Of a stretch of DNA of 64,000 nucleotides, positions 1 through 64,000 are shown piece after piece. Each line of letters starts with the position of its first letter. Positions within the stretch are counted from its first letter, which is position 1. Under the pieces are notes generated by a model. That model saw only the letters and a list, made by a program, of their open reading frames with translations. It did no database searches and was not told the DNA's origin. Both the position numbers and the translations under genes were made by a program. Source of the stretch: a virus (taxonomy: Duplodnaviria; Caudoviricetes); the IMG/VR virus record IMGVR_UViG_3300027776_000009; one strand, 5' to 3'.

Positions 1-131
1 TGGTTGGCGGTTTCTTCGGCATCGATCATGTGCGCTTCGACGGAATCAGAGCCATCGGTGTCCACGTTTTCAATGGGTTGGTCTTCAACGAGTTCTTCAA
101 GACCCAGACGATACATCAGTTTGTTGCTCAT
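1..131 (-). CDS. 5' part of a further internal head/ejection protein paralog (runs off window)
   Basis: Hand translation from ATG at 131: MSNKLMYRLGLEELVEDQPIENVDTDGSDSVEAHMIDAEETAN; same leader and GGAG RBS as 214..1644. Confidence 0.8.
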   Translation of the reverse strand, partial: MSNKLMYRLGLEELVEDQPIENVDTDGSDSVEAHMIDAEETAN

Positions 132-197
132 GGTGTTACTCCACGGAGATTTTTGAATGCGGGAGTCATGACTCTCCCGCGTTGTTTACAGCAAACG
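117..197. repeat. Intergenic + gene-start unit, inverted copy of 52076..52155
   Basis: Reverse complement matches 52076..52155 except one extra A; includes hairpin GCGGGAG..CTCCCGC (159..180). Confidence 0.9.
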
Positions 198-213
198 AGC
201 GGGTACTGCGAGA

Positions 214-1644
214 TTACTTGGTGTCAGCTTCAGGTACCGGCGGCGGGGTTGGCGACTTATCGTCCTTACCAACAGATGCGCCGTAGTTCTTCAGCACCAG
301 ATCACCGTAAGCCAGATAGGCCTTGACTGTTTTGGTCAGGTAACTAACGATGGTGTAGTCGGAGGTGATGCCATACGACCAGAAGGCGGCAAAGACCTTG
401 GCAAAGTCGGCGCGAGCCGAGGCGACGGCTGCTTTGTCGTCGTCACCATCAGCAGAAGCTTCCTTGGCGATATCCTCAAGACCCTTGATGGTGAGCCCCC
501 GGAGGGCTTCACGCTGACTGTAGGCTTTCTTGTACTCACCGATGCTCTTAGCAACATCAACCCAGCCGGTTGCCAACGTCTTCAGGTTGGAAGGGTTAAG
601 CTTTTCGATCTTACCGGTAGGTTCAGCCGCTTCCTTTTCGCCAAAGGGCTTCAACTGGACTTTTGTTGCATTCAATTCTTTTGCAACAATACGGAGCATA
701 TCAGCGGACGACTTTGCAGAATCCTTACTGGCGACCTTGGTCACCACATAGAGACCCATCCCACCGGGGAGCTCGGTTTCCAGCCGCTGAACAGTAGTGC
801 CTTCAGTAGCCCAGCCACGTTCCGCGGTTTTCATTTCACCCAGCGAACTGAACGCCGAAGCAGTCTTGTTTGCCATTTCACCAATGGCGTTGATGCGTCC
901 CGAGTCAGGATCCGCGCTGGCGATAACGGTTTTAGCGTCGTTACCCATTTCAAGCGCGGATTTTGCAAGACCGCCCAGTGACAGTGAGAGTTTCTTCAAC
1001 AGCTCAGAACTCTTCCGAACCGTATCAATGGTGATCGCACCGCCAACGGCAATAGCCTTGAGATCTTTGTGATCTTCAAACTTCAGCTCAGTGCCGTACT
1101 GAGCGGACTTGATTTCACCAACTTTCTTGACGAGTGCTTCACCGCGGGCAACCAGTTTGCCGGAACCGTCAAAGACGGACTTGATCCATCCCGAGAACGT
1201 GTTCCACAGTTTCTTCAGCTTCTCGATCAAGGCGCGGCCCAGCTCTTTGATCTTATCCATAGCGCCTTCCATCGAGGCCACGATGGCTTCTTCGGGAGAG
1301 CTGATGGATTCAGCCGAAACTGTCAGCGTCTGTTCACCGAACCATTTGCGGTTCACCGCATTGATCGCCATGTTGGAGAAGGCGATGGCGTCTTTGGTCG
1401 GACGACCACTCTTCAGCGCTGCTTCCAGACCCTTCGCGACTTCACCCATGGTTTCAGTGTCAGCTTGGATCGCTTCCGCGTCGTCGGCGTCAGATTCGAC
1501 TTCTTCACCCTGCTGGTCAGCCGCCAACATATCGGATTCCGGAGAAGATTCACCCGCCATTTCTTCCAGGGACTCCGGCTCGTCAGCCGGAGCGTCTTCG
1601 ACCAGGTCTTCAAGACCCAGGCGATAGAACAGTTTGTTGCTCAT
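214..1644 (-). CDS. Internal head/ejection protein (phiKZ gp92-97 / SPN3US gp53-54-like paralog family)
   Basis: 476 aa; acidic propeptide with GLE/SLE/SAE/SME sites followed by the family helix SMEGAMDKIKELGRALIEKLKKLWNTF; synteny. Confidence 0.8.
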   Translation of the reverse strand: MSNKLFYRLGLEDLVEDAPADEPESLEEMAGESSPESDMLAADQQGEEVESDADDAEAIQADTETMGEVAKGLEAALKSGRPTKDAIAFSNMAINAVNRKWFGEQTLTVSAESISSPEEAIVASMEGAMDKIKELGRALIEKLKKLWNTFSGWIKSVFDGSGKLVARGEALVKKVGEIKSAQYGTELKFEDHKDLKAIAVGGAITIDTVRKSSELLKKLSLSLGGLAKSALEMGNDAKTVIASADPDSGRINAIGEMANKTASAFSSLGEMKTAERGWATEGTTVQRLETELPGGMGLYVVTKVASKDSAKSSADMLRIVAKELNATKVQLKPFGEKEAAEPTGKIEKLNPSNLKTLATGWVDVAKSIGEYKKAYSQREALRGLTIKGLEDIAKEASADGDDDKAAVASARADFAKVFAAFWSYGITSDYTIVSYLTKTVKAYLAYGDLVLKNYGASVGKDDKSPTPPPVPEADTK

Positions 1645-1648
1645 GGTG
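1571..1648. repeat. 78-nt perfect inverted repeat with 50652..50729
   Basis: CACC+ATGAGCAACAAACTG...GAGCCGGAGTC identical in both paralogs. Confidence 0.9.
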
Positions 1649-1662
1649 TTACTCCACGTGGA

Positions 1663-2202
1663 TTAAACAAAAATCGCCTTCGGTTTCACAGGAGACCGGG
1701 AGGCGCCAAACAGTACATGCATAGTACATACCATATCGTCAAAACCATCCGGCCATTGACACCAATCCGCAATGAAGTTCTCGAACTCACCCGGGGATAC
1801 CGAGATGCTCGAACGCCCTCGCGCAACGGAGGCAATGCCTTCTTGGGGACCATGGTTGTCCATTAGCAACATGAGCCAATTTTCAACACTGGTGGAGCGA
1901 TGTCCAGTCCGGATGTATTGAACCGTGTCTTCCAGAAAACGGAGGTTCAGATCAAACACCCGGTCGTTGACATTGAGTTGCAGCATGAGCCACTTGTTAA
2001 AATCCCCAAAGACACGCGCCGCGCACGCAATTGCAGCGCCTCGCAAGTGCCACGCGTTAGGGCTAACCCCCGGGGCTCGCCATAGATTAATCAAGGCGTT
2101 GACCTCCGGGTGATAGGGTTTTTCCACCACTCGCCCATGGACGTCTTCGGTGTTGGGGACTTCCCACATGTATCCGCGAGGATAGGCGTTAAACTGTGCC
2201 AT
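1663..2202 (-). CDS. Virion structural protein (phiKZ gp91-like)
   Basis: 179 aa, overlaps upstream gene end, size and synteny. Confidence 0.6.
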   Translation of the reverse strand: MAQFNAYPRGYMWEVPNTEDVHGRVVEKPYHPEVNALINLWRAPGVSPNAWHLRGAAIACAARVFGDFNKWLMLQLNVNDRVFDLNLRFLEDTVQYIRTGHRSTSVENWLMLLMDNHGPQEGIASVARGRSSISVSPGEFENFIADWCQWPDGFDDMVCTMHVLFGASRSPVKPKAIFV

Positions 2203-3097
2203 AGTCCATACCCTCTTTCATGAGCTTGTACTTGATCTTCTCAAGCCGCTCTTGGGTGTATTCGATTTGGCGTTGCAGGCGAGCATCTTCCTTACCGTCA
2301 GCAGCGTGCTGCAATTGCAGGAGTCGGAACTCCAGCAGCCGTTTGGTTTCGATAGCCGCCTGAAGACGCGTCTCTTGCCACTCAGCTACGGCCAAACGAG
2401 CCCGGTAGATGAGATTGAACCGCGCTGAGATGAGGTTCAGGCGTAACGGATCGGTTTTGGCGAAGTCCATGGTGGCTTCTACGCGACCCGCTGTGTCCGG
2501 AGAGATGACCACGTCCGGAATACCGTCCAGCTTGCGCTCCACCTCCTCGGACTCCATCGACAGAGTGTCGACAGCCGCCATGAAACTGTTGAAGTTCGCT
2601 TCCAACCACTTCATTTCACCCGCAGTCGGACCATCGGCTGAAGCAATGTCGGCGTATTGGGAAGTAGCAATGACTTCCAAGTTGGTAGCAACCAGGGTGA
2701 GTCGGAGGCTGTATTGCGCGAAGAACTCGATGGCTTCTATCAACTGAATGGTGTTGGCCGTCAGGAGCCGCATGGCATCGCGAACAATATCTTGTTCAAA
2801 CTTGGTGGAAACCAACTTCTCTGCGATTTCCAGGATACGCAGCGAGTTCTCAGCGATCTCAGACAGCGGGGTAATGAAGGAACCCTTGTAACGCGCTTTA
2901 TAGCGCGTGGAGAACTTCTGTTCAACCCCTTGTACCCAAGCGTCTTTGAACTTATGCTTACTGTACGTCAGAGCAGCATTCTTGAGACCAGGAACGGTAT
3001 TGGTAGCCAGTTCTTTACGAGTGCTGGCAATATCGTCCAGTACACGGGATTTGGCAAAGGTGGGCAAGAGGGTGCTCAACCAGATTGGAAGGCGCAT
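2189..3097 (-). CDS. Inner-body head protein (phiKZ gp90-like)
   Basis: 302 aa helical, C-terminal coiled coil; synteny. Confidence 0.7.
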   Translation of the reverse strand: MRLPIWLSTLLPTFAKSRVLDDIASTRKELATNTVPGLKNAALTYSKHKFKDAWVQGVEQKFSTRYKARYKGSFITPLSEIAENSLRILEIAEKLVSTKFEQDIVRDAMRLLTANTIQLIEAIEFFAQYSLRLTLVATNLEVIATSQYADIASADGPTAGEMKWLEANFNSFMAAVDTLSMESEEVERKLDGIPDVVISPDTAGRVEATMDFAKTDPLRLNLISARFNLIYRARLAVAEWQETRLQAAIETKRLLEFRLLQLQHAADGKEDARLQRQIEYTQERLEKIKYKLMKEGMDYGTV

Positions 3098-3115
3098 AGT
3101 GGAGGTGCTCCTGAT

Positions 3116-4396
3116 TTACAGACGGGGGGATTGACCGAGTTGGTAGGCGCGGAGGATTTCTCCCACGTCGGGACCACTGCCCTTGGCCGCATTCTTCATT
3201 GCTTTGACACTGACGGTGGTACTGCCCGCCAAACCGCGGGTATAGATGGTGACTTGTTCATAGTCAGTATCCACCACTACCATCAGCATCACATACGTGG
3301 CGTCGAACACACGAGCGCGGAATGCTGCATTGGATAGCTTACCTGCCGTACGGGCTTCCAGCTTACGAGCTGTTGCCTGCGTCATTACGAGAATGTTCGA
3401 GGCGGTCGCGATCGAAACATTGCCGGTCGAGGCTGAAGCCGCGGTGTTCTTCTGGCGGCGCTTGAGGATTTCAGCATAGATCCCGGTGCGGTCTTTTCGA
3501 AGCGTTTCGCGGTGAGCATCGATCAGGTCTTGACACAGAACGATATCGCGAATAAAGGAGAGTTCTCCAGAACGCCAGGCGTGGTACCGTGCCTTGGCCG
3601 TAGTGTCGCGTTCCGCATGGCTAAGGATAGCCAGCATGACATCAGACGGCATGAGGTTCGGCATCAGGCGCACGGTCACGGGGATCGCAGCCTTGTGACC
3701 GTTGGACTCCACGTTGACATTCAGCATAACCCCCACGGACAGCGAGTTCATTTGCGTAATCGCAGAACCTGGGTCGCGGCCAAAGTCAACCCGCATGGGT
3801 TCTTCCGGTACGTCTTCTGTGGTCTGTGTGGTCTGTGTCTGACTGGTAACCGTCGGGACGCCGTGAGCATCGTACTTGGTGGTCTGTGTAGTTACGGTGC
3901 GTTCTGCCGTTTGCATGGCTTCCATGGACGCCGTGGGTGGCGAGAAGGGATCCGGGAGCCCCCACTTGTAATCTTCCATCCCCAAGCCGCGTGCCACTTC
4001 GCGCTGAATGAAGCCGGAATCCGGACCGATCACATCACGATTCGGGTTAAACTTCTCCAGCAAACGCCGGGTTTCAATGTTGCCTACGTTGACTTCCAAC
4101 GATACGGCCTGCATGTAGTAGCCGGCAAAAATGCTGGTTAACGTTTGCAGAATATCGGTGATATATGGGAGGGTACGGGTACCCTCCTCCAACATGACAA
4201 TGGGTTCAACTCGCGCAATGCGGGTGAACTCAGTCAGTGAATTGTGTTCCGAAGCCAGGGCTCTGTTGGCGGCAGAGACTCCCCGCATTGCGGTGTCCAG
4301 CTTGGATACACCGGTAGCCATGGCGGCACCACCGCCCAACATGGTACCGATCTTGGAAAAAGCCGTCAGGCCGGTCATAACGCCATTAACGAACAT
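3116..4396 (-). CDS. Inner-body head protein (phiKZ gp89-like)
   Basis: 426 aa; SLTEFTRIARVEP motif, internal GME/SME sites before a Thr-rich linker. Confidence 0.7.
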   Translation of the reverse strand: MFVNGVMTGLTAFSKIGTMLGGGAAMATGVSKLDTAMRGVSAANRALASEHNSLTEFTRIARVEPIVMLEEGTRTLPYITDILQTLTSIFAGYYMQAVSLEVNVGNIETRRLLEKFNPNRDVIGPDSGFIQREVARGLGMEDYKWGLPDPFSPPTASMEAMQTAERTVTTQTTKYDAHGVPTVTSQTQTTQTTEDVPEEPMRVDFGRDPGSAITQMNSLSVGVMLNVNVESNGHKAAIPVTVRLMPNLMPSDVMLAILSHAERDTTAKARYHAWRSGELSFIRDIVLCQDLIDAHRETLRKDRTGIYAEILKRRQKNTAASASTGNVSIATASNILVMTQATARKLEARTAGKLSNAAFRARVFDATYVMLMVVVDTDYEQVTIYTRGLAGSTTVSVKAMKNAAKGSGPDVGEILRAYQLGQSPRL

Positions 4397-4422
4397 GATG
4401 TATTCCTATCTTGGGGTGTGCA

Positions 4423-5520
4423 ATGACGATCGATAAAAACGCACGCATTGTGGGACTTGATGCTGAAAATCAAGATCTCACAACTGGCGTGGATACCGTA
4501 GGAAAGATCGCGAGACGCGATGAGATTGTGCAAGGGATTACCCAAGGCTTAGGGCATGGAAGCATCGACCACAGCTACGGGTTGTCTTTCTTCGGTCACA
4601 ACTATTTAGGGGCCGCAGGCGACCCCACGATACTCAACAACGACCGCACAGGCTTGGTCTTCTTTACCCGACCACGGATGAACCTGTCATACGATAATCT
4701 CATTGCTGAGAGAACCATGATACCCATGCTCTCCAGTGACCCATATTGTATCCCACGGATTTGCCGGAGTTATCTCGATCCCGTCGGAGCGAAGGCGGGG
4801 AAATATACGACGCCTAGTGTGGTTGATCCCGATTCGGCGTTTATCCAGATTCTCAGTAACAAAATGATTAGTCTGAAAGGATGGCCAGATCCCTCGGTGC
4901 AGCCCTATACGTCAAAGAAAGGCCGTATGGGGGAAGAGCAGTCCCAATATGATGGCTATTGGCGTATCCTTGGAACCTATGATCTCGACGCCACTTTCCG
5001 AAACGGGGCTATGAATCCGATCGGGATGCTGATGATGTACTGGAACATGTACGGATCACTGGTCAAAGAGGGATGGCTGGACCCCTATCCTGAGTTCATT
5101 TTGCGCAATGAAATGGATTACAATACCCGCATCTATCGACTGACGTTGGATCCTAGTCGTCGATACGTGCGTGAAATGTTTGCTTGTGGAGCGTCTTTCC
5201 CAACGGGTGTCAGTATGGGGTCTAGAGCGGACTATGATGAAAAGGAGTTTATCAGCCGTGATCTGGATACCGTCAGCGCCCGCTTTCGATGCATGGGCGC
5301 CATTTACAACGACCCGATCTTAGTCACTTGGTTTAACGCCACTGTGGTATTGCACTGTCCAGCAATGGCGCCGTCTGCCCGTGGTAACACCTTTATCAAG
5401 ATTCCACCCAGTGAACGGCAAATGCTGAACTACTGGGGGTATCCGTACATCAATGAAGCCACCATGGAGCTGGAATGGTGGATGAGACGCTCGCAGTATA
5501 ACATACTGCTGGGTAAGTAA
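4423..5520 (+). CDS. Virion structural protein (phiKZ gp88-like)
   Basis: GLVFFTRPRMNLSYDN and DYNTRIYRL motifs; divergent from gp89-like; start taken at MTIDKN. Confidence 0.7.
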   Translation: MTIDKNARIVGLDAENQDLTTGVDTVGKIARRDEIVQGITQGLGHGSIDHSYGLSFFGHNYLGAAGDPTILNNDRTGLVFFTRPRMNLSYDNLIAERTMIPMLSSDPYCIPRICRSYLDPVGAKAGKYTTPSVVDPDSAFIQILSNKMISLKGWPDPSVQPYTSKKGRMGEEQSQYDGYWRILGTYDLDATFRNGAMNPIGMLMMYWNMYGSLVKEGWLDPYPEFILRNEMDYNTRIYRLTLDPSRRYVREMFACGASFPTGVSMGSRADYDEKEFISRDLDTVSARFRCMGAIYNDPILVTWFNATVVLHCPAMAPSARGNTFIKIPPSERQMLNYWGYPYINEATMELEWWMRRSQYNILLGK

Positions 5521-5532
5521 GCTCGCGAGGAG

Positions 5533-8469
5533 ATGGTAATGGCTACTGCAAATAGTACTGATCTGATTAAGCAACTGGATGTCCTTCGGGCCAATCCAAG
5601 CGCCGCCATGCGGCTAACACTGAAGACGCTCACACATGTTACCGACGGAGCGGTCGTGGTACTGGATCCAACAAACCCCATGGTGTTTGCGCTGGAAATG
5701 AGTATCATGATGGCAGCAGCAGGCATCAGCCGCGCGGAAACGCTGACCCGTAGGCAATACGAGTCATTGGCGACCAGTGATGCGGAGCTTTATCTACATA
5801 TGGCAGATATTGATTACCTAGACCGCTTCTCGTCACCGGGTCGCGCCACCTTGTCACTGTTGTTTGTGTTGGATGAAATCAAACAGAAAGCGGTTTGTGT
5901 CTATCCGGACAATACCGGGCTTTGTCCCATGACCTCACCCCGCAAGCTGACTATTCCACGAAACAGTTTCTTTGAAGTTGCGGGAATGCGGTTTACGATG
6001 CAGTATCCGGTGGATATCTGGTTGATGCCGCACGGTGGGTTAGATGTGCGCTACGACACCGACATCTCGACCCCTGCAATGAAGCTGGATAGTAACCGAC
6101 CCAATTGGTGGGTGCGACGCAATGGAGACATCGAGTATCTGCGTATTGACATCCCGATGCAGCAGCTTACCGTTTTGGTTCAAAACGCCCCTATGAACGG
6201 TGTCACGGGATTCACTAAATCCTACGCGTACAGTGGAAATTTCTACTACGCTAGAGCATTCATGCGTAACGCAGCGGATACGGCGTGGACCGAGGTGATC
6301 ACCACGCACACCGATCAGATTTACGACCCTAATCGCGTGACAGTGGCGCTCAAAGTGCAAAATAATCAACTGGTCGTTCACGTTCCGCAGTTGTACTTCA
6401 ATACCGGCATGGTGAAGGACAACATCATGATCCACATTTACACTACTCAGGGGGAGATCGATGTTCCCTTGGGAGGCTACGCACCATCGGCGTTTAGTTT
6501 CAAGTGGGTGGATCACCTTGAGGTGACGGATAATCGCTTTAGCGCCCCCTTATCCAGCTTACGCACCGCAGGTGTTTTCTGTGAAGGATCAGCAACTGGC
6601 GGTGGGAATGGTGTGAGTTTTGAAACGCTGCGGGACCGGGTTACCGCGCGGGCGCTGTCTACTCCGGACATCCCTATTACGGCCCACCAACTGGCTAACA
6701 CCATCAACGAGCTGGGGTATTCATTAGTCACTAATTTGGACAATATCACCGATCGGCAGTTTCTGGCTAGTCGGGGGTTTCCAGCGCCTGCAAATGGAGC
6801 CACCGTGAGTGGGGCAGGATGCGCCATTAATACGCTACAAGCCAGAATCTCGGACATTGTGGCTAATGACAACGTGATGGATAACGGTCAACGGATTACC
6901 ATTAAGGCGGGTACTGTGTTTCGCCAGGTCAACGGGATTCTGGAACTGGTCCCAAATAGCCTCCTCGACACGTTACAGGACCCGAATCAGACAACCGTGA
7001 CGGAGTTAGCCACGGCGGTAAACAATGGGGATTTTTACTTTACTCCGTTCTACTACGTCTACGATACTTCTGGGAATACTTTCTCGGTCAGACCGTATCG
7101 TTTGGACCATCCGGTGGTTGTGACGCGTAACTTGGTGCAAGATAACAACACTCTGTTGGTGTCGGCTAGTACAAAACTACACGCCATTGATAATAACCTG
7201 ACCAATGATGGGTATATCTTGGCGATTGAAGTCCAAGGTAGTGAAAGTTGGAACAGCCTAGACCCTACTCAGCGCCATGTTCAACTTAGTTTTTTGAACA
7301 ACGGAAATGGCTCACGCGTGGTGATTTCAGGTGAGCGACAAGCAGCAGCGGATCGGGAAATCTATTACTTCCGCATCGGGACGAACTATGACGTTGATGA
7401 ACAGCATAACCTGATCGCGATTCCCTCCCTAGCAGGAATGCCGTTGGTAACAGACTTCGATCTGGTTTACATCGTTAAAGATCAACTCCCTCCGGGTGCT
7501 GCGATATCCGACATTGATAATCTGGTCGATACGGGAATACTCCCTCCGGGCGGGATTTACCGCGGGGTCTCCCATGAAACGATACAGGTGAAGTTCGGAG
7601 ACTATCTGGAGAACCTCTGGTGCCGATCACGCACCGTGGTGACTGAACTGGAGTACCAGAAGTACCCTACGGATGTTCAAGCGTTTTACACGGAAACGCA
7701 GTACCTCCGTGATAGCGTGGGTAACATCGTACTGACCTATAACAGCGGGACCAGTGAGTTTGAGTTCACGATAACGGCGAATATCGGCGATCCCGTCATG
7801 GAAGGGGGACAGCCTGTCTACACCCACCGCGCTGGAGACACTGTGCTGGACAGCAACGGTTTACCCATCCCGGTAGGGGGTAGTCGAGGGATATACCGTC
7901 AAGCGGATCTCTTCATGATCGACGGGCGTTATTTCTTCGCCACGTCTGAATCGGCAGTAAATTATCGCCGTGAAATGGTGGATCTGGTAACACAGTGGGT
8001 GGTGGATGATATTGAAGGTATCTCGAAACGATTGTTGGAACGCACAGAGATTTTCTTCTATCCGAAGACCACAACGGGGACCTTGGCAGTCAAGGTAGAT
8101 AATGGTTTGACGCACACCATTAGCGCCAGTCAGTCGTTCACGGTTAAGCTTCACGTATCCCGCGAGCGGTACGAGAACGAGGCCCTGAAAGCTAGTCTGA
8201 TTTTAACCACTAAGAAAACCTTGGCGGCTTCGTTAGCGGTGACGACGATTGCGCACTCGGATTTAGTCAGTAAGTTGACGGCGGTATTGGGTACTGACGT
8301 GCTGGCCTGTGAAGTTTACAGTAACGTTTTCGCACCCGATATCTATCCGATCGTCACGATTCAGGATCAGTCTATGCTACCCAGTATCGGGAAGCAGTTG
8401 GTGGTTCTGAATAACCTGACGCTGGATGTTCAAGATGCTGTGAATGTGGTCTTCATACCGCACTACTAA
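5533..8469 (+). CDS. Large virion structural protein (phiKZ gp87-like, probably baseplate)
   Basis: 978 aa beta-rich; LDPTNPMVFALE, ATGGGNGVSFETLRDRV; GAGGAG RBS; synteny. Confidence 0.7.
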   Translation: MVMATANSTDLIKQLDVLRANPSAAMRLTLKTLTHVTDGAVVVLDPTNPMVFALEMSIMMAAAGISRAETLTRRQYESLATSDAELYLHMADIDYLDRFSSPGRATLSLLFVLDEIKQKAVCVYPDNTGLCPMTSPRKLTIPRNSFFEVAGMRFTMQYPVDIWLMPHGGLDVRYDTDISTPAMKLDSNRPNWWVRRNGDIEYLRIDIPMQQLTVLVQNAPMNGVTGFTKSYAYSGNFYYARAFMRNAADTAWTEVITTHTDQIYDPNRVTVALKVQNNQLVVHVPQLYFNTGMVKDNIMIHIYTTQGEIDVPLGGYAPSAFSFKWVDHLEVTDNRFSAPLSSLRTAGVFCEGSATGGGNGVSFETLRDRVTARALSTPDIPITAHQLANTINELGYSLVTNLDNITDRQFLASRGFPAPANGATVSGAGCAINTLQARISDIVANDNVMDNGQRITIKAGTVFRQVNGILELVPNSLLDTLQDPNQTTVTELATAVNNGDFYFTPFYYVYDTSGNTFSVRPYRLDHPVVVTRNLVQDNNTLLVSASTKLHAIDNNLTNDGYILAIEVQGSESWNSLDPTQRHVQLSFLNNGNGSRVVISGERQAAADREIYYFRIGTNYDVDEQHNLIAIPSLAGMPLVTDFDLVYIVKDQLPPGAAISDIDNLVDTGILPPGGIYRGVSHETIQVKFGDYLENLWCRSRTVVTELEYQKYPTDVQAFYTETQYLRDSVGNIVLTYNSGTSEFEFTITANIGDPVMEGGQPVYTHRAGDTVLDSNGLPIPVGGSRGIYRQADLFMIDGRYFFATSESAVNYRREMVDLVTQWVVDDIEGISKRLLERTEIFFYPKTTTGTLAVKVDNGLTHTISASQSFTVKLHVSRERYENEALKASLILTTKKTLAASLAVTTIAHSDLVSKLTAVLGTDVLACEVYSNVFAPDIYPIVTIQDQSMLPSIGKQLVVLNNLTLDVQDAVNVVFIPHY

Positions 8470-8472
8470 GCG

Positions 8473-8504
8473 CATAGTCCCCGGGATTTCTCCCGGGGAC
8501 TATG
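8473..8504. terminator. Bidirectional hairpin between convergent genes
   Basis: CATAGTCCCCGGGA-tttc-TCCCGGGGACTATG, 14-bp perfect stem. Confidence 0.8.
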
Positions 8505-8510
8505 TCGTTG

Positions 8511-9974
8511 TTAACGGATAACTGATGCGGCCTGGTTCGCCAAATCAGTAGCTGCCTTGATGTGCGAAGTGTCTTGCAGCTTGGTAATGAGTGCGATGAA
8601 CTTCTTGGTGAGTATGTCAATATCGCGAACAGAAGCATCGAACGACAAAACCAGTGCTCGCACACCCAACCCGATCACTTTGAGGATTTCCAGGACTTGG
8701 GATATGGAGCTGAGATTCTCACTGATATCGATCAGACCCAGACGTAAACCATCATCCATGGGGGTCTTGCGAGCATTCATGATTCCTTCCAGATGCCTGC
8801 CTTTGGCCTCGATTTCGCGGAGCTGTTTGAGATAGGAGGCGTCAACACCCGACAACGTATCCAGCAACAGATCCGCTTTCAACAACTCCTTCTCGGTTTG
8901 ATTCGAGTAGAAGGTGCTCATGGGGCTATTGAACATGGTCTCAACTGCGTCCGCAATATCATCGGTCAGGTCCAGGATGGGGGCTGTGACATCATTCCCC
9001 AGAGCTTCCACGATATTGACCAGCTCTTGGGAACGCATGATATCCGTAGCGACGTAAGATTCACCAAACACCAGGTGGCGATTGATCTTCTCAAGTCGTC
9101 CGGCAATTTCAGGCAATCGTTTTTGGACATCCAGAACGAGGTTTTGAATAATGCAGCGTGTGAGCGCGTCCCCTTTCACCAGACGATGGAGAAAAGAGTT
9201 TAACTTGTCAGAGACCTTCTTACCAATCATGCCCGATCGGATCTGACGCAGATACTCAATAGCCCCCGCGCGCGTTTCGGCGGCGTTGGTAAAGTTTAGT
9301 TCAGACAACCCGACGGCTTTGATGATCTTCAGGTTGACGTCGCACACCATGGAGGCTGGCGAATCATGCGTGGGATGGGTCTCCATGTAGATAATCCGCA
9401 GGGCGTCCACGATATGTTCGAAGGCCTGATCGTACTTCTTCAGATCTTCTTCGACCTCCGTCAACGCCTCCTTGGAGTCATCGTTATCCTTTCGCCAGGA
9501 CTTGAAAACATTCATAACCCAATCAGTCACCTTCTTAATCAAAGCAGTCAAGAACTTGACCACGTTGTCTTTGAAGGTCTTCAGTGTATCCATCAACCCT
9601 TCTTGACTGACCTGATAGTGAGTCTTGGTGTAGTCCGTCGTGAACGAAGTGAGCGGGCGCGTCGGATTGATGAACCCAGGGCGCAGAATGTTGATGCGCT
9701 CAGCGATGTGACGATTGACGCCGCCCGATTCGTGAATATGCTGAAGGAGATGATTAACCTCATCCACCGCAGCCTCCATCGAAGCGCGGTAGTCTCGGTA
9801 TTCATCGCTAAAATACTTGCCCGGATGAGGGTTGGCTTCGGTCGCGTGCGCAGCAGACGTTGCTGCTGCTGCGTCGAGGCGTTCTTCGTAGGCTTCTTGG
9901 CTACACGCGATCATACCGGGTCTCCAATCGTAGCGCGGATCATCAGTCCCGACTCCTGCATCAGTGACTGCCAC
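8511..9974 (-). CDS. Head protein (phiKZ gp86-like)
   Basis: 487 aa; SQE/SME sites, SFTTDYTKTHYQVSQE then amphipathic helix; true start probably near 9913. Confidence 0.65.
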   Translation of the reverse strand: MAVTDAGVGTDDPRYDWRPGMIACSQEAYEERLDAAAATSAAHATEANPHPGKYFSDEYRDYRASMEAAVDEVNHLLQHIHESGGVNRHIAERINILRPGFINPTRPLTSFTTDYTKTHYQVSQEGLMDTLKTFKDNVVKFLTALIKKVTDWVMNVFKSWRKDNDDSKEALTEVEEDLKKYDQAFEHIVDALRIIYMETHPTHDSPASMVCDVNLKIIKAVGLSELNFTNAAETRAGAIEYLRQIRSGMIGKKVSDKLNSFLHRLVKGDALTRCIIQNLVLDVQKRLPEIAGRLEKINRHLVFGESYVATDIMRSQELVNIVEALGNDVTAPILDLTDDIADAVETMFNSPMSTFYSNQTEKELLKADLLLDTLSGVDASYLKQLREIEAKGRHLEGIMNARKTPMDDGLRLGLIDISENLSSISQVLEILKVIGLGVRALVLSFDASVRDIDILTKKFIALITKLQDTSHIKAATDLANQAASVIR

Positions 9975-10393
9975 GCCGCGTTGGGAATGGCACCGCCTTC
10001 GCGGTCCAGGAAGTTATTGACACGCTCCGGCAAGAAGTCAGCCAACAGCGGAGTCAGACAGGCAAAATGCTGATCCATCGCGGTGGGGTCGTGTGCAATG
10101 GCGTAACGCAGCTCGTAGTACCGCATAGCGATCGAACGGGTCAGTTGGACGTCCACCAGATACTGCTCGTTGATTGCGCTGATAATATCGCAGGCACGGC
10201 GATCATAGGTGGCCAGGTAGTAACCGCGTATATCACCGACGGGGGACGTCGGCAGATCCAGCGAGTAAGCAATCGCGCGCCCAACTCCAATAGCAACCGC
10301 GGTTTTGCGATTGTCGTCACCCAACGCTGTCGGGAAGGAATCGTTCAGAATGCGACGGATCGACGAAGCGATCCAGGTGGGGGCAGTCAACAT
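9911..10393 (-). CDS. Small head protein (phiKZ gp85-like)
   Basis: 160 aa, GGAGA RBS, synteny. Confidence 0.6.
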   Translation of the reverse strand: MLTAPTWIASSIRRILNDSFPTALGDDNRKTAVAIGVGRAIAYSLDLPTSPVGDIRGYYLATYDRRACDIISAINEQYLVDVQLTRSIAMRYYELRYAIAHDPTAMDQHFACLTPLLADFLPERVNNFLDREGGAIPNAAWQSLMQESGLMIRATIGDPV

Positions 10394-10415
10394 GAAAGTG
10401 TTCTCCGGAACAGAG

Positions 10416-12806
10416 TTATTGCGGGTAAATGAGTTGACTCAGGCTGACGGTGAAGTCTTGAGCCTGATCAATGGCGTTGGTCATGCTGCGTACATCGTTT
10501 AGCAGTTTGGCACCGCCTTCCGATATTTCTACCAAGGTGTTGAGCAACTTGGTGACACGCTCATAAAAAAGCGCTGTATCCCTCGCGTCTACTGAAGAGA
10601 CGGGCGTTGTCTCCAGATGTTCCAGTAGCGTCTTGAATTGGGGGAGAGTAGCGATCAAGAGCTGCTTTGCTTCTGCGGCCGTGGTCAAGTAGGTTGCAAT
10701 CGGATCTCTGGCGTGACTCAGTCCCCGATAGGAAGCGGAGTTACTTACCTCAGCGTTATCATGCGTGTATCGAGCGCTTTTGACCAACTTATAAATACGA
10801 CTAGGATACGGACCGCCTCCCGCTTCACCGATATCAGTCAGGTCCAGATTATCGGGAGTCGCCAAGGGGTTGGCTTGAGTGCAGATGTATCGAAACTGAT
10901 CTGTCATCCGTTGCACACTGGAGTCTTTATCTTGATAACAGGCAACGCTACCTGCTTCGGCTACAGTCACTGCAGCATTCATCAAACGAGGAAGAGCTTC
11001 GACCAGCGTGTTACTAATGCGGGTCATGATTCCTAATCGCAAAATGGAAGACTCTGTGTTGAACACCATATCGGTTAGTGATGAGCCTTGCTTGAGTTGT
11101 TGGAGCTCAACCGCGTTAAGATAATCGCCTGTGGTGTAGAAATACGCGGCCAGGTTTTCGGAGGAACTCAGAATCGCTTCGATCTCAGAACCGGGAACCT
11201 CTAAACGTTCCAATTCTTTACGACAAGTCGACAGAATAAGATGAGGTTGAGAGGCTGCTGCCGGAGACACGGTCTCCAACATTTTTCGACCGGAGGCTGG
11301 GATCTGCTGCCGTGCTTCGGCTTCACGCTGAATAAGGCGAGAGAGGGCTTCTTGTGCAAGGCTCCCGGACCCTCCTTGCTCACTACGATGGGTTTGACCA
11401 ATGCGTGTCAACACGCTGATCAGATGATCAACAGCGAGTGCGTCGGGTTGAACAGGAAGCATCTTATCCTCCTCCATCGAAGCATACATGGCCGACACCG
11501 CAAACGCGCGATTAGCACCCAGCTCATTCAAGGTGCGCTGAAGGGCAACTTGTCCGTTGTACTTGCGGATACTGGGCTTGATCTGAGCAATCCATTTCAA
11601 CAGATTCGGGTAGGCTCTGGCGCCCGCGAGCATTCGATCAATGTATTCAATATCGCGCAGCGTTTTCCGACGCATCTCTATCGAGATTTTCGGTTCGCGT
11701 AGTCTCAGATACATCTCTCGTCGGATGAGCATCAATCGATCGATCGGGGGGTCGTAACGACTCTGATCGGGTTTTTCTGTAAGAAGACTCCAAAGAACCA
11801 GCATGGGAATCCCGATAACAGACATAGTGCACAGGGCTGCACCAACGACAGTCTTCAATACTTCCGAGGTCAAATACTCACGGTCCTTACCAAGATCTGC
11901 GGCACCATAGAAAGCAGATATCATAGCCGCCCCGCCGCCGTGGCGAACCATGAATTGATCAGCGATTTGCTCAGCAACGCGTTCATCGTAAAGATCCATC
12001 CCAAGTTCTGAAGTGATGCTGCGGCGGGCTTCCGTCAGCATCACCACTTGGTAATTAACCCCCTCAGCGCCAGGTTCTGATTTGGCTAACGATGCGACAT
12101 CAAGTTTTGTATCCCCCAAATCAACCGCATATTTGAGGACCTGCGTGCGTTCGTTGTAGTTATCAATGTTAGCCGCGGTTCGTGCAATTTGTGACAGCAT
12201 CAATGACCGTCTGACAACATACGCCATATAGACCATAGCGGTGTACAGATGACCAAGTTCGTGAAGAATGGTATCCGCTATGACTTCCTCTGCACTGTAC
12301 TCAGATGTCGGCCGCTTTGTTAGAAGACCTATCGTTATCAGGAATGGGAATTCCAGTCGACTGTAGAGCCCACTAACCTTAGATTTCCCCAGATCAATAC
12401 CTGCGGTAAACTCCTCCTTGTAATCCCGGACAATGTTCCCTAAGGCGGCTTGATCATAGAAGTCATACCCTTCATCTTTTTTCGGATCCAGGGTCTTGCT
12501 TAAGATATTGTTTTTACCCAGCCAGACAAAGGACACCGCGGCATTAGGGATCAAGTTATTCTCAATACCGAACTTGACCAGGATTCCGGTCTCGTCCAGA
12601 ATGAACTTCGACAGAGGGCTTTTCTCAAAGGCTTGATCCGTAAACTCACCCTTGGTAAGAAGTTGCCCGATAATCTTTACAAGCCCATCACGGAACGAGC
12701 CGTCCTGAAACGCGATAGTCTCCATCGAGGGAGTCAGCTCTCGGGGGAGGAGCTGCGTAAGGGAGTGCCGCATGAGGGATTCTCCGAATAAAGGGGTGTT
12801 AAGCAC
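10416..12806 (-). CDS. Head protein (phiKZ gp84-like) with zincin HExxH motif
   Basis: SMETIAFQ cleavage site, LHELGH, EQIADQF, hydrophobic segment, internal SME. Confidence 0.65.
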   Translation of the reverse strand: MLNTPLFGESLMRHSLTQLLPRELTPSMETIAFQDGSFRDGLVKIIGQLLTKGEFTDQAFEKSPLSKFILDETGILVKFGIENNLIPNAAVSFVWLGKNNILSKTLDPKKDEGYDFYDQAALGNIVRDYKEEFTAGIDLGKSKVSGLYSRLEFPFLITIGLLTKRPTSEYSAEEVIADTILHELGHLYTAMVYMAYVVRRSLMLSQIARTAANIDNYNERTQVLKYAVDLGDTKLDVASLAKSEPGAEGVNYQVVMLTEARRSITSELGMDLYDERVAEQIADQFMVRHGGGAAMISAFYGAADLGKDREYLTSEVLKTVVGAALCTMSVIGIPMLVLWSLLTEKPDQSRYDPPIDRLMLIRREMYLRLREPKISIEMRRKTLRDIEYIDRMLAGARAYPNLLKWIAQIKPSIRKYNGQVALQRTLNELGANRAFAVSAMYASMEEDKMLPVQPDALAVDHLISVLTRIGQTHRSEQGGSGSLAQEALSRLIQREAEARQQIPASGRKMLETVSPAAASQPHLILSTCRKELERLEVPGSEIEAILSSSENLAAYFYTTGDYLNAVELQQLKQGSSLTDMVFNTESSILRLGIMTRISNTLVEALPRLMNAAVTVAEAGSVACYQDKDSSVQRMTDQFRYICTQANPLATPDNLDLTDIGEAGGGPYPSRIYKLVKSARYTHDNAEVSNSASYRGLSHARDPIATYLTTAAEAKQLLIATLPQFKTLLEHLETTPVSSVDARDTALFYERVTKLLNTLVEISEGGAKLLNDVRSMTNAIDQAQDFTVSLSQLIYPQ

Positions 12807-12886
12807 ATAGCAATTGGGGTCGGGCGACCTGGATTTTTACGCATTGGAATGATGGTATAGCGAAGCAAACAACAGGACTCTTCATT

Positions 12887-14353
12887 ATGACCACAGTGAC
12901 TTATACGAAAGAAGATGTTGTTGGTTACGACTGCCGACACGTCTTTTATTGCCCGCATCCGAACGGCATTGACGACATGCACCTGGTTAAGGAATACGTT
13001 CATCTGAAAGACAGACCTCCGGTAATCAACATGCGCTTACTGAAGAACTTCCAACAACCCTTTTGGGTCACTCGGGAAGGCTATCGTAACCATCATGAAA
13101 AGAAGGAGTGGGAAGCACTGGATAAACTGCAAGAGTATAAAAGTAATCGCGCTGGTCAATTGAACGCGATCAGTCGCGCCGTGAGTGGTAAACCCTTGGG
13201 TAAGCGCGGGCAATTGCGGGAGTTGGCAAAGACACCGTATCTCTACGGATGCGATATCCTGAGCACCTGCCTGATCAAACACGAGTACCAAACACGGTGG
13301 CCGGATCTCATTGCACCGAGCGCCTCTGTCGCTGTGTTCGATATCGAAACGGATGTGAACACTGGTACGAACGATGTCATCATCTGTACCTTGAGTTTTA
13401 AGAACCGTGTATTTACAGCCGTCAGTGAGCGGTTCTTAACGCCTGGTAGGAACGAGGAAATCATTCGTAAACTGGCGGACACCCACATTGGTGAACTGAT
13501 CAAGAAGCGCGGGATACAGCTTGAGCTAGCCTGGTTCAAGGATGGCGCAGACTGTGTTGAGGCTTGCATCCGTAAAGGACATGAGTACAAACCGGACTTC
13601 ATCGAGATCTGGAATATTGACTTCGATATTCCTAAATGTATCGAAGTCTTGAAGAATGCTGGGAAGGATCTGGCGGATATCTTCAGTGACCCAATAGTTC
13701 CTAAGGCGTACCAGTACTTCAAATACATCCAGGGACCTAAACAGAAGGTCATTCAGGATGGTACAAAGCGCCCTCTTCACCCAGCAGACCAGTGGCATCG
13801 GGTTGAGTGCCCCGCGAGTTTCTACTTCTTGGACGGTATGTGCGTCTACAAGCGCCTGCGGATCGCAAAAGGGATGGAACCCGGCTATGGATTGGATGCA
13901 GTCTTAGCACGCAATGGGTTGATGGGAAAACTCTCGTTACCCGAAGTGGACCATCTGAATGGTTTAGCATGGCATAAGACCATGCAGCGTGATCATCCAT
14001 GCTTCTACGTGGTTTATAACATCTACGACTGCGTGGGTGTGGAGCTCTTGGATGAGAAGATCGGCGACATCAGTAGTCGCTTCCCCGTACTGTGCGGCGT
14101 AACGGACTACAGCAACTTTACGAAGAACCCGCGCCGGATTTGCGACAGTTTACACTTTTTCTTAAGAGACAAGTATGGGTTGATTATCGCAACAACGGGA
14201 GACGACGGGAAAACGAATACGGACAGTGAGGAACTGGTGGGGATGCGAGGCTGGATCGCTACGCTAGACGCTACGTTAGTAGTGGATAACGGAGTGCCGG
14301 TATTTAGTGACCTTAGAACGATCCGGTCTATGATTCGCAGATATTTAGCTGAT
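12887..14353 (+). CDS. Split DNA polymerase B, exonuclease subunit (phiKZ gp82-like), exon 1
   Basis: Exo motifs FDIETD, WNIDFDI, YNIYD; ends YLAD at the 5' splice site. Confidence 0.85.
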
Positions 14354-14366
14354 TAACAAATGTCGT

Positions 14367-14398
14367 GTACTTATGATATGAAATAAGATCATAGGTGT
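14367..14398 (+). promoter_or_regulatory. RBS-sequestering hairpin with TATG motifs upstream of the homing endonuclease
   Basis: GTACTTATGAT pairs with ATCATAGGTGT covering AGGTG; TATG at 14372 and 14377. Confidence 0.55.
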
Positions 14399-14402
14399 TA
14401 TC

Positions 14403-15254
14403 ATGACTGTAGAACGATTTCTACCCTTTTGCGGTAGACGCTATTGGATCGATGATTCCGGCGTTGTCTATAGCGCTAATGGAGTGATCGAGGTTGTTGA
14501 TATAGATGAGATGCCTCATGTTGAGCTCGAATGGGTCCTCGGAAGGGAACTTTATCCGGTGGGTCTGATCATTATTGTTTGTTTTCACGGGCTCTTTCTT
14601 CCGGATTATTTCTGGTTGAAATTGATTCCAATGAAGATAAACGATAGTGAACAATGGGTTCCTGACAACGTGGTTTATCGTTTTGATGAACCGATTGAGG
14701 TTGAAGATTTTCCTGGATATTTTTACGTTCCGTTTTTTACGCGTTATGCCATTTCAAAATCTGGCCAATTAATAAACGCTGATAGCGGAACGAGGATGAC
14801 GTGGTATGTATCAAAACCGAATGAAACCAAAGGGTCGGCGGGTGGATACCACAGTGCTAGAGTTGTCCGAGGTGATGGAAGAACGGCGATGTTATTTAGA
14901 CATCGTGCGCTCTGTCTAACCTTTAAAAAGTATCCTTCAAAGGTAAAATCCATGGTCGTTAACCATCTGGATGGTAATCAGCGAAATGATTCGTTGGAAA
15001 ATCTTGAATGGGTAACGTACAAAATCAACAACCAACACGCCTACGATAACGGTCTAAGACCTAATGCAAGTACTCCTATCCTCGTTAAAGATTTAACGAC
15101 TGGAGAGATACGTAGGTTTCCAACCATAGCAGAATGTGCTAGAACTTATCCGATGTTGACACCATGGACGATTTCGTACAGGTTAAGGAAAACATGTAGT
15201 CGGGAGTTTTCGGACAATTTGCGCCTGAAGTACGATGATGGTACTGATTGGTGA
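14403..15254 (+). CDS. HNH homing endonuclease (intron-encoded)
   Basis: HRAL...VNHLDGNQRNDSLENLEWVTYKINNQHAY; C-terminal NUMOD1-like RFPTIAECAR; visibly AT-richer than flanks. Confidence 0.9.
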   Translation: MTVERFLPFCGRRYWIDDSGVVYSANGVIEVVDIDEMPHVELEWVLGRELYPVGLIIIVCFHGLFLPDYFWLKLIPMKINDSEQWVPDNVVYRFDEPIEVEDFPGYFYVPFFTRYAISKSGQLINADSGTRMTWYVSKPNETKGSAGGYHSARVVRGDGRTAMLFRHRALCLTFKKYPSKVKSMVVNHLDGNQRNDSLENLEWVTYKINNQHAYDNGLRPNASTPILVKDLTTGEIRRFPTIAECARTYPMLTPWTISYRLRKTCSREFSDNLRLKYDDGTDW

Positions 15255-15672
15255 TCGTTCTGTAGTTATGCATGACTAAGGTCCGCTCCTCCAGTAATGG
15301 ATGAGCTGAAACCCAACCTAATAGCTGGTACGTGCTAAAGCTCTCTCACCAAAACGGATCGCGAAAGCGAAAACGGCAACGGTGTCGAAAGACAGAAAAA
15401 ACGAGAGAGATTCCCTATTGCTGAGAGGCTGTCGGGAGATGCAATGTACTATCAGCAGCGAAGCCTCTAAACTTTCATAAGAAGCATGAGGTATGCTCAA
15501 CGACTAACCCTTTAGCAAGGTGTAGGCTAGCAAGTGCGGCCGAAACGGTGGGACCCGACCGCTGCGTCACAAGCGCAGGCGAGGGTTTGATATAGTCTGT
15601 TCGTCCGGAGAAAGACCGGAGCTAGGCAGGTAAAGCTGCGGGTAGGATTAACGACCCTACTGAACATAAAAG

Positions 15673-15918
15673 CTTGACATCGAAGGGACCTATCCAACTG
15701 AAGAGGTAGTCATGAATCTCTCAAAGGAAACGACCGCGATTGAAGTGATTCGTATTGAGGGGCTATCGGAAAAGGCACAGCGACGTATTGGGATCAATAT
15801 GACGGGTGGTGTGGCTAACGCTATTGAGCTGTGTTCCGAAATCTACGACCTCCCCTCGCCTGAGGAATGGGTAGACATGTGGGACGCAGAGCAAGAGGCA
15901 AAAAAAGAAAGGATATAA
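15673..15918 (+). CDS. Split DNA polymerase B exonuclease subunit, exon 2
   Basis: LDIEGTYPTEEVVMNLSKETT, PolB motif A equivalent; 13 codons upstream of and in frame with ORF 15712..15918. Confidence 0.85.
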   Translation, partial: LDIEGTYPTEEVVMNLSKETTAIEVIRIEGLSEKAQRRIGINMTGGVANAIELCSEIYDLPSPEEWVDMWDAEQEAKKERI

Positions 15919-15919
15919 C

Positions 15920-15949
15920 TACAGGCGCGGGAGCAATCCCGCGCCTGTA
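15920..15949. terminator. Bidirectional hairpin
   Basis: TACAGGCGCGGGA-gcaa-TCCCGCGCCTGTA between convergent genes. Confidence 0.75.
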
Positions 15950-15954
15950 TGTCC

Positions 15955-16149
15955 TTACCCGTGATGACCGCTTTGGGTCACGTAGGTAGTTTTGTACAGA
16001 TGCTTCTCCTGCATCAGATCAAACTCCCGGAGGACCTTGCGACCCTTCTTGACAACGACATGCACAACTCGCGCATTGTTCACGGCCATTGCGACTTCGG
16101 CCTCTGCCAGCATTTTCTTCAGCTTGTTCATTTTGTTTCTCCTTGACAC
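15955..16149 (-). CDS. Small basic hypothetical protein, probably early
   Basis: AAGGAG RBS before MNKLKK (likely start 16131); promoter motif upstream. Confidence 0.5.
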   Translation of the reverse strand: MSRRNKMNKLKKMLAEAEVAMAVNNARVVHVVVKKGRKVLREFDLMQEKHLYKTTYVTQSGHHG

Positions 16150-16181
16150 ACGGTGAGAGATTGAGAGAGCGTGTCATTAAG

Positions 16182-16195
16182 GTAGTATATATCTG
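16182..16195 (-). promoter_or_regulatory. Putative early (virion RNAP) promoter
   Basis: CAGATATATACTAC; recurrent motif resembling phiKZ early TATATTAC. Confidence 0.6.
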
Positions 16196-16216
16196 TTTTT
16201 TTTTGCGTTATAGCGT

Positions 16217-16240
16217 CTCCGGAGACCTAAGTCTCCGGAG
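16217..16240 (-). terminator. Hairpin after 16251..16994
   Basis: CTCCGGAGAC-ctaa-GTCTCCGGAG. Confidence 0.65.
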
Positions 16241-16250
16241 CGCACTAGGT

Positions 16251-16994
16251 TCAGGCGTAGAAGTTCAGCAGACTTTCACGCGCCTTGGGAGACGGAAGCG
16301 TTTCCAGAATCTTCCGAATGTCCACCATCGACCGCAGGTTTGCCTTACGAGTCGTGGGGTCAGAAGTATTGTAGAAGAGATGCAGCAGCATCCGGAGGCT
16401 GGAGATTTCAGCGGGAGACATTGCCCGCGCGGGGATGGGTCGGAAGATCAGGTACTGTGAGAAAGAACCGTCGCGACCGTTGTGGAAGTACCAAAGGATG
16501 GCCTCCAGCGCCAATTGGCTCTGGCGACCCGGGAGCCCCAATGCGCTCAAGAAAGCGTAGTGAAGCGCTCGTTGATACTGAACCGCTGCTCGGGAGTCAA
16601 TCGGGCGTGTAGGATGCATCGTGTGGTTGTATGCATCCAGGGTGTTGATAACCGCTTGCACCCCGGTGGGGACTTCGGTCATGTTGGGATAGCGCAGTTT
16701 GAAGAACTCATGAACCGTAGTAGGGGTGGCGAGAAGTTCTTCTTTGGGAGCCGATGCGGCGACAGGAGTGGTAACGACTGGTGCAGCAGGGGTAGGTTCG
16801 GCGCCAGTGACTTCAGCAGCGGGTTCGTTGTTCGAACTGTCTTCCGCAGTATCCGCGGTCTCAACCGCTGAAGATTCGACATTGGTGACATCAACCGGAT
16901 CGATGCTGTCTTGAATCTCATCTTCGATGATCGGAGCTCCCGTCGGTTGTGCGGAAACGGGTTTAACCTTGGGCTTGTTGGATGAACGACTCAT
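16251..16994 (-). CDS. Conserved hypothetical/virion protein (phiKZ gp81 position)
   Basis: 247 aa, disordered acidic/Pro N-terminus, helical C-terminus; GAGG RBS. Confidence 0.6.
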   Translation of the reverse strand: MSRSSNKPKVKPVSAQPTGAPIIEDEIQDSIDPVDVTNVESSAVETADTAEDSSNNEPAAEVTGAEPTPAAPVVTTPVAASAPKEELLATPTTVHEFFKLRYPNMTEVPTGVQAVINTLDAYNHTMHPTRPIDSRAAVQYQRALHYAFLSALGLPGRQSQLALEAILWYFHNGRDGSFSQYLIFRPIPARAMSPAEISSLRMLLHLFYNTSDPTTRKANLRSMVDIRKILETLPSPKARESLLNFYA

Positions 16995-17009
16995 GAAATC
17001 GCCTCACAT

Positions 17010-18362
17010 TCACGAAATGGAAAAAGATGGGGAGTAGCGCTGGACTTGCAAGGCCTTGCCGTGCATGGCTTTCATGTTGTTGAGCATGAAGACACTACCG
17101 ACTTCGGCAGCCGCGAGAGGGAGTCCTGTTTTTTGGTTGGACAAGACATCCCCCAAGCATCGAGCGCAGAATGACGAACCTGCCACACGGCAAAAGGCTG
17201 GACTTCTCAACCTCAGGAATTGCCCCACATGTTGCGTCAAGAGGGCTTCTGTGAGCCGTACAGACTGACCATCTCCCCCGTCGGGGATATAAAAACGGCC
17301 TATAAGATAGGTTTTGTTGGCATCAGTCACACGCAAGGGGAGCGTGTATGGAGAACCGCAATCTTCAGTCGCTACCGTAGCATTTTGGAAGATCCGGTAG
17401 AAGTACTTAACGGTTTCACCTCCCAATGCTGTCAGCAGTCCTCGGTTGTAACTCCCGGATGCAATACCGTCCGCCATCTCCGGGAACTTGGACATATCCC
17501 AACCTTCATAGAGCGAAGGGAGGATGGGGTTGACCGCAGCCATGTTGCTATCGAACCCGTTCTGAATACCTTGGGTGATGAAGCGTGCTTTACGCATTAC
17601 CTGCCAGCTCTTACTATCGACGTAGAAGCCTTCGGCGTCGTCACCTTTCATGGCAGCGATATCCATATCGATCAATTCTTTCTCGATGTTAGCGAACACG
17701 GCAGGATCATGGAGTTCGTGCTTATGCTGCTCGAACAACTCGTTACGGCGCTGGATGATGTCCTTATTAGGAACCATCGCTTTAGGAGACTGCCCCGGTG
17801 TATCAATGTCGGCATAAGCAGCCGCCATGGACATACCGTCGCTGTACTTGATGAGTTCATCGACATAGAGCGCATTGGGATCACGTTCTTGACCCGGTTC
17901 TGGGTTATCTCGCGTCTGTTTTGCCAACAGAGTTTCCAATTTATCGAGATTGATCCTACCGGTTAGGAATGGGATCTTGCCCCGATACGCGTAATAGACA
18001 CTGATGGCGTTGATGAAGACATTACCCACACGGGTTTCAATAGTCTCTTTAACGCTATCCATATCCCCCGGTTGAAGAACGATGCGGTCTTTCATCCGAT
18101 ACACCGGCTGATCCCACGTGGCTTCCTCTAAAAGAGTCAGTTCACCATTGGCATCCGGGTCGATGAAGTACACAGCGTCGGGATTCTTAGGATCCCTGAC
18201 CAGATTGTAATCGTACGACAATTCATCCGCCCAATCAATCTGCTGTTGGTGTTTTCCGTATTCTACCGGATGACGTGTCACCGTAAATACGCTATAGACC
18301 CACTGTCGCTCACGGTACTTCTCGGCCTGAATAGCAGCAATCAAATAATCGCGACGGTTCAT
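17010..18362 (-). CDS. Virion RNA polymerase beta' C-terminal subunit (phiKZ gp80-like)
   Basis: GSYNRGLLTALGG bridge helix, EDCGS, LRSPAFC..FCARC zinc site, MKAMH trigger loop. Confidence 0.9.
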   Translation of the reverse strand: MNRRDYLIAAIQAEKYRERQWVYSVFTVTRHPVEYGKHQQQIDWADELSYDYNLVRDPKNPDAVYFIDPDANGELTLLEEATWDQPVYRMKDRIVLQPGDMDSVKETIETRVGNVFINAISVYYAYRGKIPFLTGRINLDKLETLLAKQTRDNPEPGQERDPNALYVDELIKYSDGMSMAAAYADIDTPGQSPKAMVPNKDIIQRRNELFEQHKHELHDPAVFANIEKELIDMDIAAMKGDDAEGFYVDSKSWQVMRKARFITQGIQNGFDSNMAAVNPILPSLYEGWDMSKFPEMADGIASGSYNRGLLTALGGETVKYFYRIFQNATVATEDCGSPYTLPLRVTDANKTYLIGRFYIPDGGDGQSVRLTEALLTQHVGQFLRLRSPAFCRVAGSSFCARCLGDVLSNQKTGLPLAAAEVGSVFMLNNMKAMHGKALQVQRYSPSFSIS

Positions 18363-19210
18363 ACTGCCTCCGCTAATCCGGTACGTAACGCGGCTAAGAT
18401 TTTATCCAGCAGATTGGACACCTTGACAACAAACGCGGTGTTGTCATACAGAGTATCCAATAATGCGCGGGCTTCCGTGGTCATCTTATCAGTATCAACC
18501 GCGGTCAGTAACATCAACCCCATCAGTTCTTCAGCAGCATGAACTTCATCGGTAGGCTGATAGGCCTGCAACTCAGATTCCACTGGAGTGATCAATGCGT
18601 GGATATCTGTTCCCAGCTTCACGCGGTCGGTCCGATAGCGGCGCGTTGCCAGCGAGTGCGGATACGTTGCCAACCAGTACTTGATCAACTTGATTCGGTC
18701 TTCTGGCAGGTGCAGTGGTTCTTCAGGAGGTTCACGACGGCTAAGCGTTTCTTCAGCGTGCTCCTGAATCTTATCCAAGAGACTGGGGTAGATCTTAATC
18801 AGTCCCGGCATAAAGTCAACGGTACGGACATCTGTCACTAGCGCGACTAAATCCCCGAAGACTTCGTTACAATCTTCCCCCGCACCGATGGTTGCCAAGA
18901 TAGATTCCGGATCATCCCAATCCGGTAAACGCAGGAGTGCTGTCAGAATCACGTTCTTAGACTTGAGTTCTCCTTCGTAAAACACCCCGTGGTCACGTAA
19001 AACGGTATCCATCCCGTCGTGAAGAATAGAGGTCGTCGTGTCGATCACACGGAACGTGGATTCATCCGTTGCTGTTTGGAAAAGGTTATTGATGTTGTTC
19101 CAGGCACCAAACTGGTCAAGCTGCCCCAGAAGCTGGAGGGAGTCCAGCATGATATCACATCGGCTCTCTGGGAGCCAGAGTCTCAAGATGTGATTAACGT
19201 TTTCGTACAT
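18359..19210 (-). CDS. Conserved virion-associated protein (phiKZ gp79-like)
   Basis: 283 aa, ATGA overlap with vRNAP gene; synteny. Confidence 0.6.
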   Translation of the reverse strand: MYENVNHILRLWLPESRCDIMLDSLQLLGQLDQFGAWNNINNLFQTATDESTFRVIDTTTSILHDGMDTVLRDHGVFYEGELKSKNVILTALLRLPDWDDPESILATIGAGEDCNEVFGDLVALVTDVRTVDFMPGLIKIYPSLLDKIQEHAEETLSRREPPEEPLHLPEDRIKLIKYWLATYPHSLATRRYRTDRVKLGTDIHALITPVESELQAYQPTDEVHAAEELMGLMLLTAVDTDKMTTEARALLDTLYDNTAFVVKVSNLLDKILAALRTGLAEAV

Positions 19211-19299
19211 AGCGGTCTCTCATGGCTGTCTGTAAAATCTTACATGCCTGCTTTACATATGAAAGAGGCTATGCATCAAAAACACTCAGGAGAGCAACT

Positions 19300-19878
19300 A
19301 TGTCCGGCCAACACAACCGCCGCAAAAAGACACGCGAGACAACTCGCAAAGCCAATGTCCGTAAGCTGCAAACCGCAGCGAGCAAACCCGTAAACGATAC
19401 GGATAAGATGAACTGGAACAGACTCGCCCGTCTGTTTGAAGACTGTCTGAATATGTATCAACCGATCCATCAACTGACCCCGATTCTGACAACCCCGCTT
19501 TTCCGCGAAAAAGCGTCAGAGGAAGACTGCAAGCAGATCATGGACGCCGTGCGTCAATTGACGGGACATGTGCAGGCGACGCTGGGGGAACTGCACGATA
19601 TTCGCAAGAAGCACTTTGGTCGAACCGGGCCGGTCAAGGGTGAGAAACGCACCATGGAGGCCATTGAAATCGGAATGGACTACCAGAACTGGGTCACGAA
19701 GTTCAACGCCACTGTAATCGTCTTGTCCATGGAAATCAGTGGTCAAATTGAACAGATTATAGCTCCTGAAGAATCTGCTGCTGCTGTAAGCAGCGAACCG
19801 CTCTTTAGCGACATCGATGTAACTGCTACTGAAGCTGAATCAACCTCTCAACCGGAAACGACCAATCATGACGAATGA
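19300..19878 (+). CDS. Conserved hypothetical helical protein
   Basis: AGGAG RBS before MSGQHNRRKK; overlaps next gene. Confidence 0.6.
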   Translation: MSGQHNRRKKTRETTRKANVRKLQTAASKPVNDTDKMNWNRLARLFEDCLNMYQPIHQLTPILTTPLFREKASEEDCKQIMDAVRQLTGHVQATLGELHDIRKKHFGRTGPVKGEKRTMEAIEIGMDYQNWVTKFNATVIVLSMEISGQIEQIIAPEESAAAVSSEPLFSDIDVTATEAESTSQPETTNHDE

Positions 19879-21355
19879 ACCTAACACTCAAGTCGAGGTG
19901 GAAACCGTGGCTATGGACATTGGGCCTGACGCTGTTGCTGAAACACCGGCAGAACCCGCTCTCCCGCCGAAGTCTCCGATTGCGCTTAACGTGACACTGG
20001 CACACCCCATCATTGAGGAGCTTAAACGTCGGGACGAGGTTCCGATCTTCATGCTCCGGGTTAACGCGGAAGACCGCGAAGCTTTCGAAAAACGTAATCC
20101 TCGCGATGAGAACGGTTTCATCGTCGAAGGGGGAGACGATGGCCAGTGGGCGGCTACGTATCAGATGGCTGTCGAGATGGAACCCAGTAATGGGTACGGC
20201 GCCAAGGCACTGACCCGCGAAGGGAGCCAATGGGGGCAGGGGATTGAAGTCGACGGGCGCACGACACAGGGCGGTGCTCCAGAACTGGGTGCGCAAGACG
20301 GACCTAAGCTGACAGGTCAGAAAGCCGTGATGTACATGCGGTCCCAGATGGGGCTGGGAAGCTGGATGACTTATCCGATGTATGCGTCAGGTATTTGGCT
20401 GATGCTGAAGCCCCCGATGGATGATGATCTGTTGGACTTCGATGTCGCTAACTCGCTGAAACGCATTCAGTTGGGGCGAAGCACTCACGGGTTGATCTAC
20501 TCCAATCAGGCTGTCATGCAGGACGGGGATCTGTGGGACTTCATCATGCGTCATGTGGTTAACTGCAACGTGGTGGATTGGACACCGGATCTGTTAGCGA
20601 ATCTGATGCTCTCGACAGATTTTCAGGCTCTGGTAACGCACTTTGCCAGCACGATCTACCCCAATGGGTATACCGTAGCCCAACCGTGCAGTACCGATAC
20701 GTCCAAGTGCACCTATGTTGCCAAGGGACAGGTTAACCTGACCAAGATGGTTGTGGTGGATCGCTCCATGTTGACCCTGGAACAGAAGCGTTTTATAGCC
20801 GATCGGTTTACAAAACGCACGGCAGATGAAATCCGCAACTACCAGAAGTCGGGTAAGTGGCAGATGGAAAAGACGCTGGCGCATAACGGACTGACCATCA
20901 CGTTCAAGATTCCCACGATGGGAGAGTACTTGAACAGTGGACGGATGTGGATTGAGGACATCACGACTCGGGTTGAAGAACTGCTCGGCGTGAAGGGTAC
21001 TCAGAAAGAAAAAGACGCCCTGATGACGCGGTACTCACTGGCTTCTCTGCTTCGTTACTACGGACATTTCGTTAAGCAGGTGGAGACGGATCAGGCAGTT
21101 GCTAATGATTCGGAATCGGTCATCGATATGTTGGAAATCTTGTCAGCCGATGTTGAGTTGTGCGAGAAGATTTTCACGGATGCGTCGGAGTATCTGGAAG
21201 AGCGCACTATCTCGATGGCCTGTATTCCAGCATGGCAATGTCCGGAATGTGGAGACACTCACGTGGACGGAGACCGTCGGCATCCGTACCTGATTCCGGT
21301 AAATGCGTCCGTACTTTTTTTCGACCTGAAGGACCGAAGGCTTTCGAGGGTGTAG
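19868..21355 (+). CDS. phiKZ gp77-like protein; candidate tail/baseplate-hub assembly chaperone
   Basis: 495 aa; YPNGY, C-terminal CPECG and FF; synteny. Confidence 0.65.
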   Translation: MTNEPNTQVEVETVAMDIGPDAVAETPAEPALPPKSPIALNVTLAHPIIEELKRRDEVPIFMLRVNAEDREAFEKRNPRDENGFIVEGGDDGQWAATYQMAVEMEPSNGYGAKALTREGSQWGQGIEVDGRTTQGGAPELGAQDGPKLTGQKAVMYMRSQMGLGSWMTYPMYASGIWLMLKPPMDDDLLDFDVANSLKRIQLGRSTHGLIYSNQAVMQDGDLWDFIMRHVVNCNVVDWTPDLLANLMLSTDFQALVTHFASTIYPNGYTVAQPCSTDTSKCTYVAKGQVNLTKMVVVDRSMLTLEQKRFIADRFTKRTADEIRNYQKSGKWQMEKTLAHNGLTITFKIPTMGEYLNSGRMWIEDITTRVEELLGVKGTQKEKDALMTRYSLASLLRYYGHFVKQVETDQAVANDSESVIDMLEILSADVELCEKIFTDASEYLEERTISMACIPAWQCPECGDTHVDGDRRHPYLIPVNASVLFFDLKDRRLSRV

Positions 21356-21795
21356 ACTCGCTGAATAAGCTGGTCAGCACGAACGAAGATTGGGGACACG
21401 TGCTGTATCCCCTTTTTGGGCTGAAGGTTCAAAGTCACGAATGGTTATCTCACATTGCAACGAAGTACCAAGGACTCAAGGGGGTAGCAGCTCAGTTAGT
21501 ACTGCAAGAGGAATACGAAGAGAGTTACGGGATTGTTACCACTGCTGAGTTGGATAACCCGCTTCGTCCTTTGGCTAAGATTGAGATGCAGCCTAAAGAG
21601 GGGCTTCTCTGGCTGTACCCTAAAGCCAATCGAATCCGGCAGTACAAGCTGTACAAAGTCAAGGATAATTTTGGGTTGAGCTTGAAAGAGTTCTTGAGTT
21701 GCACCCGAGATGAAGTCTTGATGATGTTGGATGATTTGGAGCGAGATATTGCGCGTAAAGCGGCTAATCTTCCACCTCCTCCGCCAGAGACATAA
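21316..21795 (+). CDS. gp78-like ORF in -1 frame; possible frameshift extension of gp77-like
   Basis: Open through T TTT TTC at 21316..21322; C-terminal FGLSLKEFLSCTRDEV; alternative own start GTG ~21400. Confidence 0.6.
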   Translation, partial: FFRPEGPKAFEGVDSLNKLVSTNEDWGHVLYPLFGLKVQSHEWLSHIATKYQGLKGVAAQLVLQEEYEESYGIVTTAELDNPLRPLAKIEMQPKEGLLWLYPKANRIRQYKLYKVKDNFGLSLKEFLSCTRDEVLMMLDDLERDIARKAANLPPPPPET

Positions 21796-21836
21796 ACGCC
21801 TCCCTCACTACCAAGGTAGTGAGGGAGGTTATGCCG
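21790..21836. terminator. CATA/TATG-flanked hairpin
   Basis: CCTCCCTCACTACC-aa-GGTAGTGAGGGAGG. Confidence 0.75.
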
Positions 21837-21842
21837 TATGCC

Positions 21843-21872
21843 AAAAAAAAAGAAGTGGGTCCCGAAGGACCC
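21843..21872 (-). terminator. Intrinsic terminator (UUCG loop, U tract)
   Basis: minus strand GGGTCC-TTCG-GGACCC then T run. Confidence 0.75.
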
Positions 21873-21877
21873 GTTTG

Positions 21878-22081
21878 CTACCCAAAGAACTCTTCGAGAA
21901 AGAGCTTGATGTCCTTCTCGCTGAGATTTGTCAACACGATGGGTTCACCACCCATCACGTGGATACGCGCGGCGCTGCCGGACACACTGTATCCGGCGAC
22001 GTGCTCCGTGAAAACCCCCACTACATCGGTGGGGGTTTTCAACTTGATGAAGTATTTGTTGCTGCTGTCGATGGTCAGCAT
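21878..22081 (-). CDS. Small early hypothetical protein
   Basis: 67 aa, AGGAGG RBS, own promoter and terminator. Confidence 0.7.
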   Translation of the reverse strand: MLTIDSSNKYFIKLKTPTDVVGVFTEHVAGYSVSGSAARIHVMGGEPIVLTNLSEKDIKLFLEEFFG

Positions 22082-22115
22082 GGTGGCCTCCTACGGCTTT
22101 GGTTTGGTCAATCAG

Positions 22116-22128
22116 GTAGTATATATCT
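22116..22128 (-). promoter_or_regulatory. Putative early promoter
   Basis: TTTTTTTGAGATATATACTAC. Confidence 0.65.
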
Positions 22129-22147
22129 CAAAAAAAGTGGGTTGGGG

Positions 22148-22175
22148 AAAAAATAAAGGGACCCCGAAGGGTCCC
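22148..22175 (-). terminator. Intrinsic terminator (UUCG loop, U tract)
   Basis: GGGACCC-TTCG-GGGTCCC TTTATTTTTT. Confidence 0.75.
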
Positions 22176-22182
22176 ACTTGGA

Positions 22183-22428
22183 TCAGTCGCCGAAAACCAG
22201 ATCGACAACCTTGATCGTGAGGTACGTCGTACCCAGGATCACCGCGGTATTTGCCACCAAGAAGGCGGCGGCGCGAGCGCCCTTCTCGACGACCCCGGCG
22301 TCAGCCGGAGCAGCGTCAATGGTCGCGGCGTACAGCCGCGGTGTAACATGCGTACCGATAACAACTCCGGAAACGAAGTTGATCGGGGTACGAACAGCGG
22401 CCTTGACCAGAGATTTGATGATGGACAT
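22183..22428 (-). CDS. Small early hydrophobic (membrane?) protein
   Basis: 81 aa, AAGGAG RBS, two hydrophobic stretches. Confidence 0.65.
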   Translation of the reverse strand: MSIIKSLVKAAVRTPINFVSGVVIGTHVTPRLYAATIDAAPADAGVVEKGARAAAFLVANTAVILGTTYLTIKVVDLVFGD

Positions 22429-22485
22429 GATGGCTCTCCTTCGAGCTTGGGTGAAGTCAGAGGAAATCTCCGACTCTCTACCTCA

Positions 22486-22499
22486 GTGATATGTATCTG
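22486..22499 (-). promoter_or_regulatory. Putative early promoter
   Basis: TTTTTCAGATACATATCAC. Confidence 0.65.
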
Positions 22500-22531
22500 A
22501 AAAATTTTGGGATAGAGAAAAAAGATGACGG

Positions 22532-22564
22532 CATACAGGAGAGAGCAGTGCTCTCTCCTGTATG
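22532..22564 (-). terminator. CATA/TATG-closed hairpin
   Basis: CATACAGGAGAGAGC-agt-GCTCTCTCCTGTATG. Confidence 0.75.
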
Positions 22565-22566
22565 GG

Positions 22567-22866
22567 TTATATCCTATCGACGTCTTCATCATCGTCAGGG
22601 AAATCATCCCCTTCGTCCAGAGGTTCTGGCATGGCCAACATCTCGGCGATTTCAGCTTCCAGAATGGTGGGTACGGGCTCGGGTTTCTCGACAATCAGTC
22701 TGTAGCCGTAATTGTCGATACGTCCAGTTTGTTGAATAGTCTTCATGAAGTCCCGTGCTGCAACACGCGCACGATCTTCATCCCCGTCCTCCAAAGCATC
22801 CAGAAACTCTTCGGCTTCTTCGGAGTCGTGACGGGCCGCGAGGGCTTTCACCGCTGCGATGTCCAT
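22567..22866 (-). CDS. Small very acidic hypothetical protein
   Basis: 99 aa, AGGAGG RBS, D/E-rich. Confidence 0.7.
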   Translation of the reverse strand: MDIAAVKALAARHDSEEAEEFLDALEDGDEDRARVAARDFMKTIQQTGRIDNYGYRLIVEKPEPVPTILEAEIAEMLAMPEPLDEGDDFPDDDEDVDRI

Positions 22867-22968
22867 AGTGTCCTCCTACATTTAGCCTGTGGTACCTCAA
22901 GAAGTAACCACTGCCAACTCAGTGAATGAAAGGGAGTTCCGAACTGGGTTCTCCCATATGTAATCTCA

Positions 22969-24507
22969 TCAGACATTGTGCTCCAAAACCAGCACTTGAT
23001 GAGTTTTGACACGACTGCGTAACTTAGCCGTTTTGTTCTCATGATACTTGACCTGTTGCGGAATATCCGTGCAGACCAAATACAAGAAGACGGCTTCTAC
23101 ACCAGGAAACCCTCGTAACGCACGCAGGCGTCCTAGCGCTTGAACGTTTGCCTGTATACTATCTACCGATGTAGTAGAAAACGCGACCGCTAACCCAGGA
23201 ATGTCGACCGCAGTTCCGGCGGACCCTAGCGTAGAGACTGCGATGTCGGCAGCGAGAAGCGACTCCGTATAGCTGTCCCCGCTGGTGTATTTGCGCACCT
23301 TAAGCTCTGGCCAGCGATTTTGGAGGTGATCTCTGATGATCTTGCACATATCTACCCTTGCTGCAAAGATGAGCATTTTGGTGCCTTCTACGCGGTTCTT
23401 GACGTAGTACTCTTGAGCAACGGTTTCAATGATCTTCAGGTAGTTCTTGAGGAGTTTGGGCTTACGCATCACGGACTCTTCAAAGGTGGTTTGAGAGTAC
23501 ATTCGGCGTTGGAGATACCGCACTGAGTTTGGATCGTTTAGCCCGTAAAAAAGTGCCTTGAGAGTGACATGGCGACTGACTTGACCGGGATTGGTTCGTG
23601 CAGAGGGTGGGTACTTGACCTTATACATCCGGGTCACGACCTTGTTATCCGACACCAGGGTTCCGGTCATTTCAATGATTTTCGGAACATGGAAATACAG
23701 ATCCATTTTGAAGTTCAAATGAAAATCCAAATGGACTTCATCCACCATGCGAACCCCGATCCCTAAAAGCTCACAGAACGTCTGAGGAGTGCAGCCGTAA
23801 GTGTGTATACAGCCTTCCTCACCAAACTCGTCATAATGACGTAGAAACATCTGAATGGTTCGGTTAGAGGCAACAATGAACTTGTACTCCAGATCCCCCT
23901 CTAAGGCGTATTGGATGACCTTCTTCAAAGAAGCCGAGCCCTGGATAACGATGACGTCTTCCGGAACCATATCGAGGATACGGTCTTCACCATAAAGCTC
24001 TGGCAGCCATCGTTTGATATACATGGGTCTCAAGCAGAGAAAAGCGCGTTTGTTTAACCGCTGGACAGCCATGAGCCCACAGAGGGTTTTACCGCCACCA
24101 GGAGGAAGCTCAATGAGTTTAGTAGATCCTGGTCCTACGAGGTGATCGATCTGTTCGATCTGATTCGGGAAAGGGGTTTTGGTTCCTGAAGTCCGGATGT
24201 CGGCATCAGGAGGGTCGTACATGGGAATAATGTGTTTGGTGAAACGATCGGGATCAAATCCTGCATTACGAACCGCGGTTAAGAAGGCGTCGTAGGTGTT
24301 GATGTGAAAGCGGAACTCGGTACGGTCACGCGTGTAAGCTGCGTAGACCGCCCTGAGTTCCGTATGCACAGATCCATCCCAAGCCCTAATCGTCTCGTAT
24401 TCCGCATACCCTTTTGCAAAGTTAACCAAGACGTGTTTCATGTCTCGGTTAAACTGCTTGACTGCAAAGTGATGTGAGTATATCTCAATGACCGGGTTGG
24501 TTAGCAT
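22969..24507 (-). CDS. SF2 DNA helicase (phiKZ gp75-like)
   Basis: LPPGGGKT Walker A, DEVH, MTGT, QALGRLR. Confidence 0.9.
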   Translation of the reverse strand: MLTNPVIEIYSHHFAVKQFNRDMKHVLVNFAKGYAEYETIRAWDGSVHTELRAVYAAYTRDRTEFRFHINTYDAFLTAVRNAGFDPDRFTKHIIPMYDPPDADIRTSGTKTPFPNQIEQIDHLVGPGSTKLIELPPGGGKTLCGLMAVQRLNKRAFLCLRPMYIKRWLPELYGEDRILDMVPEDVIVIQGSASLKKVIQYALEGDLEYKFIVASNRTIQMFLRHYDEFGEEGCIHTYGCTPQTFCELLGIGVRMVDEVHLDFHLNFKMDLYFHVPKIIEMTGTLVSDNKVVTRMYKVKYPPSARTNPGQVSRHVTLKALFYGLNDPNSVRYLQRRMYSQTTFEESVMRKPKLLKNYLKIIETVAQEYYVKNRVEGTKMLIFAARVDMCKIIRDHLQNRWPELKVRKYTSGDSYTESLLAADIAVSTLGSAGTAVDIPGLAVAFSTTSVDSIQANVQALGRLRALRGFPGVEAVFLYLVCTDIPQQVKYHENKTAKLRSRVKTHQVLVLEHNV

Positions 24508-24509
24508 GG

Positions 24510-26474
24510 TTAGCCCAACAACATGGCATCGAGGGGGTGACGGGGACGTTTCTTGATGAGGAAGCTCTCCAGTGCCAGAATGATGCCCTCCTGCCCTTGA
24601 TACGCCATGGCAGCGCCCAAGGACCGCAGCTTCATGATCTGCCGATAGGTGGCCGGCTGACCTGTGATTCGTTCAAGCGGGAGATGGAAGTCCCGATTTT
24701 CACGGTCAGCTACCAAGTTACCCAGAATGATCACCTGTAAGTGGGAAAGATGGCAGGAGAGTTTCTGCGAAACTAACTCGTGCAGTGTGGTAAGCGCTGC
24801 GACAGGGTTATTGAAACTCATCAAGCTAGTGCGTCCCTTGGTTTTCCCTCCCTTGATGAAACGCTCAATGGACTGCATGTAGGCCAACGTGGAGAAGTGT
24901 TTCGGGGGAAGCTCGATAAATGCGCGTGCGTAGTCCCAGTGTGACATGTCCACTAAGTAATTACCGCGGTTATCCATCGTGCACCCATGATTACAGATGT
25001 AGAGCAGCATGTCACGGGTTAGCACTCCCTTGGTTGCGCCGGTTTCCACACGGATGGTGTTGCGGACTTCCATGTTATCATCCGCCACAATAAACGTCAT
25101 GTAGCTAATGCCTGACAAGGCTTGTGGATTCAGTGCGTCCAAGTCCGGCGCAGAGCGTACGTCCAGAATGTTCTTGGCTTCTTTCGCGGGGAATTGCAGC
25201 GTCAGTTTCTTACGAGCCAAGTTTTCATTCAAGCACAATGTGTTCTCTTCCGATCCGTAACTGATGTAGGGTTCATCAATGTCAGAGATGAAGAAGTCGT
25301 CCACATGTGCCGAAGCATCGAGATGCTTATTGGACAACAGCAGTTGGGTAACCGTAGAGAGTAGATCAAATGAACACACGAAACCGATGGAGGTCTTAGC
25401 CGGCACCGAGTACCCCAACTCCCCAAAGCAGGTAGTACAGATACCGTAACGATCCGGATGTTTGCAAGTGAAGGCTGACCGGATGTTGACAACAGTTCCC
25501 ACGAGATGTGAATCCGATTGCTTAATCACTCGGAGCTTCTGGGAATCACCATCAAAGTATCGGATACCCACCATATCCTTCAAGAGGTTTTGGGTATTGA
25601 TGGCAATGGGGAGATACTCCCGTGATCCGCAATCCCCTTCGTGTAACTTACAGACGGTTTCCGTAGACAGTTGAGCTGTACGGTTAAAGTACTCGGACTT
25701 CCGCATGGGGTCATCGCTGAAGTAGAGCGACTTCGCTGCCGTCCGCGATTCCATCAGCGTATCTGAAAGACGCCGCATGCCGTGAGCAAACCCACGGCGA
25801 ATGGTTTCTGGGAAGACTTCTGACCCGATATCCGTCACCTTACCGCGAGCTGAAACGCACTGGATGGTTTGCCGGATATCCACCATTCCAGCCCTGACCG
25901 CTTTAGCTACCCCGTTGGTGGGGAGTTCGAGGGGGTCCATCAGCACTTTACGCACCGTTGCGTGTGTGTTCACGATATCGCTTTCTTTCACCCGCGGCAT
26001 CGTTTGGAGCCGATGATTGACTTCGTAGATCTTGGGGTGATGGAGCACCTCTACGAAGTCTAAGGCACTGATGGTCCCCACGTACCGATCAAGTTTTTCC
26101 TTGGAGGCAGTGAAGAGGGCGTCGAATGCTTCATATACCCAACGGCTCCATTCCTCCATCTCGATAGGAATCCCTCGGTCCTCGCACAGATCGCGTAGGT
26201 CAAACATGGCTCGTTCCTTGAGCTCCAAATGAGACCGCTTATTAACCTGTCCCTTCAGCAAGTAACGCGAAGTCAGGGGAAGCTCGGGGTATTTAACATG
26301 GAAGATCCAGCAGTACCACGAGAAGATTAAGTAGCGTCCATTGGTTTCTACTTCTTCCCCATCGTCAAAGATGACTGTGACGTGCCCCAGGTTTTCGATC
26401 TCCCAGATCTCGGTCTCACTGTAGGTGAGCAGATCTCTGGCGTTAATCTTACGCATCTTCTCTCTCCTCGTCAT
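24510..26474 (-). CDS. Non-virion RNA polymerase beta' C-terminal subunit (phiKZ gp74-like)
   Basis: ESRTAAKSL..SEYFNR, DCGS, RSAFTC..ICTTCFG, LLSNKH. Confidence 0.9.
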   Translation of the reverse strand: MTRREKMRKINARDLLTYSETEIWEIENLGHVTVIFDDGEEVETNGRYLIFSWYCWIFHVKYPELPLTSRYLLKGQVNKRSHLELKERAMFDLRDLCEDRGIPIEMEEWSRWVYEAFDALFTASKEKLDRYVGTISALDFVEVLHHPKIYEVNHRLQTMPRVKESDIVNTHATVRKVLMDPLELPTNGVAKAVRAGMVDIRQTIQCVSARGKVTDIGSEVFPETIRRGFAHGMRRLSDTLMESRTAAKSLYFSDDPMRKSEYFNRTAQLSTETVCKLHEGDCGSREYLPIAINTQNLLKDMVGIRYFDGDSQKLRVIKQSDSHLVGTVVNIRSAFTCKHPDRYGICTTCFGELGYSVPAKTSIGFVCSFDLLSTVTQLLLSNKHLDASAHVDDFFISDIDEPYISYGSEENTLCLNENLARKKLTLQFPAKEAKNILDVRSAPDLDALNPQALSGISYMTFIVADDNMEVRNTIRVETGATKGVLTRDMLLYICNHGCTMDNRGNYLVDMSHWDYARAFIELPPKHFSTLAYMQSIERFIKGGKTKGRTSLMSFNNPVAALTTLHELVSQKLSCHLSHLQVIILGNLVADRENRDFHLPLERITGQPATYRQIMKLRSLGAAMAYQGQEGIILALESFLIKKRPRHPLDAMLLG

Positions 26475-28485
26475 TCACCACAAAACGCAGACCTGCACAC
26501 GCCATGTAGTGTCTTACCATAGTAACCACCCGCCCGTTCCCACGCGGAACCTTTCGACGATCAACGGCTTGGTCAATATCCGTTGGGTTATCTGCCCGCA
26601 GGATAGATTCAACAACTTCTCGATGGACCCGAGGGTTGTTGGACTGGTCCAGAATCTCAGCCGTTGTATCCCCACCGCAAACCGCTGCAATCATACGGCA
26701 CTCGGATTCCCCCATGATCCGCACTGCTTGTTCCCGTCCGGGATTGCTATACTTCTCAGCACCACTGATCTTGACCGGCGTGCCGAAGTTTTGGATCTTG
26801 GCTGAAGAAACCGCTGATCCGGTATTAGCGATCTTTTCCAGCAGCAGGATGTAAAGCCCGCCAATGATAATGGGGTCGTAGGTTGTGACCATGTTACCCG
26901 AGGCCCCGCGATAAGTCACGGGTGCATTACAGGCCGGGAACTCGTCCCGGAGGCCCGCAATGATGTTGTGAAACTCGATCGGGTGATTGGTGGGGAAGTG
27001 GGTATAGAATCCGTCACGCAATACATCGTCCAGCAAATCGTTGAGCGATACTCCCGATTTACTGATGTATTCCACCATCGGCGGCGACACTATCTCAAAC
27101 CACCGCATCATGCACTGCACGGCAACTTCGCGCTCCTGACGGCGCACCATATCCCTCAGTCTGAGGTGTGTTGCGTACCCACTGGCGTTGATGTACTGCT
27201 CATACAAGCGACCAATGTTCATCCGCTTGATGGTAGAGTCCCCGTCCACAATCAGGTCGGCCACATTACCGAGTTCATCACGAGGCATGTCCGCCCGGGG
27301 CTTCTTACTGACAATAATCCCCTTACCCCCATGAAGGTCTGTCAGCTTGAACCCAATGGTTGGAATGATGTCGTAGGAGAACACCACGGTGATTTGCCAT
27401 TCATCAATCGGGCTATAGGCGTAGGTAGGCGTTACCGCGCTCCCTTTACTGATATCCGTAACTGCCATGGCTTCCACCACCAAGCTCTCAAACTCTGGTG
27501 ATACCACACCGTTGCCCTCCCGTGAGATCCGCTGATATTCCTTAAGGATACCTTGGTAGTAGGCACACGAACTGCGATAGTATTCTTCGCATTGTGCGGC
27601 GACACCGACTGGAAGCACACTGCGCCCACGCCCCCCTCGGCGAACAATAATATCAACCACTCGCGCGTTCGGGACGGCGTACGTTTTACGATCAAACAAA
27701 TCCGTGGTCATCAGGGCGCGAGCCGACATTCCCGTGATGTAATTATTCGGATCCACCTTGCGGACAGCAAACAACAGACCATCGGGGCGAATGCGTTCAC
27801 CGATATCCGGCATGATCTTGTACTTGTTGATATCTCCCATGAGATTGATGGGTACGCCGTTGGCGCCAATGCTGAATGTCCGACTACCGTATCCACGAGA
27901 CGCAAGTTTCTGCAAGAATTCCTCTTGTGCCACAATGCCATCTTCAATGATATCGGGGTGCGACATCATGGCGACCTGCGCCTCAATCCCAAACCGGTAA
28001 TCCCCGTCGGGAGTTAAAGAGGGCGAGTGCGCCAGAATCGTGTCTTTGGGAATACAGGCACCGGGCTCCAACATGGTGGCGGCGGCTTCTGTATAGACGT
28101 AATCAAAACCGAAGTACTGATGATTGGAGTGAAACCCTGTTAGGTTAAGTACACCAACCTCCCGAGTGTGCACATTTTCGTAGATAACTGAGGTAACGGG
28201 GGATGGCATGTCGGGACGGTCCATCTGCAAGGTTTGGTACTTCCGCACCAACCGCAAGACGATGGCGTCACACGGCATTCGAATGCAGTGAGTCTGTTCA
28301 CCGTAGCGTCGCTCAACCCCCGTAAGCTGGCGTTTGATGGATGGTTGGCTGATCACTGGGGTCTGACCAATATGGTTTCCATACATCGCGGTGCGGGCAG
28401 AACTGTTGGCCGATACGAAGGCGTTCAGACCGAGGAGTCCCTGAACTTCAGGGCGGAGTTCACTGGGTTCGTTCATCATGTTCAC
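26449..28485 (-). CDS. Non-virion RNA polymerase beta C-terminal subunit (phiKZ gp71/73-like), uninterrupted
   Basis: SSARTAM, IEDG, GFKLTDLHGGKG, RMNIG, RIMGESE. Confidence 0.92.
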   Translation of the reverse strand: MNMMNEPSELRPEVQGLLGLNAFVSANSSARTAMYGNHIGQTPVISQPSIKRQLTGVERRYGEQTHCIRMPCDAIVLRLVRKYQTLQMDRPDMPSPVTSVIYENVHTREVGVLNLTGFHSNHQYFGFDYVYTEAAATMLEPGACIPKDTILAHSPSLTPDGDYRFGIEAQVAMMSHPDIIEDGIVAQEEFLQKLASRGYGSRTFSIGANGVPINLMGDINKYKIMPDIGERIRPDGLLFAVRKVDPNNYITGMSARALMTTDLFDRKTYAVPNARVVDIIVRRGGRGRSVLPVGVAAQCEEYYRSSCAYYQGILKEYQRISREGNGVVSPEFESLVVEAMAVTDISKGSAVTPTYAYSPIDEWQITVVFSYDIIPTIGFKLTDLHGGKGIIVSKKPRADMPRDELGNVADLIVDGDSTIKRMNIGRLYEQYINASGYATHLRLRDMVRRQEREVAVQCMMRWFEIVSPPMVEYISKSGVSLNDLLDDVLRDGFYTHFPTNHPIEFHNIIAGLRDEFPACNAPVTYRGASGNMVTTYDPIIIGGLYILLLEKIANTGSAVSSAKIQNFGTPVKISGAEKYSNPGREQAVRIMGESECRMIAAVCGGDTTAEILDQSNNPRVHREVVESILRADNPTDIDQAVDRRKVPRGNGRVVTMVRHYMACAGLRFVVNDEEREDA

Positions 28486-28631
28486 ACCTTTTTACTTATT
28501 GGATGAGGGTTTCGCCGAGGACGGCTGTTCACCATTCCGTCTGACATCATTGCTGAGCGAGACGGATCTCTCACAATGGTCCAGGGGTTTAATCCCGGGA
28601 TAGTATTCAGGACACTAGGTTTGCTAGACAT
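28482..28631 (-). CDS. 49-aa peptide upstream of nvRNAP beta (below ORF-track cutoff)
   Basis: Hand translation MSSKPSVLNTIPGLNPWTIVRDPSRSAMMSDGMVNSRPRRNPHPISKKV; GGAGAG RBS; stop overlaps beta start region. Confidence 0.6.
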   Translation of the reverse strand: MSSKPSVLNTIPGLNPWTIVRDPSRSAMMSDGMVNSRPRRNPHPISKKV

Positions 28632-28661
28632 GTTTCTCTCCAGAGTTGTTGCTTCAAGGGG

Positions 28662-28674
28662 ATAGTATGTGTCT
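28662..28674 (-). promoter_or_regulatory. Putative early promoter for nvRNAP operon
   Basis: TTTTTTAGACACATACTAT. Confidence 0.55.
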
Positions 28675-28697
28675 AAAAAAGAATGTGGAGTATCATC

Positions 28698-29045
28698 ATG
28701 GCGACGGCCAGTCCTTTGGAAAACTCGTTGACTGATGACGGTCCGTTGGTTTTCTATACCGAAAAGTTTCGCGCAATGATTGAGGCTAACCTCAATTACA
28801 TACGCAGTGCCGGGCAGTTTTATACGGTACCTATTGATCCAGATAAAGCGTACCGTTACGAATACAACTTCTACGGGTTACTCCGTGAACTCAGCGTTCC
28901 TAAACACCTCTTGTGGATTGTTATGCGAGTCAATGGATTAACAGACCCCTCGGAGTTCCAACGCGACGCTAGCTTGCTTTGGATTCCCGATGTGAATGTG
29001 ATTGATCGACTTAAAGCGGTTTACACTAATCTGGACACTCCTTGA
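28698..29045 (+). CDS. Conserved small protein, LysM/baseplate-wedge gp53-like
   Basis: LLWIVMRVNGLTDP..LLWIPD pattern; GGAG RBS before MATAS. Confidence 0.55.
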   Translation: MATASPLENSLTDDGPLVFYTEKFRAMIEANLNYIRSAGQFYTVPIDPDKAYRYEYNFYGLLRELSVPKHLLWIVMRVNGLTDPSEFQRDASLLWIPDVNVIDRLKAVYTNLDTP

Positions 29046-29049
29046 AAAT

Positions 29050-29078
29050 GCTCCCGGCCTAGGCCGGGAGCTATGTCG
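29050..29078. terminator. Bidirectional hairpin
   Basis: GCTCCCGGCC-ta-GGCCGGGAGC TATGTCG. Confidence 0.7.
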
Positions 29079-30446
29079 TTAGATCACATCGCGGCGGCTA
29101 TACCGCCCTCCACGATCATAATCACCACGACGGCGATCGTCGCGATAATCATCACGCCCACGTGCGCGGTCGTAACGATCTTCCCGATATTCGCGGCGGC
29201 GATAACGATCTTCTTCACGGTCTCGCCGCTGTTCCTCCTCGCGGCGTTGTTCCCGATTGGGTCCAAACAACGGTTCGGGTTCCCGTCGGCTATAACGATC
29301 ATCCCGGGTATCGCGATAGTCACGACGATCATCGCGGTCACGCCCCGCAAACGGCGGGCGACGTCCGTTGTTGCGCTGTTGTTCCCTCGCCCAGTCCTGT
29401 AACTCATTGCCGCTACCGGGATTATCACGATACGTCTGAGGTTTCGGTTCCGACTTACGTTCTTCCGGATCAGTATCGCGCGGACGCTCAGTAGGCGGTG
29501 CTTGGGGAGCTGGTGGTTTCGGCATCAAAGCAGACGGCGTGGGCGTAGAAGCCGCCGCACGCTGCACCTCGGAAGGCTTGACTCCTTCGTTACCCACCAT
29601 GGGAGGGAGATGACCCACGTAACGAGACAGATTGTCCAGATCATCCTTCCACGGGGTTTCCGTGATCAGCTCCTTACCCAGTTCCGTGTGAGTCGCGAAC
29701 ATCCGAATACCGGCGTTGACGTAATGCTGAACCAGCAGATACGTCTTCATCAAGCTATCGAAATAAGGAGCCACGTCCGAGTTACTCCCGCGAGAGTAGA
29801 GCTCCGTGGATGCTTCCGGGAGTATCCAGTCAAACAACGCTCGAAGCGTGGCTTTATCCTTCTTCCGCACATCGATCCCAAACACCTGCTTGCTATCCGG
29901 TTTGCTCAGCTCCTGAATGATTGGAAAGGCGATCATAGCACCACGGTTGTACGTGTGACCATTAATTTCCGCCTTGCGTTTAAGGTAAATGGTGATCAAC
30001 TGGTGCTCACCACCCGGAGTAACCTTGGCCATCAGGTTACGGAACAGATCCACGGTTTTCTGATCCACCTCCGGGATCATGGACATCAGGGCAAGCTGGT
30101 CGGGCGTCAGCGTGGAATGTCGGGTCTTGTCAACACAAACCCCCAAGATATCCAGCAGCGCTACACCCAGCGTGGTGTTGAGATGAAAAACCACCAGCTC
30201 CTTGAGTCGCTTAATGACCGGCGACTCCCCCAGAGTGATAGATTCCGACAAGGGGTGAAATGCCTGATAATCACGAACCTTGGCGCTGTTCCGGATTTCC
30301 TTAATCGGAATGACGAGCGGCTTTCCATCCACGAGAACGGGTTTCGATTCTGCGGGACCGGGATAGAGAACGTGACCATCCACGATCTCGCACCCCAGGG
30401 ATGTCAGAATCTCTTCATATACGGTCGTTAATGTCTTGAGCGCCAC
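29079..30446 (-). CDS. phiKZ gp70-like core protein with Arg/Asp/Glu-rich tail
   Basis: AFHPLSESITLGESPV motif; GAGGAG RBS before GTG 30446; synteny. Confidence 0.7.
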   Translation of the reverse strand: MALKTLTTVYEEILTSLGCEIVDGHVLYPGPAESKPVLVDGKPLVIPIKEIRNSAKVRDYQAFHPLSESITLGESPVIKRLKELVVFHLNTTLGVALLDILGVCVDKTRHSTLTPDQLALMSMIPEVDQKTVDLFRNLMAKVTPGGEHQLITIYLKRKAEINGHTYNRGAMIAFPIIQELSKPDSKQVFGIDVRKKDKATLRALFDWILPEASTELYSRGSNSDVAPYFDSLMKTYLLVQHYVNAGIRMFATHTELGKELITETPWKDDLDNLSRYVGHLPPMVGNEGVKPSEVQRAAASTPTPSALMPKPPAPQAPPTERPRDTDPEERKSEPKPQTYRDNPGSGNELQDWAREQQRNNGRRPPFAGRDRDDRRDYRDTRDDRYSRREPEPLFGPNREQRREEEQRRDREEDRYRRREYREDRYDRARGRDDYRDDRRRGDYDRGGRYSRRDVI

Positions 30447-31986
30447 GGCGAGACTCCTCTCTGGATGAACGGCGACGGGGAGCGTTGTCACGATAGTTGT
30501 TCTCCTCGTCGGGGTTAGTGAGTTGCAACAAGGTAGCCGAGAGATCGATCAGGTTATCGTTATGCTCGCTAATCACAGGTGCAAACAGCGCATCTGCAAA
30601 TGACGGCATGATAAAGTCGGTCTCTTGCTCATTGTTGTAAATGATGGTCATGGTGGTGTCGCCCAGAATGTCCACACGCATCCAAACTTGGAGCGTGCAG
30701 TTATTCTGGTGGGTTAAATCCGGCATGACTTCACGCAGGATGCGGCTTTGGATAGCCTCCAGTGCCGGTGTCAAGTCAGTCCCCGCGCACGGAATAGAAT
30801 CCCCGTCTATTTCCTCAAAGATGAAATCCCCCGTCAAGGTATCGTTCGAAGCGTAGAACGCGTACTTGGTAATGAGGTAATCCATCATGAGACCCGGGAT
30901 GCTGAAGCCTAATACCGTGGCAATGATGGTTTCAGGACCTTCGGTGTCCCAGTATTCAGAACTTCCGCGGCTAGGGAGCGCCTGTCGCTGCGGGGTAGTC
31001 AAGGGCCGGATGTTCATGATGCGATCCAGCCCGTTGAATAACCGCAACATCTCACCGAGCGTGATGTAGTGATCCTCTCCGTAATGCGTGTTCTCGTCCA
31101 GATACATCATGAAGCGATCGTTCGAAACGGCGTCTTCTTTAACGCCTGGCATAGCGCGGGCTGTGGCGTACATGCTGGATGATGAGGTGCCAGATACTAA
31201 GCTCCCTACATCGGCGTCCAACTGCCGGCGCGCTTCATTAACACCCCGGAGTGTGCGTTCCAGATAGTTTGTTGCCAAACCGTTGGAACGACGGGATTTA
31301 CGAATCGCATCCCCCCGCATGACCGCTCGCGGGTCAATGATCTCCTCATCCGGGTATTCGGAGTGCAGCATTTGTCCCAAGACATCCATGGGGGTCAACA
31401 GACACAGTCCGTCATCCGTACGATCATGGCGAAAACGACTGCTACCTCGATCGCCGCGTCGAGTAGGAGCAATGTCAGCGGCGGTCAGAATGTGGGAAGA
31501 GTTGACCGGCTGCTGAATGGTTCGGCGCACGCCGTGGTCCTTGACATCCAGCGATCGAGCGATCATGGAGGTATTGAAACGCAATTGCATCTTGCTATCC
31601 AATTCACCCGAAATGGAAGTATCTGCATGGTCGGTATATCCCGTGATATACTCACGAGTCGGGGTTCCGGAATTACCCGGGATTCCGCATTCAGCCACGA
31701 TGATGAAACGGAAACGGCGTGTATCCCAACCGTTGGAGATGTCAGCGCGGCGGCCAGCACGGGTCGTCGGTTGAAGTACGCTTCCCGCCACGCCAGCTAA
31801 CGAAGCCGCGGTCAGGTTGTTTCCGCCGTCCGTAGATTCTTCGAACAGTTTCTGCACCGTTCCGTTGAAGACGCTCTGGTAGGGCCGGAGGTGGGTGTCG
31901 TTATACGTACCCGTTTCGATCATCAGAAACTGAACGATATCCACCTGATACATTTCATGAAAGCCTGTGGTATTTCTCATACGCAA
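30415..31986 (-). CDS. picA: Nuclear import factor PicA/Imp1 (phiKZ gp69-like)
   Basis: 523 aa; RPY, ISNGWDTRRFRF, YITGYTD, PSFADALFAPV; directly after gp68-like. Confidence 0.75.
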   Translation of the reverse strand: MRMRNTTGFHEMYQVDIVQFLMIETGTYNDTHLRPYQSVFNGTVQKLFEESTDGGNNLTAASLAGVAGSVLQPTTRAGRRADISNGWDTRRFRFIIVAECGIPGNSGTPTREYITGYTDHADTSISGELDSKMQLRFNTSMIARSLDVKDHGVRRTIQQPVNSSHILTAADIAPTRRGDRGSSRFRHDRTDDGLCLLTPMDVLGQMLHSEYPDEEIIDPRAVMRGDAIRKSRRSNGLATNYLERTLRGVNEARRQLDADVGSLVSGTSSSSMYATARAMPGVKEDAVSNDRFMMYLDENTHYGEDHYITLGEMLRLFNGLDRIMNIRPLTTPQRQALPSRGSSEYWDTEGPETIIATVLGFSIPGLMMDYLITKYAFYASNDTLTGDFIFEEIDGDSIPCAGTDLTPALEAIQSRILREVMPDLTHQNNCTLQVWMRVDILGDTTMTIIYNNEQETDFIMPSFADALFAPVISEHNDNLIDLSATLLQLTNPDEENNYRDNAPRRRSSREESRRGAQDINDRI

Positions 31987-31996
31987 CTCTCTGTTG

Positions 31997-33577
31997 TTAT
32001 TGGTTGATGAGAATCACCAACCGAGCCAAACGATCTCCGAGGCTAATCGGATCCTGATGCGGGTGCAAACGGATGCGCCCTAGCATGTCCAGTTCAATAC
32101 CTGGGTAACGTTTCAATAAGGTCTCTGGCATAGTGCAAACCCAAGGAACCTCATTAAGGAGACCAACCTGCCGTTGGATCTGGACTACCGCGGGATTTCC
32201 TTTTGCTCCTCCCTCAGGTAGTGTGTATGGGTAAAGTTTTTGGAGCTGTTCCATGTAGCGTGACGTAATCTTCGCCAACCCCATGGTGTCGGTCATGACG
32301 CCGTCTTCCATTTCCATAGGCGCTGCTGTTACGATGGCTGCCAGAAGAGGAAGTTCCCAGTGTAACAACAGCGCTTGAGTAACCCCCATGCAGTTAAGCA
32401 GTGCGCCATGGCGTTTGGTAATATAGTCCATGGCCTGAATTGGCAGCCCTTTCCCGCGGCGGCCGGAACACAAAACCCAAGACATCAACTGCATCTGGGC
32501 TTCTTCAATCGGACGTATATCCTGTTGATGAGCGTGACCCACACACAGCAACACCAGCTCTTCCGGGATATCTGGATCCATGTCGCGAGCCATGACGACA
32601 GGGCTTTCCGCATAAACACCAAACCCCGCTCGATCACCAGCCGGGAGGTCTTCGGCTTTGTTGTAAGCTTCCAGCCGCGATTGATCCTGCATGGGGTCGT
32701 CTTCCCCCTTTTGCGGGTTCTTCTCCTTGACCCCGCCAAACTTCTTATCCAACTCCCGGAGCGTGTAGAAGATGAAAGAGTAAATGTTGCTGATAATCGA
32801 ACCACGGGTGTCGCCAGCATCGACTTCACCGAGAGCCATACGGCGAACCATTACCAACCCCAGTATCCAGTCAGGGAGATCGGCGCTGGATAATCCATCC
32901 AGAATAGCTGCTGCCATCTTGTCGTCCCACGAGGGAGATGACCCAATGGTGGCTTCAATGTAGCGACGCAGACGCAGCACGGGTTCGGAGGTAATCATGG
33001 AGGTCTGTGACAGCAACCCCATGGCGCGGTACTCCTTATACGTGGTTTTGGTTTCCTTCTGGATCAAGGAGAGAAACCATCCCCAAATAGGTACCATCGG
33101 TCGGAGCGCGATGGTTAGTACCACCAACCCGCGATAATCAGACTTCAGATACGTCTTGTCAGGAACCGTGTCCTCTGCATCCAACTCATCCTTCAGTGTA
33201 TCCGGATGCCGGATTTGACCGTGGAGCTCAACCCAGCGCTCTAGTTCTGCGAGCGGCATTTGCTCATACAGCTCTTTGATAATAGGAGCACACACCTCAA
33301 TGAGTTGCCCTAAGGTTGAACGTGTCGCCACCCCACCGCGCAATGCATCTGGCGTAGATGAGATATCTTGAAACACGACCCAAATCTGGCGATATGCTTC
33401 CCAGATTTTCAATCGGCGCTCCAAGGGGAGCCACGCCCAGTACTGGTTGATTTTTCCGAACGCGTCCACCACGGTTCGTAAATTGGTTTTCTCGAAAATA
33501 ACGATTGGCCAAGGGAGCGACTCATTCCCGTTTTCGTTAGTCAGATAGACATAACGCCCTTCTTGATACAGCATCAT
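31997..33577 (-). CDS. nvRNAP promoter-specificity subunit (phiKZ gp68-like)
   Basis: KTYLKSDYRGL..LRPMVPIWG; synteny; GGAGAG RBS before MMLYQ. Confidence 0.75.
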   Translation of the reverse strand: MMLYQEGRYVYLTNENGNESLPWPIVIFEKTNLRTVVDAFGKINQYWAWLPLERRLKIWEAYRQIWVVFQDISSTPDALRGGVATRSTLGQLIEVCAPIIKELYEQMPLAELERWVELHGQIRHPDTLKDELDAEDTVPDKTYLKSDYRGLVVLTIALRPMVPIWGWFLSLIQKETKTTYKEYRAMGLLSQTSMITSEPVLRLRRYIEATIGSSPSWDDKMAAAILDGLSSADLPDWILGLVMVRRMALGEVDAGDTRGSIISNIYSFIFYTLRELDKKFGGVKEKNPQKGEDDPMQDQSRLEAYNKAEDLPAGDRAGFGVYAESPVVMARDMDPDIPEELVLLCVGHAHQQDIRPIEEAQMQLMSWVLCSGRRGKGLPIQAMDYITKRHGALLNCMGVTQALLLHWELPLLAAIVTAAPMEMEDGVMTDTMGLAKITSRYMEQLQKLYPYTLPEGGAKGNPAVVQIQRQVGLLNEVPWVCTMPETLLKRYPGIELDMLGRIRLHPHQDPISLGDRLARLVILINQ

Positions 33578-33653
33578 GGTGTTTCTCTCCAGACCCATTG
33601 ACACTTAGGTAGTACGTATGCGTAGTGAATTGTAGTGCCATAAAGCACTATAG

Positions 33654-33679
33654 GTGCAGGGCGTCGAAACGCCCTGCAC
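33654..33679 (-). terminator. UUCG hairpin
   Basis: GTGCAGGGCGT-TTCG-ACGCCCTGCAC. Confidence 0.7.
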
Positions 33680-33687
33680 AGTCCTTA

Positions 33688-34380
33688 CTAAAAAGGCAAG
33701 TCATCGTCAAAATCGGAACTTCCGCCGGAAGTCTCGTTATCGTTACCACCGCGGCTGAAGCTGTTGCTGCTGCGATTATTACCCCCGCCCTTACTGGGGT
33801 CCATGGTCTTGTGCACGTAGTGCTGCGATGCAACCACTGGCATCAGTTGACGAAGGGTGTGCACCCACGCCAGTGCTGCACTGTTGGATTGTTCAGCGGC
33901 TGTGATTTCCCCACCCCGGCGGGTGATGCTGTGATACATCCGGGATCCGAAATGGAAGATAACCTTGGGGCGGCTCTTGTCGTAGTGCAGAATAGCGATG
34001 AAGACACGGCCTTCCTTATCGCGTCCCACAATAGTGGTTGTTTCCAGAATGGCTTCCTTGACACGCCCGCCTTGCTCACGACTCCAAGGCTTGTTCTTGT
34101 TCTCCATGGTGTAGCTACACTCATCCGGTGTATGCACCACCTTTTCGATGAGCCCCAAGGTCTCCATGAAAGCGGGCATGTCCAGCCCTGCTTTGATGCG
34201 ACCATAATCCTTGTCGTTGGGGAAGTTTGTTCTCACCAGCAGAAAGGGATGATTACTGGCGTAGCCGGGTTCCAGCGAGGGAGCTTGGTTGGCACCGGGA
34301 AGAGGGGGTGCGTACAACTTCAGCTTGGGGTCATTGATGGCGGTTTTGAGGGCTTGTTGCTGCTGATTTCGGTCATTCAT
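33688..34380 (-). CDS. chmC: ChmC-like nucleic-acid-binding protein (phiKZ gp67-like)
   Basis: 230 aa, position just before gp68-like, G/N/S-rich tail ending DFDDDLPF. Confidence 0.65.
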   Translation of the reverse strand: MNDRNQQQQALKTAINDPKLKLYAPPLPGANQAPSLEPGYASNHPFLLVRTNFPNDKDYGRIKAGLDMPAFMETLGLIEKVVHTPDECSYTMENKNKPWSREQGGRVKEAILETTTIVGRDKEGRVFIAILHYDKSRPKVIFHFGSRMYHSITRRGGEITAAEQSNSAALAWVHTLRQLMPVVASQHYVHKTMDPSKGGGNNRSSNSFSRGGNDNETSGGSSDFDDDLPF

Positions 34381-34431
34381 GATGGGTCTCCAGGTACACA
34401 GAGGATGTGTTTATCTGTAAAAACTTACGCC

Positions 34432-35286
34432 TCAGAACAGTGGCCGGATGGTGGCTAACAGTGCAGGTTCATTAGCGAGCTTAACACTCTGGATAATGCG
34501 ATCTTTGGTGGTGAACGCATTCCAGCGGTATTGTTCTGCAATCTTGAGAATAACATCCCGATAGGGTTTCTGGAAGGGGGCAAAAACCCCGCAGGTGTCT
34601 CCAAAGACTTGCAGTGACATCTTGTTAAACGGGATACGTGATAACTCCTTCCCGCTTTGTAGTTTGGTGTTCCACTGATGGTTCTTCTTAACAGCTCCGG
34701 TGTGGGATTCAAGAAGAACCAGTGTCCCGAAGTTTTTAGCCATCACCAGATCCACGGGGAAGTTTGTCAACATCGCACATCGCTTGACGTGCATCTGTAC
34801 AGAAACATCGTAGACTGTTACCTCCTGCTCAGTCTTGTTCTTTAACACCGTTTCAATGGCTTCCTTTTCCAAGGCGGCATAGAAAAGCTGCCGATCAGTA
34901 CGAGGCTCTTTAAGACGGGCATTAGGGAAATCTCGTCTTAACGACATGTGCGAGCAAACGTAGAAGAAGGTTTTGATTTTCCCAATAGAGAGTTGATCAA
35001 TGGTTTCTTTCAGGATAGTCATCTCTTCCATAAGCGCTAATCCATAACTGTGACCATTGACTTGCGTTGCTCCTTCTGCTTCAACAGAACCCTGCATATT
35101 TCGGAACAGGGTGCGGAGATTGATCCAGACTTCATCGACTTCATAAGCGGGTACTGGATCAGTAGATTTGGGCACCCCCTCAGGGGTTTCCAGGATACCA
35201 AACAGCCCCTCAATAGCAAGACTGGTCGGTATGGAGACGGGTATTTTTCCAGTCTCACGACGCTCCAGTATTACAGCGTCATTCAT
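34432..35286 (-). CDS. Conserved core protein (phiKZ gp66-like)
   Basis: WINLRTLFRN, LLESHTG, IPFN..QVFGD. Confidence 0.7.
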   Translation of the reverse strand: MNDAVILERRETGKIPVSIPTSLAIEGLFGILETPEGVPKSTDPVPAYEVDEVWINLRTLFRNMQGSVEAEGATQVNGHSYGLALMEEMTILKETIDQLSIGKIKTFFYVCSHMSLRRDFPNARLKEPRTDRQLFYAALEKEAIETVLKNKTEQEVTVYDVSVQMHVKRCAMLTNFPVDLVMAKNFGTLVLLESHTGAVKKNHQWNTKLQSGKELSRIPFNKMSLQVFGDTCGVFAPFQKPYRDVILKIAEQYRWNAFTTKDRIIQSVKLANEPALLATIRPLF

Positions 35287-36532
35287 GGAGAACCTCCGTT
35301 AACAGATCCCCGCATCGCTCAACCAGATGGGGGTGCTTATGACGAATGCGATCGAGCAATAACGTCCCGATATTATCGGGTTTAATCGTCAGGCGCTGGA
35401 TTTCATGTCGGTTGTCCACCAGTATAATGGCGTCGGTATTATTTTTCCCCGTTTCGCGAATGGACCAGTGGTAATTGGGGTATTCCAACTCTAAGCGAGA
35501 GGTTAGCGTAATCGCGGGGTCCTGTTTCCTACATGACACTCGGACGTGAGAATCTTTGGGAAGGTTTCGCAAAGCGCGCTGTATCTTAGCCAGAGCTTCT
35601 TCTTGATCCAGTTTCTCACACGCGACTGTGATATACTTCTTAGCACCTCGGTTCTCCACGAAGGTAATGATATCGTCATAAACCTCGTGGCGCTGTACTC
35701 GCAAATGTCCCTTAGGTCCTTCCTCGCCATGGCTTAACCGCTGAGTAGACCCAGCGGACAATATGCGCTGGTACTGTGAATACAGATGCACATGCCCTAC
35801 GAAAATGTACGAACGGCATATAGAGAGATACCGGTCCGCGTTGTGGAGTTGGAGCTTCCCGTGTGTGTGCTTGGGCATCTGGTGTTCGAAAGCGCCATGC
35901 ATTACCACATAGTCAACTTTGTCCAGATTCTTGGCGGCCAGCGTTTGAACAACTTCGTCCCAGACCGCGTCAGTGGTGGAGCGATATTCGTCAGGGATAT
36001 AGAGCACATCAATACCAAATCGATCAATGTGCTCAATTTCCATAGCGCTAAAGTAACGGACATCGCACCCTATCTTCGCGTGTTCATTGAGCTTGATAAA
36101 ACGCTCAGACTGTTTCCAGTCATGTGAAGGAGTCCCTTCCAAAACACGCACGACGACGTCCAGCTTCTTACACAGCCGTAAGAAATACAGGATCCATTCT
36201 TCCACCAGTCGGACGGGGTCGGACGATAGGTAGAGTTGTCGATCGAAAAAATCTCCGGCGATGAAGACAATATCGACTTTAGCAAAATCCTCCGTGTTAC
36301 TGAAGATCTGGTAGAGCGTAGCTAAAACTTCCGGAGTGGTTGTCTTGGGGTGTCCTATATGGACATCGCTCAGTTCCAGAATATCCAGAACCCCCGGGGT
36401 CTTACCGGAGCTCGGCGCCGAAGATATCATCGAACTCATCTCGCTTGGGAGGTGCTTTGACAACGGATACATCACCGGGATCCGCTGCTTTGTCACCAGG
36501 TATCGGGATGGTGGGTTTCCCATAACGCGCAA
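35279..36532 (-). CDS. sbcD: SbcD/Mre11-like metallophosphoesterase nuclease (phiKZ gp65-like)
   Basis: SDVH, AGDFFD, GTPSHD, MHG, GHVH; real start probably near 36439. Confidence 0.85.
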   Translation of the reverse strand: MRVMGNPPSRYLVTKQRIPVMYPLSKHLPSEMSSMISSAPSSGKTPGVLDILELSDVHIGHPKTTTPEVLATLYQIFSNTEDFAKVDIVFIAGDFFDRQLYLSSDPVRLVEEWILYFLRLCKKLDVVVRVLEGTPSHDWKQSERFIKLNEHAKIGCDVRYFSAMEIEHIDRFGIDVLYIPDEYRSTTDAVWDEVVQTLAAKNLDKVDYVVMHGAFEHQMPKHTHGKLQLHNADRYLSICRSYIFVGHVHLYSQYQRILSAGSTQRLSHGEEGPKGHLRVQRHEVYDDIITFVENRGAKKYITVACEKLDQEEALAKIQRALRNLPKDSHVRVSCRKQDPAITLTSRLELEYPNYHWSIRETGKNNTDAIILVDNRHEIQRLTIKPDNIGTLLLDRIRHKHPHLVERCGDLLTEVLHE

Positions 36533-36941
36533 AGATGGTGTTCCACATCTTCACGCTCTTCCAGTCCGGGTCAACGCTCTTGACTTGGTCTGTCAGATAG
36601 CGCTGGATATGGAGCTCGCCCAACATGGGCATGCTAGCTGCCTTTTGCTCAGCCAATTGCATTTGCTGCATGACGCCCACTTTGTTGAGCTGCTCCAGAT
36701 ACGAGTCTGAATCATACAGCAGCGGAGGGACTGTGAAAACCAGCGTTCCGGAGTTGTCATAAACCTCTACTTCACGGAACGCAGATCCAGTCACACGAAT
36801 CCATTCTTCAAAAGTGGCTTCCGTGGGTTCACCGGTAAAGAGGGGGAGATAACGGGTTCGGAAAAGCGCTTCCGGGAGACGATTCAGAGGAGCGTTGAGA
36901 ATCTCATCGCAGGCGCTGAGTACTTCAGTGGAGTTTGGCAT
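36402..36941 (-). CDS. Conserved core protein (phiKZ gp59-64 block)
   Basis: RLPEALFRTRYLPLF, VFTVPPL. Confidence 0.6.
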   Translation of the reverse strand: MPNSTEVLSACDEILNAPLNRLPEALFRTRYLPLFTGEPTEATFEEWIRVTGSAFREVEVYDNSGTLVFTVPPLLYDSDSYLEQLNKVGVMQQMQLAEQKAASMPMLGELHIQRYLTDQVKSVDPDWKSVKMWNTIFARYGKPTIPIPGDKAADPGDVSVVKAPPKRDEFDDIFGAELR

Positions 36942-37191
36942 GATTCACCTGTTCTACGAAGCGGACATGTATCTTAAAGAAATCTTCCTTGTGAGTCCAC
37001 GATGACAATATGCCGTCAATGAACTCACAAAGATCGTCTCTCACCGGCGGTGATAAGGTACCGTCCAAATATTCTTCGTGGTAGTATTCGGTCCTGAGAC
37101 CGTGGTCAGTGTTGCGAATCCATACTTGGAGATCCCCTACGAAGTGTGTATCGAAGGGGTCCAATTGGAGATAGGTTGTAACGTGAGGCAT
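36925..37191 (-). CDS. Hypothetical protein
   Basis: 88 aa, GGAGG RBS, coupled to neighbours. Confidence 0.55.
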   Translation of the reverse strand: MPHVTTYLQLDPFDTHFVGDLQVWIRNTDHGLRTEYYHEEYLDGTLSPPVRDDLCEFIDGILSSWTHKEDFFKIHVRFVEQVNHAKLH

Positions 37192-37194
37192 TGC

Positions 37195-37605
37195 TTACCT
37201 CCGCTCAAAGGTCTTGATGCGCTCGATACGTGAATTGGAGATAGTGATCAGTTTACCCAAGCTTTCTTGAACACCGTCCTGGGTCACTAAGACATTGATC
37301 TGGATATTGTACCGAACAGGAGACATTCCAAGATCCGCTTGAGGCTCACCGATACTGACGCTGACGCTGACTTCATCAAAATGCCCCGAGTACAATTGGT
37401 TCAGTGCGTCTTCAATCGAGGCACTCATGGTGTTAAAATCCCCCATGTGGCGCTGAATGAAGTACGTCAAAGACTTAACAGCCCCCGGGAATAATTCGGT
37501 CTGTGAATAATTACTGGTCAGGAAATTGGTTAAGAGCTCAGTGGCTTTTTCACCTATCCCGGCCAGGTATCCGCGTGAGTCCAGAGTGGGTACGACGGCA
37601 GCCAT
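37195..37605 (-). CDS. Conserved core protein, possibly gp25-like baseplate fold
   Basis: MAAVVPTLDSRGY..SNYSQT; GAGG RBS. Confidence 0.55.
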   Translation of the reverse strand: MAAVVPTLDSRGYLAGIGEKATELLTNFLTSNYSQTELFPGAVKSLTYFIQRHMGDFNTMSASIEDALNQLYSGHFDEVSVSVSIGEPQADLGMSPVRYNIQINVLVTQDGVQESLGKLITISNSRIERIKTFERR

Positions 37606-37641
37606 AAGTGACCTCAATGTGTAAAAAATAATGAACAGGAC

Positions 37642-37664
37642 TGAGGCGGGGAGTTCCCGCCTCA
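37642..37664 (-). terminator. Hairpin
   Basis: TGAGGCGGG-gagtt-CCCGCCTCA. Confidence 0.6.
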
Positions 37665-37672
37665 TATGCTGA

Positions 37673-38281
37673 TTACAGCGAACTGTTCCATCGTGAGGTG
37701 GGGTCTTCCTTGCGACGCATCAGATGAATACGCATTTGCTCCCAGGTGCGAAGAATGTCGACCTGATCCAGGAACTCCAACTCTCCGGTTCCCGGCAGCA
37801 GGTCTTCATAGTAGGTTGTAGCTACCCATTCCCCCTCTTCCTCCATAAAGACACCATTTACCACACGACGGTAGTCATAATGATCCTCACCCACCTTACC
37901 CGGTTGGTTATCAGTGTAGGATTCAGAATAACCGTCTACTTGTTGCTGATGATACATCCGGCGAACTGTGGGTTCCGCCATCAACATGGCAATCATACTA
38001 CTAGGCGCATGTTGAACTTCCCCAATCGTTCTGAGATACCGGATTTGATCCGGCATAAAGACATTCTCCGTATATCGCAATGCTGCACGAATCACGCGGG
38101 CAGCTCGGGACTCGTCATAGGGACGATAGACATCACGCTCGATGATCTCACGGAAACGTCTTCCACCATCACGCAGTTTGTGCGTAATGTTGTCAACGTC
38201 GCGAGTCAGATACTCCACCGTTCGGTGATGCTTACGTCCGTAGAGTTCCGCGTCAAAGGCATCAGCCGCAGACACGAACAT
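37673..38281 (-). CDS. phiKZ gp59-like core protein (Imp3 position)
   Basis: MAEPTVR..VDGYS..HYDYRRVVNG..EDPTS. Confidence 0.7.
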   Translation of the reverse strand: MFVSAADAFDAELYGRKHHRTVEYLTRDVDNITHKLRDGGRRFREIIERDVYRPYDESRAARVIRAALRYTENVFMPDQIRYLRTIGEVQHAPSSMIAMLMAEPTVRRMYHQQQVDGYSESYTDNQPGKVGEDHYDYRRVVNGVFMEEEGEWVATTYYEDLLPGTGELEFLDQVDILRTWEQMRIHLMRRKEDPTSRWNSSL

Positions 38282-38302
38282 GTTTCTCTCCTGGGTTGTG
38301 AG

Positions 38303-39724
38303 TTAAGAATACTGATTCGGGTGGTTCAACCAGTTTGAAATCGTAGACACGGAGGGGGACGGCATCTGTAGGTACCCTGACAACTTACGCGGGGTGGCCA
38401 AATCAATGGCGTACAGGTGCGGCGATAGACGCTCCAAGCGGAAAGTCATATCCTTGTCCACGCTGAGGAGGAAATTCATTTCATCCCCATCGAAGTCGGC
38501 ATTTGGAGCTTTCAGGGCTAGCGGAGACATTGAGAATGATGGGTCTCTGACATCCGTTTTGATTTTTGGAACCCAAAGCCCCTGTGCTGATCCGCGACCC
38601 AGTGTAGGATTACGCTGAAACATACACGGGAGTCGACCATGGGTTGAGTTTTCGATCAGTCCTCGGAAAAGCTTGTCGATGGTCGCGTCGTAATTGTTGT
38701 TCGCATAGCTCAAGATCTGATAGATCTCTCGCGGCGAGACGTTCATACGCAGCAACCGATTCTTCAAGTGCAAACGCAGGACTTGGACACTCAGTCCCCA
38801 TGGCATATAAAGATCGTCGTACTTGTGGCGTTCACAAATGGAGGTGATGACTGCACGGGCAGAGAAATGGGTTCGGCCGCCGTATATGTGTTTGCGAAAC
38901 GCTCCACCTTTGCCACCCAAGGTGTCCTTGAAGAACCCCTGATAGTAATTACTCAGGGTGCGAATAGCTTTAGCAACACGGGCCTGCTTGTGGTACATGG
39001 TGGGGGGTGAAATAGTGTTGCTCGCTGATACGATCATTCGCAGTGCGTCGATTGCCTTGGTGATGGATGTGTCAAGACAGGCGCGTTTACCTGCTTTCTC
39101 CACCACAAATCCAGATCGGGACGGCATAGGGAGATGGGTGCAGAAGATGTCGTCTCGACACATCTCGATCCAGTCAAAGACGTCTAATCCATCAGGACCT
39201 GAAGGACTATAGAGTCCACATTCGCGCAACGCTGAAATGATGCGATCAAAGTTGGCATGGAAACTATTGATCCCGCGCTGGAATCCGTACTGGTCGATCA
39301 TTTGGAATCGAGGAGGAGCAGGCGTCCGTGGGTTGTAAGAGGGGTCACAGAACCAATAAATGATATCCCAGCCGTCGTATGTAAACTCGCGGCATAAAAT
39401 GTTAAACGCCACCGGATTGATGAGCGTAGTAACACCAGGAGGAGGACGAACCCACAATTGGCTTTCCAGCGGGCGCTCCAATGCTGCTTGAACCTCGGTG
39501 CCGCACTCGTGACAGAAGACGCCTTCATACTGACCACCGACAAGATGCCCTCCGTCACACGATGGAACCGTGCTAAGGCTATCTCCTTCTTGTCGCATCA
39601 TCAACAACGCATTCAGATGCTCTTGCCCTTCCTGGGTCTCAACGTCCAATTCGTTGGCAATGATGGGTGTATTCCGCAACCGGGCAAACTCCTCATCCAA
39701 GTTTACCAGTTCTTCATAGATCAT
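38303..39724 (-). CDS. Non-virion RNA polymerase beta' N-terminal catalytic subunit (phiKZ gp55/56.1-like), uninterrupted
   Basis: NADFDGD, RNPTL, zinc site C..CHEC. Confidence 0.93.
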   Translation of the reverse strand: MIYEELVNLDEEFARLRNTPIIANELDVETQEGQEHLNALLMMRQEGDSLSTVPSCDGGHLVGGQYEGVFCHECGTEVQAALERPLESQLWVRPPPGVTTLINPVAFNILCREFTYDGWDIIYWFCDPSYNPRTPAPPRFQMIDQYGFQRGINSFHANFDRIISALRECGLYSPSGPDGLDVFDWIEMCRDDIFCTHLPMPSRSGFVVEKAGKRACLDTSITKAIDALRMIVSASNTISPPTMYHKQARVAKAIRTLSNYYQGFFKDTLGGKGGAFRKHIYGGRTHFSARAVITSICERHKYDDLYMPWGLSVQVLRLHLKNRLLRMNVSPREIYQILSYANNNYDATIDKLFRGLIENSTHGRLPCMFQRNPTLGRGSAQGLWVPKIKTDVRDPSFSMSPLALKAPNADFDGDEMNFLLSVDKDMTFRLERLSPHLYAIDLATPRKLSGYLQMPSPSVSTISNWLNHPNQYS

Positions 39725-39741
39725 ACTGCCTCCTTATCACT

Positions 39742-39776
39742 AAAGAAAAAATGGGGAGAGCCGAAGCTCTCCCCAT
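39742..39776 (-). terminator. Intrinsic terminator after chimallin
   Basis: ATGGGGAGAGC-TTCG-GCTCTCCCCAT + T run. Confidence 0.8.
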
Positions 39777-39788
39777 CCGGGTCGGGGA

Positions 39789-41630
39789 TTAACGACGTCC
39801 CCAGGTGTCACGACGTCCGCTGACGGAGCTGGTATCGCGCTGGCGGCCGGTGTACAGGCTACCGAGGCGACGAGAATCCACGGCGTAATCTGCCATAGCG
39901 CCGGCACGACGACGACCAGAAGTGGCCATGTCTTGCGGCATGTCCGTCCAGGTGATGGCGTGCTCAGTGCGCTGGAAGGCTTCCTCCAGACCGACGATCA
40001 GGGCTTCGTCGAAGGTGTAGCGACGAGCGTAACCCTTGAAGACGATGTCCGGACGAACAGCCAGTTGCAGCTCTTCACGACGCGCCACGCGCAGTGCCAG
40101 ATCCGAGTTGGTCGACCAGGTCGCATCGAAATCTTCGACAGCCGCCATATCGTCGGCGCCGCAGATGTTCAGGAACGCCAGATAATTCAGGCGACGGATG
40201 TCGACGCGCTGACCTTCGCGATTGGTCATATAGCCCAGGCTGATACGCTCGAAGCGCTCACGGATCAGCGGACCCCCGTTGTAGCACTCGCTGAACGCGC
40301 CATCGGTCAGGAAGTCTGCGGCGTCAATGATGACTTGTTCAGCCTTCGTGTTCCGCTTGGCGGCGGCTTCGAAGACACCGGTCAGCATGGACAGCGGACC
40401 AATTTCATCGATATCGATCGAGAAGATCGGATCGCGGCGGATGGCAAACTCCACCATGTCGGAGAAATCCTTCATGGAGAAGCTGTTGGACGTGAAGTCC
40501 GGAACCCGCTTGGGAACATCGTCGTTGTTGGTCAAGCCCGGGCAATCGAAACCGATCGCTGAGAGATCGCGCAGGTTGTCCTGCGCGGCCACACGAGGAC
40601 GATACGCCATCGGCCAGACGTTACCCTTGGCCAAGGCCACCATGCCGTGAATACCCAACAGGATCATGCCAACAGACGGCATGCCCAGACGGGTTTCCAC
40701 ATTGGTCATGATGATTTCCGGAGTCTCGCACTGAGTCTCTTGGATTTCACCACGTCCTGCGGGGCGAGCCGGTTCGTAGATCAGGTTCATCATGGTGTCA
40801 ACCAGGACGATATCACGCTGACCTGTGACACCCATGCCGCGCTGACCATCGTTGGGAGAGGCACCCGAGATCAGAACACTGATGTCGGAAGCAATCGGGA
40901 GGCCGGCAGGGGTTTCGGGTTGCGACGGGGAGATGTTGAAGCGGCCCAGCAAACGATCGTTGGTTTGCAGTTCGCGCACCGAGAACATTTCCTGCGGTTG
41001 ACCAGCCACGCGATCGGCCACGGCTTTGATGGCGATAGCGGCGAAATACATCAGGACCTTGATCTGCTCCTTGTCGTCCGGGGACATTTCGCGACTGATG
41101 ATGTTTTGACCGGCTTCGTACACGTTACTGACCAAGTGCTGGCCGGCGGTGATGTCGTGCACGCGATTCCAATACCAGTCGTCGTACACATCGCTGGTCA
41201 CCAGACGGATCTCGACGCTGCGGCCGTTGATGGTTTCGGTACGCGGGAGCAGTTCGCCGTCGATGGAGTTTTCCACCAGCAGCGTGTGGACCACGGCGCT
41301 GTTGCTGCCGTCCTTTTCAGTGGTCTCGGCAGAAACCAAGATGGCCGAGCAGGCGGCACCGCTGGAGTTCTTGTCCAGCACTGTGAAGCGGTACTGCCCA
41401 ACTTTGTCGCCACAGGCTTCCTTGAGGGCGGTCACGATCTTGGTGATGCCTTCGCCGGCACCGCGGCGATCAAAGGGGGTCGCCATGCGTTCGGACAGGC
41501 CGGTGAATCCGCCGGGAGCGCGACGCGATTCGCTGGGGTTGTCTTGACGGCCGGCGCTGTTGTCCAGATCTTCGGTTTGGGTTTGCGGTGCAGCAGCGCG
41601 ACTGCCGCGATTTCCACGAGTGGCACTCAT
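39789..41630 (-). CDS. chmA: Chimallin, phage nucleus shell protein (phiKZ gp54-like)
   Basis: ~613 aa, immediately upstream of nvRNAP beta'; disordered termini; LRDLSAIG, ISLGY, GYARRYTF; strong codon bias, own terminator. Confidence 0.85.
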   Translation of the reverse strand: MSATRGNRGSRAAAPQTQTEDLDNSAGRQDNPSESRRAPGGFTGLSERMATPFDRRGAGEGITKIVTALKEACGDKVGQYRFTVLDKNSSGAACSAILVSAETTEKDGSNSAVVHTLLVENSIDGELLPRTETINGRSVEIRLVTSDVYDDWYWNRVHDITAGQHLVSNVYEAGQNIISREMSPDDKEQIKVLMYFAAIAIKAVADRVAGQPQEMFSVRELQTNDRLLGRFNISPSQPETPAGLPIASDISVLISGASPNDGQRGMGVTGQRDIVLVDTMMNLIYEPARPAGRGEIQETQCETPEIIMTNVETRLGMPSVGMILLGIHGMVALAKGNVWPMAYRPRVAAQDNLRDLSAIGFDCPGLTNNDDVPKRVPDFTSNSFSMKDFSDMVEFAIRRDPIFSIDIDEIGPLSMLTGVFEAAAKRNTKAEQVIIDAADFLTDGAFSECYNGGPLIRERFERISLGYMTNREGQRVDIRRLNYLAFLNICGADDMAAVEDFDATWSTNSDLALRVARREELQLAVRPDIVFKGYARRYTFDEALIVGLEEAFQRTEHAITWTDMPQDMATSGRRRAGAMADYAVDSRRLGSLYTGRQRDTSSVSGRRDTWGRR

Positions 41631-41680
41631 GTTTTTCTCTCCGGTTATGAATGATGACACGTCATGATCATGTCACTAAA

Positions 41681-41692
41681 ATAGTGTGTATG
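41681..41692 (-). promoter_or_regulatory. Putative early promoter for chimallin
   Basis: CATACACACTAT, variant of recurrent motif. Confidence 0.45.
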
Positions 41693-41818
41693 TTTTTCCA
41701 TTTGGAATAGGTTTACACATACACCCAAGGTTGCGCCAGATAAATCCGGCGGAGCACTGGCTCTACATAATGTAGTATTGCTGTCATTTTTAACAGCAAG
41801 ACTCTTATGGTGCCAGAA

Positions 41819-42484
41819 TCAGTTAGCCAGAATGGTTTCAATGTTGTCGAGCACCAACTTCGACCAGTTCTCGAACTCCTGTCTTGGGGTTCTGGCTGGC
41901 TCAAGGAGGGTGAGTTCACTGACTTCGTCGGCGTTATTTGGAAGAAAGATATCAGACATCCCCGTGACGCGATAGACAAACCCCAGATGGACTTCACCAA
42001 CGGCGTTACTGTTATCGATCAGAAGACCGGTAAAGTGGGACCTCGGTAACAACGGGGTATCGCCAGTGTTGAGTTCTTCTTGGAGTTCGCGGTACAGACA
42101 GTTGCTCATGATAACCGCTGCGCTCAGCTTATCACCGGTCGCGATATCGCGTGTGTCCGCTGCATCTACATGACCGCCAAAACCCACCGACCGAGCTCCG
42201 CGCAGACGCTCTTCACCGCGTTGCTTGTCCGGTCGGCGATATCCAACAATGTTGCTGAAATCGTCAACAATAACTCCATACGGAATCAGTTGCCAGTAAG
42301 TGGGATCTTTCTCCATCTCGGACCGCTCTTTGATTTCCATGTTCTCCGTGAGGAACTTATCGATTTCAGCACGATGATACGCTGAGACAGGAACGTATCC
42401 CATGGGGTGAGTCGCTTCGAGTCCTAGCGTGATCAGTTTCTGAATCATGCTGTATTTGTCAACCACAACGATGGGTTGTGACAT
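41819..42484 (-). CDS. NUDIX-family phosphoesterase (COG4112-like)
   Basis: EKDPTYWQLIPY, GEERL, SVGFGGH, RELQEE, VGEVHLG. Confidence 0.8.
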   Translation of the reverse strand: MSQPIVVVDKYSMIQKLITLGLEATHPMGYVPVSAYHRAEIDKFLTENMEIKERSEMEKDPTYWQLIPYGVIVDDFSNIVGYRRPDKQRGEERLRGARSVGFGGHVDAADTRDIATGDKLSAAVIMSNCLYRELQEELNTGDTPLLPRSHFTGLLIDNSNAVGEVHLGFVYRVTGMSDIFLPNNADEVSELTLLEPARTPRQEFENWSKLVLDNIETILAN

Positions 42485-42554
42485 GTTTTCTCTCCTGGGT
42501 TAAAAACTGGCTGCCGTTATTATGTAGGCCATTGAAAAACGACGGAGATCCGCC

Positions 42555-43664
42555 GTGTACGATCTATTTCAAGACACGTTACCCTTGCGTCGTGTCTACC
42601 CGCATTCGCCATTATTCGAAAGAGTTCGTGACCCGCTCCGTCGCGATCTGGAGACCATTGTTAACCACCACCGGCAGAAAGAGGGATGGGTCCAAAACCA
42701 ACATCCCCTCATGAGGTTACTGGGAAGCATCCCGGTTTCCTTCAAACGCGATCCGCAGAACTACGTGGACGCTGTTCGTGATGTGGGATTACGCACCGCA
42801 GGAATGGTAGGGATGACTACCAGCGTTTCCTTTGGACGAATATGGTCACCCGGTCCGTTCTATGGTTCAAAATCCAAAGAGGTCCTCATTGCTCACGGTG
42901 AAGAGTTTGATGTTGATGCGGCTGGAAAAGACTGGAAGAATCTTCAACCTATTCAGGTTATGCGTCACCCGTATTCGGATCTCTCGATAGCTCGACCCGA
43001 TGGACAGTATCTCCCCGGAAGTCTTCCGGGAATATCTGTCATCAGCATCAATGTTCCTATGCTGGCTTTTCAGTATCGATGCTGGTGCGAGGACGCAACG
43101 GTATCTCAATATGACCAGAAAACCTACGTGGCAACCAGTCACTTCATGTACGCATACCCTATCACGAATATGGTATATAGCCATTTAGACGTGGCTTTGT
43201 TTAACCGTATGGCTATCACGTTATTTAGTGATGGTCAGTTGGGTCGATGGGTGAGAGCTCATCCGGTTTACGGGACAGATCGATCCTCCTGGGTGGATAC
43301 CGCGATTACCCAAACCCTAACGGGGGTTAGTCGTGCTTACTTGAGCTTTGATCAGCTTCTGGATAGTTTGCCGCTGATTACCGCGCCTAACCTAAGACAT
43401 CTACTGATGGTTCCAGACACGGCACCCACACGGCAAGTTTCTTGGGCGCTTATCCTAGCACTGCTTCCTTACATCCGTTTCTTGGTTCGAAGTAATCTCG
43501 GTGGGAGGAGCGGTCCTAATACGGCTTACCTCAATCGCATATGGATTTGGTTACGCCGGATTAAAAATGATCGCTTATTGGAAAATCGTTTACCTCCCGA
43601 GATTTATCGAGAGGTGCGAGAGATGATCGAGCGAGAGATAGTGCTTTACATTCCGGGGGCGTAA
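42555..43664 (+). CDS. Virion structural protein (phiKZ gp52-like)
   Basis: 369 aa, VQNQHPLMRLL, INVPMLAFQY; convergent with PolB. Confidence 0.7.
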   Translation: MYDLFQDTLPLRRVYPHSPLFERVRDPLRRDLETIVNHHRQKEGWVQNQHPLMRLLGSIPVSFKRDPQNYVDAVRDVGLRTAGMVGMTTSVSFGRIWSPGPFYGSKSKEVLIAHGEEFDVDAAGKDWKNLQPIQVMRHPYSDLSIARPDGQYLPGSLPGISVISINVPMLAFQYRCWCEDATVSQYDQKTYVATSHFMYAYPITNMVYSHLDVALFNRMAITLFSDGQLGRWVRAHPVYGTDRSSWVDTAITQTLTGVSRAYLSFDQLLDSLPLITAPNLRHLLMVPDTAPTRQVSWALILALLPYIRFLVRSNLGGRSGPNTAYLNRIWIWLRRIKNDRLLENRLPPEIYREVREMIEREIVLYIPGA

Positions 43665-43672
43665 GCCTCCGG

Positions 43673-45826
43673 TTATGCCGCATGACCATAGGTTCGGAAG
43701 GTGTCTGAGATCATGCGGCGATACTTGTCATCCTCGCAATAGAGGCCGAGTGATGCCATCACTAGATAGAAGGGGCGTGTGATCCCCATGGCGGCCTTGC
43801 GATAATGCATGGCGTCACACATCGGAGTCGGCACCCCTCGTGCCTCGATGACTGTCTGCGGGACGTAGAACGTTTCGATGGACGTCTTACCCGACTTGAC
43901 AAGCCACTTACGAAAACGGTCTGCGAGGTCTTTGTCTTGCAAGTCCTCCACCCATTCACGGAGACGCGTTCGGTTCGGAAGTTCGACAGAAACCTTAGTG
44001 GCGTAATAGGGCAGAGGGGGGGCTTCACCGTAGCTTGGACCAAAGACTTCGTTCCAGAACAAATGGTTCTTGTAGAGATTGGCTTCTTCTTCGTCCGCAT
44101 AAGAACTGCTGTCCTTAATCTGTACAGCTCGCATGTACCGAGTTTCTCCTTTCTCCATACTGGTCACAATGTCTTGCTCCAGCTCAACTACCGGTGTCAA
44201 GATTTCTTGTGAACTGAAGCGCTTATTATCCATGATGCCTTCCAAGATCCATCGAATGTACTTGTGCAGTTTCTTGGTGACAATAGGAGGGGCGCTGGAG
44301 TCACGCAAGTGAACACCTTTGATTTCCAGTTCCAGTTCTGGGAGTACGTTTCCTTCCTGGATAGAACGAAGGGCGTAATAGTGTTTAGCCACTGGCGTTA
44401 AGGAATACACCGGGAAGAAGTATTCGTTCTTCATGGAGATACGGTGCATGTGACGCTTGACAATACCCAAATTAGCTGACATGAGTCCCAGTTTGTGTCG
44501 CACTGTTTGAGATGCCAAGAACGTAGTGGCATACGCAGTGCGATACCCTTCAATGCTAAAGTCTTCTGACCCCGTCATCCAATCTGCCCAATACTGATTT
44601 GTAAAGATCGTAGAGTCCGTATCCGAAGTCATCACCACTTCACGAATGATGGTGGGTAGAATCGCAATAGATGTCGGAAGGGTGGTGGGTCTGAAAACCC
44701 CTTTGATGAGTGTTTGGAAATCATCAATGGTGTTGGCGATGTTCTGGATAGTACCACCTAGTAACCCGTAGAGTTCCGGATTTTTGGTTTCCAGATCCTC
44801 CAATTGAATCCCTTGGATTCGATCAGACAGCAGCATCATGGCAAGGGTGAGTGCATCGCCTTTATGTTCCTTGATCAATGCCTCGGTGTTATTCACCGGA
44901 ATCGCAGCGGGTGTGGATAACGCTGATAGGAAGTCTCTAACCACCTGAGGATTGTGTTCCTTCAGGTGATACATGTCGCCAATATACACAAAGGCAGCAC
45001 GCTGCACACCAGTCATCCGGTCCGCATGTTCTCGGAAATGATCCATGTATTTGTCTCCCCGGAAGTAATACCGGGAAGACCTGCGAATACACGCCACGAC
45101 GTCATCCGGCGTGGGGAGATACAGGTTGTACTTGTCGATAGCGGCATGAAGTGCGTCGAAATCCGTGTAGACGGACGCGTTAATCATGCATGCTGTTACT
45201 ACCGCTGGACACCAGAAATGTCGATTCCCCGCCAGAAGCATTTCATTGTTTGCATTGGCATAGCTAGATGAGGTACGGCAGGTGCTGGTTAATGTTGGGT
45301 GTGACGACTTGTTAGCCAACGGTGTTGAGTCGTTTGCATGTGCCCCTGATAGGGAGTTGTTCAGAATCTTGACGGATTCTTGGAGTCCATCGTAATAGTT
45401 GGCGCGGGCGGCATCCTTAGCCATCTTGTACTTGAACTTGAGTTTCTTGAGTGTCCCGCGTCGATCCATATTACCTTGGGCAAACACGGCCAGTAGAGAT
45501 TCCTTCACGTCAGGACTAAGGTATCCTGTCAAGGAGGGTGAAAGAATGATCTTCTTCTCAAGAATCTTGGCGTGGTATTCCCGAAACGGGATGTCTTTCT
45601 TTTCACGGTCTCCGTTCTTACCGCGAACCAACGCACACACGCGACGTTCTTTCAATAGCTGCTGTTGACCGTTCAGACCATAGACACGGTCGTGTACGAA
45701 ACGATGTGCGGTCTCGTAGGGGATGTTTCTGAGTTGATGCAGGTACGTTGCGGATTGTTCGATACTCGCTGAAAGAATATCTACTTTTCGGTCATACGCT
45801 GCGTCGGGGTATATGAAGTGCGACAT
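43673..45826 (-). CDS. Split DNA polymerase B, palm/thumb subunit (phiKZ gp50-like)
   Basis: Motif B KILNNSLSG, motif C SDTDS, KHY, EIKGV; GAGG RBS before MSHFIY. Confidence 0.9.
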   Translation of the reverse strand: MSHFIYPDAAYDRKVDILSASIEQSATYLHQLRNIPYETAHRFVHDRVYGLNGQQQLLKERRVCALVRGKNGDREKKDIPFREYHAKILEKKIILSPSLTGYLSPDVKESLLAVFAQGNMDRRGTLKKLKFKYKMAKDAARANYYDGLQESVKILNNSLSGAHANDSTPLANKSSHPTLTSTCRTSSSYANANNEMLLAGNRHFWCPAVVTACMINASVYTDFDALHAAIDKYNLYLPTPDDVVACIRRSSRYYFRGDKYMDHFREHADRMTGVQRAAFVYIGDMYHLKEHNPQVVRDFLSALSTPAAIPVNNTEALIKEHKGDALTLAMMLLSDRIQGIQLEDLETKNPELYGLLGGTIQNIANTIDDFQTLIKGVFRPTTLPTSIAILPTIIREVVMTSDTDSTIFTNQYWADWMTGSEDFSIEGYRTAYATTFLASQTVRHKLGLMSANLGIVKRHMHRISMKNEYFFPVYSLTPVAKHYYALRSIQEGNVLPELELEIKGVHLRDSSAPPIVTKKLHKYIRWILEGIMDNKRFSSQEILTPVVELEQDIVTSMEKGETRYMRAVQIKDSSSYADEEEANLYKNHLFWNEVFGPSYGEAPPLPYYATKVSVELPNRTRLREWVEDLQDKDLADRFRKWLVKSGKTSIETFYVPQTVIEARGVPTPMCDAMHYRKAAMGITRPFYLVMASLGLYCEDDKYRRMISDTFRTYGHAA

Positions 45827-46124
45827 GATAAAGTCCTCGCTTACATCAGATAACTCAGTCTGTGAAAAAAAAAAGAGACGGCATAAACTCCCCACGGGCG
45901 TGGGGAGAATGGGGAGTTTATACCGGCAGCTTGACGGCGGCGGATCTGTGTAAAAAAGAGCCGGAGTGGATAACGCCGCGGGAGAGGGCACCGCATCACC
46001 ACACCTCCGGCTTAAGCTCGCTCATTTCAAGCGTGGCTGCCTAATGTGACACTTGGAGAATAGCGTCACATATACATACGGCGTATGTTAGAGAGCTGAC
46101 TCCCTCGATGGAGACTATCGCGTT

Positions 46125-46580
46125 TCAGGACGGCTCGTTCCATGAGGGAGTAGTGATGTGAAAGTTACCGATTCCAATCGATAACAGCGCGTTCCGAATC
46201 CGAGGAATGTCACCCAAGGTGATGTTATCCACATGAACGGTACAGGTGGCGGTAGTGACTTCCACGACAGAGTTGGTATCCAGCCATAGCCATCCCAAGG
46301 TATCCACCCGCCCGTCTTCGTATTGGATCTTGATATAGTGATAATCGTTGGATTCCGGTGGGAACGTCGGATCGATAGCGTGGATGGTGGGGTAAATATT
46401 GAGATGCGTGGAGGTAACATCGCGGTAATTCAAGGCAGTATCGCGATCCAAAATCGCTAGCACCTTGACACGATTGAAATTGGTTCCCAGCAAACTGGGC
46501 GCACGGGTGGTAAAGCTGATGACCTTACCGATCAAATCAAACGTCAGGTTCATGGTATCCTCAGTCAATGTGAATGACAA
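46125..46580 (-). CDS. Conserved small beta-rich protein (phiKZ gp49-like)
   Basis: LLGTNFNRVKVLAILD, HLNIYPTI, LGWLWL; start probably 46553. Confidence 0.65.
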   Translation of the reverse strand: MSFTLTEDTMNLTFDLIGKVISFTTRAPSLLGTNFNRVKVLAILDRDTALNYRDVTSTHLNIYPTIHAIDPTFPPESNDYHYIKIQYEDGRVDTLGWLWLDTNSVVEVTTATCTVHVDNITLGDIPRIRNALLSIGIGNFHITTPSWNEPS

Positions 46581-46863
46581 CGGTGCCTAGGGTGTCCACC
46601 ATCCGGAACCGGATAGGGGTGTGTGGGTTGACGGCGCGGGTTAGCACACGCCGTGCTCGCTGAACGAGATAGATGAGACTTTCCCCAACAACGCCTCGGA
46701 GATCACTATTGTCACCACCGGCCAGCAGCAGCAATTCATTAACAATCTCTAGACAGGTCAGTGTAATCCGAATATCGGTTGGAGGAGTTTCTGGGGAATG
46801 CTCATACCGGACAGCATCCAGCAGCTCGATCAGTGTTTCAGATTCGAGGATAATTATTGTCAT
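46561..46863 (-). CDS. Hypothetical protein, small-ORF array
   Basis: Overlapping chain; start at MTIIILE. Confidence 0.6.
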   Translation of the reverse strand: MTIIILESETLIELLDAVRYEHSPETPPTDIRITLTCLEIVNELLLLAGGDNSDLRGVVGESLIYLVQRARRVLTRAVNPHTPIRFRMVDTLGTVVIHID

Positions 46864-47251
46864 CTTGCATGAGCTCCAATATGCTGACGCTCTGTTTGGG
46901 TGATTCAATCCGAGCCATCATAATGTCATCACCAGATAGTCGCTCAAAGCGGTAGTCTAATCGGGTTTCACCAGGCCAGCGATACAAACGGTACTCATGA
47001 AATAGTTCATGGAGCTGTGCCGTGAGTTCTTCCAACCCCACCAAGAAGATGGTTGTAGCGTCTGTATCCCCCAAGTAATTCCGGATGCGATCCAGATCAA
47101 TTCGCGAGGGTGGGCTGGTGCGACACGCAGTGCATGCAACTCCCACATAGTGTTCGAACGATTCGCCGTCAAGATTGTCCAGACTGGTATACAGTTGGTA
47201 GAAACGCTGTATCAATTCCTCGGTTGGGAGGAGATGCGTTACACGACTCAT
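46838..47251 (-). CDS. Hypothetical protein, small-ORF array
   Basis: GGAG RBS before MSRVTHL. Confidence 0.6.
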   Translation of the reverse strand: MSRVTHLLPTEELIQRFYQLYTSLDNLDGESFEHYVGVACTACRTSPPSRIDLDRIRNYLGDTDATTIFLVGLEELTAQLHELFHEYRLYRWPGETRLDYRFERLSGDDIMMARIESPKQSVSILELMQDDNNYPRI

Positions 47252-47624
47252 GGTGGTCTCCATCTACATCATGAAGGGTTACAATGAACGTGTCATCGTA
47301 GAAACCCGATACATTGTAATTAAACTCTGAGTGACCCGAGAGGCTTCGTCGATGCATGGGATCGATCGTTATTGCACGTATCAGTTCATCGACGATGCGG
47401 TACATTTCAGACATCACCTCACAGTCATGATTCTTCGCGGCGTAGGAAATACGCTCACAGAGTAGCTCTTCAACCGCTAAGATATCTGACTCGGGATCCA
47501 GCTTGCGCTTAAACGCGCAGTCTAAGAGTTCCTCAAACTCCAAGTCATTTAGCCGGAGGTTGAGGAAGTTCCCTATTCGACGATGGAGCCAGGCTGGAAT
47601 ATCAATAGAAACAAGCAGGCGCAT
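47169..47624 (-). CDS. Hypothetical protein, small-ORF array
   Basis: GGAGAG RBS before MRLLVSID. Confidence 0.6.
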   Translation of the reverse strand: MRLLVSIDIPAWLHRRIGNFLNLRLNDLEFEELLDCAFKRKLDPESDILAVEELLCERISYAAKNHDCEVMSEMYRIVDELIRAITIDPMHRRSLSGHSEFNYNVSGFYDDTFIVTLHDVDGDHHESCNASPPNRGIDTAFLPTVYQSGQS

Positions 47625-48018
47625 GACTTCTCTCCACGAAGAAACAGACACTGTCTTCATCCAGACTGATGAAACTGTACGCCCAGCGCGGTAACTCTCC
47701 GCTAGGTACCAGATAATCTGTGAAATGATCGGTGAGGCGTACAATAGCCAGTTCTACCTCGTTCCAGAACCAGTTCTGGATACCGCCGACATCCTCCTCC
47801 ATGATCTGATGATCCTCCAAAATCCGGTACGGACCGGCGTGGAACTCAAGTGACAGCATATTGATCAGTTCCTCACTTTCGTAGGAACTGATCAAGGCGT
47901 TTCGGAGAGCTCTAGAGATGAAGACAACAATGTCGTGGGCTTCACCATGAACGTTTAGCAACTCCATGGTCTGGCTAAACCACGATCGATGGTACGGAAG
48001 TGGGAAGTAAACGTACAT
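47602..48018 (-). CDS. Hypothetical protein, small-ORF array
   Basis: AGGAGG RBS. Confidence 0.65.
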   Translation of the reverse strand: MYVYFPLPYHRSWFSQTMELLNVHGEAHDIVVFISRALRNALISSYESEELINMLSLEFHAGPYRILEDHQIMEEDVGGIQNWFWNEVELAIVRLTDHFTDYLVPSGELPRWAYSFISLDEDSVCFFVERSHAPACFY

Positions 48019-48027
48019 AGCAGCCTC

Positions 48028-48480
48028 CTAAAAAGGTAGGTAATCGTACGTGATAAAGAGTATCAGATCTTCATCCGGAGTGGTATCGATGTCCATCACA
48101 TTGATAGACAGATAGGGGATCTTTATCGTCCCCTCAATCTGATGGAGTTTATCAATCACGGTGTAGAGCTCGTCCTCAAAAGCATCATAGCCAACGGTCA
48201 GTAAACTGATCCATGTATCCATGGCTTCTTCTTCGGATACACTCAGGTTGACCTTCTTGAGGAGCGTGGTAAGCGTTTCTCGGTTGATAGACATGGCGAT
48301 GTCTTCCGGGGTAAGGGCTCGATTTTGCAAATACCCCCGGTTAACTAGCAACATGAGTTCTTCGAAGAAAGCCCTTTCCCCGTGCAGTGTTTCCAGAAAT
48401 CGAATGCCATGGTTTCCCGTGATTCGAAAAAACTTCTCGGCCGATAGATACACGCGAGTGCGTTTACCCTCATTACTCAT
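48028..48480 (-). CDS. Hypothetical protein, small-ORF array
   Basis: GGAGAG RBS before MSNEGK. Confidence 0.6.
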   Translation of the reverse strand: MSNEGKRTRVYLSAEKFFRITGNHGIRFLETLHGERAFFEELMLLVNRGYLQNRALTPEDIAMSINRETLTTLLKKVNLSVSEEEAMDTWISLLTVGYDAFEDELYTVIDKLHQIEGTIKIPYLSINVMDIDTTPDEDLILFITYDYLPF

Positions 48481-48841
48481 GTTTCTCTCCCGTGGAGATG
48501 GGGTATATTTCGATGCGCAACGTTTCACGCGATACAGAAAGCTTCACTGTGGAGGGGTGTTCAGCAATGCGCTCCGCATAGGGTTTCAAGACCGCGTCCA
48601 GTGGAAAGAGAGCGTGACAGATAACAGACCTGGCTCGATCAGGCGCCACTCCCCATGACTGAATCAGTTCTTGTTCTAAGAGCGCCAGTCCGCCTGGTGT
48701 TGTTCCTAATACATATTCCGTGACACGCACCACAATTTCGTGAGCCTCATGACCGCTCCAGGTATTGACGGTGTACCCCAACACGGTCTTGATAGGGTTG
48801 ATCAAGTCATCAATAGCAAGACGCGCAATACAAGGTTTCAT
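48473..48841 (-). CDS. Hypothetical protein, small-ORF array
   Basis: GAGG RBS, overlaps next. Confidence 0.6.
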   Translation of the reverse strand: MKPCIARLAIDDLINPIKTVLGYTVNTWSGHEAHEIVVRVTEYVLGTTPGGLALLEQELIQSWGVAPDRARSVICHALFPLDAVLKPYAERIAEHPSTVKLSVSRETLRIEIYPISTGEKHE

Positions 48842-48850
48842 GATAAACCT

Positions 48851-49384
48851 CTAGTCGGTAAACCCATCAGTAACTTGGGTGAGGGGGTCGCAGAAGGACT
48901 GAATCACGACAGGGTGCCCGTTAACGGAACGACACTGCCAACCGCTTGGTAGTATCCGCTGTTCTTCTTTGAGTTGTTCGTATTGCAGGATTCGCCAGTC
49001 ATCGATTTTCTCAACCACGACGGTATCATCCTTGAGACTATTAACCGCAACCACATCCCAAGTTTTATTGGGGTATATGGAGTGCGTAGCCAGTCGGACT
49101 TGGCCAAAGACGCGATCCATGACTAATGACCAGTAGCTGTCGGATAACGTATCCATAGCGGCTGGGTGATACCACGGCATCATCGCTTCCGCAACCTTGT
49201 TATAGGAGTGACCTATGGGTGCCCACTGAAGGCGTTCGCTCACGGCGTCATCCAATAGACACCGAATCAATTCCAAAGCCTGTTCCGGTTTGAGGGTCTC
49301 AGTGAGCTGGTGGCGTTGACAAAACGTGAGGGTGGCGTTGACAATCCACTGGACTTCTTCTTGGAACGAAAACATGACGATCAT
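48851..49384 (-). CDS. Conserved hypothetical protein, small-ORF array
   Basis: LQWA, TWDVV, DWRI motifs; ATGA overlap. Confidence 0.65.
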   Translation of the reverse strand: MIVMFSFQEEVQWIVNATLTFCQRHQLTETLKPEQALELIRCLLDDAVSERLQWAPIGHSYNKVAEAMMPWYHPAAMDTLSDSYWSLVMDRVFGQVRLATHSIYPNKTWDVVAVNSLKDDTVVVEKIDDWRILQYEQLKEEQRILPSGWQCRSVNGHPVVIQSFCDPLTQVTDGFTD

Positions 49385-49716
49385 GGATGACTCCCTCTGC
49401 CTAATACTATCCGGTAGTCCCCACCACAGTGCTTCACGTCCTTGAGTGAGAGGTCGGCCGTGTTGTAATGGCTATACATGGACAGCTCTTGGTATGTACG
49501 GACAACGCGTTCAAGTTGTCGATAGAAAAATGGGTTGACCTGAGCGTGGTGCGTATGCTGGCTGATCTCTTTCCAGAACCGGGGTTCTACGGGTAGTATG
49601 AACACGCGGTGACACGCGAGCCCTAGGTGAGCCAAGGTGGCACACGTCGGTATGTCGTTCTGTTCAAAGAGGGGTTCGAGTTCGAGACCGTCCATGAGTA
49701 GGACAAGATCGCGCAT
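49381..49716 (-). CDS. Hypothetical protein, first of array
   Basis: GAGG RBS; promoter motif at 49748..49759. Confidence 0.6.
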   Translation of the reverse strand: MRDLVLLMDGLELEPLFEQNDIPTCATLAHLGLACHRVFILPVEPRFWKEISQHTHHAQVNPFFYRQLERVVRTYQELSMYSHYNTADLSLKDVKHCGGDYRIVLGRGSHP

Positions 49717-49827
49717 TGGAGTATCCTCAATGGATGTATTCTGAAAAGTAGTATATATGCCACGCTCCGTGGCCTTTATGCTATAGGATGTCCTTATCTG
49801 TTATTTTCGACGGCGGGGTTTCTACGC

Positions 49828-50634
49828 ATGAATCCGATCACGTACGCCCTCAATCAAGTCCATTTTCGGATCCCTGATGAGGTTCTGAAAGAGACTTTTG
49901 TCTCTCGACAGTTTAACTTTCAATTCCGCTCAACCCCTGCAACCGTAGATGCTCGTATTCGTGACTTGGTTCTGAATGCACGAGTGATGGTGGATTGTAA
50001 TTTGTTTGGTGGGGTGGAAACAACGATCCCGTTGATCCGTGCTTCTTACGAATACATTGACCCGTATCAGGTGATCTATACGGTCCCAAAAACCTTGACA
50101 CAGGGGCGATCTATTACACGGGCTTTGTCCGTGTCTTTCGGTGATGGTGCCATGGCGGGCATCACGAATCTGGTACCCTCCTATGGGAACAATTTGCTGG
50201 ATGCTGCGCAGGGATTGCTGCAGTCGCACCAACCCATCCCAATGGTTTCTACTGCCAACTGCATATTGGTTGGTGAGAATCAGGTGTTGATCCAGGATAA
50301 CTTCACGTTACCACCCAACATCTATCTTCGCTGCTGGTTGGAAAATGACGCCATGATGTCGCATATCCAACCCACCAGTTATCCGGCGTTTGCTGAGCTG
50401 GTTGTATTGGCGGTTAAGGCCTATATCTACATGAATCTTCAAATCCCGATGGATAAGGGAGTTATTCATGCGGGTGCTGATCTTGGGCGTTTCCGTGAAG
50501 TGGTGGATGGGTACAGCGATGCGGATGAACAGTATCGTGACCATCTGAAGAAGGTGTGGCGCAAGGTGGCCTACCTGAATGATTTCCAAGCGCATCGTCG
50601 CCACATCCAGCGTTTGCTGGGTGGTCCTAATTAA
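49828..50634 (+). CDS. Conserved core protein (phiKZ gp42-like)
   Basis: MNPITYAL..IP, VDCNLFGG, LAVKAYIY. Confidence 0.7.
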   Translation: MNPITYALNQVHFRIPDEVLKETFVSRQFNFQFRSTPATVDARIRDLVLNARVMVDCNLFGGVETTIPLIRASYEYIDPYQVIYTVPKTLTQGRSITRALSVSFGDGAMAGITNLVPSYGNNLLDAAQGLLQSHQPIPMVSTANCILVGENQVLIQDNFTLPPNIYLRCWLENDAMMSHIQPTSYPAFAELVVLAVKAYIYMNLQIPMDKGVIHAGADLGRFREVVDGYSDADEQYRDHLKKVWRKVAYLNDFQAHRRHIQRLLGGPN

Positions 50635-50655
50635 CTTATTGTTGAGGTCTGCACC

Positions 50656-52062
50656 ATGAGCAACAAACTGTTCTATCGCCTGGGTCTTGAAGACCTGGTC
50701 GAAGACGCTCCGGCTGACGAGCCGGAGTCACTGGAAGAAATCGCTGGCGAATCCTCTCCTGAATCTGACGTCCTGGCCGCTGAAGAGCAAGGTGAAGAAG
50801 TCGAAGGCGACGCTGACGATGTTGAAGCGATTGATGCCGACACTGAAACCATGGGTGAAGTGGTGAAGGGTCTGGAAGCTGCGCTGAAGAGCGGTAAGCC
50901 TACCAAGGACGCGATAGTCTTCTCCAACATGGCGATCAACGCCGTGAATCGGAAGTGGTTCGGTGGCACAACCTTGACCGTTTCTACTGAGTCCATCAAC
51001 TCTCCTGAAGATGCGGTTGTCGCTTCGATGGAAGGCGCTCTGGACAAGATCAAGGAACTGGGTCGTGCACTGATCGAGAAGCTCAAGAAGCTGTGGAATA
51101 CCTTCTCCGGTTGGATCAAGTCCGTCTTCGATGGTTCCGCCAAGCTGACAGCCCGCGCCAACGCCCTCGCTAAGAAGGCTGATGAAATGGCCGGTAAAGC
51201 CGCCGGTACAGTTGACTTCAAGGAATCCAACACAGGTTTGCTGGAAACCCTTGAAATCAACGGCAAGCTGAACAAGGCCACTGTTGTGGCTGGTACCGCA
51301 AGCGTGGCCAGTCTGATGGCCGCATTGGGTTCCAGCGCTCTTATTGCTGCCGATATGGGAGCGATCGGTGACAAGGTTTTCAAGGCCACTGACATTGATG
51401 CTGCCAACAGTGCCGCCGGTGAAGGCGTTAAGCAGTTGAACACTGCATACGAAAACGTCCTGAAACCGCTGGATGGCATGGTGGTCATCACCAATCCTTC
51501 CCGGGCCCCTGAGAGTGCCACTGTGGCTCGCGGCAAGAAGATTCTTCCCGGCAACAACGGCCTGTACATTATCATACCTTCTGGCGAAACCCCGAAAGAT
51601 CTGGGTGAAGCCTCCAGAATGTTTGGCAAGTACAAGTTCACCATCATGGATCTGTTGAGCGGCGCTGATCGCAAGCTGGAAGGCGAAGCCATTGCTCCGA
51701 AAGACGTCAAGGTTTTGGCAACTGCTGCTGCCGGCATCTTCGAGAAGATCGGTAGCTACAAGAAGGCTTACGCACAGCGTGAGCATCTGCGTGGCCTCGT
51801 GATCAAGCAACTGGAAAGCTCTGCTAAAGAAGCGACCGGTAATAACGAAGGTGACAAAGCGCGTATCGCTCAGGAACGCAGCAACTTTGCTCGTGCCTTC
51901 GGTACTGCTTGGTCTGCACTGGTGTCTGCTGACTACATGGTTGTCAACTATGTTCAGAAGACTGCCAAGGCCTATCTGGCATATGGCGACCTCTGTCTGA
52001 AGGCAGCCGGTGGCGGTGAGAAAGCCGAAGAGCCGAAGAAGGAAGAGCCGGCAGCTGCCTAA
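50656..52062 (+). CDS. Internal head/ejection protein, paralog of 214..1644
   Basis: First ~165 aa nearly identical, C-terminal ~100 aa similar, middle divergent. Confidence 0.85.
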   Translation: MSNKLFYRLGLEDLVEDAPADEPESLEEIAGESSPESDVLAAEEQGEEVEGDADDVEAIDADTETMGEVVKGLEAALKSGKPTKDAIVFSNMAINAVNRKWFGGTTLTVSTESINSPEDAVVASMEGALDKIKELGRALIEKLKKLWNTFSGWIKSVFDGSAKLTARANALAKKADEMAGKAAGTVDFKESNTGLLETLEINGKLNKATVVAGTASVASLMAALGSSALIAADMGAIGDKVFKATDIDAANSAAGEGVKQLNTAYENVLKPLDGMVVITNPSRAPESATVARGKKILPGNNGLYIIIPSGETPKDLGEASRMFGKYKFTIMDLLSGADRKLEGEAIAPKDVKVLATAAAGIFEKIGSYKKAYAQREHLRGLVIKQLESSAKEATGNNEGDKARIAQERSNFARAFGTAWSALVSADYMVVNYVQKTAKAYLAYGDLCLKAAGGGEKAEEPKKEEPAAA

Positions 52063-52075
52063 GCCTAACTTCATC

Positions 52076-52155
52076 CGTTTGCTGTAAACAACGCGGGAGA
52101 GTCATGACTCCCGCATTCAAAATCTCCGTGGAGTAACACCATGAGCAACAAACTG
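52076..52155. repeat. Inverted copy of 117..197
   Basis: 80 nt identical bar a one-base indel. Confidence 0.9.
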
Positions 52156-52338
52156 TTCTATCGCCTGGGTTTGGAGGAGTTGTCTGAAATCGCTCCGGTT
52201 ACCGAGGTTCCGACTAACTCTGCACAGCAAACAGAACTGGAGCTCAATCAACTGGGGAACGAGCTACATGGTGACGTGCAGTTGGTATTGAGTAACGATT
52301 ACTGGAAGCATCAGCATCTGGTTAACGCAGGCGGTTAA
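52141..52338 (+). pseudogene. Truncated head-protein paralog (leader/propeptide only) or small packaged peptide
   Basis: MSNKLFYRLGLEEL then stops at 65 aa. Confidence 0.55.
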
Positions 52339-52350
52339 CATTTATAACAG

Positions 52351-52388
52351 CATATAACCCCAGGGAGAGATCCCTGGGATTTATGTCG
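52351..52388. terminator. CATA/TATG-flanked hairpin between convergent genes
   Basis: CCCAGGGA-gaga-TCCCTGGG. Confidence 0.65.
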
Positions 52389-52769
52389 TCATTTCTTGGT
52401 TGGTTGCTTGTAGAGAACCCCAATAACACCGGGTAGTTCTACCCACTTTCCATTGACCCACTCGTAGTAAATCCCACCCCGTGTTCCGAACTGGATTCGT
52501 GAAGAACGGCAGATTGTTGGCATGTCCAGGTAGATCAAGTACGCATCCGTCCCCTCGTTGGGAACTGGAATGATTTCCTTTTCCAAGATATAGTCCGTAC
52601 TCTCAACAACACAGAGATTTGGCAGAGTTTCATCCAACGGAGGGACGTCTATCTTAGGGGGTTTGTTAATGTATTGCCATATCCGCGATAATGCCGATAT
52701 GATAATCATGATCAGAACTTTTCCCATAGCGGTGTTCCGTGGTGTGAGAGGTTCATAGGAATATCTCAC
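52389..52769 (-). CDS. Hypothetical protein with N-terminal hydrophobic segment
   Basis: MGKVLIMIIISAL. Confidence 0.5.
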   Translation of the reverse strand: MRYSYEPLTPRNTAMGKVLIMIIISALSRIWQYINKPPKIDVPPLDETLPNLCVVESTDYILEKEIIPVPNEGTDAYLIYLDMPTICRSSRIQFGTRGGIYYEWVNGKWVELPGVIGVLYKQPTKK

Positions 52770-52780
52770 ACCAGTGGGGG

Positions 52781-53275
52781 TTATCGTTTGTTATACCGAC
52801 TGATACGGATAACTCCATGATTGGGATCATCCAAACACTCGACGGTTTCACGATCCCAGCCTTCTCCAGTAAACGTTGGGAAGAACGCGTCCCCATCTTT
52901 CACGATCTCCGGGACATGGGTCATGTACACTGTATCAGCAAACGGAAGCGCTTCCTTGTAGATCTCCCCACCTCCGATGATAAACACCGTGCCATCAGCA
53001 GGCAGATGGGGTTCGGCTTCCAGCAGGGCTTGTGTCAGCGTTGTGACGTAGCAGTAACCTGCGCCAGGCTCGCGCGGTGTGCGTGAGATAATGATGTTGT
53101 AACGACCGGGTAGAGGTTTGCCGATTGAGTCAAACGTTTTGCGTCCCATGATCACGGGGTGACGGAGCGTGCTTTCTTTGAAGAAACGCAAATCTCCGGG
53201 AATACGCCACGGTAGTTGACCTTGGCGACCAATACAGCCATTCATACTCATGGCAACAATCAGAGCAATGTTCAC
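52781..53275 (-). CDS. folA: Dihydrofolate reductase
   Basis: IGRQGQLPWRIPGDLRFFK, IMGRKTFDSI, LPGR, IIGGGEIY, GDAFFP. Confidence 0.97.
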   Translation of the reverse strand: MNIALIVAMSMNGCIGRQGQLPWRIPGDLRFFKESTLRHPVIMGRKTFDSIGKPLPGRYNIIISRTPREPGAGYCYVTTLTQALLEAEPHLPADGTVFIIGGGEIYKEALPFADTVYMTHVPEIVKDGDAFFPTFTGEGWDRETVECLDDPNHGVIRISRYNKR

Positions 53276-53803
53276 TTAACGTCTCCCGTCGAGAGCTTCG
53301 GTTGTTGACGTACGTCCTTCCTTCATATCCAACTGTTTCAGATAATCCGAGTACGTCGTCAGGGTAATGTATTTGACACGAGATTTTTTATTAATCCCTA
53401 AAGCAGGCGGTGGTTTAACATATCGCAGAATGGGGTTAGCAACTCCGATAACCGACGACTCACCCGTATCAGGATCTGGTCGATGGATCAAGGGGATTGT
53501 GGGAAACAATCGGTCTCCGAGTAACTTGGGTGCGAGGGCTTGTGTATGTTCCGGAAAGAGTACACCAAACAGCCGAACTTGGATATAGTCCTGATCAACC
53601 TCTATCTCAGTTTGATCATGGTAAATAGCCCCGCAAAGCATACTAATGCCCCGAGTACTTATTTCACTTGCGTAATGGAAAGCCAGATCTTTATTACCCC
53701 CCATCAGTGCTTGATGTATCACGTGAATATCTTGGATACTCAGGTGAGCAGATGGGATGCGAAAGTCTTGTTGGAATCGAAAAAGCTTGGGTATTCTGCT
53801 CAT
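53276..53803 (-). CDS. Hypothetical protein
   Basis: 175 aa, GAGGA RBS, abuts DHFR. Confidence 0.6.
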   Translation of the reverse strand: MSRIPKLFRFQQDFRIPSAHLSIQDIHVIHQALMGGNKDLAFHYASEISTRGISMLCGAIYHDQTEIEVDQDYIQVRLFGVLFPEHTQALAPKLLGDRLFPTIPLIHRPDPDTGESSVIGVANPILRYVKPPPALGINKKSRVKYITLTTYSDYLKQLDMKEGRTSTTEALDGRR

Positions 53804-53860
53804 AGTGTCCTCGGTGGCAGAGTCTGTTTCTCAAAAAATCCAGTGAATCAGTTAAAAACA

Positions 53861-53897
53861 ACATAAGTCCTCCCATGAGTGGGAGGGCAATTATGTC
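53861..53897 (-). terminator. CATA/TATG-flanked hairpin
   Basis: GTCCTCCCA-tgag-TGGGAGGGC. Confidence 0.6.
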
Positions 53898-55055
53898 TTA
53901 CCACTTAGCGCTGGGGGGGAGTATGTCTTCTTGGGACACACTGGGTTGTTGAGTGCCGGCTATCACTTTATCAATAGCTGACCGCATTTCATCGGTAAAC
54001 GTGAAATGGTAAGCGTTAGGAGCCTCTCCTTTCCAAGTCTTCTTTACCGCGTTGTCCTCAGGATGGTTAATCGCGCCATCTATCGATGATCCAAAGGCTA
54101 ACACGGTGACAGTCTTCGGCGCAAAGCGTAGCCGGTCAGTACCTCGACTATGCCCTATCCAGATGTCGGCTGTTTTTGGCAGCGTATAGGGCTCACCCGG
54201 ATCAAAGGATACTTCGCAACCCGCTGACTCCAGATACCTGCGAATTGACTCATAGAACGCCTTAGCCGTCGGGTTTCCTCGAATATACTTCGGATTCCCT
54301 TGGATGATGACAGCAGTGAGGGTCTTATCCGTGCGGTCTTCTTTACTAGCGGTCAGCTTATCGTAGTGTTTCTGGATAAGCAGTTTGGCAGTATCTAGTT
54401 TCTTTTTGTCTGACGTGGTCAAGTTCTTGCCAGCGCGATTGATGTAAAACTGGAGCCGAGCGATCGCCTGTCGTTTATCCTTAGACGCCTTAATCAATCC
54501 ATTGGCAATACTGCTAGCGGATTTCTTAAAGAAGTCTTCAGGAGGATGCCATTTCTCTTTCTTAGTGACATCGTCGGACCACTTCTTACCTTCCATAGAG
54601 GGAGTTGTTGCCAACTCAATTCCCTTGGTGTTTAAGAAGTCAGCTACCTGAGCAAGGTTATCCAGCACTATAGCTCCGTTACGCTTAAGCATTTCAGCAA
54701 CTGCGTCAAGTGACCGACGTTCCCCCGTTGTCCAAGTTGTGCCCAATTCACTATCGAGCAAAGTGAATAGTGTCTGATTGGGTCTACGGTGACTATCGTC
54801 CACAACCTCAGCAATGGAGTAAACTCCTGTCATGAGCGGTGAGATGACATAGAGAGTATAGTCTGAAGATTCACGGACCTGTCGTTCGATAACTTGGTCT
54901 TCCGGTTTCCAGTCAGGCACGACTGGGTCAAACCACCCAACAGATACGATCAGTTCTTTCTTCAACCGATCCCGCCACTGACTGTTGTTACATGTACCAC
55001 CCAGAAAGACTTTCACCGATGAGGAGCTATAGTCCTCAGAAAACGTACCCGGCAT
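53898..55055 (-). CDS. Three-domain protein: nucleoside 2-deoxyribosyltransferase-like + DUF3175-like + alpha/beta-hydrolase-like
   Basis: KVFLGGTCN..W..FDPVV..GVYSIAE; FYINRAGKNL; GHSRG; GAGGTG RBS before MPGT. Confidence 0.7.
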   Translation of the reverse strand: MPGTFSEDYSSSSVKVFLGGTCNNSQWRDRLKKELIVSVGWFDPVVPDWKPEDQVIERQVRESSDYTLYVISPLMTGVYSIAEVVDDSHRRPNQTLFTLLDSELGTTWTTGERRSLDAVAEMLKRNGAIVLDNLAQVADFLNTKGIELATTPSMEGKKWSDDVTKKEKWHPPEDFFKKSASSIANGLIKASKDKRQAIARLQFYINRAGKNLTTSDKKKLDTAKLLIQKHYDKLTASKEDRTDKTLTAVIIQGNPKYIRGNPTAKAFYESIRRYLESAGCEVSFDPGEPYTLPKTADIWIGHSRGTDRLRFAPKTVTVLAFGSSIDGAINHPEDNAVKKTWKGEAPNAYHFTFTDEMRSAIDKVIAGTQQPSVSQEDILPPSAKW

Positions 55056-55112
55056 GTTACACCTCAGGTAAAGCAAAAAAAAAGAAGGGGATCATAAGAT
55101 CCCCCGTTCTAG

Positions 55113-55628
55113 TCAAAGCCAGTTATAGAGCGGACCATAGTGGCTAACCCAGCGATTGGCCACGGCTTCGTAATGTTTCGGACTCAAGAACTCCTTGAGT
55201 GTTTCGAGGAAAGTTTGAAACACTCCTCCCCCACGGATGTGTATCTCAACCAGGCCGGTAACAGGGTCTACCCCTACGTCATTGATCTCAGACATTGAGA
55301 TACCAGCAATGTGGGAAAGCTCTTCACGAGCCTCGCTGGCAGTGAGATGTTGCTCTTGGCAGAGCGCGTCCCAGAAGCGAGAGACATTCCAGAAACCACG
55401 TGGTGCTACCAACATGTTGGCTGGAAGAAGAGTCCTTTCAAGCAGAGCAATATCGGCATCAGTGAGACGCTCGATATCGAAGCCAAATCCAACACCGTCA
55501 GGCTCAATCCAAAAGGCTTTTGGAAACCGCTTGATCAATGCTGCGCGGAAATGTTCACGATCCATCCCATGGTTAGGGATATTACGAACCACCGAAATAA
55601 CGATGTCATGCTTAGTGTTGTTATCCAT
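55113..55628 (-). CDS. Early hypothetical protein
   Basis: AGGAGG RBS, promoter upstream, hairpin+T run at 55075..55105. Confidence 0.7.
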   Translation of the reverse strand: MDNNTKHDIVISVVRNIPNHGMDREHFRAALIKRFPKAFWIEPDGVGFGFDIERLTDADIALLERTLLPANMLVAPRGFWNVSRFWDALCQEQHLTASEAREELSHIAGISMSEINDVGVDPVTGLVEIHIRGGGVFQTFLETLKEFLSPKHYEAVANRWVSHYGPLYNWL

Positions 55629-55665
55629 TTTGTCCTCCTACGGACAGTTGATTAGATTCACTTAG

Positions 55666-55679
55666 GTAGTATGTATCTG
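55666..55679 (-). promoter_or_regulatory. Putative early promoter
   Basis: TTTTTTTTCAGATACATACTAC. Confidence 0.65.
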
Positions 55680-55713
55680 AAAAAAAATGGCTTTAACGGC
55701 ATACAACGCAGGC

Positions 55714-56148
55714 CTAAGCCTGCATCAAGTATCCCAAGGTAAACCGGTAGGTATCATCACTGAGGCGCGTAAACCCCTCTACTGAAACTACGTTCATGGT
55801 GCGCTCAATATCACCAATGATTGCACAGAAGTCTTTCTGGACTTGGTCCCAAATGTTGCCATACCGCAGCTTGAGTTGCAGTACCGTTTCAGCCGCTTGA
55901 ACGATAAAACCGCCCGAGTCCTCATCGGGTTCACTGTAGAGCATCTTGAGATGGTTCAGAAAATCCGCATAGGCTTGTTCGCGTGAACTGCTATCAGGTC
56001 TATCGCATGCTAAGTCCTGAAACAAGGTTCTGACAATGTCGTCCACAGTAGCGCCGTACAGATCACGTTGGGATTCAAATCCTTCAGGGTAGTACAGAGG
56101 ACTATCTGGGATGGGAATCAGGCAGACAGCCGTAACGATTTCTGACAT
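55714..56148 (-). CDS. Hypothetical protein
   Basis: 144 aa; C-terminal FTRLSDDTYRFTL like 46-50 kb array. Confidence 0.6.
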   Translation of the reverse strand: MSEIVTAVCLIPIPDSPLYYPEGFESQRDLYGATVDDIVRTLFQDLACDRPDSSSREQAYADFLNHLKMLYSEPDEDSGGFIVQAAETVLQLKLRYGNIWDQVQKDFCAIIGDIERTMNVVSVEGFTRLSDDTYRFTLGYLMQA

Positions 56149-56170
56149 GGTTTCACACCCCAGCTAACGA

Positions 56171-56518
56171 TCAGACGACTTCTTTCCCTTCAACCCCACG
56201 CGCCATCCGGCGTGCGGTGCGGACTTCCAGATTCACCAATGCATTCTTCATGTCCGCAATCGCCCGCTTGTTTTCATCACAGGGGAACTGGGAATCCAGG
56301 TGCTCGGTGCGATGAATCAAAATCGCCAACAGCGCTTCATTGGTAACACCGTTCAGTCCATGAGCGGGAATCGGACCTTGCTGAAAACTGATGGTGGTAC
56401 CCGATTGACCATGCATCACTTTGTAAACATGTCCCGTCATATCGCGACCCGCGGCACGTTCATCGGGACCGGAAAAAGCATTGACCATCAACCCGTTGTG
56501 GTCGGTATAAATACGCAT
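56171..56518 (-). CDS. tad1: Tad1-family anti-Thoeris/anti-CBASS signal sponge
   Basis: H.Y, ISFQQG, NGVTNEALLAILIHR, FPCDENKRA, RMARGVEG follow the Tad1 pattern (FQKG, HGV..DLL, RENA.A, R.ER.V.G). Confidence 0.8.
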   Translation of the reverse strand: MRIYTDHNGLMVNAFSGPDERAAGRDMTGHVYKVMHGQSGTTISFQQGPIPAHGLNGVTNEALLAILIHRTEHLDSQFPCDENKRAIADMKNALVNLEVRTARRMARGVEGKEVV

Positions 56519-56578
56519 GTGAAACTCTCCTAAGTGGGGACTCAGATGTCCATACCCATGGTGTATATCTGTAAAATA

Positions 56579-56854
56579 TTATTCTTGGAATAGCGTTTTG
56601 AATTGAATATCGCTCATTACTACCGGTCGATTACTCGATAAGTACACGACCCAGTCCCCCGGATAGACGAACAATGGCTTGGGGGTTCTTTCAATAACGG
56701 CATAAGCGCCGTGTCTCAGTTCCATCTGCTGGCGTTGACTTAAACGCGTTAAACCACGGAGCTGTGCTGGGTGTGTCACAACTCCGGGTAAGGTTATCCC
56801 CGTCTTCCATTGCAAACCTAAGGACTGTCGTGTCGCTTTAGGGTCTACTGACAT
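56579..56854 (-). CDS. Small protein with QW..PGDWVV..F motif (PGDYG/Acb4-like?)
   Basis: LQWK...FVYPGDWVVY...DIQFKTLF; AGGAG RBS. Confidence 0.45.
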   Translation of the reverse strand: MSVDPKATRQSLGLQWKTGITLPGVVTHPAQLRGLTRLSQRQQMELRHGAYAVIERTPKPLFVYPGDWVVYLSSNRPVVMSDIQFKTLFQE

Positions 56855-56876
56855 ACCTCTCTCCTAGAGATAATAC

Positions 56877-57110
56877 TCACGCCATGGCCATGACAATACG
56901 ACCCAAGGGGTCACACATCTTGCGATCAAAACCCGATTCTTCCGGGTGCTCCACCTCTTGCGGATTCCGGTCTTTCACCACCGGCGTAGGAAAACGAATC
57001 ACGACACCCAGAACCCGTTCTGGATCCGTATGCAGTTGCAGATGTTGATCAGGCTGCCGAGGAATAGCGTCCAGCGCTACCACCACCGGCGGGGTACGTT
57101 TGTTGCTCAT
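56877..57110 (-). CDS. Small hypothetical protein
   Basis: 77 aa, AGGAG RBS. Confidence 0.55.
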   Translation of the reverse strand: MSNKRTPPVVVALDAIPRQPDQHLQLHTDPERVLGVVIRFPTPVVKDRNPQEVEHPEESGFDRKMCDPLGRIVMAMA

Positions 57111-57245
57111 GGTAACTCCTAAGTACGTGTAAGACGAAATGTCTCATAACTAATACCGTGTGTGTAAAAAATAAGCGCATAACCCCCATATGGCCGAGGG
57201 GGTCTTCGGCCAGAGGTTAGCTCAAAGGGTTATACCGTCATGGAT

Positions 57246-57746
57246 TCAGGGAATCGCGGGTTCCGGCGTCAACGCCGACACGTTCACGGAATCAATCACG
57301 TTGTCCGGCGTGGTATACACCTGACCGCCAGTTTCAGCAAGGGCTTCATGGAGCTCTTTCAGGTCCTGATGTTCCGCATCCGAAAGCGGTTCTTCCCCAC
57401 CCGGCACATCCCCCATCACGAGGATACCCGTAGACTCCGGATTACGCACTGCTTCCGCAGCAGCCGCTACAGCTCCAGCATACCCCGTTACTCGTGGCTG
57501 CACCACAAACAGATTCAACACGGCTTCGGTTTCCCGATGCTGGTCTTCCTGCATGGTTTCAGCACTCACCCGCACTCCCATGGGTTCAACTCGCACCATC
57601 GGCATCACGCCAGCGGTCAGCGTGTCACACAGAGATTCCAGACCCACTCCGTAAACACGTACCAGCCGCAGAGGCTTCGCCCCATGACTGCGCTTTGCGC
57701 TGGCCGGTGCTTGACCAGCCAAGATTTCGTTCAGACTGTGACGCAT
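57246..57746 (-). CDS. Degenerate NDT-like paralog, probably virion-associated
   Basis: Aligns by eye to N-domain of 53898..55055; GLE/SAE sites; GGAG RBS. Confidence 0.55.
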   Translation of the reverse strand: MRHSLNEILAGQAPASAKRSHGAKPLRLVRVYGVGLESLCDTLTAGVMPMVRVEPMGVRVSAETMQEDQHRETEAVLNLFVVQPRVTGYAGAVAAAAEAVRNPESTGILVMGDVPGGEEPLSDAEHQDLKELHEALAETGGQVYTTPDNVIDSVNVSALTPEPAIP

Positions 57747-57749
57747 GCT

Positions 57750-58540
57750 GGATCTCCCAGTTTGGTTTTGGAATCACGAATGACTCGTCGCATAGTATCA
57801 CATCAGCAGTTATTTTTCACTGACGATCCAGAGGTCTTCTTCCAGTATGTGCGCGAAACTCTATACCGCGCGCAGGTTCCAACTAGCGTGTGCGCATTCT
57901 GCGCATCCGCGTACTCTATACCGCGTGCGCGCACATCACGCCTGCGCCCGCTTCTTTGTAATACTACTACGTAGTATTACGTATAGTAAATTATTTATTG
58001 TTTTAGATTTATATTTTACTAACGTAAAATATCCCCTAAGTTAAGATTATAAATAATCTAAATTGATCACGAGGGGTCAACGACCCCGAAGTGCATCAAA
58101 ATCGATCTGACCAAGGTTTTTGCTCTGGCAAAAACACAAATCTGAACTCTGCCGCCGGGGTTTGAGCCCCGGCTGGTATTCAGATGGTTCGAATTTCGAT
58201 CAGATTCAGTCTGAAATCGTTAAAAACACGCAGTTTTTCCACCAGGGCAACTGCATGTGACAGCCGTCACCCCCAGAATCTATTCAAACACGGCCAGTGC
58301 CGCTACTTGTTTTGTGAGTACTCTTAGGGCGCGCGCGATCCTTCAGTAGCGCGGGCGTTAAGGAAGGCATGGGTTTCGTAACCCGTTTTCAGCCAAAGAA
58401 AAAACTAACACCCTAAACCTAGTTTGAAAATACCGCTAGGACTTCGTACGAGAAGATTCTAGCGGCATAAAACCCCCCGGGAGTACTAAGGTACTACCCA
58501 GGTATTTGAGGGGTCTTAAAACGGCTCCCAGAGAATCATC
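57750..58540. other. Hairpin-dense non-coding region with AT-rich core
   Basis: About ten inverted repeats, direct repeat ACTCTATACCGCG x2, no credible ORF. Confidence 0.65.
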
Positions 58541-58543
58541 AAG

Positions 58544-58969
58544 CTAGACGGACCCCTCAACCGTTTCGATGGATCGATCGTTCAGATTCCAGTGAATCGT
58601 TCCCACTAGCGCACCTTCGTCGAAAATTACCCCGAACCCTCGTGGGCTGGCCACCCACTGGACATCGTGTCGACACAAGGCGTTAAGCGCACTGGTGAGC
58701 GCATAGCGATCAATCCGGTTCTCGATACCAATCCGATCCAATGTTCGGAGGATGTCCCAGATCCCCGATCGGGTCAACGAGTATTCCAGGCTCCGGGAAT
58801 GCGAGTGCTGCTTCCAGCGGACGCGATCCAGAAGTTCATCCAGGGTGTTAGCACATGGCTCGATCAAGACCATGGCTCGCTTGATGTCGCAGAGGTATCG
58901 CCAGATGGCGATAGCGATCAACGCGATCAGACAGGTTATCACAACGGTTGGGATCATCTGGGTATCCAT
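58544..58969 (-). CDS. Membrane-anchored hypothetical protein
   Basis: N-terminal TM VVITCLIALIAIAIW; GGAG RBS. Confidence 0.65.
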   Translation of the reverse strand: MDTQMIPTVVITCLIALIAIAIWRYLCDIKRAMVLIEPCANTLDELLDRVRWKQHSHSRSLEYSLTRSGIWDILRTLDRIGIENRIDRYALTSALNALCRHDVQWVASPRGFGVIFDEGALVGTIHWNLNDRSIETVEGSV

Positions 58970-59106
58970 GAGGATTCTCCGTAAGAGTTGGTATGTAAAA
59001 TTTTACAGCTTTCCCTAGTCATATGCGCTAGAGTACCGCATTTTTTTTTTGCAGTCTCCCAAAACGAATCAGGATCGATTCGTTAGCGCAATGGGGGTAA
59101 GGGGGT

Positions 59107-59592
59107 TTATGCCGTCATTTTTTTTTTAGAACGACGGATGTTGACGTGTTCTTGACTACTCGCAAAGTCTTCACGAGTATGCAGTGCTAACAACGCCTGC
59201 ATTTCAGCCAGCAGGGTTTCTTTCTCACCCGGTTGGAATAGGGGTGACTCTAGACCCTTCAGGCCTTCAGCGAGAGCATCCAGCCGCTTCGCCATGGTTA
59301 AGGACATGATGGTGTACAGTGTTTCATCAGCCTCCACGGGTATGTTATCTCCCGCTTCCATTTTCTGATAGAGATCCATCGTGCGTCGATGCATGTGATC
59401 ACCCACCTGTTTACAGATAAGTATTACGCGCTGAACCACTTCTCTGTAACGCTGTTTCGCTACCCTAGCGGATACACCACATGCTGTCAGTCCTAAGATA
59501 TTACGGCAATAGATGATATAGCGATTCCCGCGCTTGACACGAAATAGCGCAGTGGGGAGTTTGTCGTGACGGAGGTTGACGTATGCAAACAT
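59107..59592 (-). CDS. Early hypothetical protein, HicB-like N-terminal pattern
   Basis: YIIYCRNILGLTACGVSARVA; AGGAG RBS; promoter motif 59627..59639. Confidence 0.5.
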   Translation of the reverse strand: MFAYVNLRHDKLPTALFRVKRGNRYIIYCRNILGLTACGVSARVAKQRYREVVQRVILICKQVGDHMHRRTMDLYQKMEAGDNIPVEADETLYTIMSLTMAKRLDALAEGLKGLESPLFQPGEKETLLAEMQALLALHTREDFASSQEHVNIRRSKKKMTA

Positions 59593-59648
59593 GGGGGTCT
59601 CCTATATAAGGAAGGAATTCTGATAGGTGATGTGTATCCAACACGTAG

Positions 59649-60224
59649 TTGAATACCTTTACGCCGTGGTTTGAAGGGTCATCTTATGACGTATTTGTAA
59701 AACACCACCATGGGGGGGGAGTCCAAATGGATGCCCGTACTATTATTCTGCAAAAAGCATGGGTAGAGATTACGGATATTCCGCAAGGCGCCCTGATGCA
59801 GCGGGTGTCAGGTGCACCGGTTCACTACCTATATAGCAATGATCTCCCAAGAGCCAGCGACGAAGGATTCCCGTTGCCAGGAACCATGACTACAATCTTG
59901 GGCGGCTCACGTTTCTTCGTTCGCTCTCGTCTACTCTCCACGGTCACGTATTTACCCGTGGATGTCCAGGCGCTCAATGGGGCTGGATATGACGATTATG
60001 ACTACATCATTACGGACAATGATCTTCAGAACAAGCGATTGATCTTAATCAATGATCCAAGTCGCGACACAGTCCGCATCACGCCGTATCACGGTGATAT
60101 GCAGCGACTGGACGTGGATTACACCGTAACAGGTCGTGAAGTCAACTGGAACAATCTGGCGTTGGAACTCCTTCTCGAAGAAGGAGATGTTGTTAATATC
60201 CGTTACGCCAGAACGGTGACTTAA
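59649..60224 (+). CDS. Putative virion accessory/fibre-associated protein
   Basis: QRLDVDYTVTG..LEEGDVVNIRY resembles C-terminus of 60688..61755; start probably 59727. Confidence 0.55.
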   Translation: MNTFTPWFEGSSYDVFVKHHHGGGVQMDARTIILQKAWVEITDIPQGALMQRVSGAPVHYLYSNDLPRASDEGFPLPGTMTTILGGSRFFVRSRLLSTVTYLPVDVQALNGAGYDDYDYIITDNDLQNKRLILINDPSRDTVRITPYHGDMQRLDVDYTVTGREVNWNNLALELLLEEGDVVNIRYARTVT

Positions 60225-60604
60225 CTAGAGATCAGATGTGTGTAGTATAGAACATTACCTCCCCCATCAAGGACGGCCGTTAACTCATGAGGGGCGTAAA
60301 CCCGCGCCATGTTTCGACATGCGGGTAAGTGCATTTCATTCACCAAGATGATATCATCACCTCCCACGGCGGGCAGCGATACTTGTGAGCGACTGATCAG
60401 CACCGGGGTAATGATTTCAGATACTTCACCTTGCTCTGTTTCTGATGATCGGAAGCTGAACGAAACATCCTCACAGTCGTACAACTCTGTAAGGATCTGT
60501 AGGACAACGACTTGGTCATCCTGATTACGATGTTCTGGAAACACGACACGATGCTGCCCGACTTGATACGGGATAGCTCGACCTGTCAAATTGATAACCG
60601 CCAT
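60221..60604 (-). CDS. Hypothetical protein
   Basis: 127 aa, GGAGA RBS. Confidence 0.55.
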   Translation of the reverse strand: MAVINLTGRAIPYQVGQHRVVFPEHRNQDDQVVVLQILTELYDCEDVSFSFRSSETEQGEVSEIITPVLISRSQVSLPAVGGDDIILVNEMHLPACRNMARVYAPHELTAVLDGGGNVLYYTHLISS

Positions 60605-60687
60605 TGTTATTTCTCCAGCGAATAGTGGTTGGTATCGTAATATGTTGCATTCTGTTTTTTCTCACACCCACCTCATGAGGATTTATC

Positions 60688-61755
60688 ATGACTCAACGCA
60701 CCACGAAGTTCATCCAAGACGACGCCGTGACCGGCGCCAAGATCCTGCTGCGGAACAACGAAACCTTGCGCAGCTTTGCGCAGGACGGAACGACCAAGCT
60801 GGACATTCTGAAGCTCACAACCGCCAACGTTCTGGAGTTCCAACGCATCCCTCAGCTCAACAGTGCTCTGGCCATGCCGTCTGCACCGAAAGATCTGGTG
60901 ACGGTGGAATACATCACCAACTTCGTCGCCGGCAAGACCGATCCCAAGGACGCCGTTAACTTCTACTCCGATGTCAACGTCCCCTTGACTGGCTCGACCC
61001 CGTTGGTGGTCGATAGCGGCACCCTGACCGACGGGATGCGTCTGGGTCTGGGTAACCAAACCACCGGCATCCAGAACGGTGTTTACAATGTGGCAATCTC
61101 GGGGGGTACCTACACCCTGACCCGAGCCGCTGACTTTGACCAAGTGGATGACCCGCTGGGCAAGGAAGTGACTTCCGGCGCCTACTTCAAGATCATTTCC
61201 GGTACGGTGTACTCCGGCTGGGAAGCGATTGTGGCCAACGCTGACCCCATTGTGATCAACACCACGGTGCTGACTTTCACGCTGAACCCGACTGTCCAAG
61301 CTCTGTCTGGCGGCGACATGGTTACCAAGACTGGTAACACGCTGTCTGTCGACCTGGCCTCCCTGGGTGGTTTGGAATCCACTAACCCCGGCAACGTCAA
61401 CGGTCAGTTGCGCGTAAAGGTTGACACTGCTGCGTTGGAGAAAGACCAGACCACTCGCCGGGATTCGTCCACAGGCGCTGTGATGGCGAAGAAGCCCTAC
61501 AAGCAGGCCGTTACGCTGACCGCGCAGGATATCCTGAACGGCTACATCGATGCCACAGTGGTGCTCAGCCAAGGTGGTGTGCAGCTCTGGGTGGCTGGCG
61601 GTGGCTTCCAGCAAGAAACGGTTGACTTCACGGTCAACTACACCGGCGGCGCCTCCAGTAAGACTCGTGTTACCTTTACGGGTGGTCTGGCCATCGGTGG
61701 CGTGTCGGAATTGGTCGCCGGTGACATCGTTGAACTGATCGGTGAGTCCTGGTAA
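60688..61755 (+). CDS. Tail/head fibre-like structural protein
   Basis: G/T/S-rich beta protein; PKDLVTVEY, NQTTGIQNGVY, LTRAADFD; strong codon bias. Confidence 0.65.
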   Translation: MTQRTTKFIQDDAVTGAKILLRNNETLRSFAQDGTTKLDILKLTTANVLEFQRIPQLNSALAMPSAPKDLVTVEYITNFVAGKTDPKDAVNFYSDVNVPLTGSTPLVVDSGTLTDGMRLGLGNQTTGIQNGVYNVAISGGTYTLTRAADFDQVDDPLGKEVTSGAYFKIISGTVYSGWEAIVANADPIVINTTVLTFTLNPTVQALSGGDMVTKTGNTLSVDLASLGGLESTNPGNVNGQLRVKVDTAALEKDQTTRRDSSTGAVMAKKPYKQAVTLTAQDILNGYIDATVVLSQGGVQLWVAGGGFQQETVDFTVNYTGGASSKTRVTFTGGLAIGGVSELVAGDIVELIGESW

Positions 61756-61770
61756 GCCCTGAGGTAAGTC

Positions 61771-62388
61771 ATGACACAGAGACTCTGGAAGTTCATGTCG
61801 ACAGTCACAACGGTCATGACGACTCCGGTGCATAATAGCCTGATCCAGTTGGGTGACACCATTGATCAGGCTATTGGAAAACTCCAGAGTCTTCTATCTG
61901 TACGCACATTACGTACGGTACTGACCTCTCCAGTGACAGGCGGTGCCTCGACCACTGCAAACTTTACGCTGATGACTTTAACAGTTCCGGCTAATCGTTT
62001 GCAGGTAGGTGATGTCTTGGAGTTCACCATACACGGACGTAACACCAAGACAAACTCAGGTGGCTCAGTTATTGAGTATTGGGTATCTATTGGTGGTACT
62101 CAATGTATTACCCTCTCGTTCACACCAGGAACTGGGATCACGAATCAACCTTTTGTAGTTCGCGGACGCATTGTTGTCAGAAGCATAGGTGGTTCCGGTG
62201 CCTTAGTCTGCGCTGCTGATGCACTGTCTCATACCACTGCTACTACAGTTTTTCCCAGAACCAGTGCTCCAACCGTTAACACGCGAGACACAACTACTTC
62301 TCTTGTAGTCGCAGTAGGTGGGCGATATAGCAGCAGCAATGCTGGCAACCTGATGACTGCTGAGCATGGGGAAATCTGTCAGATATAG
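61771..62388 (+). CDS. Fibre-associated Thr-rich protein
   Basis: DTIDQAIGKLQ trimer-type motif, beta-rich C-domain. Confidence 0.55.
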   Translation: MTQRLWKFMSTVTTVMTTPVHNSLIQLGDTIDQAIGKLQSLLSVRTLRTVLTSPVTGGASTTANFTLMTLTVPANRLQVGDVLEFTIHGRNTKTNSGGSVIEYWVSIGGTQCITLSFTPGTGITNQPFVVRGRIVVRSIGGSGALVCAADALSHTTATTVFPRTSAPTVNTRDTTTSLVVAVGGRYSSSNAGNLMTAEHGEICQI

Positions 62389-62394
62389 GAGTAG

Positions 62395-63042
62395 GTGATG
62401 AGTTATTTTGTTGCAAATGCATTGGGTGACTTAGTCACCGTTTCTGACGAGGCTCTCGATGGCGGGATTGAGTATCAGGATGATGTTCTTTTTGCCTTGG
62501 TCAAACAAGCCCAGTACAACTACAAGTGGTTGAACGACGAGATCGTTCATTGCCCGCGTCCAGATCCGTACCACGCATGGAATGGAACCACGTGGGAGTT
62601 TAGCCCTAAGCTCCTGCAAGACGGGCGAGACACCACTTGGGAAAAGATCAAAGACTACCGCCAGTATCGACAGTATCTGGGTGTGAAGATCATTGTGGGT
62701 GGGAACCCTTATTGGGTTCATTCTGATGAGGTGAGTCGCTCACTGCACCTGGGCTTGCTAGGTGCTGCTATTCTCCACGTGCTGAAGGTAGTGGTTGGCA
62801 TCACAACCCTCCCAGCCTTCCCCAGTGGTAAGCTGTGGAAAACCATGGAAGTTAACGGCGCTGGTCAGCCTATCTTTCTACTCCTTGACTACACCGTGGC
62901 TTTCCAGATCTTTGCGGCCGATATGGATATCACCTCAGCCTGTTTCGCCAAGGCTGAAGAACATCGCCTGATGATGGAAGCCAATCCCGATCCTCTGAAC
63001 TACGACTACACCACCAACTGGCCCCAGGTCTTTGGAGAATAA
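62395..63042 (+). CDS. Tail-fibre assembly/DUF4376-like protein
   Basis: PRPDPYHAWNGTTW, WEKIKDYR, WKTM, YDYTTNWP. Confidence 0.7.
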   Translation: MMSYFVANALGDLVTVSDEALDGGIEYQDDVLFALVKQAQYNYKWLNDEIVHCPRPDPYHAWNGTTWEFSPKLLQDGRDTTWEKIKDYRQYRQYLGVKIIVGGNPYWVHSDEVSRSLHLGLLGAAILHVLKVVVGITTLPAFPSGKLWKTMEVNGAGQPIFLLLDYTVAFQIFAADMDITSACFAKAEEHRLMMEANPDPLNYDYTTNWPQVFGE

Positions 63043-63505
63043 CGTGGAAACGATTCGGCTTATATACAGCAAGTCTAAACTTCCTCTGAGTCCTCTGATC
63101 CAGATGGTGACATGGTCCGAGTGGAGTCATGTTGGTATTCTGGTAGGCGACACAGTCATTGAGTCTACATGGTCACACGGAGGAGTCAAGGAAACGTCTC
63201 TGGATGTATTTCTGGAACGCTCCAGCGATTGGATCGTTAAGGAATACCAGTGTCATAGTCGCCAAGCTATTATTGATGCAGCACGCACACAAATCGATAA
63301 ACCGTATGACAAAACGGGGCTGGTTGGTATCTTGATGCGTGACAGGAACTGGCAGGAAGATGACAGCTGGTTCTGCAGTGAGTTGATTGCCTGGGCATTT
63401 GCTGCTGGCGGAACTCCCTTGTTTATGCTGGAAGACGGGTATCGTATTACACCGCAGAACATCTACATGCTGTGGAGTGTTGTGGTGGACAGGAAACCCA
63501 AATGA
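63032..63505 (+). CDS. Permuted papain-like amidase, YaeF/YiiX (C92) family
   Basis: WSHVGI, VIES, GV, KPYD, WFCSELIA, ITPQ. Confidence 0.85.
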   Translation: MENNVETIRLIYSKSKLPLSPLIQMVTWSEWSHVGILVGDTVIESTWSHGGVKETSLDVFLERSSDWIVKEYQCHSRQAIIDAARTQIDKPYDKTGLVGILMRDRNWQEDDSWFCSELIAWAFAAGGTPLFMLEDGYRITPQNIYMLWSVVVDRKPK

Positions 63506-63521
63506 GGGCAAAAAACAAAGT

Positions 63522-63570
63522 GACATACAGCTAGGAGAGAGGGGTTACCTCTCTCCTAGCTGCTATGCCG
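63522..63570. terminator. Bidirectional CATA/TATG-flanked hairpin
   Basis: CAGCTAGGAGAGAGG-ggtta-CCTCTCTCCTAGCTG. Confidence 0.8.
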
Positions 63571-63951
63571 TTAGTACGGGAAGACAACGTCGCCTTGTTT
63601 GAAAATGACCTTGTCCCCAACAATGAAGCCTGAATCATTTTCCATGCACTCAGCCATGTTAGCACTGATGCGTTTCCACTTTCCACCGCTGATGCAGATG
63701 AACTCCTTCCACATTTCAACCGCGGAGAATTGCTTCGGTATAGTCGGGTTATTACAATGAGGGCAGATGTTATCATCCACTCCATCAAAACAACCTGTTA
63801 TGGTTTCCTGCTGACACCAGACACAGGGAATAGGATCACCCTGTTTAATGTTGTCATAGTCGCGCACGGTTACCTGCACTGTCTTCGGCGCTGCCACCGA
63901 CTGCACAACACCTCCTTCCACAACAACAAGCACTACAGGTTTACGATTCAT
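63571..63951 (-). CDS. Hypothetical zinc-ribbon protein
   Basis: VVVEGGVVQSV..DYDN, CVWC..CPHC; GGAG RBS before MNRKP. Confidence 0.65.
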   Translation of the reverse strand: MNRKPVVLVVVEGGVVQSVAAPKTVQVTVRDYDNIKQGDPIPCVWCQQETITGCFDGVDDNICPHCNNPTIPKQFSAVEMWKEFICISGGKWKRISANMAECMENDSGFIVGDKVIFKQGDVVFPY

Positions 63952-64000
63952 GTTGGTACTCCACGTACTACTAGGTTTAGTCACATCAACCTAGTAGTAC

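Follow-up and report, generated by a model that had tools for sequence, protein, structure and literature searches.

A phiKZ-like nucleus-forming phage (IMG/VR virus record IMGVR_UViG_3300027776_000009) very probably carries a mobile group I intron of subgroup IA in its DNAP-N gene, which would be removed by splicing and which contains an open reading frame (ORF) for an HNH endonuclease. Chimalliviruses have a family-B DNA polymerase in two pieces, of which DNAP-N is the N-terminal subunit (bioRxiv 10.64898/2026.10.01.755736). The window, by which we mean the whole stretch of 64,000 nucleotides that was analysed, contains one copy of DNAP-N, and an insertion of 1,319 nt (14354-15672, + strand) interrupts it. 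The boundaries of the insertion, its covarying RNA fold, the protein families of the gene and of the ORF, and an intronless allele of the gene are established. The intron is a further case of an already known type and the same site is known in phage Goslar. The interrupted gene is made up as follows.

12887-14353, + strand: DNAP-N exon 1, 489 codons, C-terminus ...RRYLAD; PHROG 3011 positions 3-494 (E 4e-158)
14354-15672, + strand: group I intron, opening with UAA (an in-frame stop), last base G
15673-15918, + strand: DNAP-N exon 2 including the stop codon (coding 15673-15915), 81 codons; PHROG 3011 positions 495-572
15676-15678 and 15691-15696, + strand: exon 2 codons of D491 and of Y496 and P497, respectively; exon 2 starts with L490, its N-terminus LDIEGTYP being in frame

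Read across the insert, the sequence is ...TTAGCTGAT/TAACAAATGTCG...ACATAAAAG/CTTGACATCGAAGGGACCTATCCA, where the slashes stand after 14353 and after 15672. The matches of the two exons to the PHROG 3011 DNA polymerase profile (576 positions) meet at 494/495 with zero gap and zero overlap, and combined they span positions 3-572. An intronless metagenomic allele from the ENA metagenomes (P0001, 570 aa = 489 + 81) has the same layout as the joined exons, from which it differs by 7 substitutions and no indel; its residues 1-489 are 97.8% identical to the exon 1 protein. The DNA of this allele (L005) reads TTAGCTGAT/CTTGACATAGAAGG across the insertion site and differs from the window at 50 of 1,467 positions in exon 1 and at 8 of 246 positions in exon 2, which makes it 96.6% identical. 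Because the joined exons correspond to the uninterrupted allele without an indel, the boundaries are fixed at GCTGAT/CTTGAC, and alternative boundaries do not yield the allele. The 58 nucleotide differences to L005 cause just 7 amino acid changes, indicating that the exons are under purifying selection as a single reading frame. A preliminary description of this DNA had proposed a group I intron with exactly these ends, whose removal gives YLAD-LDIEGTYP in frame, and both proposals are borne out by the abutting profile matches and the intronless allele, together with the RNA evidence given below.

Comparing the window with L005, we saw no co-conversion tract or divergence spike near the site, the difference of about 3% being the same at the junction as elsewhere. 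Two other kinds of insertion were considered and rejected: an intein because the intron opens with an in-frame stop codon (UAA) and the ORF is separate, and a group II intron because there is no reverse-transcriptase-like ORF and the RNA fits the group I model.

The gene belongs to the phiKZ gp082 / Goslar gp068 type (PHROG 3011), so that the split DNA polymerase of the preliminary description is the DNAP-N subunit. P0001 as a single query had no match in Pfam or PDB and a profile from 54 homologs was required, in which D489, D491, Y496 and P497 are invariant. This profile finds the RB69 DNA polymerase with E 0.0024, and in motif A the alignment places vaDlDvegtYP opposite VMSFD411LTSLYPS of RB69, a local segment that is not significant alone. 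The alignment with D411 and the invariance in the family identify D491, encoded by codon 2 of exon 2, as the likely catalytic Asp of motif A. The intron thus appears to lie one codon upstream of the catalytic Asp, at the edge of motif A. The neighbouring genes, split multisubunit RNAP subunits and conserved unknowns, are typical for phiKZ-like phages, and all of the GenBank phage matches (290 of 290) come from phiKZ-type jumbo phages, with identities of 60% at most. As megablast against GenBank phages gave no match and the GenBank identities do not exceed 60%, the window represents an unsequenced chimallivirus lineage.

The ribozyme core of the insertion consists of the following elements.

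15284-15308, + strand: P2 hairpin, loop GUAA; covariation in 7 of 9 pairs
15312-15318, + strand: P3 5' strand, paired with 15547-15552; A15316 bulged
15324-28 / 15452-56, + strand: P4 (RNAalifold, covariation model)
15333-35 / 15446-48, + strand: P5 (RNAalifold, covariation model)
15341-15437, + strand: P5 extension of about 100 nt with three GNRA-capped hairpins
15457-15497, + strand: P6 / P6a (covariation model)
15502-15506, + strand: P7 5' strand GACUA, paired with UAGUC at 15593-15597; inside the classic R element CAACGACUA
15507-15523 and 15525-15541, + strand: P7.1 and P7.2, between P7 and P3'
15547-15552, + strand: P3 3' strand, partner of 15312-15318
15553-15586, + strand: P8; 7 covarying pairs, outer part
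15593-15597, + strand: P7 3' strand, inside the S element GAUAUAGUC
15604-20 / 15626-39 / 15641-61, + strand: P9 / P9.1 / P9.2 (RNAalifold, covariation model)
15672, + strand: omega G and 3' splice site, last intron base, fixed by L005

A search of the window with Rfam at the gathering threshold gave no match, and a permissive search was needed to find the group I intron model (RF00028), which matches 15264-15618 over its full length. A check with group I models had been suggested earlier: the full-model match supports the intron, while the score of 26.2 bits (with E 3e-4 for the local search and 0.013 for the whole window) does not reach the gathering score of 50 bits, a curated cutoff and not a structural criterion. 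The permissive search found no second group I match in the 64 kb. Related introns score 71.7 (PhiPA3 gp085), 67.8 (PhiPA3 gp210), 44.7 (Goslar), 44.6 (L018) and 23.5 bits (L009), and we attribute the low score in the window to large insertions (P5) and not to a missing core. Furthermore, the P6-P7.1 region is similar to the PhiPA3 gp210 intron by blastn (71% identity, E 0.01).

The core was aligned in four sequences, the window and the same-site metagenomic introns L008, L009 and L011. Their RNAalifold consensus contains P2, P4-P6, P7, P7.1/P7.2, P8 and P9-P9.2. A model of 91 pairs, which includes the P7 pseudoknot, has 97.8% of its cells paired, and in 41 of the 91 pairs both partners are changed. 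Not one of the five measures was matched by any of the 500 shuffles, and the pairing in slid controls was 31-37%. In the window copy all 91 modelled pairs are standard. In all four sequences P3 consists of six standard pairs, whose letters differ, P7.1 is invariant and carries zero covariation information, and P7.2 has one covarying pair. The RNA therefore has the P3-P9 core that is conserved in group I introns, including the R and S elements and the pseudoknot of P3 and P7. In 1990 Michel and Westhof reportedly took P7.1 and P7.2 between P7 and P3' as the mark of subgroup IA, to which this arrangement assigns the intron.

Upstream of the core, the insertion contains the endonuclease ORF and the elements that would bring the 5' splice site to its guide.

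14351-14354, + strand: P1 5' strand, G14351 A14352 U14353 / U14354, spanning the 5' splice site
14362-14369, + strand: P1a 5' strand GUCGUGUA, 8-bp complement of 15269-15276
14391-14395, + strand: Shine-Dalgarno-like AGGUG, 7 nt upstream of the ORF start, in a local hairpin
14403-15254, + strand: ORF of the HNH homing endonuclease (283 aa), looped out by P1a and lying 5' of the core
15269-15276, + strand: P1a 3' strand UGCAUGAC, partner of 14362-14369
15280-15283, + strand: internal guide sequence G-GUC; C15283, U15282, G15281 and G15280 pair with 14351-14354

P1 is formed by the exon GAU and the guide GUC with a U14353-G15281 wobble at the splice site, a pairing of just 3-4 bp. We compared eight introns at the same site (the window, Goslar, L008, L009, L011, L012, L013 and L014). 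All eight follow an exon that ends in GAU, start with U(A/G)A and end in G, and in every one of them a GUC directly adjoins P2 on its 5' side. This includes the ORF-less L009, where no additional GUC is found from the splice site to P2. P1 reaches six bp in L013 and L014 (exon GGUGAU with GUCACC) and is GGAU with GUCC in Goslar. L016, which belongs to the same ribozyme lineage and lies in a DnaB-like helicase gene, follows an exon ending in GCU and has GGC at the guide position, which would be the covariation expected of a guide; it is a single sequence, since GAU/GUC is invariant in the polymerase introns. Together, the GUC adjoining P2 in all eight introns and the covariation in L016 point to G15281 U15282 C15283 as the guide. 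P10 pairing is not claimed here, being 3 bp in the window (CUU/AAG), 2 bp in Goslar and none in L008, L009 and L013.

The P1a stem encloses the loop that holds the endonuclease gene. Equivalent stems of 5-9 bp, with differing sequences, are present in all six ORF-bearing introns, begin 6-9 nt into the intron and finish 0-6 nt before the guide (combined p = 1.7e-4 against shuffles, computed after the stem was noticed and with several of the sequences related). Such a stem is kept with other sequences in L008, Goslar, L012, L021, L022, L016 and L018. In the close relatives L021 and L022 the distal strand is CACGGC and ACACGAC, respectively, as against CAUGAC in the window, with an unchanged proximal strand and the pairing kept. 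The stem explains how a P1 of 3-4 bp can form across about 900 nt.

The ORF had been described before as lying 5' of the group I core, and this is the case, as it ends at 15254 and the RF00028 match starts at 15264. Its product matches Pfam HNH_3 with 29.6 bits (cutoff 24.8) as well as phrog_59, and I-HmuI (1U3E) with E 5.9e-6; residues 115-218 retain NH.DGN...N...W.T.KIN with the His and Asn of the HNH motif. The protein is 48% identical to that of L008, 36% to Goslar gp069 and 33% to PhiPA3 gp210, and over its entire length it can be aligned to residues 1 to ~290 of the L008 protein, which has 447 aa. One NUMOD-like repeat (residues ~226-265) is aligned to the relatives, with no Pfam NUMOD match, and the protein lacks the 110-160 residues with which most relatives continue at the C-terminus, which may reduce the affinity for the target. 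L021 encodes a second 283-aa form, which is 75% identical. In L022 the exons (95-98%) and the ribozyme (95.4%) are nearly identical to those of the window, whereas its 436-aa ORF is just 67% identical in DNA, so the ORF evolves or is exchanged independently of the ribozyme. We also considered a hairpin that sequesters the ribosome-binding site and start of the ORF, and rejected it with z -0.94 against shuffles and no conservation in L008.

Among the best 120 DNAP-N homologs, 93 are intact across motif A, 14 end exactly at the intron site of the window, six end two codons later (..ADLD), five end ~33 codons upstream and two fall under other cases. PhiPA3 gp085 belongs to the ..ADLD class, with the intron after the catalytic Asp codon. 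Introns lacking an ORF are L009, L011 and that of PhiPA3 gp085. Neither the PhiPA3 paper (PMC11620839) nor a 2025 review of nucleus-forming phages was found to describe introns in DNA polymerase genes.

Some T4-like phages have genes that are split by endonuclease insertions, and DNAP-N might likewise be split by a free-standing HNH gene, its two pieces being translated separately and assembling afterwards. The polymerase of this phage group is already multi-subunit (bioRxiv 10.64898/2026.10.01.755736), an in-frame AUG at 15712 is preceded by GAGG, and ONT cDNA of phiKZ gave no evidence of splicing of the predicted introns of this phage under the conditions used (PMC10914365). However, this first start in exon 2 is 13 codons past the junction, and a protein starting there would lose D491, Y496 and P497, even though the omitted codons are intact and carry only a synonymous change compared with the intronless allele. 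A split without splicing would also leave ~400 nt of conserved, covarying ribozyme without a role, and in L009, L011 and PhiPA3 gp085 the ribozyme occurs alone, at the same site or 6 nt downstream. We consider such a split highly improbable. A different question within the spliced intron is its guide, for which the preliminary description left two candidates, AAGGTC at 15278 and GTCG at 14362. If the proximal GUCG were the guide, P1 would be a local hairpin UGAU/UAACAAAU-GUCG with the ORF between P1 and P2. This pairing is possible across the 8-nt loop, four of the eight same-site introns have a GUC near the splice site, and PhiPA3 gp085 has a compact P1 of such a kind. The GUC of that compact P1 is, however, the one adjoining P2; a proximal GUC is absent from L009, L013 and L014, as opposed to the GUC directly 5' of P2 in each of the eight; and the segment at 14362 is better paired with 15269-15276, a pairing that is kept in L021 and L022 via changes of the distal strand. 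A proximal guide is thus improbable. The candidate at 15278 contains the guide GUC (15281-15283) and the one at 14362 is a strand of P1a, so the two were not alternatives.

Losing the homing endonuclease is part of the expected life cycle of introns, and it is possible, if rather doubtful, that the ribozyme splices while the 283-aa protein no longer recognises its homing site, which would leave vertical inheritance only. The missing C-terminal 110-160 residues comprise further NUMOD-type modules and are present in 41 of 55 relatives, with proteins of at least 400 aa, and ORF-less relatives exist (L009, L011 and PhiPA3 gp085). Against decay, the ORF is open, the His and Asn of the HNH motif are kept in the alignment with I-HmuI, and one NUMOD-like repeat is retained, as in the 174-aa I-HmuI. 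The 75%-identical 283-aa protein of L021 moreover means that the short form persisted through divergence.

We favour a mobile intron that is spliced and probably encodes a working nuclease, and propose the following course of events. The gene for DNAP-N, the subunit with the exonuclease and motif A, would be transcribed through the intron. P1a would bring the splice site and the guide together across ~900 nt with the endonuclease gene looped out, so that the exon end GAU (14351-14353) could pair with the guide GUC (15281-15283), with a wobble pair of U and G at the splice site. Guanosine-initiated splicing would then excise the 1,319 nt and join GCUGAU to CUUGAC, and the product ...YLAD-LDIEGTYP... 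of 570 residues would regain the catalytic Asp491. Translation of unspliced RNA would stop at the first intron codon (UAA) and give an inactive fragment of 489 residues. Polymerase function would hence require splicing, as had been proposed before, judging from this stop codon and the position of D491, Y496 and P497 in exon 2. The I-HmuI-like protein most likely nicks the intron-less DNAP-N of co-infecting relatives near TTAGCTGAT/CTTGACATAGAAGG, which could lead to homing or to damage of the competitor. An attack of the nuclease on intronless alleles of relatives is plausible by analogy with PhiPA3 gp210, and an intronless allele with 96.6% identity exists.

A more far-reaching reading, which we put forward tentatively and regard as unlikely, is that one ribozyme lineage, with a P7/P7.1 signature, a 3-nt guide and the P1a clamp, might have repeatedly colonised GAU Asp codons where several chimallivirus polymerases have their catalytic motifs (two sites in DNAP-N with a distance of 6 nt, one in RNAP beta and one in the NADFDGD motif of RNAP beta'), plus a helicase gene with a changed guide. 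The fast-exchanging HNH genes, the 283-aa form included, might then be inter-phage weapons that stop intron-less relatives from replicating their DNA, comparable to the effect of PhiPA3 gp210 on the virion RNAP.

For annotation, the intron means that DNAP-N would be called truncated here and in about one fifth of the closest relatives; here the annotated protein would have 489 residues and no catalytic Asp, and the true product 570. Structure predictions and expression constructs of chimallivirus polymerases need the spliced sequence, as was also found in the Goslar preprint. A replication gene now joins the chimallivirus genes known to carry mobile introns. Moreover, the intron-plus and intron-minus alleles form a natural pair with 96.6% identity that can be used for the question of the competitive advantage of the nuclease, and P1a indicates how a very short guide can work across a 900-nt ORF insertion. 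The current understanding of group I introns is unchanged.

The closest known system is gp068/gp069 of Escherichia phage vB_EcoM_Goslar (NC_048170), where the intron interrupts DNAP-N at the same phosphodiester, between the ..AD Asp codon and LD..YP. The gp068 exons are 79690-81186 and 82949-83203, and the exon coordinates given in the methods of the preprint (bioRxiv 10.64898/2026.10.01.755736) agree with our reading. This intron is unannotated in GenBank and recorded solely in the methods of that 2026 preprint. It shares the UAAC start, the G end, the guide GUC by P2, the P1a stem and the position of the HNH ORF 5' of the core with the intron in the window. Unlike the latter, it is 1,762 nt long, has a 396-403-aa ORF with NUMOD1 and has larger peripheral RNA insertions, and its exons are distant from those of the window (38% over exon 2). 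PhiPA3 gp085 also has the intron in the DNAP-N gene, with the same ribozyme type and the P1 GAU/GUC, but the site is 6 nt downstream (..ADLD/IVSTYP), and the intron has 344 nt, no ORF and a compact P1 with a 9-nt loop; it is likewise unannotated in GenBank.

The PhiPA3 gp210 intron belongs to the same ribozyme family as that of the window and resembles it in the blastn-similar part of the core, the guide GUC after a GAU Asp codon and the HNH ORF 5' of the core, the two proteins being 33% identical. It differs in its smaller ribozyme, in its RF00028 score of 67.8 bits, which is above the gathering score, and in its location in the virion RNAP beta gene (gp211/gp209). The earlier association of phiKZ-type introns with nvRNAP genes does not hold for this intron. 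For gp210, nicking of the intron-minus site and harm to a competing phage have been shown (Birkholz et al. 2024, PMC11620839); for the HNH protein in the window, nicking is predicted. Another example of a group I intron with a nicking HNH endonuclease in a phage DNA polymerase gene is found in the Bacillus phages SPO1/SP82 (I-HmuI, I-HmuII) and Bastille (I-BasI). Their polymerases belong to family A and their hosts are Gram positive, unlike the family-B case in the window. They are the classic case of an ORF that diverges faster than its ribozyme, according to the literature cited in PMC11620839, and the window and L022 show the same pattern.

Comparison of the window intron (14354-15672) with its counterpart in L022, a JGI contig from a close relative, gave 95.4% identity in the ribozyme and 95-98% in the exons. 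The HNH ORF of L022 encodes 436 aa and its DNA is just 67% identical to the window ORF. Judged by these sequence identities, ribozyme and ORF form a mosaic within the intron.

Besides its distal partner at 15271-15276, the GUCGUG at window positions 14362-14367 can pair locally with the same hexamer, CAUGAC, at 14402-14407, where it overlaps the start codon of the endonuclease ORF. This alternative pairing could serve to switch the RNA between translation of the endonuclease and splicing. In the window, the local fold showed no improvement over shuffled sequences (z -0.94), and it is not kept in L008, a relative with an intron at the same site.

Related insertions:

L016 (IMG/VR contig), 11590-11995: intron of the same ribozyme lineage in a DnaB-type helicase-like gene
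L018, 8600-9200, and L017 (IMG/VR contigs): ORF-less intron, apparently in an RNAP beta'-like gene
L020, 3178-3521 (NC_028999, reverse strand of 70877-78062): PhiPA3 gp085 intron, an ORF-less group I intron of 344 nt

The host gene in L016 looks like a DnaB-type helicase, with the motifs judged by eye. Its intron has the guide GGC with the exon end GCU, and the P1a stem consists of 7 bp, GUGUAUC with GAUACAC. The ORF-less intron of L018 and L017 belongs to the same ribozyme lineage, with which it has an identical 25-nt P7/P7.1 word in common, and appears to interrupt an RNAP beta'-like gene, identified as such from the motif alone, as ..LGAD|NDGDM... The insertion point would be within the NADFDGD-type catalytic motif and, as in the DNA polymerase introns, the intron follows a GAU codon and has the guide GUC.

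Five DNAP-N homologs (P0006, P0058, P0059, P0099 and P0101) terminate roughly 33 codons short of motif A, each behind a conserved GW[IM] motif, which suggests a third intron site within the DNAP-N gene. The gene that follows DNAP-N exon 2 in a related phage (L013, 6899-7255) has a Pfam Acb2/Tad1 hairpin domain, of the anti-CBASS / anti-Thoeris sponge family.

L015 (4977-5397) has an intron at the downstream DNAP-N site (..ADLD|). Its last base is apparently U and not G, provided that the product must agree with intronless relatives (..ADLD-IVSTYP..); candidate explanations are an error in the assembly, decay of the intron and an unusual 3' splice site.

The annotated DNAP-N of PhiPA3, gp085, ends with ..ADLD*, followed by the 344-nt intron (Rfam 71.7 bits) and then by an unannotated exon 2, which reads IVSTYPNV... 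The PhiPA3 intron is located immediately 3' of the catalytic Asp codon, 6 nt downstream of the window site.

Follow-up and report, generated by a model that had tools for sequence, protein, structure and literature searches.

A 49-codon open reading frame ahead of a phage RNA polymerase beta gene is probably a decayed duplicate of the start of that gene

Introduction

A stretch of viral DNA of 64,000 nucleotides (Caudoviricetes, IMG/VR record IMGVR_UViG_3300027776_000009; hereafter the window) carries an open reading frame (ORF) of 49 codons directly ahead of the gene for the C-half of the nvRNAP beta subunit. The predicted peptide echoes the N-terminus of the very subunit that is encoded next. 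An earlier note on this DNA had offered two kinds of answer: a mimic peptide acting on polymerase assembly or on a host or rival polymerase, or a leftover duplicate of the 5' end that couples translation. The question raised by this locus is what the likeness means, and where the ORF came from.

The genes of the locus and the unit in question are as follows; the roles of the nvRNAP subunits were taken from PMC8287921.

24510..26474, minus strand: RNA polymerase subunit (beta'-C, gp74-like), next in the operon, overlapping the end of beta
26449..28479, minus strand: nvRNAP beta C-half, orthologue of phiKZ gp71-73, 676 aa, with Pfam, PHROG and PDB matches
28480..28631, minus strand: 152-nt inserted unit, absent from relatives L001, L002 and L004
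28482..28631, minus strand: 49-codon ORF with its TGA, the putative reading frame of a decayed copy of the beta 5' end
28683..29045, plus strand: 120-aa gene, phrog_3455, function unknown, divergent, bounding the intergenic region

Results

The beta gene and its leader

The beta C-half gene was identified by its matches to Pfam RNA_pol_Rpb2_6, to phrog_3295 (5.9e-201) and to the PDB entry 7ogp_C, PHIKZ071 (1.1e-233). The beta'-C gene matched phrog_3015 (2.1e-172), its synteny being kept in all relatives, and an orthologue of the divergent gene (113-120 aa) was found at the same place in all of them. No second beta-C paralogue was found within the window.

The mechanical start of beta was GTG 28485. 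ATG 28479 was chosen by the gene callers in seven contigs and also fitted the family alignment. The small ORF ran on the minus strand from ATG 28631-28629 to TGA 28484-28482, which placed its stop 2 nt ahead of ATG 28479. The overlap of this stop with the beta start, as described in the earlier note, held for the mechanical GTG 28485 only and not for the likely start.

The following signals were located around the ORF.

28485..28490, minus strand: AAGGTG, 5 nt ahead of ATG 28479 at the 3' end of the insert, new putative ribosome-binding site of beta
28488..28494, minus strand: T AAA AAG, a heptamer close to the canonical -1 slippery type, in the frame of the ORF
28636..28641, minus strand: GGAGAG ribosome-binding site, followed by AAAC and then by the ATG of the ORF
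28661..28672, minus strand: promoter-like motif ACACATACTATC, 30 nt upstream, ahead of the operon

The order of promoter motif, GGAGAG and ORF that had been noticed before was thus confirmed on the minus strand. Seven occurrences of the pattern AYAYAYACTAYY were counted in the window, none of them on the plus strand, when 0.09 were expected, and the motif was conserved in L001, L002 and L004 and identical across all close haplotypes. Because of this over-representation, strand bias and conservation, ACACATACTATC is a plausible candidate for a phage promoter. Searches of the region for a sigma-70 promoter, a relevant terminator and an Rfam family gave no match, and the RNA fold of the leader was not beyond that of shuffles (z = -0.58). 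Since another gene of the window, at 38281, begins with the same initiation context, GGAGAGAAACATG, this context appears to be a working one in the phage. The ORF also has the two marks of a coupled upstream ORF, namely a ribosome-binding site at working distance and a stop within a few nucleotides of the downstream start, and it is probably translated.

Distribution of the insert among relatives

In the alignment of L001, L002 and L004 with the window, the promoter motif and GGAGAG were followed directly by the ATG of beta in the three relatives, whereas 152 nt were added between them in the window. The insert separates the conserved ribosome-binding site from the beta start, lying exactly between the two, with an AACATG direct repeat at both of its ends (28634-28629 and 28482-28477). 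The gap from the divergent gene to beta was accordingly 67-71 nt in the three relatives, where the divergent gene encodes 113-116 aa, and about 197 nt in the window. According to these alignments, GGAGAG serves beta directly in the insert-free relatives and the 49-codon ORF in the window; beta was displaced from its ancestral ribosome-binding site, which would now serve the relic frame.

The protein search returned one beta with 90% identity (P0001) and many with 51% or less. The insert was absent from the relative of 77% identity and from those of about 50%. It was carried by eight near-identical wastewater contigs, five of them identical in beta to the window and the others being L008, L009 and L015, and this haplotype was found in samples of several studies. 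The 49-codon ORF was not called by any gene caller in these eight contigs. One contig from an RNA library (X14) contained the insert, which indicates presence and does not imply transcription. Cover gaps at about 28470-28530 in the assembled contigs X9, X13 and X14 were dismissed as evidence, as they may be assembly breaks between haplotypes.

A different arrangement was found in L006, L007 and L010. Their beta gene was 98% identical to that of the window (37-38 differences in 2023 nt), the insert was absent, and an unrelated 35-nt cassette took its place, giving beta an in-frame N-terminal extension of 8 residues from the same upstream ATG. Relative to this haplotype, the replaced cassette spans 28475-28634 of the window, with the joint 28474/28635 seen in contig X16; the same haplotype was present in a wastewater metatranscriptome contig. 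Derivation of the 35-nt cassette from the insert by deletion was considered and rejected, the residual identity being about 14/30 against 98% in the flanks.

The ORF was absent in L001, L002, L004, L006, L007, L010 and L016, which is not the distribution of a conserved small phage protein. Because relatives of 98% identity lack it and carry a different cassette there, the ORF is, as judged from the available genomes, a strain-level polymorphism and not a conserved gene. These genomes also bear a mark of recombination: a 435-nt patch of 7% divergence lies amid otherwise about 0.5%-divergent genomes, and 30 of the 39 beta differences are concentrated in 27856-28291. Such patchy divergence shows what appears to be ongoing recombination with more distant relatives.

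Likeness of the peptide to the N-terminus of beta

The earlier note had based its proposal on an ungapped match between the peptide and the beta of the same genome. The match exists: 6 of 16 residues were identical, with a BLOSUM62 score of 29. However, this score was equalled by 31.5% of the shuffles against the whole beta and by 4.5% against its first 80 aa. A gapped alignment scored 32 (p = 0.16 for the whole protein and 0.017 for the first 60 aa), BLASTP of the peptide against its own beta reported nothing, and a plain local DNA alignment of the insert with beta gave no match. The likeness of the peptide to its own beta alone is within chance.

The outcome was different at the level of the family. 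An HMM was built from the first 60 aa of 120 beta-C homologues, and shuffles of the peptide were made with the Met fixed. The peptide scored 13.9 bits, a value that was reached by none of 5000 shuffles (maximum 10.5). When the same HMM was used in a six-frame scan of the window (1809 pieces), the ORF piece was the best after beta itself (E = 0.025), with 11.3 bits against 10.1 and 9.2 for other, random pieces. Using a 58-sequence full-length beta alignment of 694 columns as the profile, hhalign placed peptide residues 8-32 on columns 14-38 (P = 2.7e-4). The best pairwise score over the family was 57, to P0053, when the shuffle maximum was 52 in 300 trials. The corresponding segment of phiKZ gp71-73 comprises residues 13-60; as a homologue of this segment the peptide gives a profile signal that is weak but consistent.

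The DNA carries a trace of shared origin with the adjacent gene as well. In register, the insert and beta were identical at 63 of 150 positions (42%), which ranked first of 620 offsets; the other 619 in-frame offsets gave 37.6 +/- 5.2 with a maximum of 55. Further, a 22-nt direct repeat of 73% identity was found at a spacing of exactly 152 nt (28613-28634 and 28461-28482), pairing AACATG and the first five codons of beta with the same elements of the small ORF. It was concluded that the resemblance to the N-terminus of beta very probably reflects real homology, weak and decayed, a case made by the profile comparisons and the register tests (P around 1e-3 to 1e-4).

Decay of the copied segment

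Of the family motifs, the peptide retains the GLNPW and SR.AM positions, including the invariant R29 and M32 in the numbering of the window beta. It has lost the invariant Q39 (replaced by N) and the nearly invariant H36 (replaced by G, or by R in variants), and two other nearly invariant residues were changed as well, L41 to R and S26 to D. The conserved residues of a functional beta active-site segment are consequently not all in place.

The codon-usage score of the ORF was 0.091; 97.6% of the 49-codon windows of real genes scored higher and 95% of the out-of-frame windows lower, and its own frame scored best of the three. Such intermediate usage is what a relic in its original frame would look like. 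The variants of the ORF comprised G32R, T18A and one synonymous change, i.e. two nonsynonymous to one synonymous among the only three SNPs known, when the beta differences of the same genomes were 36 synonymous and 0-2 nonsynonymous. Between the window and L009, only two differences were found in a leader block of about 800 nt, both of them within the insert; the flanking DNA was even less diverged than the insert. The dN/dS comparison proposed in the earlier note is thus limited to these three SNPs from eight near-identical contigs, in which no sign of purifying selection on the ORF was seen.

Searches for homologues and donors

Homologues of the short ORF, which the same note had suggested looking for by tblastn or HMM, were not found in the phages and protein collections searched. 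Megablast of the region against INPHARED gave no match, tblastn of the peptide against phages returned noise only (E = 4-8), and nothing was obtained with the peptide in Pfam and PHROGs. A word-based peptide search of 5.8 billion proteins yielded no candidate. An exhaustive phmmer search of 1.84 billion representatives had a single match, P0121, which was rejected as an artefact; it is a 670-aa junk translation of a tandem repeat that was matched in 11 weak stretches. A degenerate pattern for the PGLNPWTIV peptide had no match in IMG/VR, the search there for related loci with beta confirmed nothing, and neither did the peptide search in the JGI metagenomes. P0053, which resembled the peptide most within the family, was examined as a donor and rejected, the nucleotide identity over the aligned codons being 44%; no donor was found in the collections searched.

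Within the 64-kb window, no second copy of the insert was found, and its ends carried no terminal inverted repeats. The inverted termini and multiple copies of a miniature mobile element were accordingly missing from this window.

Discussion

Origin of the ORF

We proposed that the 152-nt unit, in tandem between the conserved ribosome-binding site of the operon and the true beta start, goes back to a partial duplication of the first ~50 codons of an nvRNAP beta C-half gene and has since decayed, the 49-codon ORF being its reading frame. An unequal or illegitimate recombination event at the edge of the operon next to the promoter, probably involving a divergent relative, would most likely have produced it. 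The ancestral GGAGAG and the left copy of the ATG would then start the translation of the relic frame, and ribosomes would make a 49-aa by-product and terminate at the TGA, 2 nt short of the ATG of beta. Beta would be translated by termination-reinitiation, from its own new AAGGTG site, or by both routes, and the 49-aa peptide would have no function of its own. By alignment and profile comparison, the insertion, its homology to the beta start and its absence from close relatives were shown; the translation of the ORF and its coupling to that of beta are what we infer from the arrangement of the signals. Taken as a whole, a decayed 5' duplicate of beta forming an upstream ORF coupled to beta translation is the probable explanation. 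The relic duplication, one of the options put forward earlier, is therefore the one that gained support, from the position of the insert, the DNA register, the captured ribosome-binding site and the 22-nt repeat.

Some features bear on the source of the copy. In similarity to the peptide, the beta of the same genome ranked only 62nd of 121; distant members and the consensus were closer, the peptide approaching the family consensus GLNPW/F ... SSR..M. The identities between insert and beta were 21, 26 and 16 of 50 at the three codon positions, which suggests divergence under coding constraint, although these are small numbers. Because the peptide is nearer to distant members than to its own beta, and in view of the codon positions, there is a hint of capture from a divergent homologue rather than of a fresh duplication in situ. 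The copy may have come from a divergent co-infecting phage by unequal recombination, or it may be an older duplicate that was lost elsewhere.

Alternative explanations

The decayed-duplicate reading was weighed against several others. Were the 152 nt unrelated foreign or mobile DNA, the likeness to beta would be coincidental and the ORF an accident of the DNA that follows the ATG. A match to the own beta at chance level, random pieces of the window that come as close as 10.1 and 9.2 bits to the 11.3 of the ORF piece, and an AACATG repeat that flanks the insert like a target-site duplication are all in keeping with this. It is nevertheless unlikely, as 0 of 5000 shuffles attained the HMM score, the hhalign match (P = 2.7e-4) fell on N-terminal columns out of 694 and in register with the start codon, the 22-nt repeat had exactly the 152-nt period, and the DNA identity ranked first of 620 offsets; nor were a second copy in 64 kb, terminal inverted repeats or an Rfam match found. 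A further proposal accepts the ORF as a selected regulatory leader, in which the peptide sequence is immaterial and the output of beta is tuned against beta' and the other subunits, either because coupling is obligatory or because the strong ribosome-binding site is sequestered. The strong site on the ORF, the stop 2 nt before the beta ATG, the new beta site and the occurrence of the haplotype in samples of several studies fit such a leader, and the different cassette of the sister haplotype suggests that the spot tolerates or favours remodelling. Relatives manage with a plain ribosome-binding site and ATG, however, the RNA structure was not beyond shuffles (z = -0.58) and the available variation carried no comparative signal of selection, so that we consider a selected leader quite improbable.

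For the peptide itself to act, its 49-aa product would have to bind the beta N-half or beta' as a chaperone or competitor, or inhibit a rival polymerase. The ORF is probably translated and the GLNPW and SR.AM positions are retained, but the ORF is absent from the relatives of 98% identity and from all others, two exhaustive protein collections yielded no homologue, neither H36 nor Q39 is left, two of the three SNPs are nonsynonymous and the codon usage is intermediate. The mimic idea of the earlier note accordingly found no support, there being also no sign of purifying selection in the three known SNPs, and such a function is very unlikely. Hardly more credible, and if anything a little less so, is a programmed -1 frameshift at T AAA AAG, which would lengthen the beta C-half by 49 aa at its N-terminus, with the decayed duplicate in the added part. 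Ribosomes are known to shift at the pair AAA AAG in E. coli dnaX and in IS elements. At this locus the heptamer keeps the phase of the ORF, and the -1 frame reads GGT GTG AAC ATG into beta, being open from 28491 (six-frame piece 26452-28491); moreover, beta of the sister haplotype is extended in frame at its N-terminus, starting from the same upstream ATG. Against this, the first position of the heptamer is T and not A, neither a hairpin 5-9 nt downstream nor a fold signal was found (minimum-free-energy fold, z = -0.58), the upstream SD-like stimulator is absent, comparative support is nil, and AAAAAGG may equally be just the new ribosome-binding site. A relic that is not inert, whether its peptide with the NPW...SR.AM signature of the split-site segment docks on the beta N-half or beta' and so modulates how the split polymerase is assembled, or a -1 slip makes a minor beta isoform in which the N-terminal segment is duplicated, is likewise doubtful in the extreme, marginally less so than the mimic peptide taken by itself. 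If it were true, strain-variable leader cassettes at the split site of beta would be a way to vary the polymerase.

Comparison with known systems

Read as a relic, the locus belongs with the gene-start remnants that are left at recombination junctions, here one that forms an upstream ORF. It resembles the remnants in mosaic phage genomes in that a short, diverged 5' copy with AACATG microhomology lies beside an intact gene, and in that the insert is polymorphic among near-identical genomes with mosaic patches. Unlike the usual recombination remnants, it is placed precisely between ribosome-binding site and start codon, capturing the initiation signals, and its frame is open and probably translated. 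The peptide shares the NPW, SR and M positions with the N-terminal segment of phiKZ gp71-73 (7OGP chain C), but with 49 aa it is without H36, Q39 and everything downstream, and has the appearance of a decayed fragment rather than a subunit. Bacterial and phage leader ORFs with termination-reinitiation have the same strong ribosome-binding site and ATG, short length and, here, a stop 2 nt from the next start; in contrast to them, the 49-codon ORF lacks both conservation and an attenuator-type RNA structure, and it would have arisen from a copy of the start of the very gene that is regulated. The dnaX and IS -1 sites (A AAA AAG) resemble this locus in that AAA AAG stands in phase shortly before the upstream frame ends and the -1 frame continues into the next gene, although the first position here is T and no stimulatory elements were found.

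Three leader forms were thus seen among close wastewater jumbo phages, plain, with the 35-nt cassette and with the 152-nt relic, and two of the three look like partial duplicates of beta's own start. The promoter-proximal edge of the nvRNAP beta/beta' operon appears to be a hot spot of remodelling. If the relic altered the expression of beta or gave an extended beta, this would bear on the subunit stoichiometry of the split polymerase. The locus also calls for caution, since a motif echo beside a gene may be true homology and yet a recombination scar, not a new regulator.

As a minor observation, the promoter core, ATACTATCCC, recurred inside the insert as an exact match of 10 nt (28597..28606, minus strand); it could be of chance origin, with a probability of roughly 0.03.

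Promoter-like motifs

The AYAYAYACTAYY motif was found in seven copies in the window against 0.09 expected, all of them on the minus strand, and it is probably the promoter consensus of the phage for one temporal class of genes.

Copies of the AYAYAYACTAYY motif located by pattern match in the window
16181-16192, minus strand, motif copy
22115-22126, minus strand, motif copy
28661-28672, minus strand, motif copy upstream of the beta operon
32217-32228, minus strand, motif copy
41680-41691, minus strand, motif copy
49747-49758, minus strand, motif copy
55665-55676, minus strand, motif copy

The promoter core ATACTATCCC (window 28659-28668, minus strand) was observed in an exact 10-nt second copy at 28597-28606, within the insert directly 5' of the beta start. 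The distance from the real motif down to this copy was 62 nt, and the copy may be either a second start site bypassing the small ORF or a chance occurrence.

The beta gene and its leader

A 35-nt leader cassette, unlike that of the window, was observed at L006:1466-1515 in the sister haplotype lacking the insert, where the beta gene was 98% identical to that of the window. The cassette was common to L006, L007, L010 and the wastewater metatranscriptome contig X16. The upstream ATG of this haplotype was in frame with beta, adding ~8 residues (MEPSERKI) ahead of MSPNEPSEL. The codons for EPSE recurred with a 27-nt period, as did a degenerate ribosome-binding site, so the cassette, too, resembles a short, diverged copy of the beta gene start.

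The beta genes of the window and of L009, a near-identical contig with the insert, differed at 39 positions, 30 of which fell in a 435-nt patch (window 27856-28291). The divergence was ~7% in the patch versus ~0.5% elsewhere, and nearly all of the patch differences were synonymous. The patch is a recombination mosaic.

Other RNA polymerase genes and repeats

A 473-aa ORF at 38303-39724 (minus strand) contained the NADFDGDE catalytic motif, i.e., a predicted beta'-N-like RNA polymerase subunit. The start context of the next gene (37673-38281), GGAGAGAAACATG, was identical to that of the small ORF. In L004, a ~50% relative, the beta'-C-like gene was followed by a gene of at least 851 aa (7987-10043) with a LAGLIDADG_3 match, possibly marking the insertion of an intein or a homing endonuclease that is missing from the phage of the window.

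A 537-nt inverted repeat (1112-1648/50652-51188, 83% complementary) was located close to both window ends, together with shorter direct repeats from that sequence family, ~1.5 kb apart (81-151/1594-1664 and 50652-50721/52137-52206); these repeats resemble paralogous genes that are oppositely oriented. A 58-nt inverted repeat (12685-12742/46091-46148) was 97% complementary, with its arms 33 kb apart.

Follow-up and report, generated by a model that had tools for sequence, protein, structure and literature searches.

A three-module protein of a nucleus-forming jumbo phage with a C-terminal tail shared with S80 prohead proteases

The locus and its gene product

The window, meaning the whole stretch of 64,000 nucleotides that was analysed, encodes a chimallin, several RNA polymerase beta-type subunits, a DNA polymerase and an internal head protein. 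From this gene content the DNA was assigned to a nucleus-forming jumbo phage. The chimallin is approx. 25-27% identical to known chimallins, and judged by its genes the source is a very divergent, uncultured phage of this kind (chimallivirus). No nucleotide match between the locus under study and known phages was found with megablast.

The gene under study, here called the target gene, is listed with its features in Table 1. The longest open reading frame, 53898..55076(-), opens with a TTG at 55076 and encodes 392 aa; a GAGG ribosome-binding site was found 8 nt 5' of the ATG at 55055, which is likely the start of the gene. Two numberings are in use, that of the 392-aa (TTG) form and that of the 385-aa (ATG) form, and the latter is used here unless stated otherwise. 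The landmarks given by the first-pass annotation of this DNA, in the 392-aa numbering, were exact: SME with E162, SKE with E246, SQE with E383 and the end DILPPSAKW. A TTTTTACA(G/C)A-like motif was found 5' of several neighbour genes, and the match at the target gene was weak. The C-terminal tag region of the target protein reads ..VSQEDILPPSAKW. A sequence search of the whole protein against the PDB returned a WD40 match, which we rejected as spurious. The model of the full-length protein, made from 4 sequences, was weak (pLDDT 58).

The same-strand neighbours of the target gene are DHFR, Tad1 and genes of unknown function, DHFR and Tad1 not being head genes. A second contig, G001 (65.9 kb, completeness estimated at approx. 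24%), was syntenic with the window; the two share a phrog_3179 protein (60% identity), an NDT-like protein (43%) and Tad1 (51%), and DHFR is also common to both. In G001 the target orthologue consists of the NDT-like domain only and lies directly upstream of DHFR and overlaps its start. The overlap points to transcription together with a metabolic gene.

Table 1. Features of the target gene, its product and its surroundings (aa positions in the 385-aa form)
Feature	Position	Strand	aa	Remarks
Whole gene	53898..55055	-	1-385	385 aa + stop; ATG at 55055
NDT-like domain, PF15891	54621..55016	-	14-145	GGT(C)..WR loop and SIAE Glu83 conserved
Linker 1 candidate site, T-P-S-M-E|G	54591..54605	-	151-155	kept in 4/4 full-length orthologues
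DUF3175 (PF11373)	54357..54584	-	158-233	helical in model, low confidence
Linker 2 candidate site, A-S-K-E|D	54339..54350	-	236-239	S and E invariant in orthologues
Minimal alpha/beta-hydrolase-like module (probable)	53961..54317	-	247-365	phrog_30942; GHSRG Ser303, Asp334, His350
Candidate tag-removal site, V-S-Q-E|D	53928..53939	-	373-376	invariant in 4 orthologues
C-terminal tail, DILPPSAKW	53901..53927	-	377-385	fits P-[PAG]-[SY]-x-[KRN]-W-COOH consensus
Hairpin + T-run, terminator-like, upstream of target gene	55086..55105	-		
Second hairpin, downstream of target gene	53869-53886			
Tad1 (Thoeris anti-defence 1) homologue	56171..56518	-		same-strand cluster; PDB 8kbb, E 3.3e-11
Dihydrofolate reductase (DHFR)	52781..53275	-		two genes downstream of target
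Internal head protein	50656..52062	+		N-terminal leader MSNKLFYRLGLE

The N-terminal module had been read as NDT-like, and this was borne out. Residues 14-63 matched part of the Pfam model PF15891 (Nuc_deoxyri_tr2) with an E-value of 5.9e-6 and 27.0 bits against a cut-off of 30 bits, and P0002, a database protein 99% identical to the target, carries precomputed PF15891, as do at least 70 homologues. In the PF15891 alignment of 73 sequences the target keeps every column that is conserved to at least 90%, among them FLGGTC, WR, PVV.dW, E57 and SIAE. The domain is probably an active nucleotide N-glycosidase/transferase. Otherwise PF15891 was found fused to NUDIX, dUTPase, dCMP deaminase, methyltransferase, GIY-YIG, metallophosphatase and RHS domains; our literature search returned nothing on it. 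The second module, proposed earlier to be DUF3175-like, gave a Pfam match above the cut-off (E 3.2e-8, 34.1 bits against a gathering score of 27) over profile positions 1-86 of 86. Stand-alone DUF3175 homologues are 93-106 aa long, and nothing was found on this domain in the literature.

The last approx. 120 aa match phrog_30942, to which no function is assigned there. Among 47 sequences no variation was seen at the GHSRG serine (Ser64 in module numbering) or at His111, and almost none at Asp95. These are the residues pointed out earlier as Ser310, Asp341 and His357 in the 392-aa numbering, and they stand in the canonical Ser-Asp-His order. The module model made from the 47 sequences was confident (pLDDT 91.5) and placed GHSRG between a strand (59-63) and a helix (64-72), that is, at a nucleophile elbow. 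In the structure search (VIA) small hydrolases and cutinases were at the top with Z 9.0-9.2, followed by sugar-binding proteins and receiver domains at 8-9, and Foldseek gave weak flavodoxin-like matches only; 4-5 strands are predicted. The earlier call of a small alpha/beta hydrolase was upheld in its elbow and the order of its triad. As the hydrolases were not clear of other three-layer folds, we label the module a minimal alpha/beta-hydrolase-like probable serine hydrolase and not a proven member of the superfamily.

The hydrolase-like module has 333 representative relatives, and in the 150 relatives listed the proteins that bear it range from 96 to 2207 aa, with the module at any position of the chain. 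Its partners include 2H/Acb1-like (2H-SAK) phosphoesterases, GNAT, SNF2 helicases, SET, ART-PolyVal, cREC, InPase and LAGLIDADG, and it recurs in single-subunit RNA polymerases fused to MuF as well as in beta/beta' fusions. Partners of this kind are hallmarks of polyvalent proteins, which are predicted to be delivered with the DNA (Iyer et al., PMC5512222). The Acb1-like, ART and GNAT partners, together with the nearby Tad1, would fit a counter-defence or nucleotide-directed role of the target. The stand-alone homologues 201phi2-1 gp429 and PhiPA3 gp373 have basic tails and no virion annotation. A conserved-adjacency (Rosetta-stone) argument for DUF3175 and the hydrolase-like module failed, because in 201phi2-1, Viktualia and Psa21 the stand-alone module gene has an upstream neighbour that is not DUF3175-like.

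Each of the three modules was found alone in different phages, mostly jumbo phages (tblastn), or in other combinations, which supports the earlier statement that unrelated modules are joined on one chain. The full three-module architecture was found in 3 database proteins only, with identities of 99, 74 and 68%.

The C-terminal tail and the tails of S80 prohead proteases

Prohead (head-maturation) proteases of the phiKZ gp175 type belong to MEROPS family S80. We took 80 S80 proteases from IMG/VR, which gave 68 distinct tails. Trp is the last residue in 55 of these 68, and in 48 of the 55 a Pro is located 5-8 residues from the end. The consensus is usually P-[PAG]-[SY]-x-[KRN]-W, with VLPPSARW, ILPPSAKW, RPASARW and RPVSARW as examples. 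The proteases of known phages end in KRPASARW (LucasX), LRPTALRW (pEa_SNUABM_37), LVARW (KpZh_1), VRSW (SPN3US-like) and FNHW (Goslar); those of phiKZ and 201phi2-1 end in PGFMR and NWLR, without a terminal W. No S80 protease was detected inside the window by tblastn; the protease of this phage lies outside the window, roughly 68 kb or more away, and the tail comparison rests on S80 proteases of other genomes and contigs.

The end of the target, ILPPSAKW, and that of its orthologue P0004, RPPSARW, fit the S80 tail consensus exactly. When PPSAKW followed by a stop was searched in IMG/VR, 45 in-frame matches were obtained. Short or spurious frames accounted for 43 of them, and the two left, in real open reading frames (266 and 261 aa), were both Peptidase_S80 / head maturation protease, with E-values of 1e-76 to 1e-83. 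Among the 480 open reading frames of LucasX, G001 and the window the strict tail motif was present in two proteases and the target only, and no second tailed protein was found in LucasX. The strict motif was absent from all 239 database homologues of the three modules. None of the 79 other viral NDT-like open reading frames carries the tail or even ends in W, and the NDT fusions of pEa_SNUABM_54 (805 aa) and KpGz_1 (476 aa) are without it. We concluded from these sequence comparisons that the target shares its tail with S80 proteases beyond chance.

The conservation of the tail in the target family is specific to its lineage. VSQE-x3-PPSA[KR]W, placed after a variable linker, is kept in all four full-length orthologues (68-99% identity). 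A search of IMG/VR for the pattern QE-x3-PPSA[KR]W-stop gave 0 matches, so the full fusion does not occur in that collection. The NDT-only orthologue in G001 (149 aa, 43% identity) ends in DTKLPPSQSW, and the protease of the same contig ends in ILPPSAKW; these two are the only open reading frames in the 65.9 kb that end in PPSxxW-stop. Serine is encoded by different codon families in the tails (AGC vs TCT/TCG), and the conservation of the tail is therefore one of protein sequence. It stays C-terminal with or without the DUF3175 and hydrolase-like modules and thus behaves as a functional terminal tag should. Ends of the type S-x-E..PxxxxW, which the first-pass annotation had proposed to look for in relatives, are present in the full-length orthologues; the G001 orthologue has the tail (LPPSQSW) and no S-x-E between domain and tail.

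A third, unrelated family of approx. 237 aa, encoded beside the protease, was found to be tailed in 9 of 10 distinct protease/neighbour pairs. Examples of the paired tails are LPPSARW/EPPSARW, RPGSSAW/RPGSAYW, AGSFNHW/AGSYEW in Goslar and IGSQLW/RGSELW in Eowyn. The family is represented by gp211 in Goslar and by gp189 in Eowyn. The co-variation between the two tails was weak, with 3.6 identical positions against 3.13 +/- 0.18 (P = 0.012).

Capsid-targeting peptides and the C-terminal propeptide of the protease are already known, and the protease of HK97 is likewise targeted through its C-terminus. SPN3US gp245 removes its own 64-residue C-terminal propeptide by autocleavage (Thomas laboratory; PMC7411985, PMC5694885), and a prohead-packaging signal was reported in this propeptide (PMC7411985, PMC5694885). 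When its last 26 residues were missing, the protease was active and was not incorporated into proheads (PMC7411985). C-terminal processing is also known for T4 gp21 and for the ejected enzyme Alt (PMC9026906). In the literature we searched, we found no family-wide terminal motif of the S80 proteases, nothing of the kind on the neighbour family and no transfer of the S80 terminal motif to a multidomain enzyme.

Candidate head-protease sites in the target protein

The first-pass annotation had placed S-x-E sites at the domain boundaries, and they were located at all three junctions, in the low-confidence segments 145-171, 236-243 and 371-385 of the weak full-length model. The sites in the linkers were invariant across the four full-length orthologues, as had been proposed for checking; the stretch just behind the linker 2 SKE site and the linker that precedes V-S-Q-E are both variable in these proteins. 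The number of sites was a different matter. The target contains 5 [SAG]-x-E, against 4.6 +/- 1.9 in shuffled sequences, which is chance, and the statistical premise of the earlier annotation is weak for this reason. The neighbouring internal head protein of the same phage contains 21, against 13.7 +/- 3.0.

Among the [SAG]-x-E tripeptides in the proteins of the window S-M-E is the most over-represented one, with 10 occurrences against 2.1 expected, i.e. 5-fold. It was found mostly in homologues of virion proteins, namely phiKZ gp84-like, gp89-like and internal head proteins. In the target site TTPSME|G, positions P5-P1 are identical to those of LTPSME|T, a sequence found close to the N-terminal end of the virion protein 10416-12806(-), which is phiKZ gp84-like. 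V-S-Q-E has Val at P4, matching the preference of gp245 (PMC10052503).

The internal head proteins of this phage start with the leader MSNKL[FM]YRLGLE (4 open reading frames in the window), and the target does not carry this leader. Among the cleavages mapped in SPN3US, 13 of 14 are removals of an N-terminal propeptide; 42 head proteins of that phage are packaged uncleaved, and no cargo with a C-terminal tag is known (PMC10052503).

Probable capsid loading and its alternatives

Since the tail of the target is that of a head-maturation protease, the protein is probably loaded into the capsid by the tag and delivered with the DNA. The earlier idea of a removable C-terminal loading tag is strongly supported by the identity with the S80 tails, the tailed orthologue in G001 and the reports on the SPN3US propeptide (PMC7411985, PMC5694885). 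The first interpretation as a whole is partly supported: the unrelated modules and the C-terminal tag gain support, and the argument from the S-x-E sites, whose count is at chance, is weak. With moderate confidence we read the target as a multi-effector protein brought into the capsid by a C-terminal tag of the protease type.

For binding, packaging, cleavage, ejection and substrates we infer the following course. The tail would bind the prohead-core partner that recruits the protease, and the target would be co-assembled into the head via the protease's route into the prohead core. The prohead protease would then clip the tag at V-S-Q-E|D, nine residues from the end, and would possibly also cut the linkers at TPSME|G and ASKE|D, freeing the three modules. 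Once ejected with the DNA, the products could target nucleotides of the host or its nucleotide immune signals at a time when the phage nucleus has yet to form. Three-way cleavage in full, followed by injection, is possible and somewhat doubtful. We regard as equally tentative the wider proposal that chimalliviruses possess a portable C-terminal loading tag, P-P-S-x-[KR]-W-COOH, and that the target is a polyprotein cut into three injected anti-immunity effectors. The protease's own targeting tail would then be movable onto arbitrary enzymes, and the effectors, set free by cleavage at TPSME|G, ASKE|D and VSQE|D, would hit nucleotide-based immunity before gene expression; the island also encodes Tad1.

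Like the target, the propeptides of the S80 proteases (the family of phiKZ gp175 and SPN3US gp245) have a terminal P-[PA]-S-x-[KR]-W, with a variable linker before it and a [SAG]-x-E site upstream; the proteases of phiKZ and 201phi2-1 themselves are without the final W. In gp245 prohead incorporation depends on this region, which the protease cuts off. Unlike these proteases, the target would be a non-protease cargo, and its tail extends 9 residues past the last site, compared to approx. 20-60. The T4 capsid-targeting sequence (CTS) of IPI-III and Alt is comparable as a short portable peptide by which proteins that are otherwise unrelated reach the prohead core; the prohead protease removes it behind a Glu, and the cargo leaves the head together with the DNA (PMC9026906). 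The CTS is N-terminal, whereas the candidate tag of the target is C-terminal and copies the tail of the protease; the C-terminal processing of T4 Alt is its nearest precedent. Polyvalent proteins (Iyer, Burroughs, Anand, de Souza, Aravind 2017, PMC5512222) likewise combine unrelated conflict-type enzymatic domains in one chain and are predicted to travel with the DNA, and they share domains with the proteins of the hydrolase-like module (ART-PolyVal, InPase, 2H-SAK, GNAT, SNF2, MuF). The target differs from them in being small, with three domains and no MuF, portal or peptidase domain, and its loading and processing would depend on a terminal peptide and the head protease instead of an in-chain peptidase. 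With no MuF or portal domain, and with DHFR, Tad1 and genes of unknown function as same-strand neighbours, its link to the head is the protease-type tail only. The inner body and ejection proteins of phiKZ-like phages have candidate S/A/G-x-E sites at module boundaries as the target does, and typical internal head proteins are encoded close to the target gene; but the internal head proteins of these phages have an N-terminal propeptide or leader and an excess of sites, and the target has neither.

Several observations speak against packaging. The proteases of phiKZ and 201phi2-1 lack the terminal W, the phage's own protease lies outside the window, and in G001 the orthologue is apparently coupled to DHFR and has no S-x-E separating its domain from its tail. 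The gene context is non-structural, with DHFR and Tad1 as neighbours; the sites are not enriched, their count being at chance; the N-terminal head leader is missing; and gp429 and gp373 are without virion annotation. The observations in this last sentence, together with the frequent fusion of PF15891 to NUDIX, dUTPase, dCMP deaminase and methyltransferase domains in proteins that have nothing to do with capsids, would suit a soluble multidomain enzyme of nucleotide metabolism or counter-defence, made after infection and residing in the cytoplasm, in which the S-x-E sites are chance and the tail is a short motif with another role or a relic of recombination with a protease gene. We consider this rather unlikely. 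The tail is kept at the protein level in orthologues of 43-99% identity, after a variable linker and with or without the two extra domains, it is absent from the 79 other NDT-like open reading frames and the 239 module homologues, and in G001 it is common to the target orthologue and the protease of the same contig, with different codons. Less likely still, and in our view improbable, is that the tail docks onto something else than the prohead core, be it a chaperone, a degradation system, a membrane assembly site or the protease itself, with the enzyme co-localised or co-regulated with head assembly and not packaged. Three unrelated families, the protease, its neighbour and the target, have the tail in common, and the SPN3US truncation abolished incorporation of the protease without identifying the binding partner, both of which such docking would accommodate; prohead incorporation is, however, the only role that experiments have linked to the C-terminal region of the protease, and processing within the head would agree with the conserved V-S-Q-E just ahead of the tail and with the SME-type site in the linker.

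If the target is packaged, it may also go in and remain whole, as one three-domain enzyme from which the tag alone or nothing is removed and in which the linker S-x-E are not cut. The 42 head proteins of SPN3US that enter uncleaved, the N4 virion RNA polymerase and other polyvalent proteins that are delivered unprocessed (PMC5512222) and the chance level of the linker-site count are in line with such a course, which we hold to be a real possibility short of probable. TPSME and [AV]S[KQ]E are nevertheless invariant in the orthologues despite linkers that are otherwise variable or of low confidence, and S-M-E is over-represented in the virion-protein homologues of this phage.

How giant phages choose which of their approx. 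50 head proteins to load is poorly understood, and in the case of the protease the C-terminal propeptide is all that has so far been implicated. A terminal motif of 6-8 residues common to the protease, its neighbour protein and a candidate cargo enzyme gives a concrete signal that can be mutated, and it may offer an easy way to tag foreign proteins for entry into the capsids of jumbo phages. The small Ser-Asp-His module, a domain without a name that is widespread in virion RNA polymerases and polyvalent proteins, merits biochemistry. For the nucleus-forming phages, which are exposed for minutes before the shell forms, the capsid loading we favour would point to an enzymatic counter-defence that is packaged in advance.

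Head-protein leader, candidate cleavage site and protease-type tail

The leader MSNKL[FM]YRLGLE begins four ORFs of the window, at 131(-), 1644(-), 50656(+) and 52141(+), two of which are internal head protein paralogues of ~470 aa. Throughout the window (70 ORFs) the tripeptide S-M-E was observed 10 times against 2.1 expected, mainly within virion-protein homologues, which suggests a preference of the phage's protease for (A/P)-S-M-E. The prohead protease gene is adjoined by the gene for a conserved chimallivirus protein of ~237 aa, which ends in a P-x-S-x-x-W tail as does the prohead protease of the same genome.

Features of the window and of compared phage loci (L-numbers)
Feature	Position	Strand	Remark
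65-aa mini-ORF	window 52141-52338	+	leader is the sole part in common with the other leader ORFs
~237-aa tailed protein	L232:1504-2214	-	
~237-aa tailed protein, further loci	L228, L226, L220		
~237-aa tailed protein, named phages	L103; L100		Goslar gp211; Eowyn gp189
T-rich motif	window 55640-55670, 56560-56580, 57150-57170, 58990-59005		
T-rich motif, further sites	window 19237, 34422, 37626, 45955		
GC-rich hairpins at gene ends	window 53867-53888; 52359-52378		
Tad1 (Thoeris anti-defence protein) homologue	window 56171-56518	-	PDB 8kbb, E 3.3e-11
RNA polymerases with inserted GHSRG module	L005:6270-11057; L031:4695-9695; L033:5472-7811; L020:5007-10640		
Chimallin	window 39789-41660	-	
Putative weak NDT-like paralogue	window 57246-57746	-	BLASTP E 0.009, 24% identity
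NDT-like fusion protein	L110:1990-3420		Serratia phage KpGz_1 (chimallivirus)
NDT-like fusion protein	L035:2456-4873		Erwinia phage pEa_SNUABM_54 (chimallivirus)

NDT-like domain and GHSRG module in other proteins

The putative NDT-like paralogue has a counterpart in the syntenic contig G001 (10530-11012) and apparently misses the conserved Glu of the SIAE motif. A 244-aa plus-strand ORF overlaps this candidate ORF, so either of the two may be the real frame. In KpGz_1 and pEa_SNUABM_54 the NDT-like domain is fused to a conserved unknown domain, GCD[YH]GVW..Y[YF]Q..P, in reversed order between the two phages, and the tryptophan tail is absent from both fusions. The GHSRG module was also found as an internal insertion in phage RNA polymerases of two kinds. 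One comprises beta/beta' fusions; the other, single-subunit polymerases fused to MuF, has the module directly after position ~186 of the Pfam RNA_pol profile.

Candidate promoters, Tad1 and phage lineage

Several minus-strand genes, Tad1 among them, are preceded at 30-60 nt by the T-rich motif TTTT(T)ACA(G/C)A(T/C)A, a candidate phage promoter class. Both gene-end hairpins are followed by (A/T)TTATGT, not by a U-tract; at 53867-53888 a hairpin can be read from either strand. A further match of the Tad1 homologue was 'gp184' of entry 8y6v, and its G001 counterpart is 51% identical. The window chimallin reached at most ~25-27% identity to any chimallin of the phage collection, which marks the phage as a deep, uncultured chimallivirus lineage.
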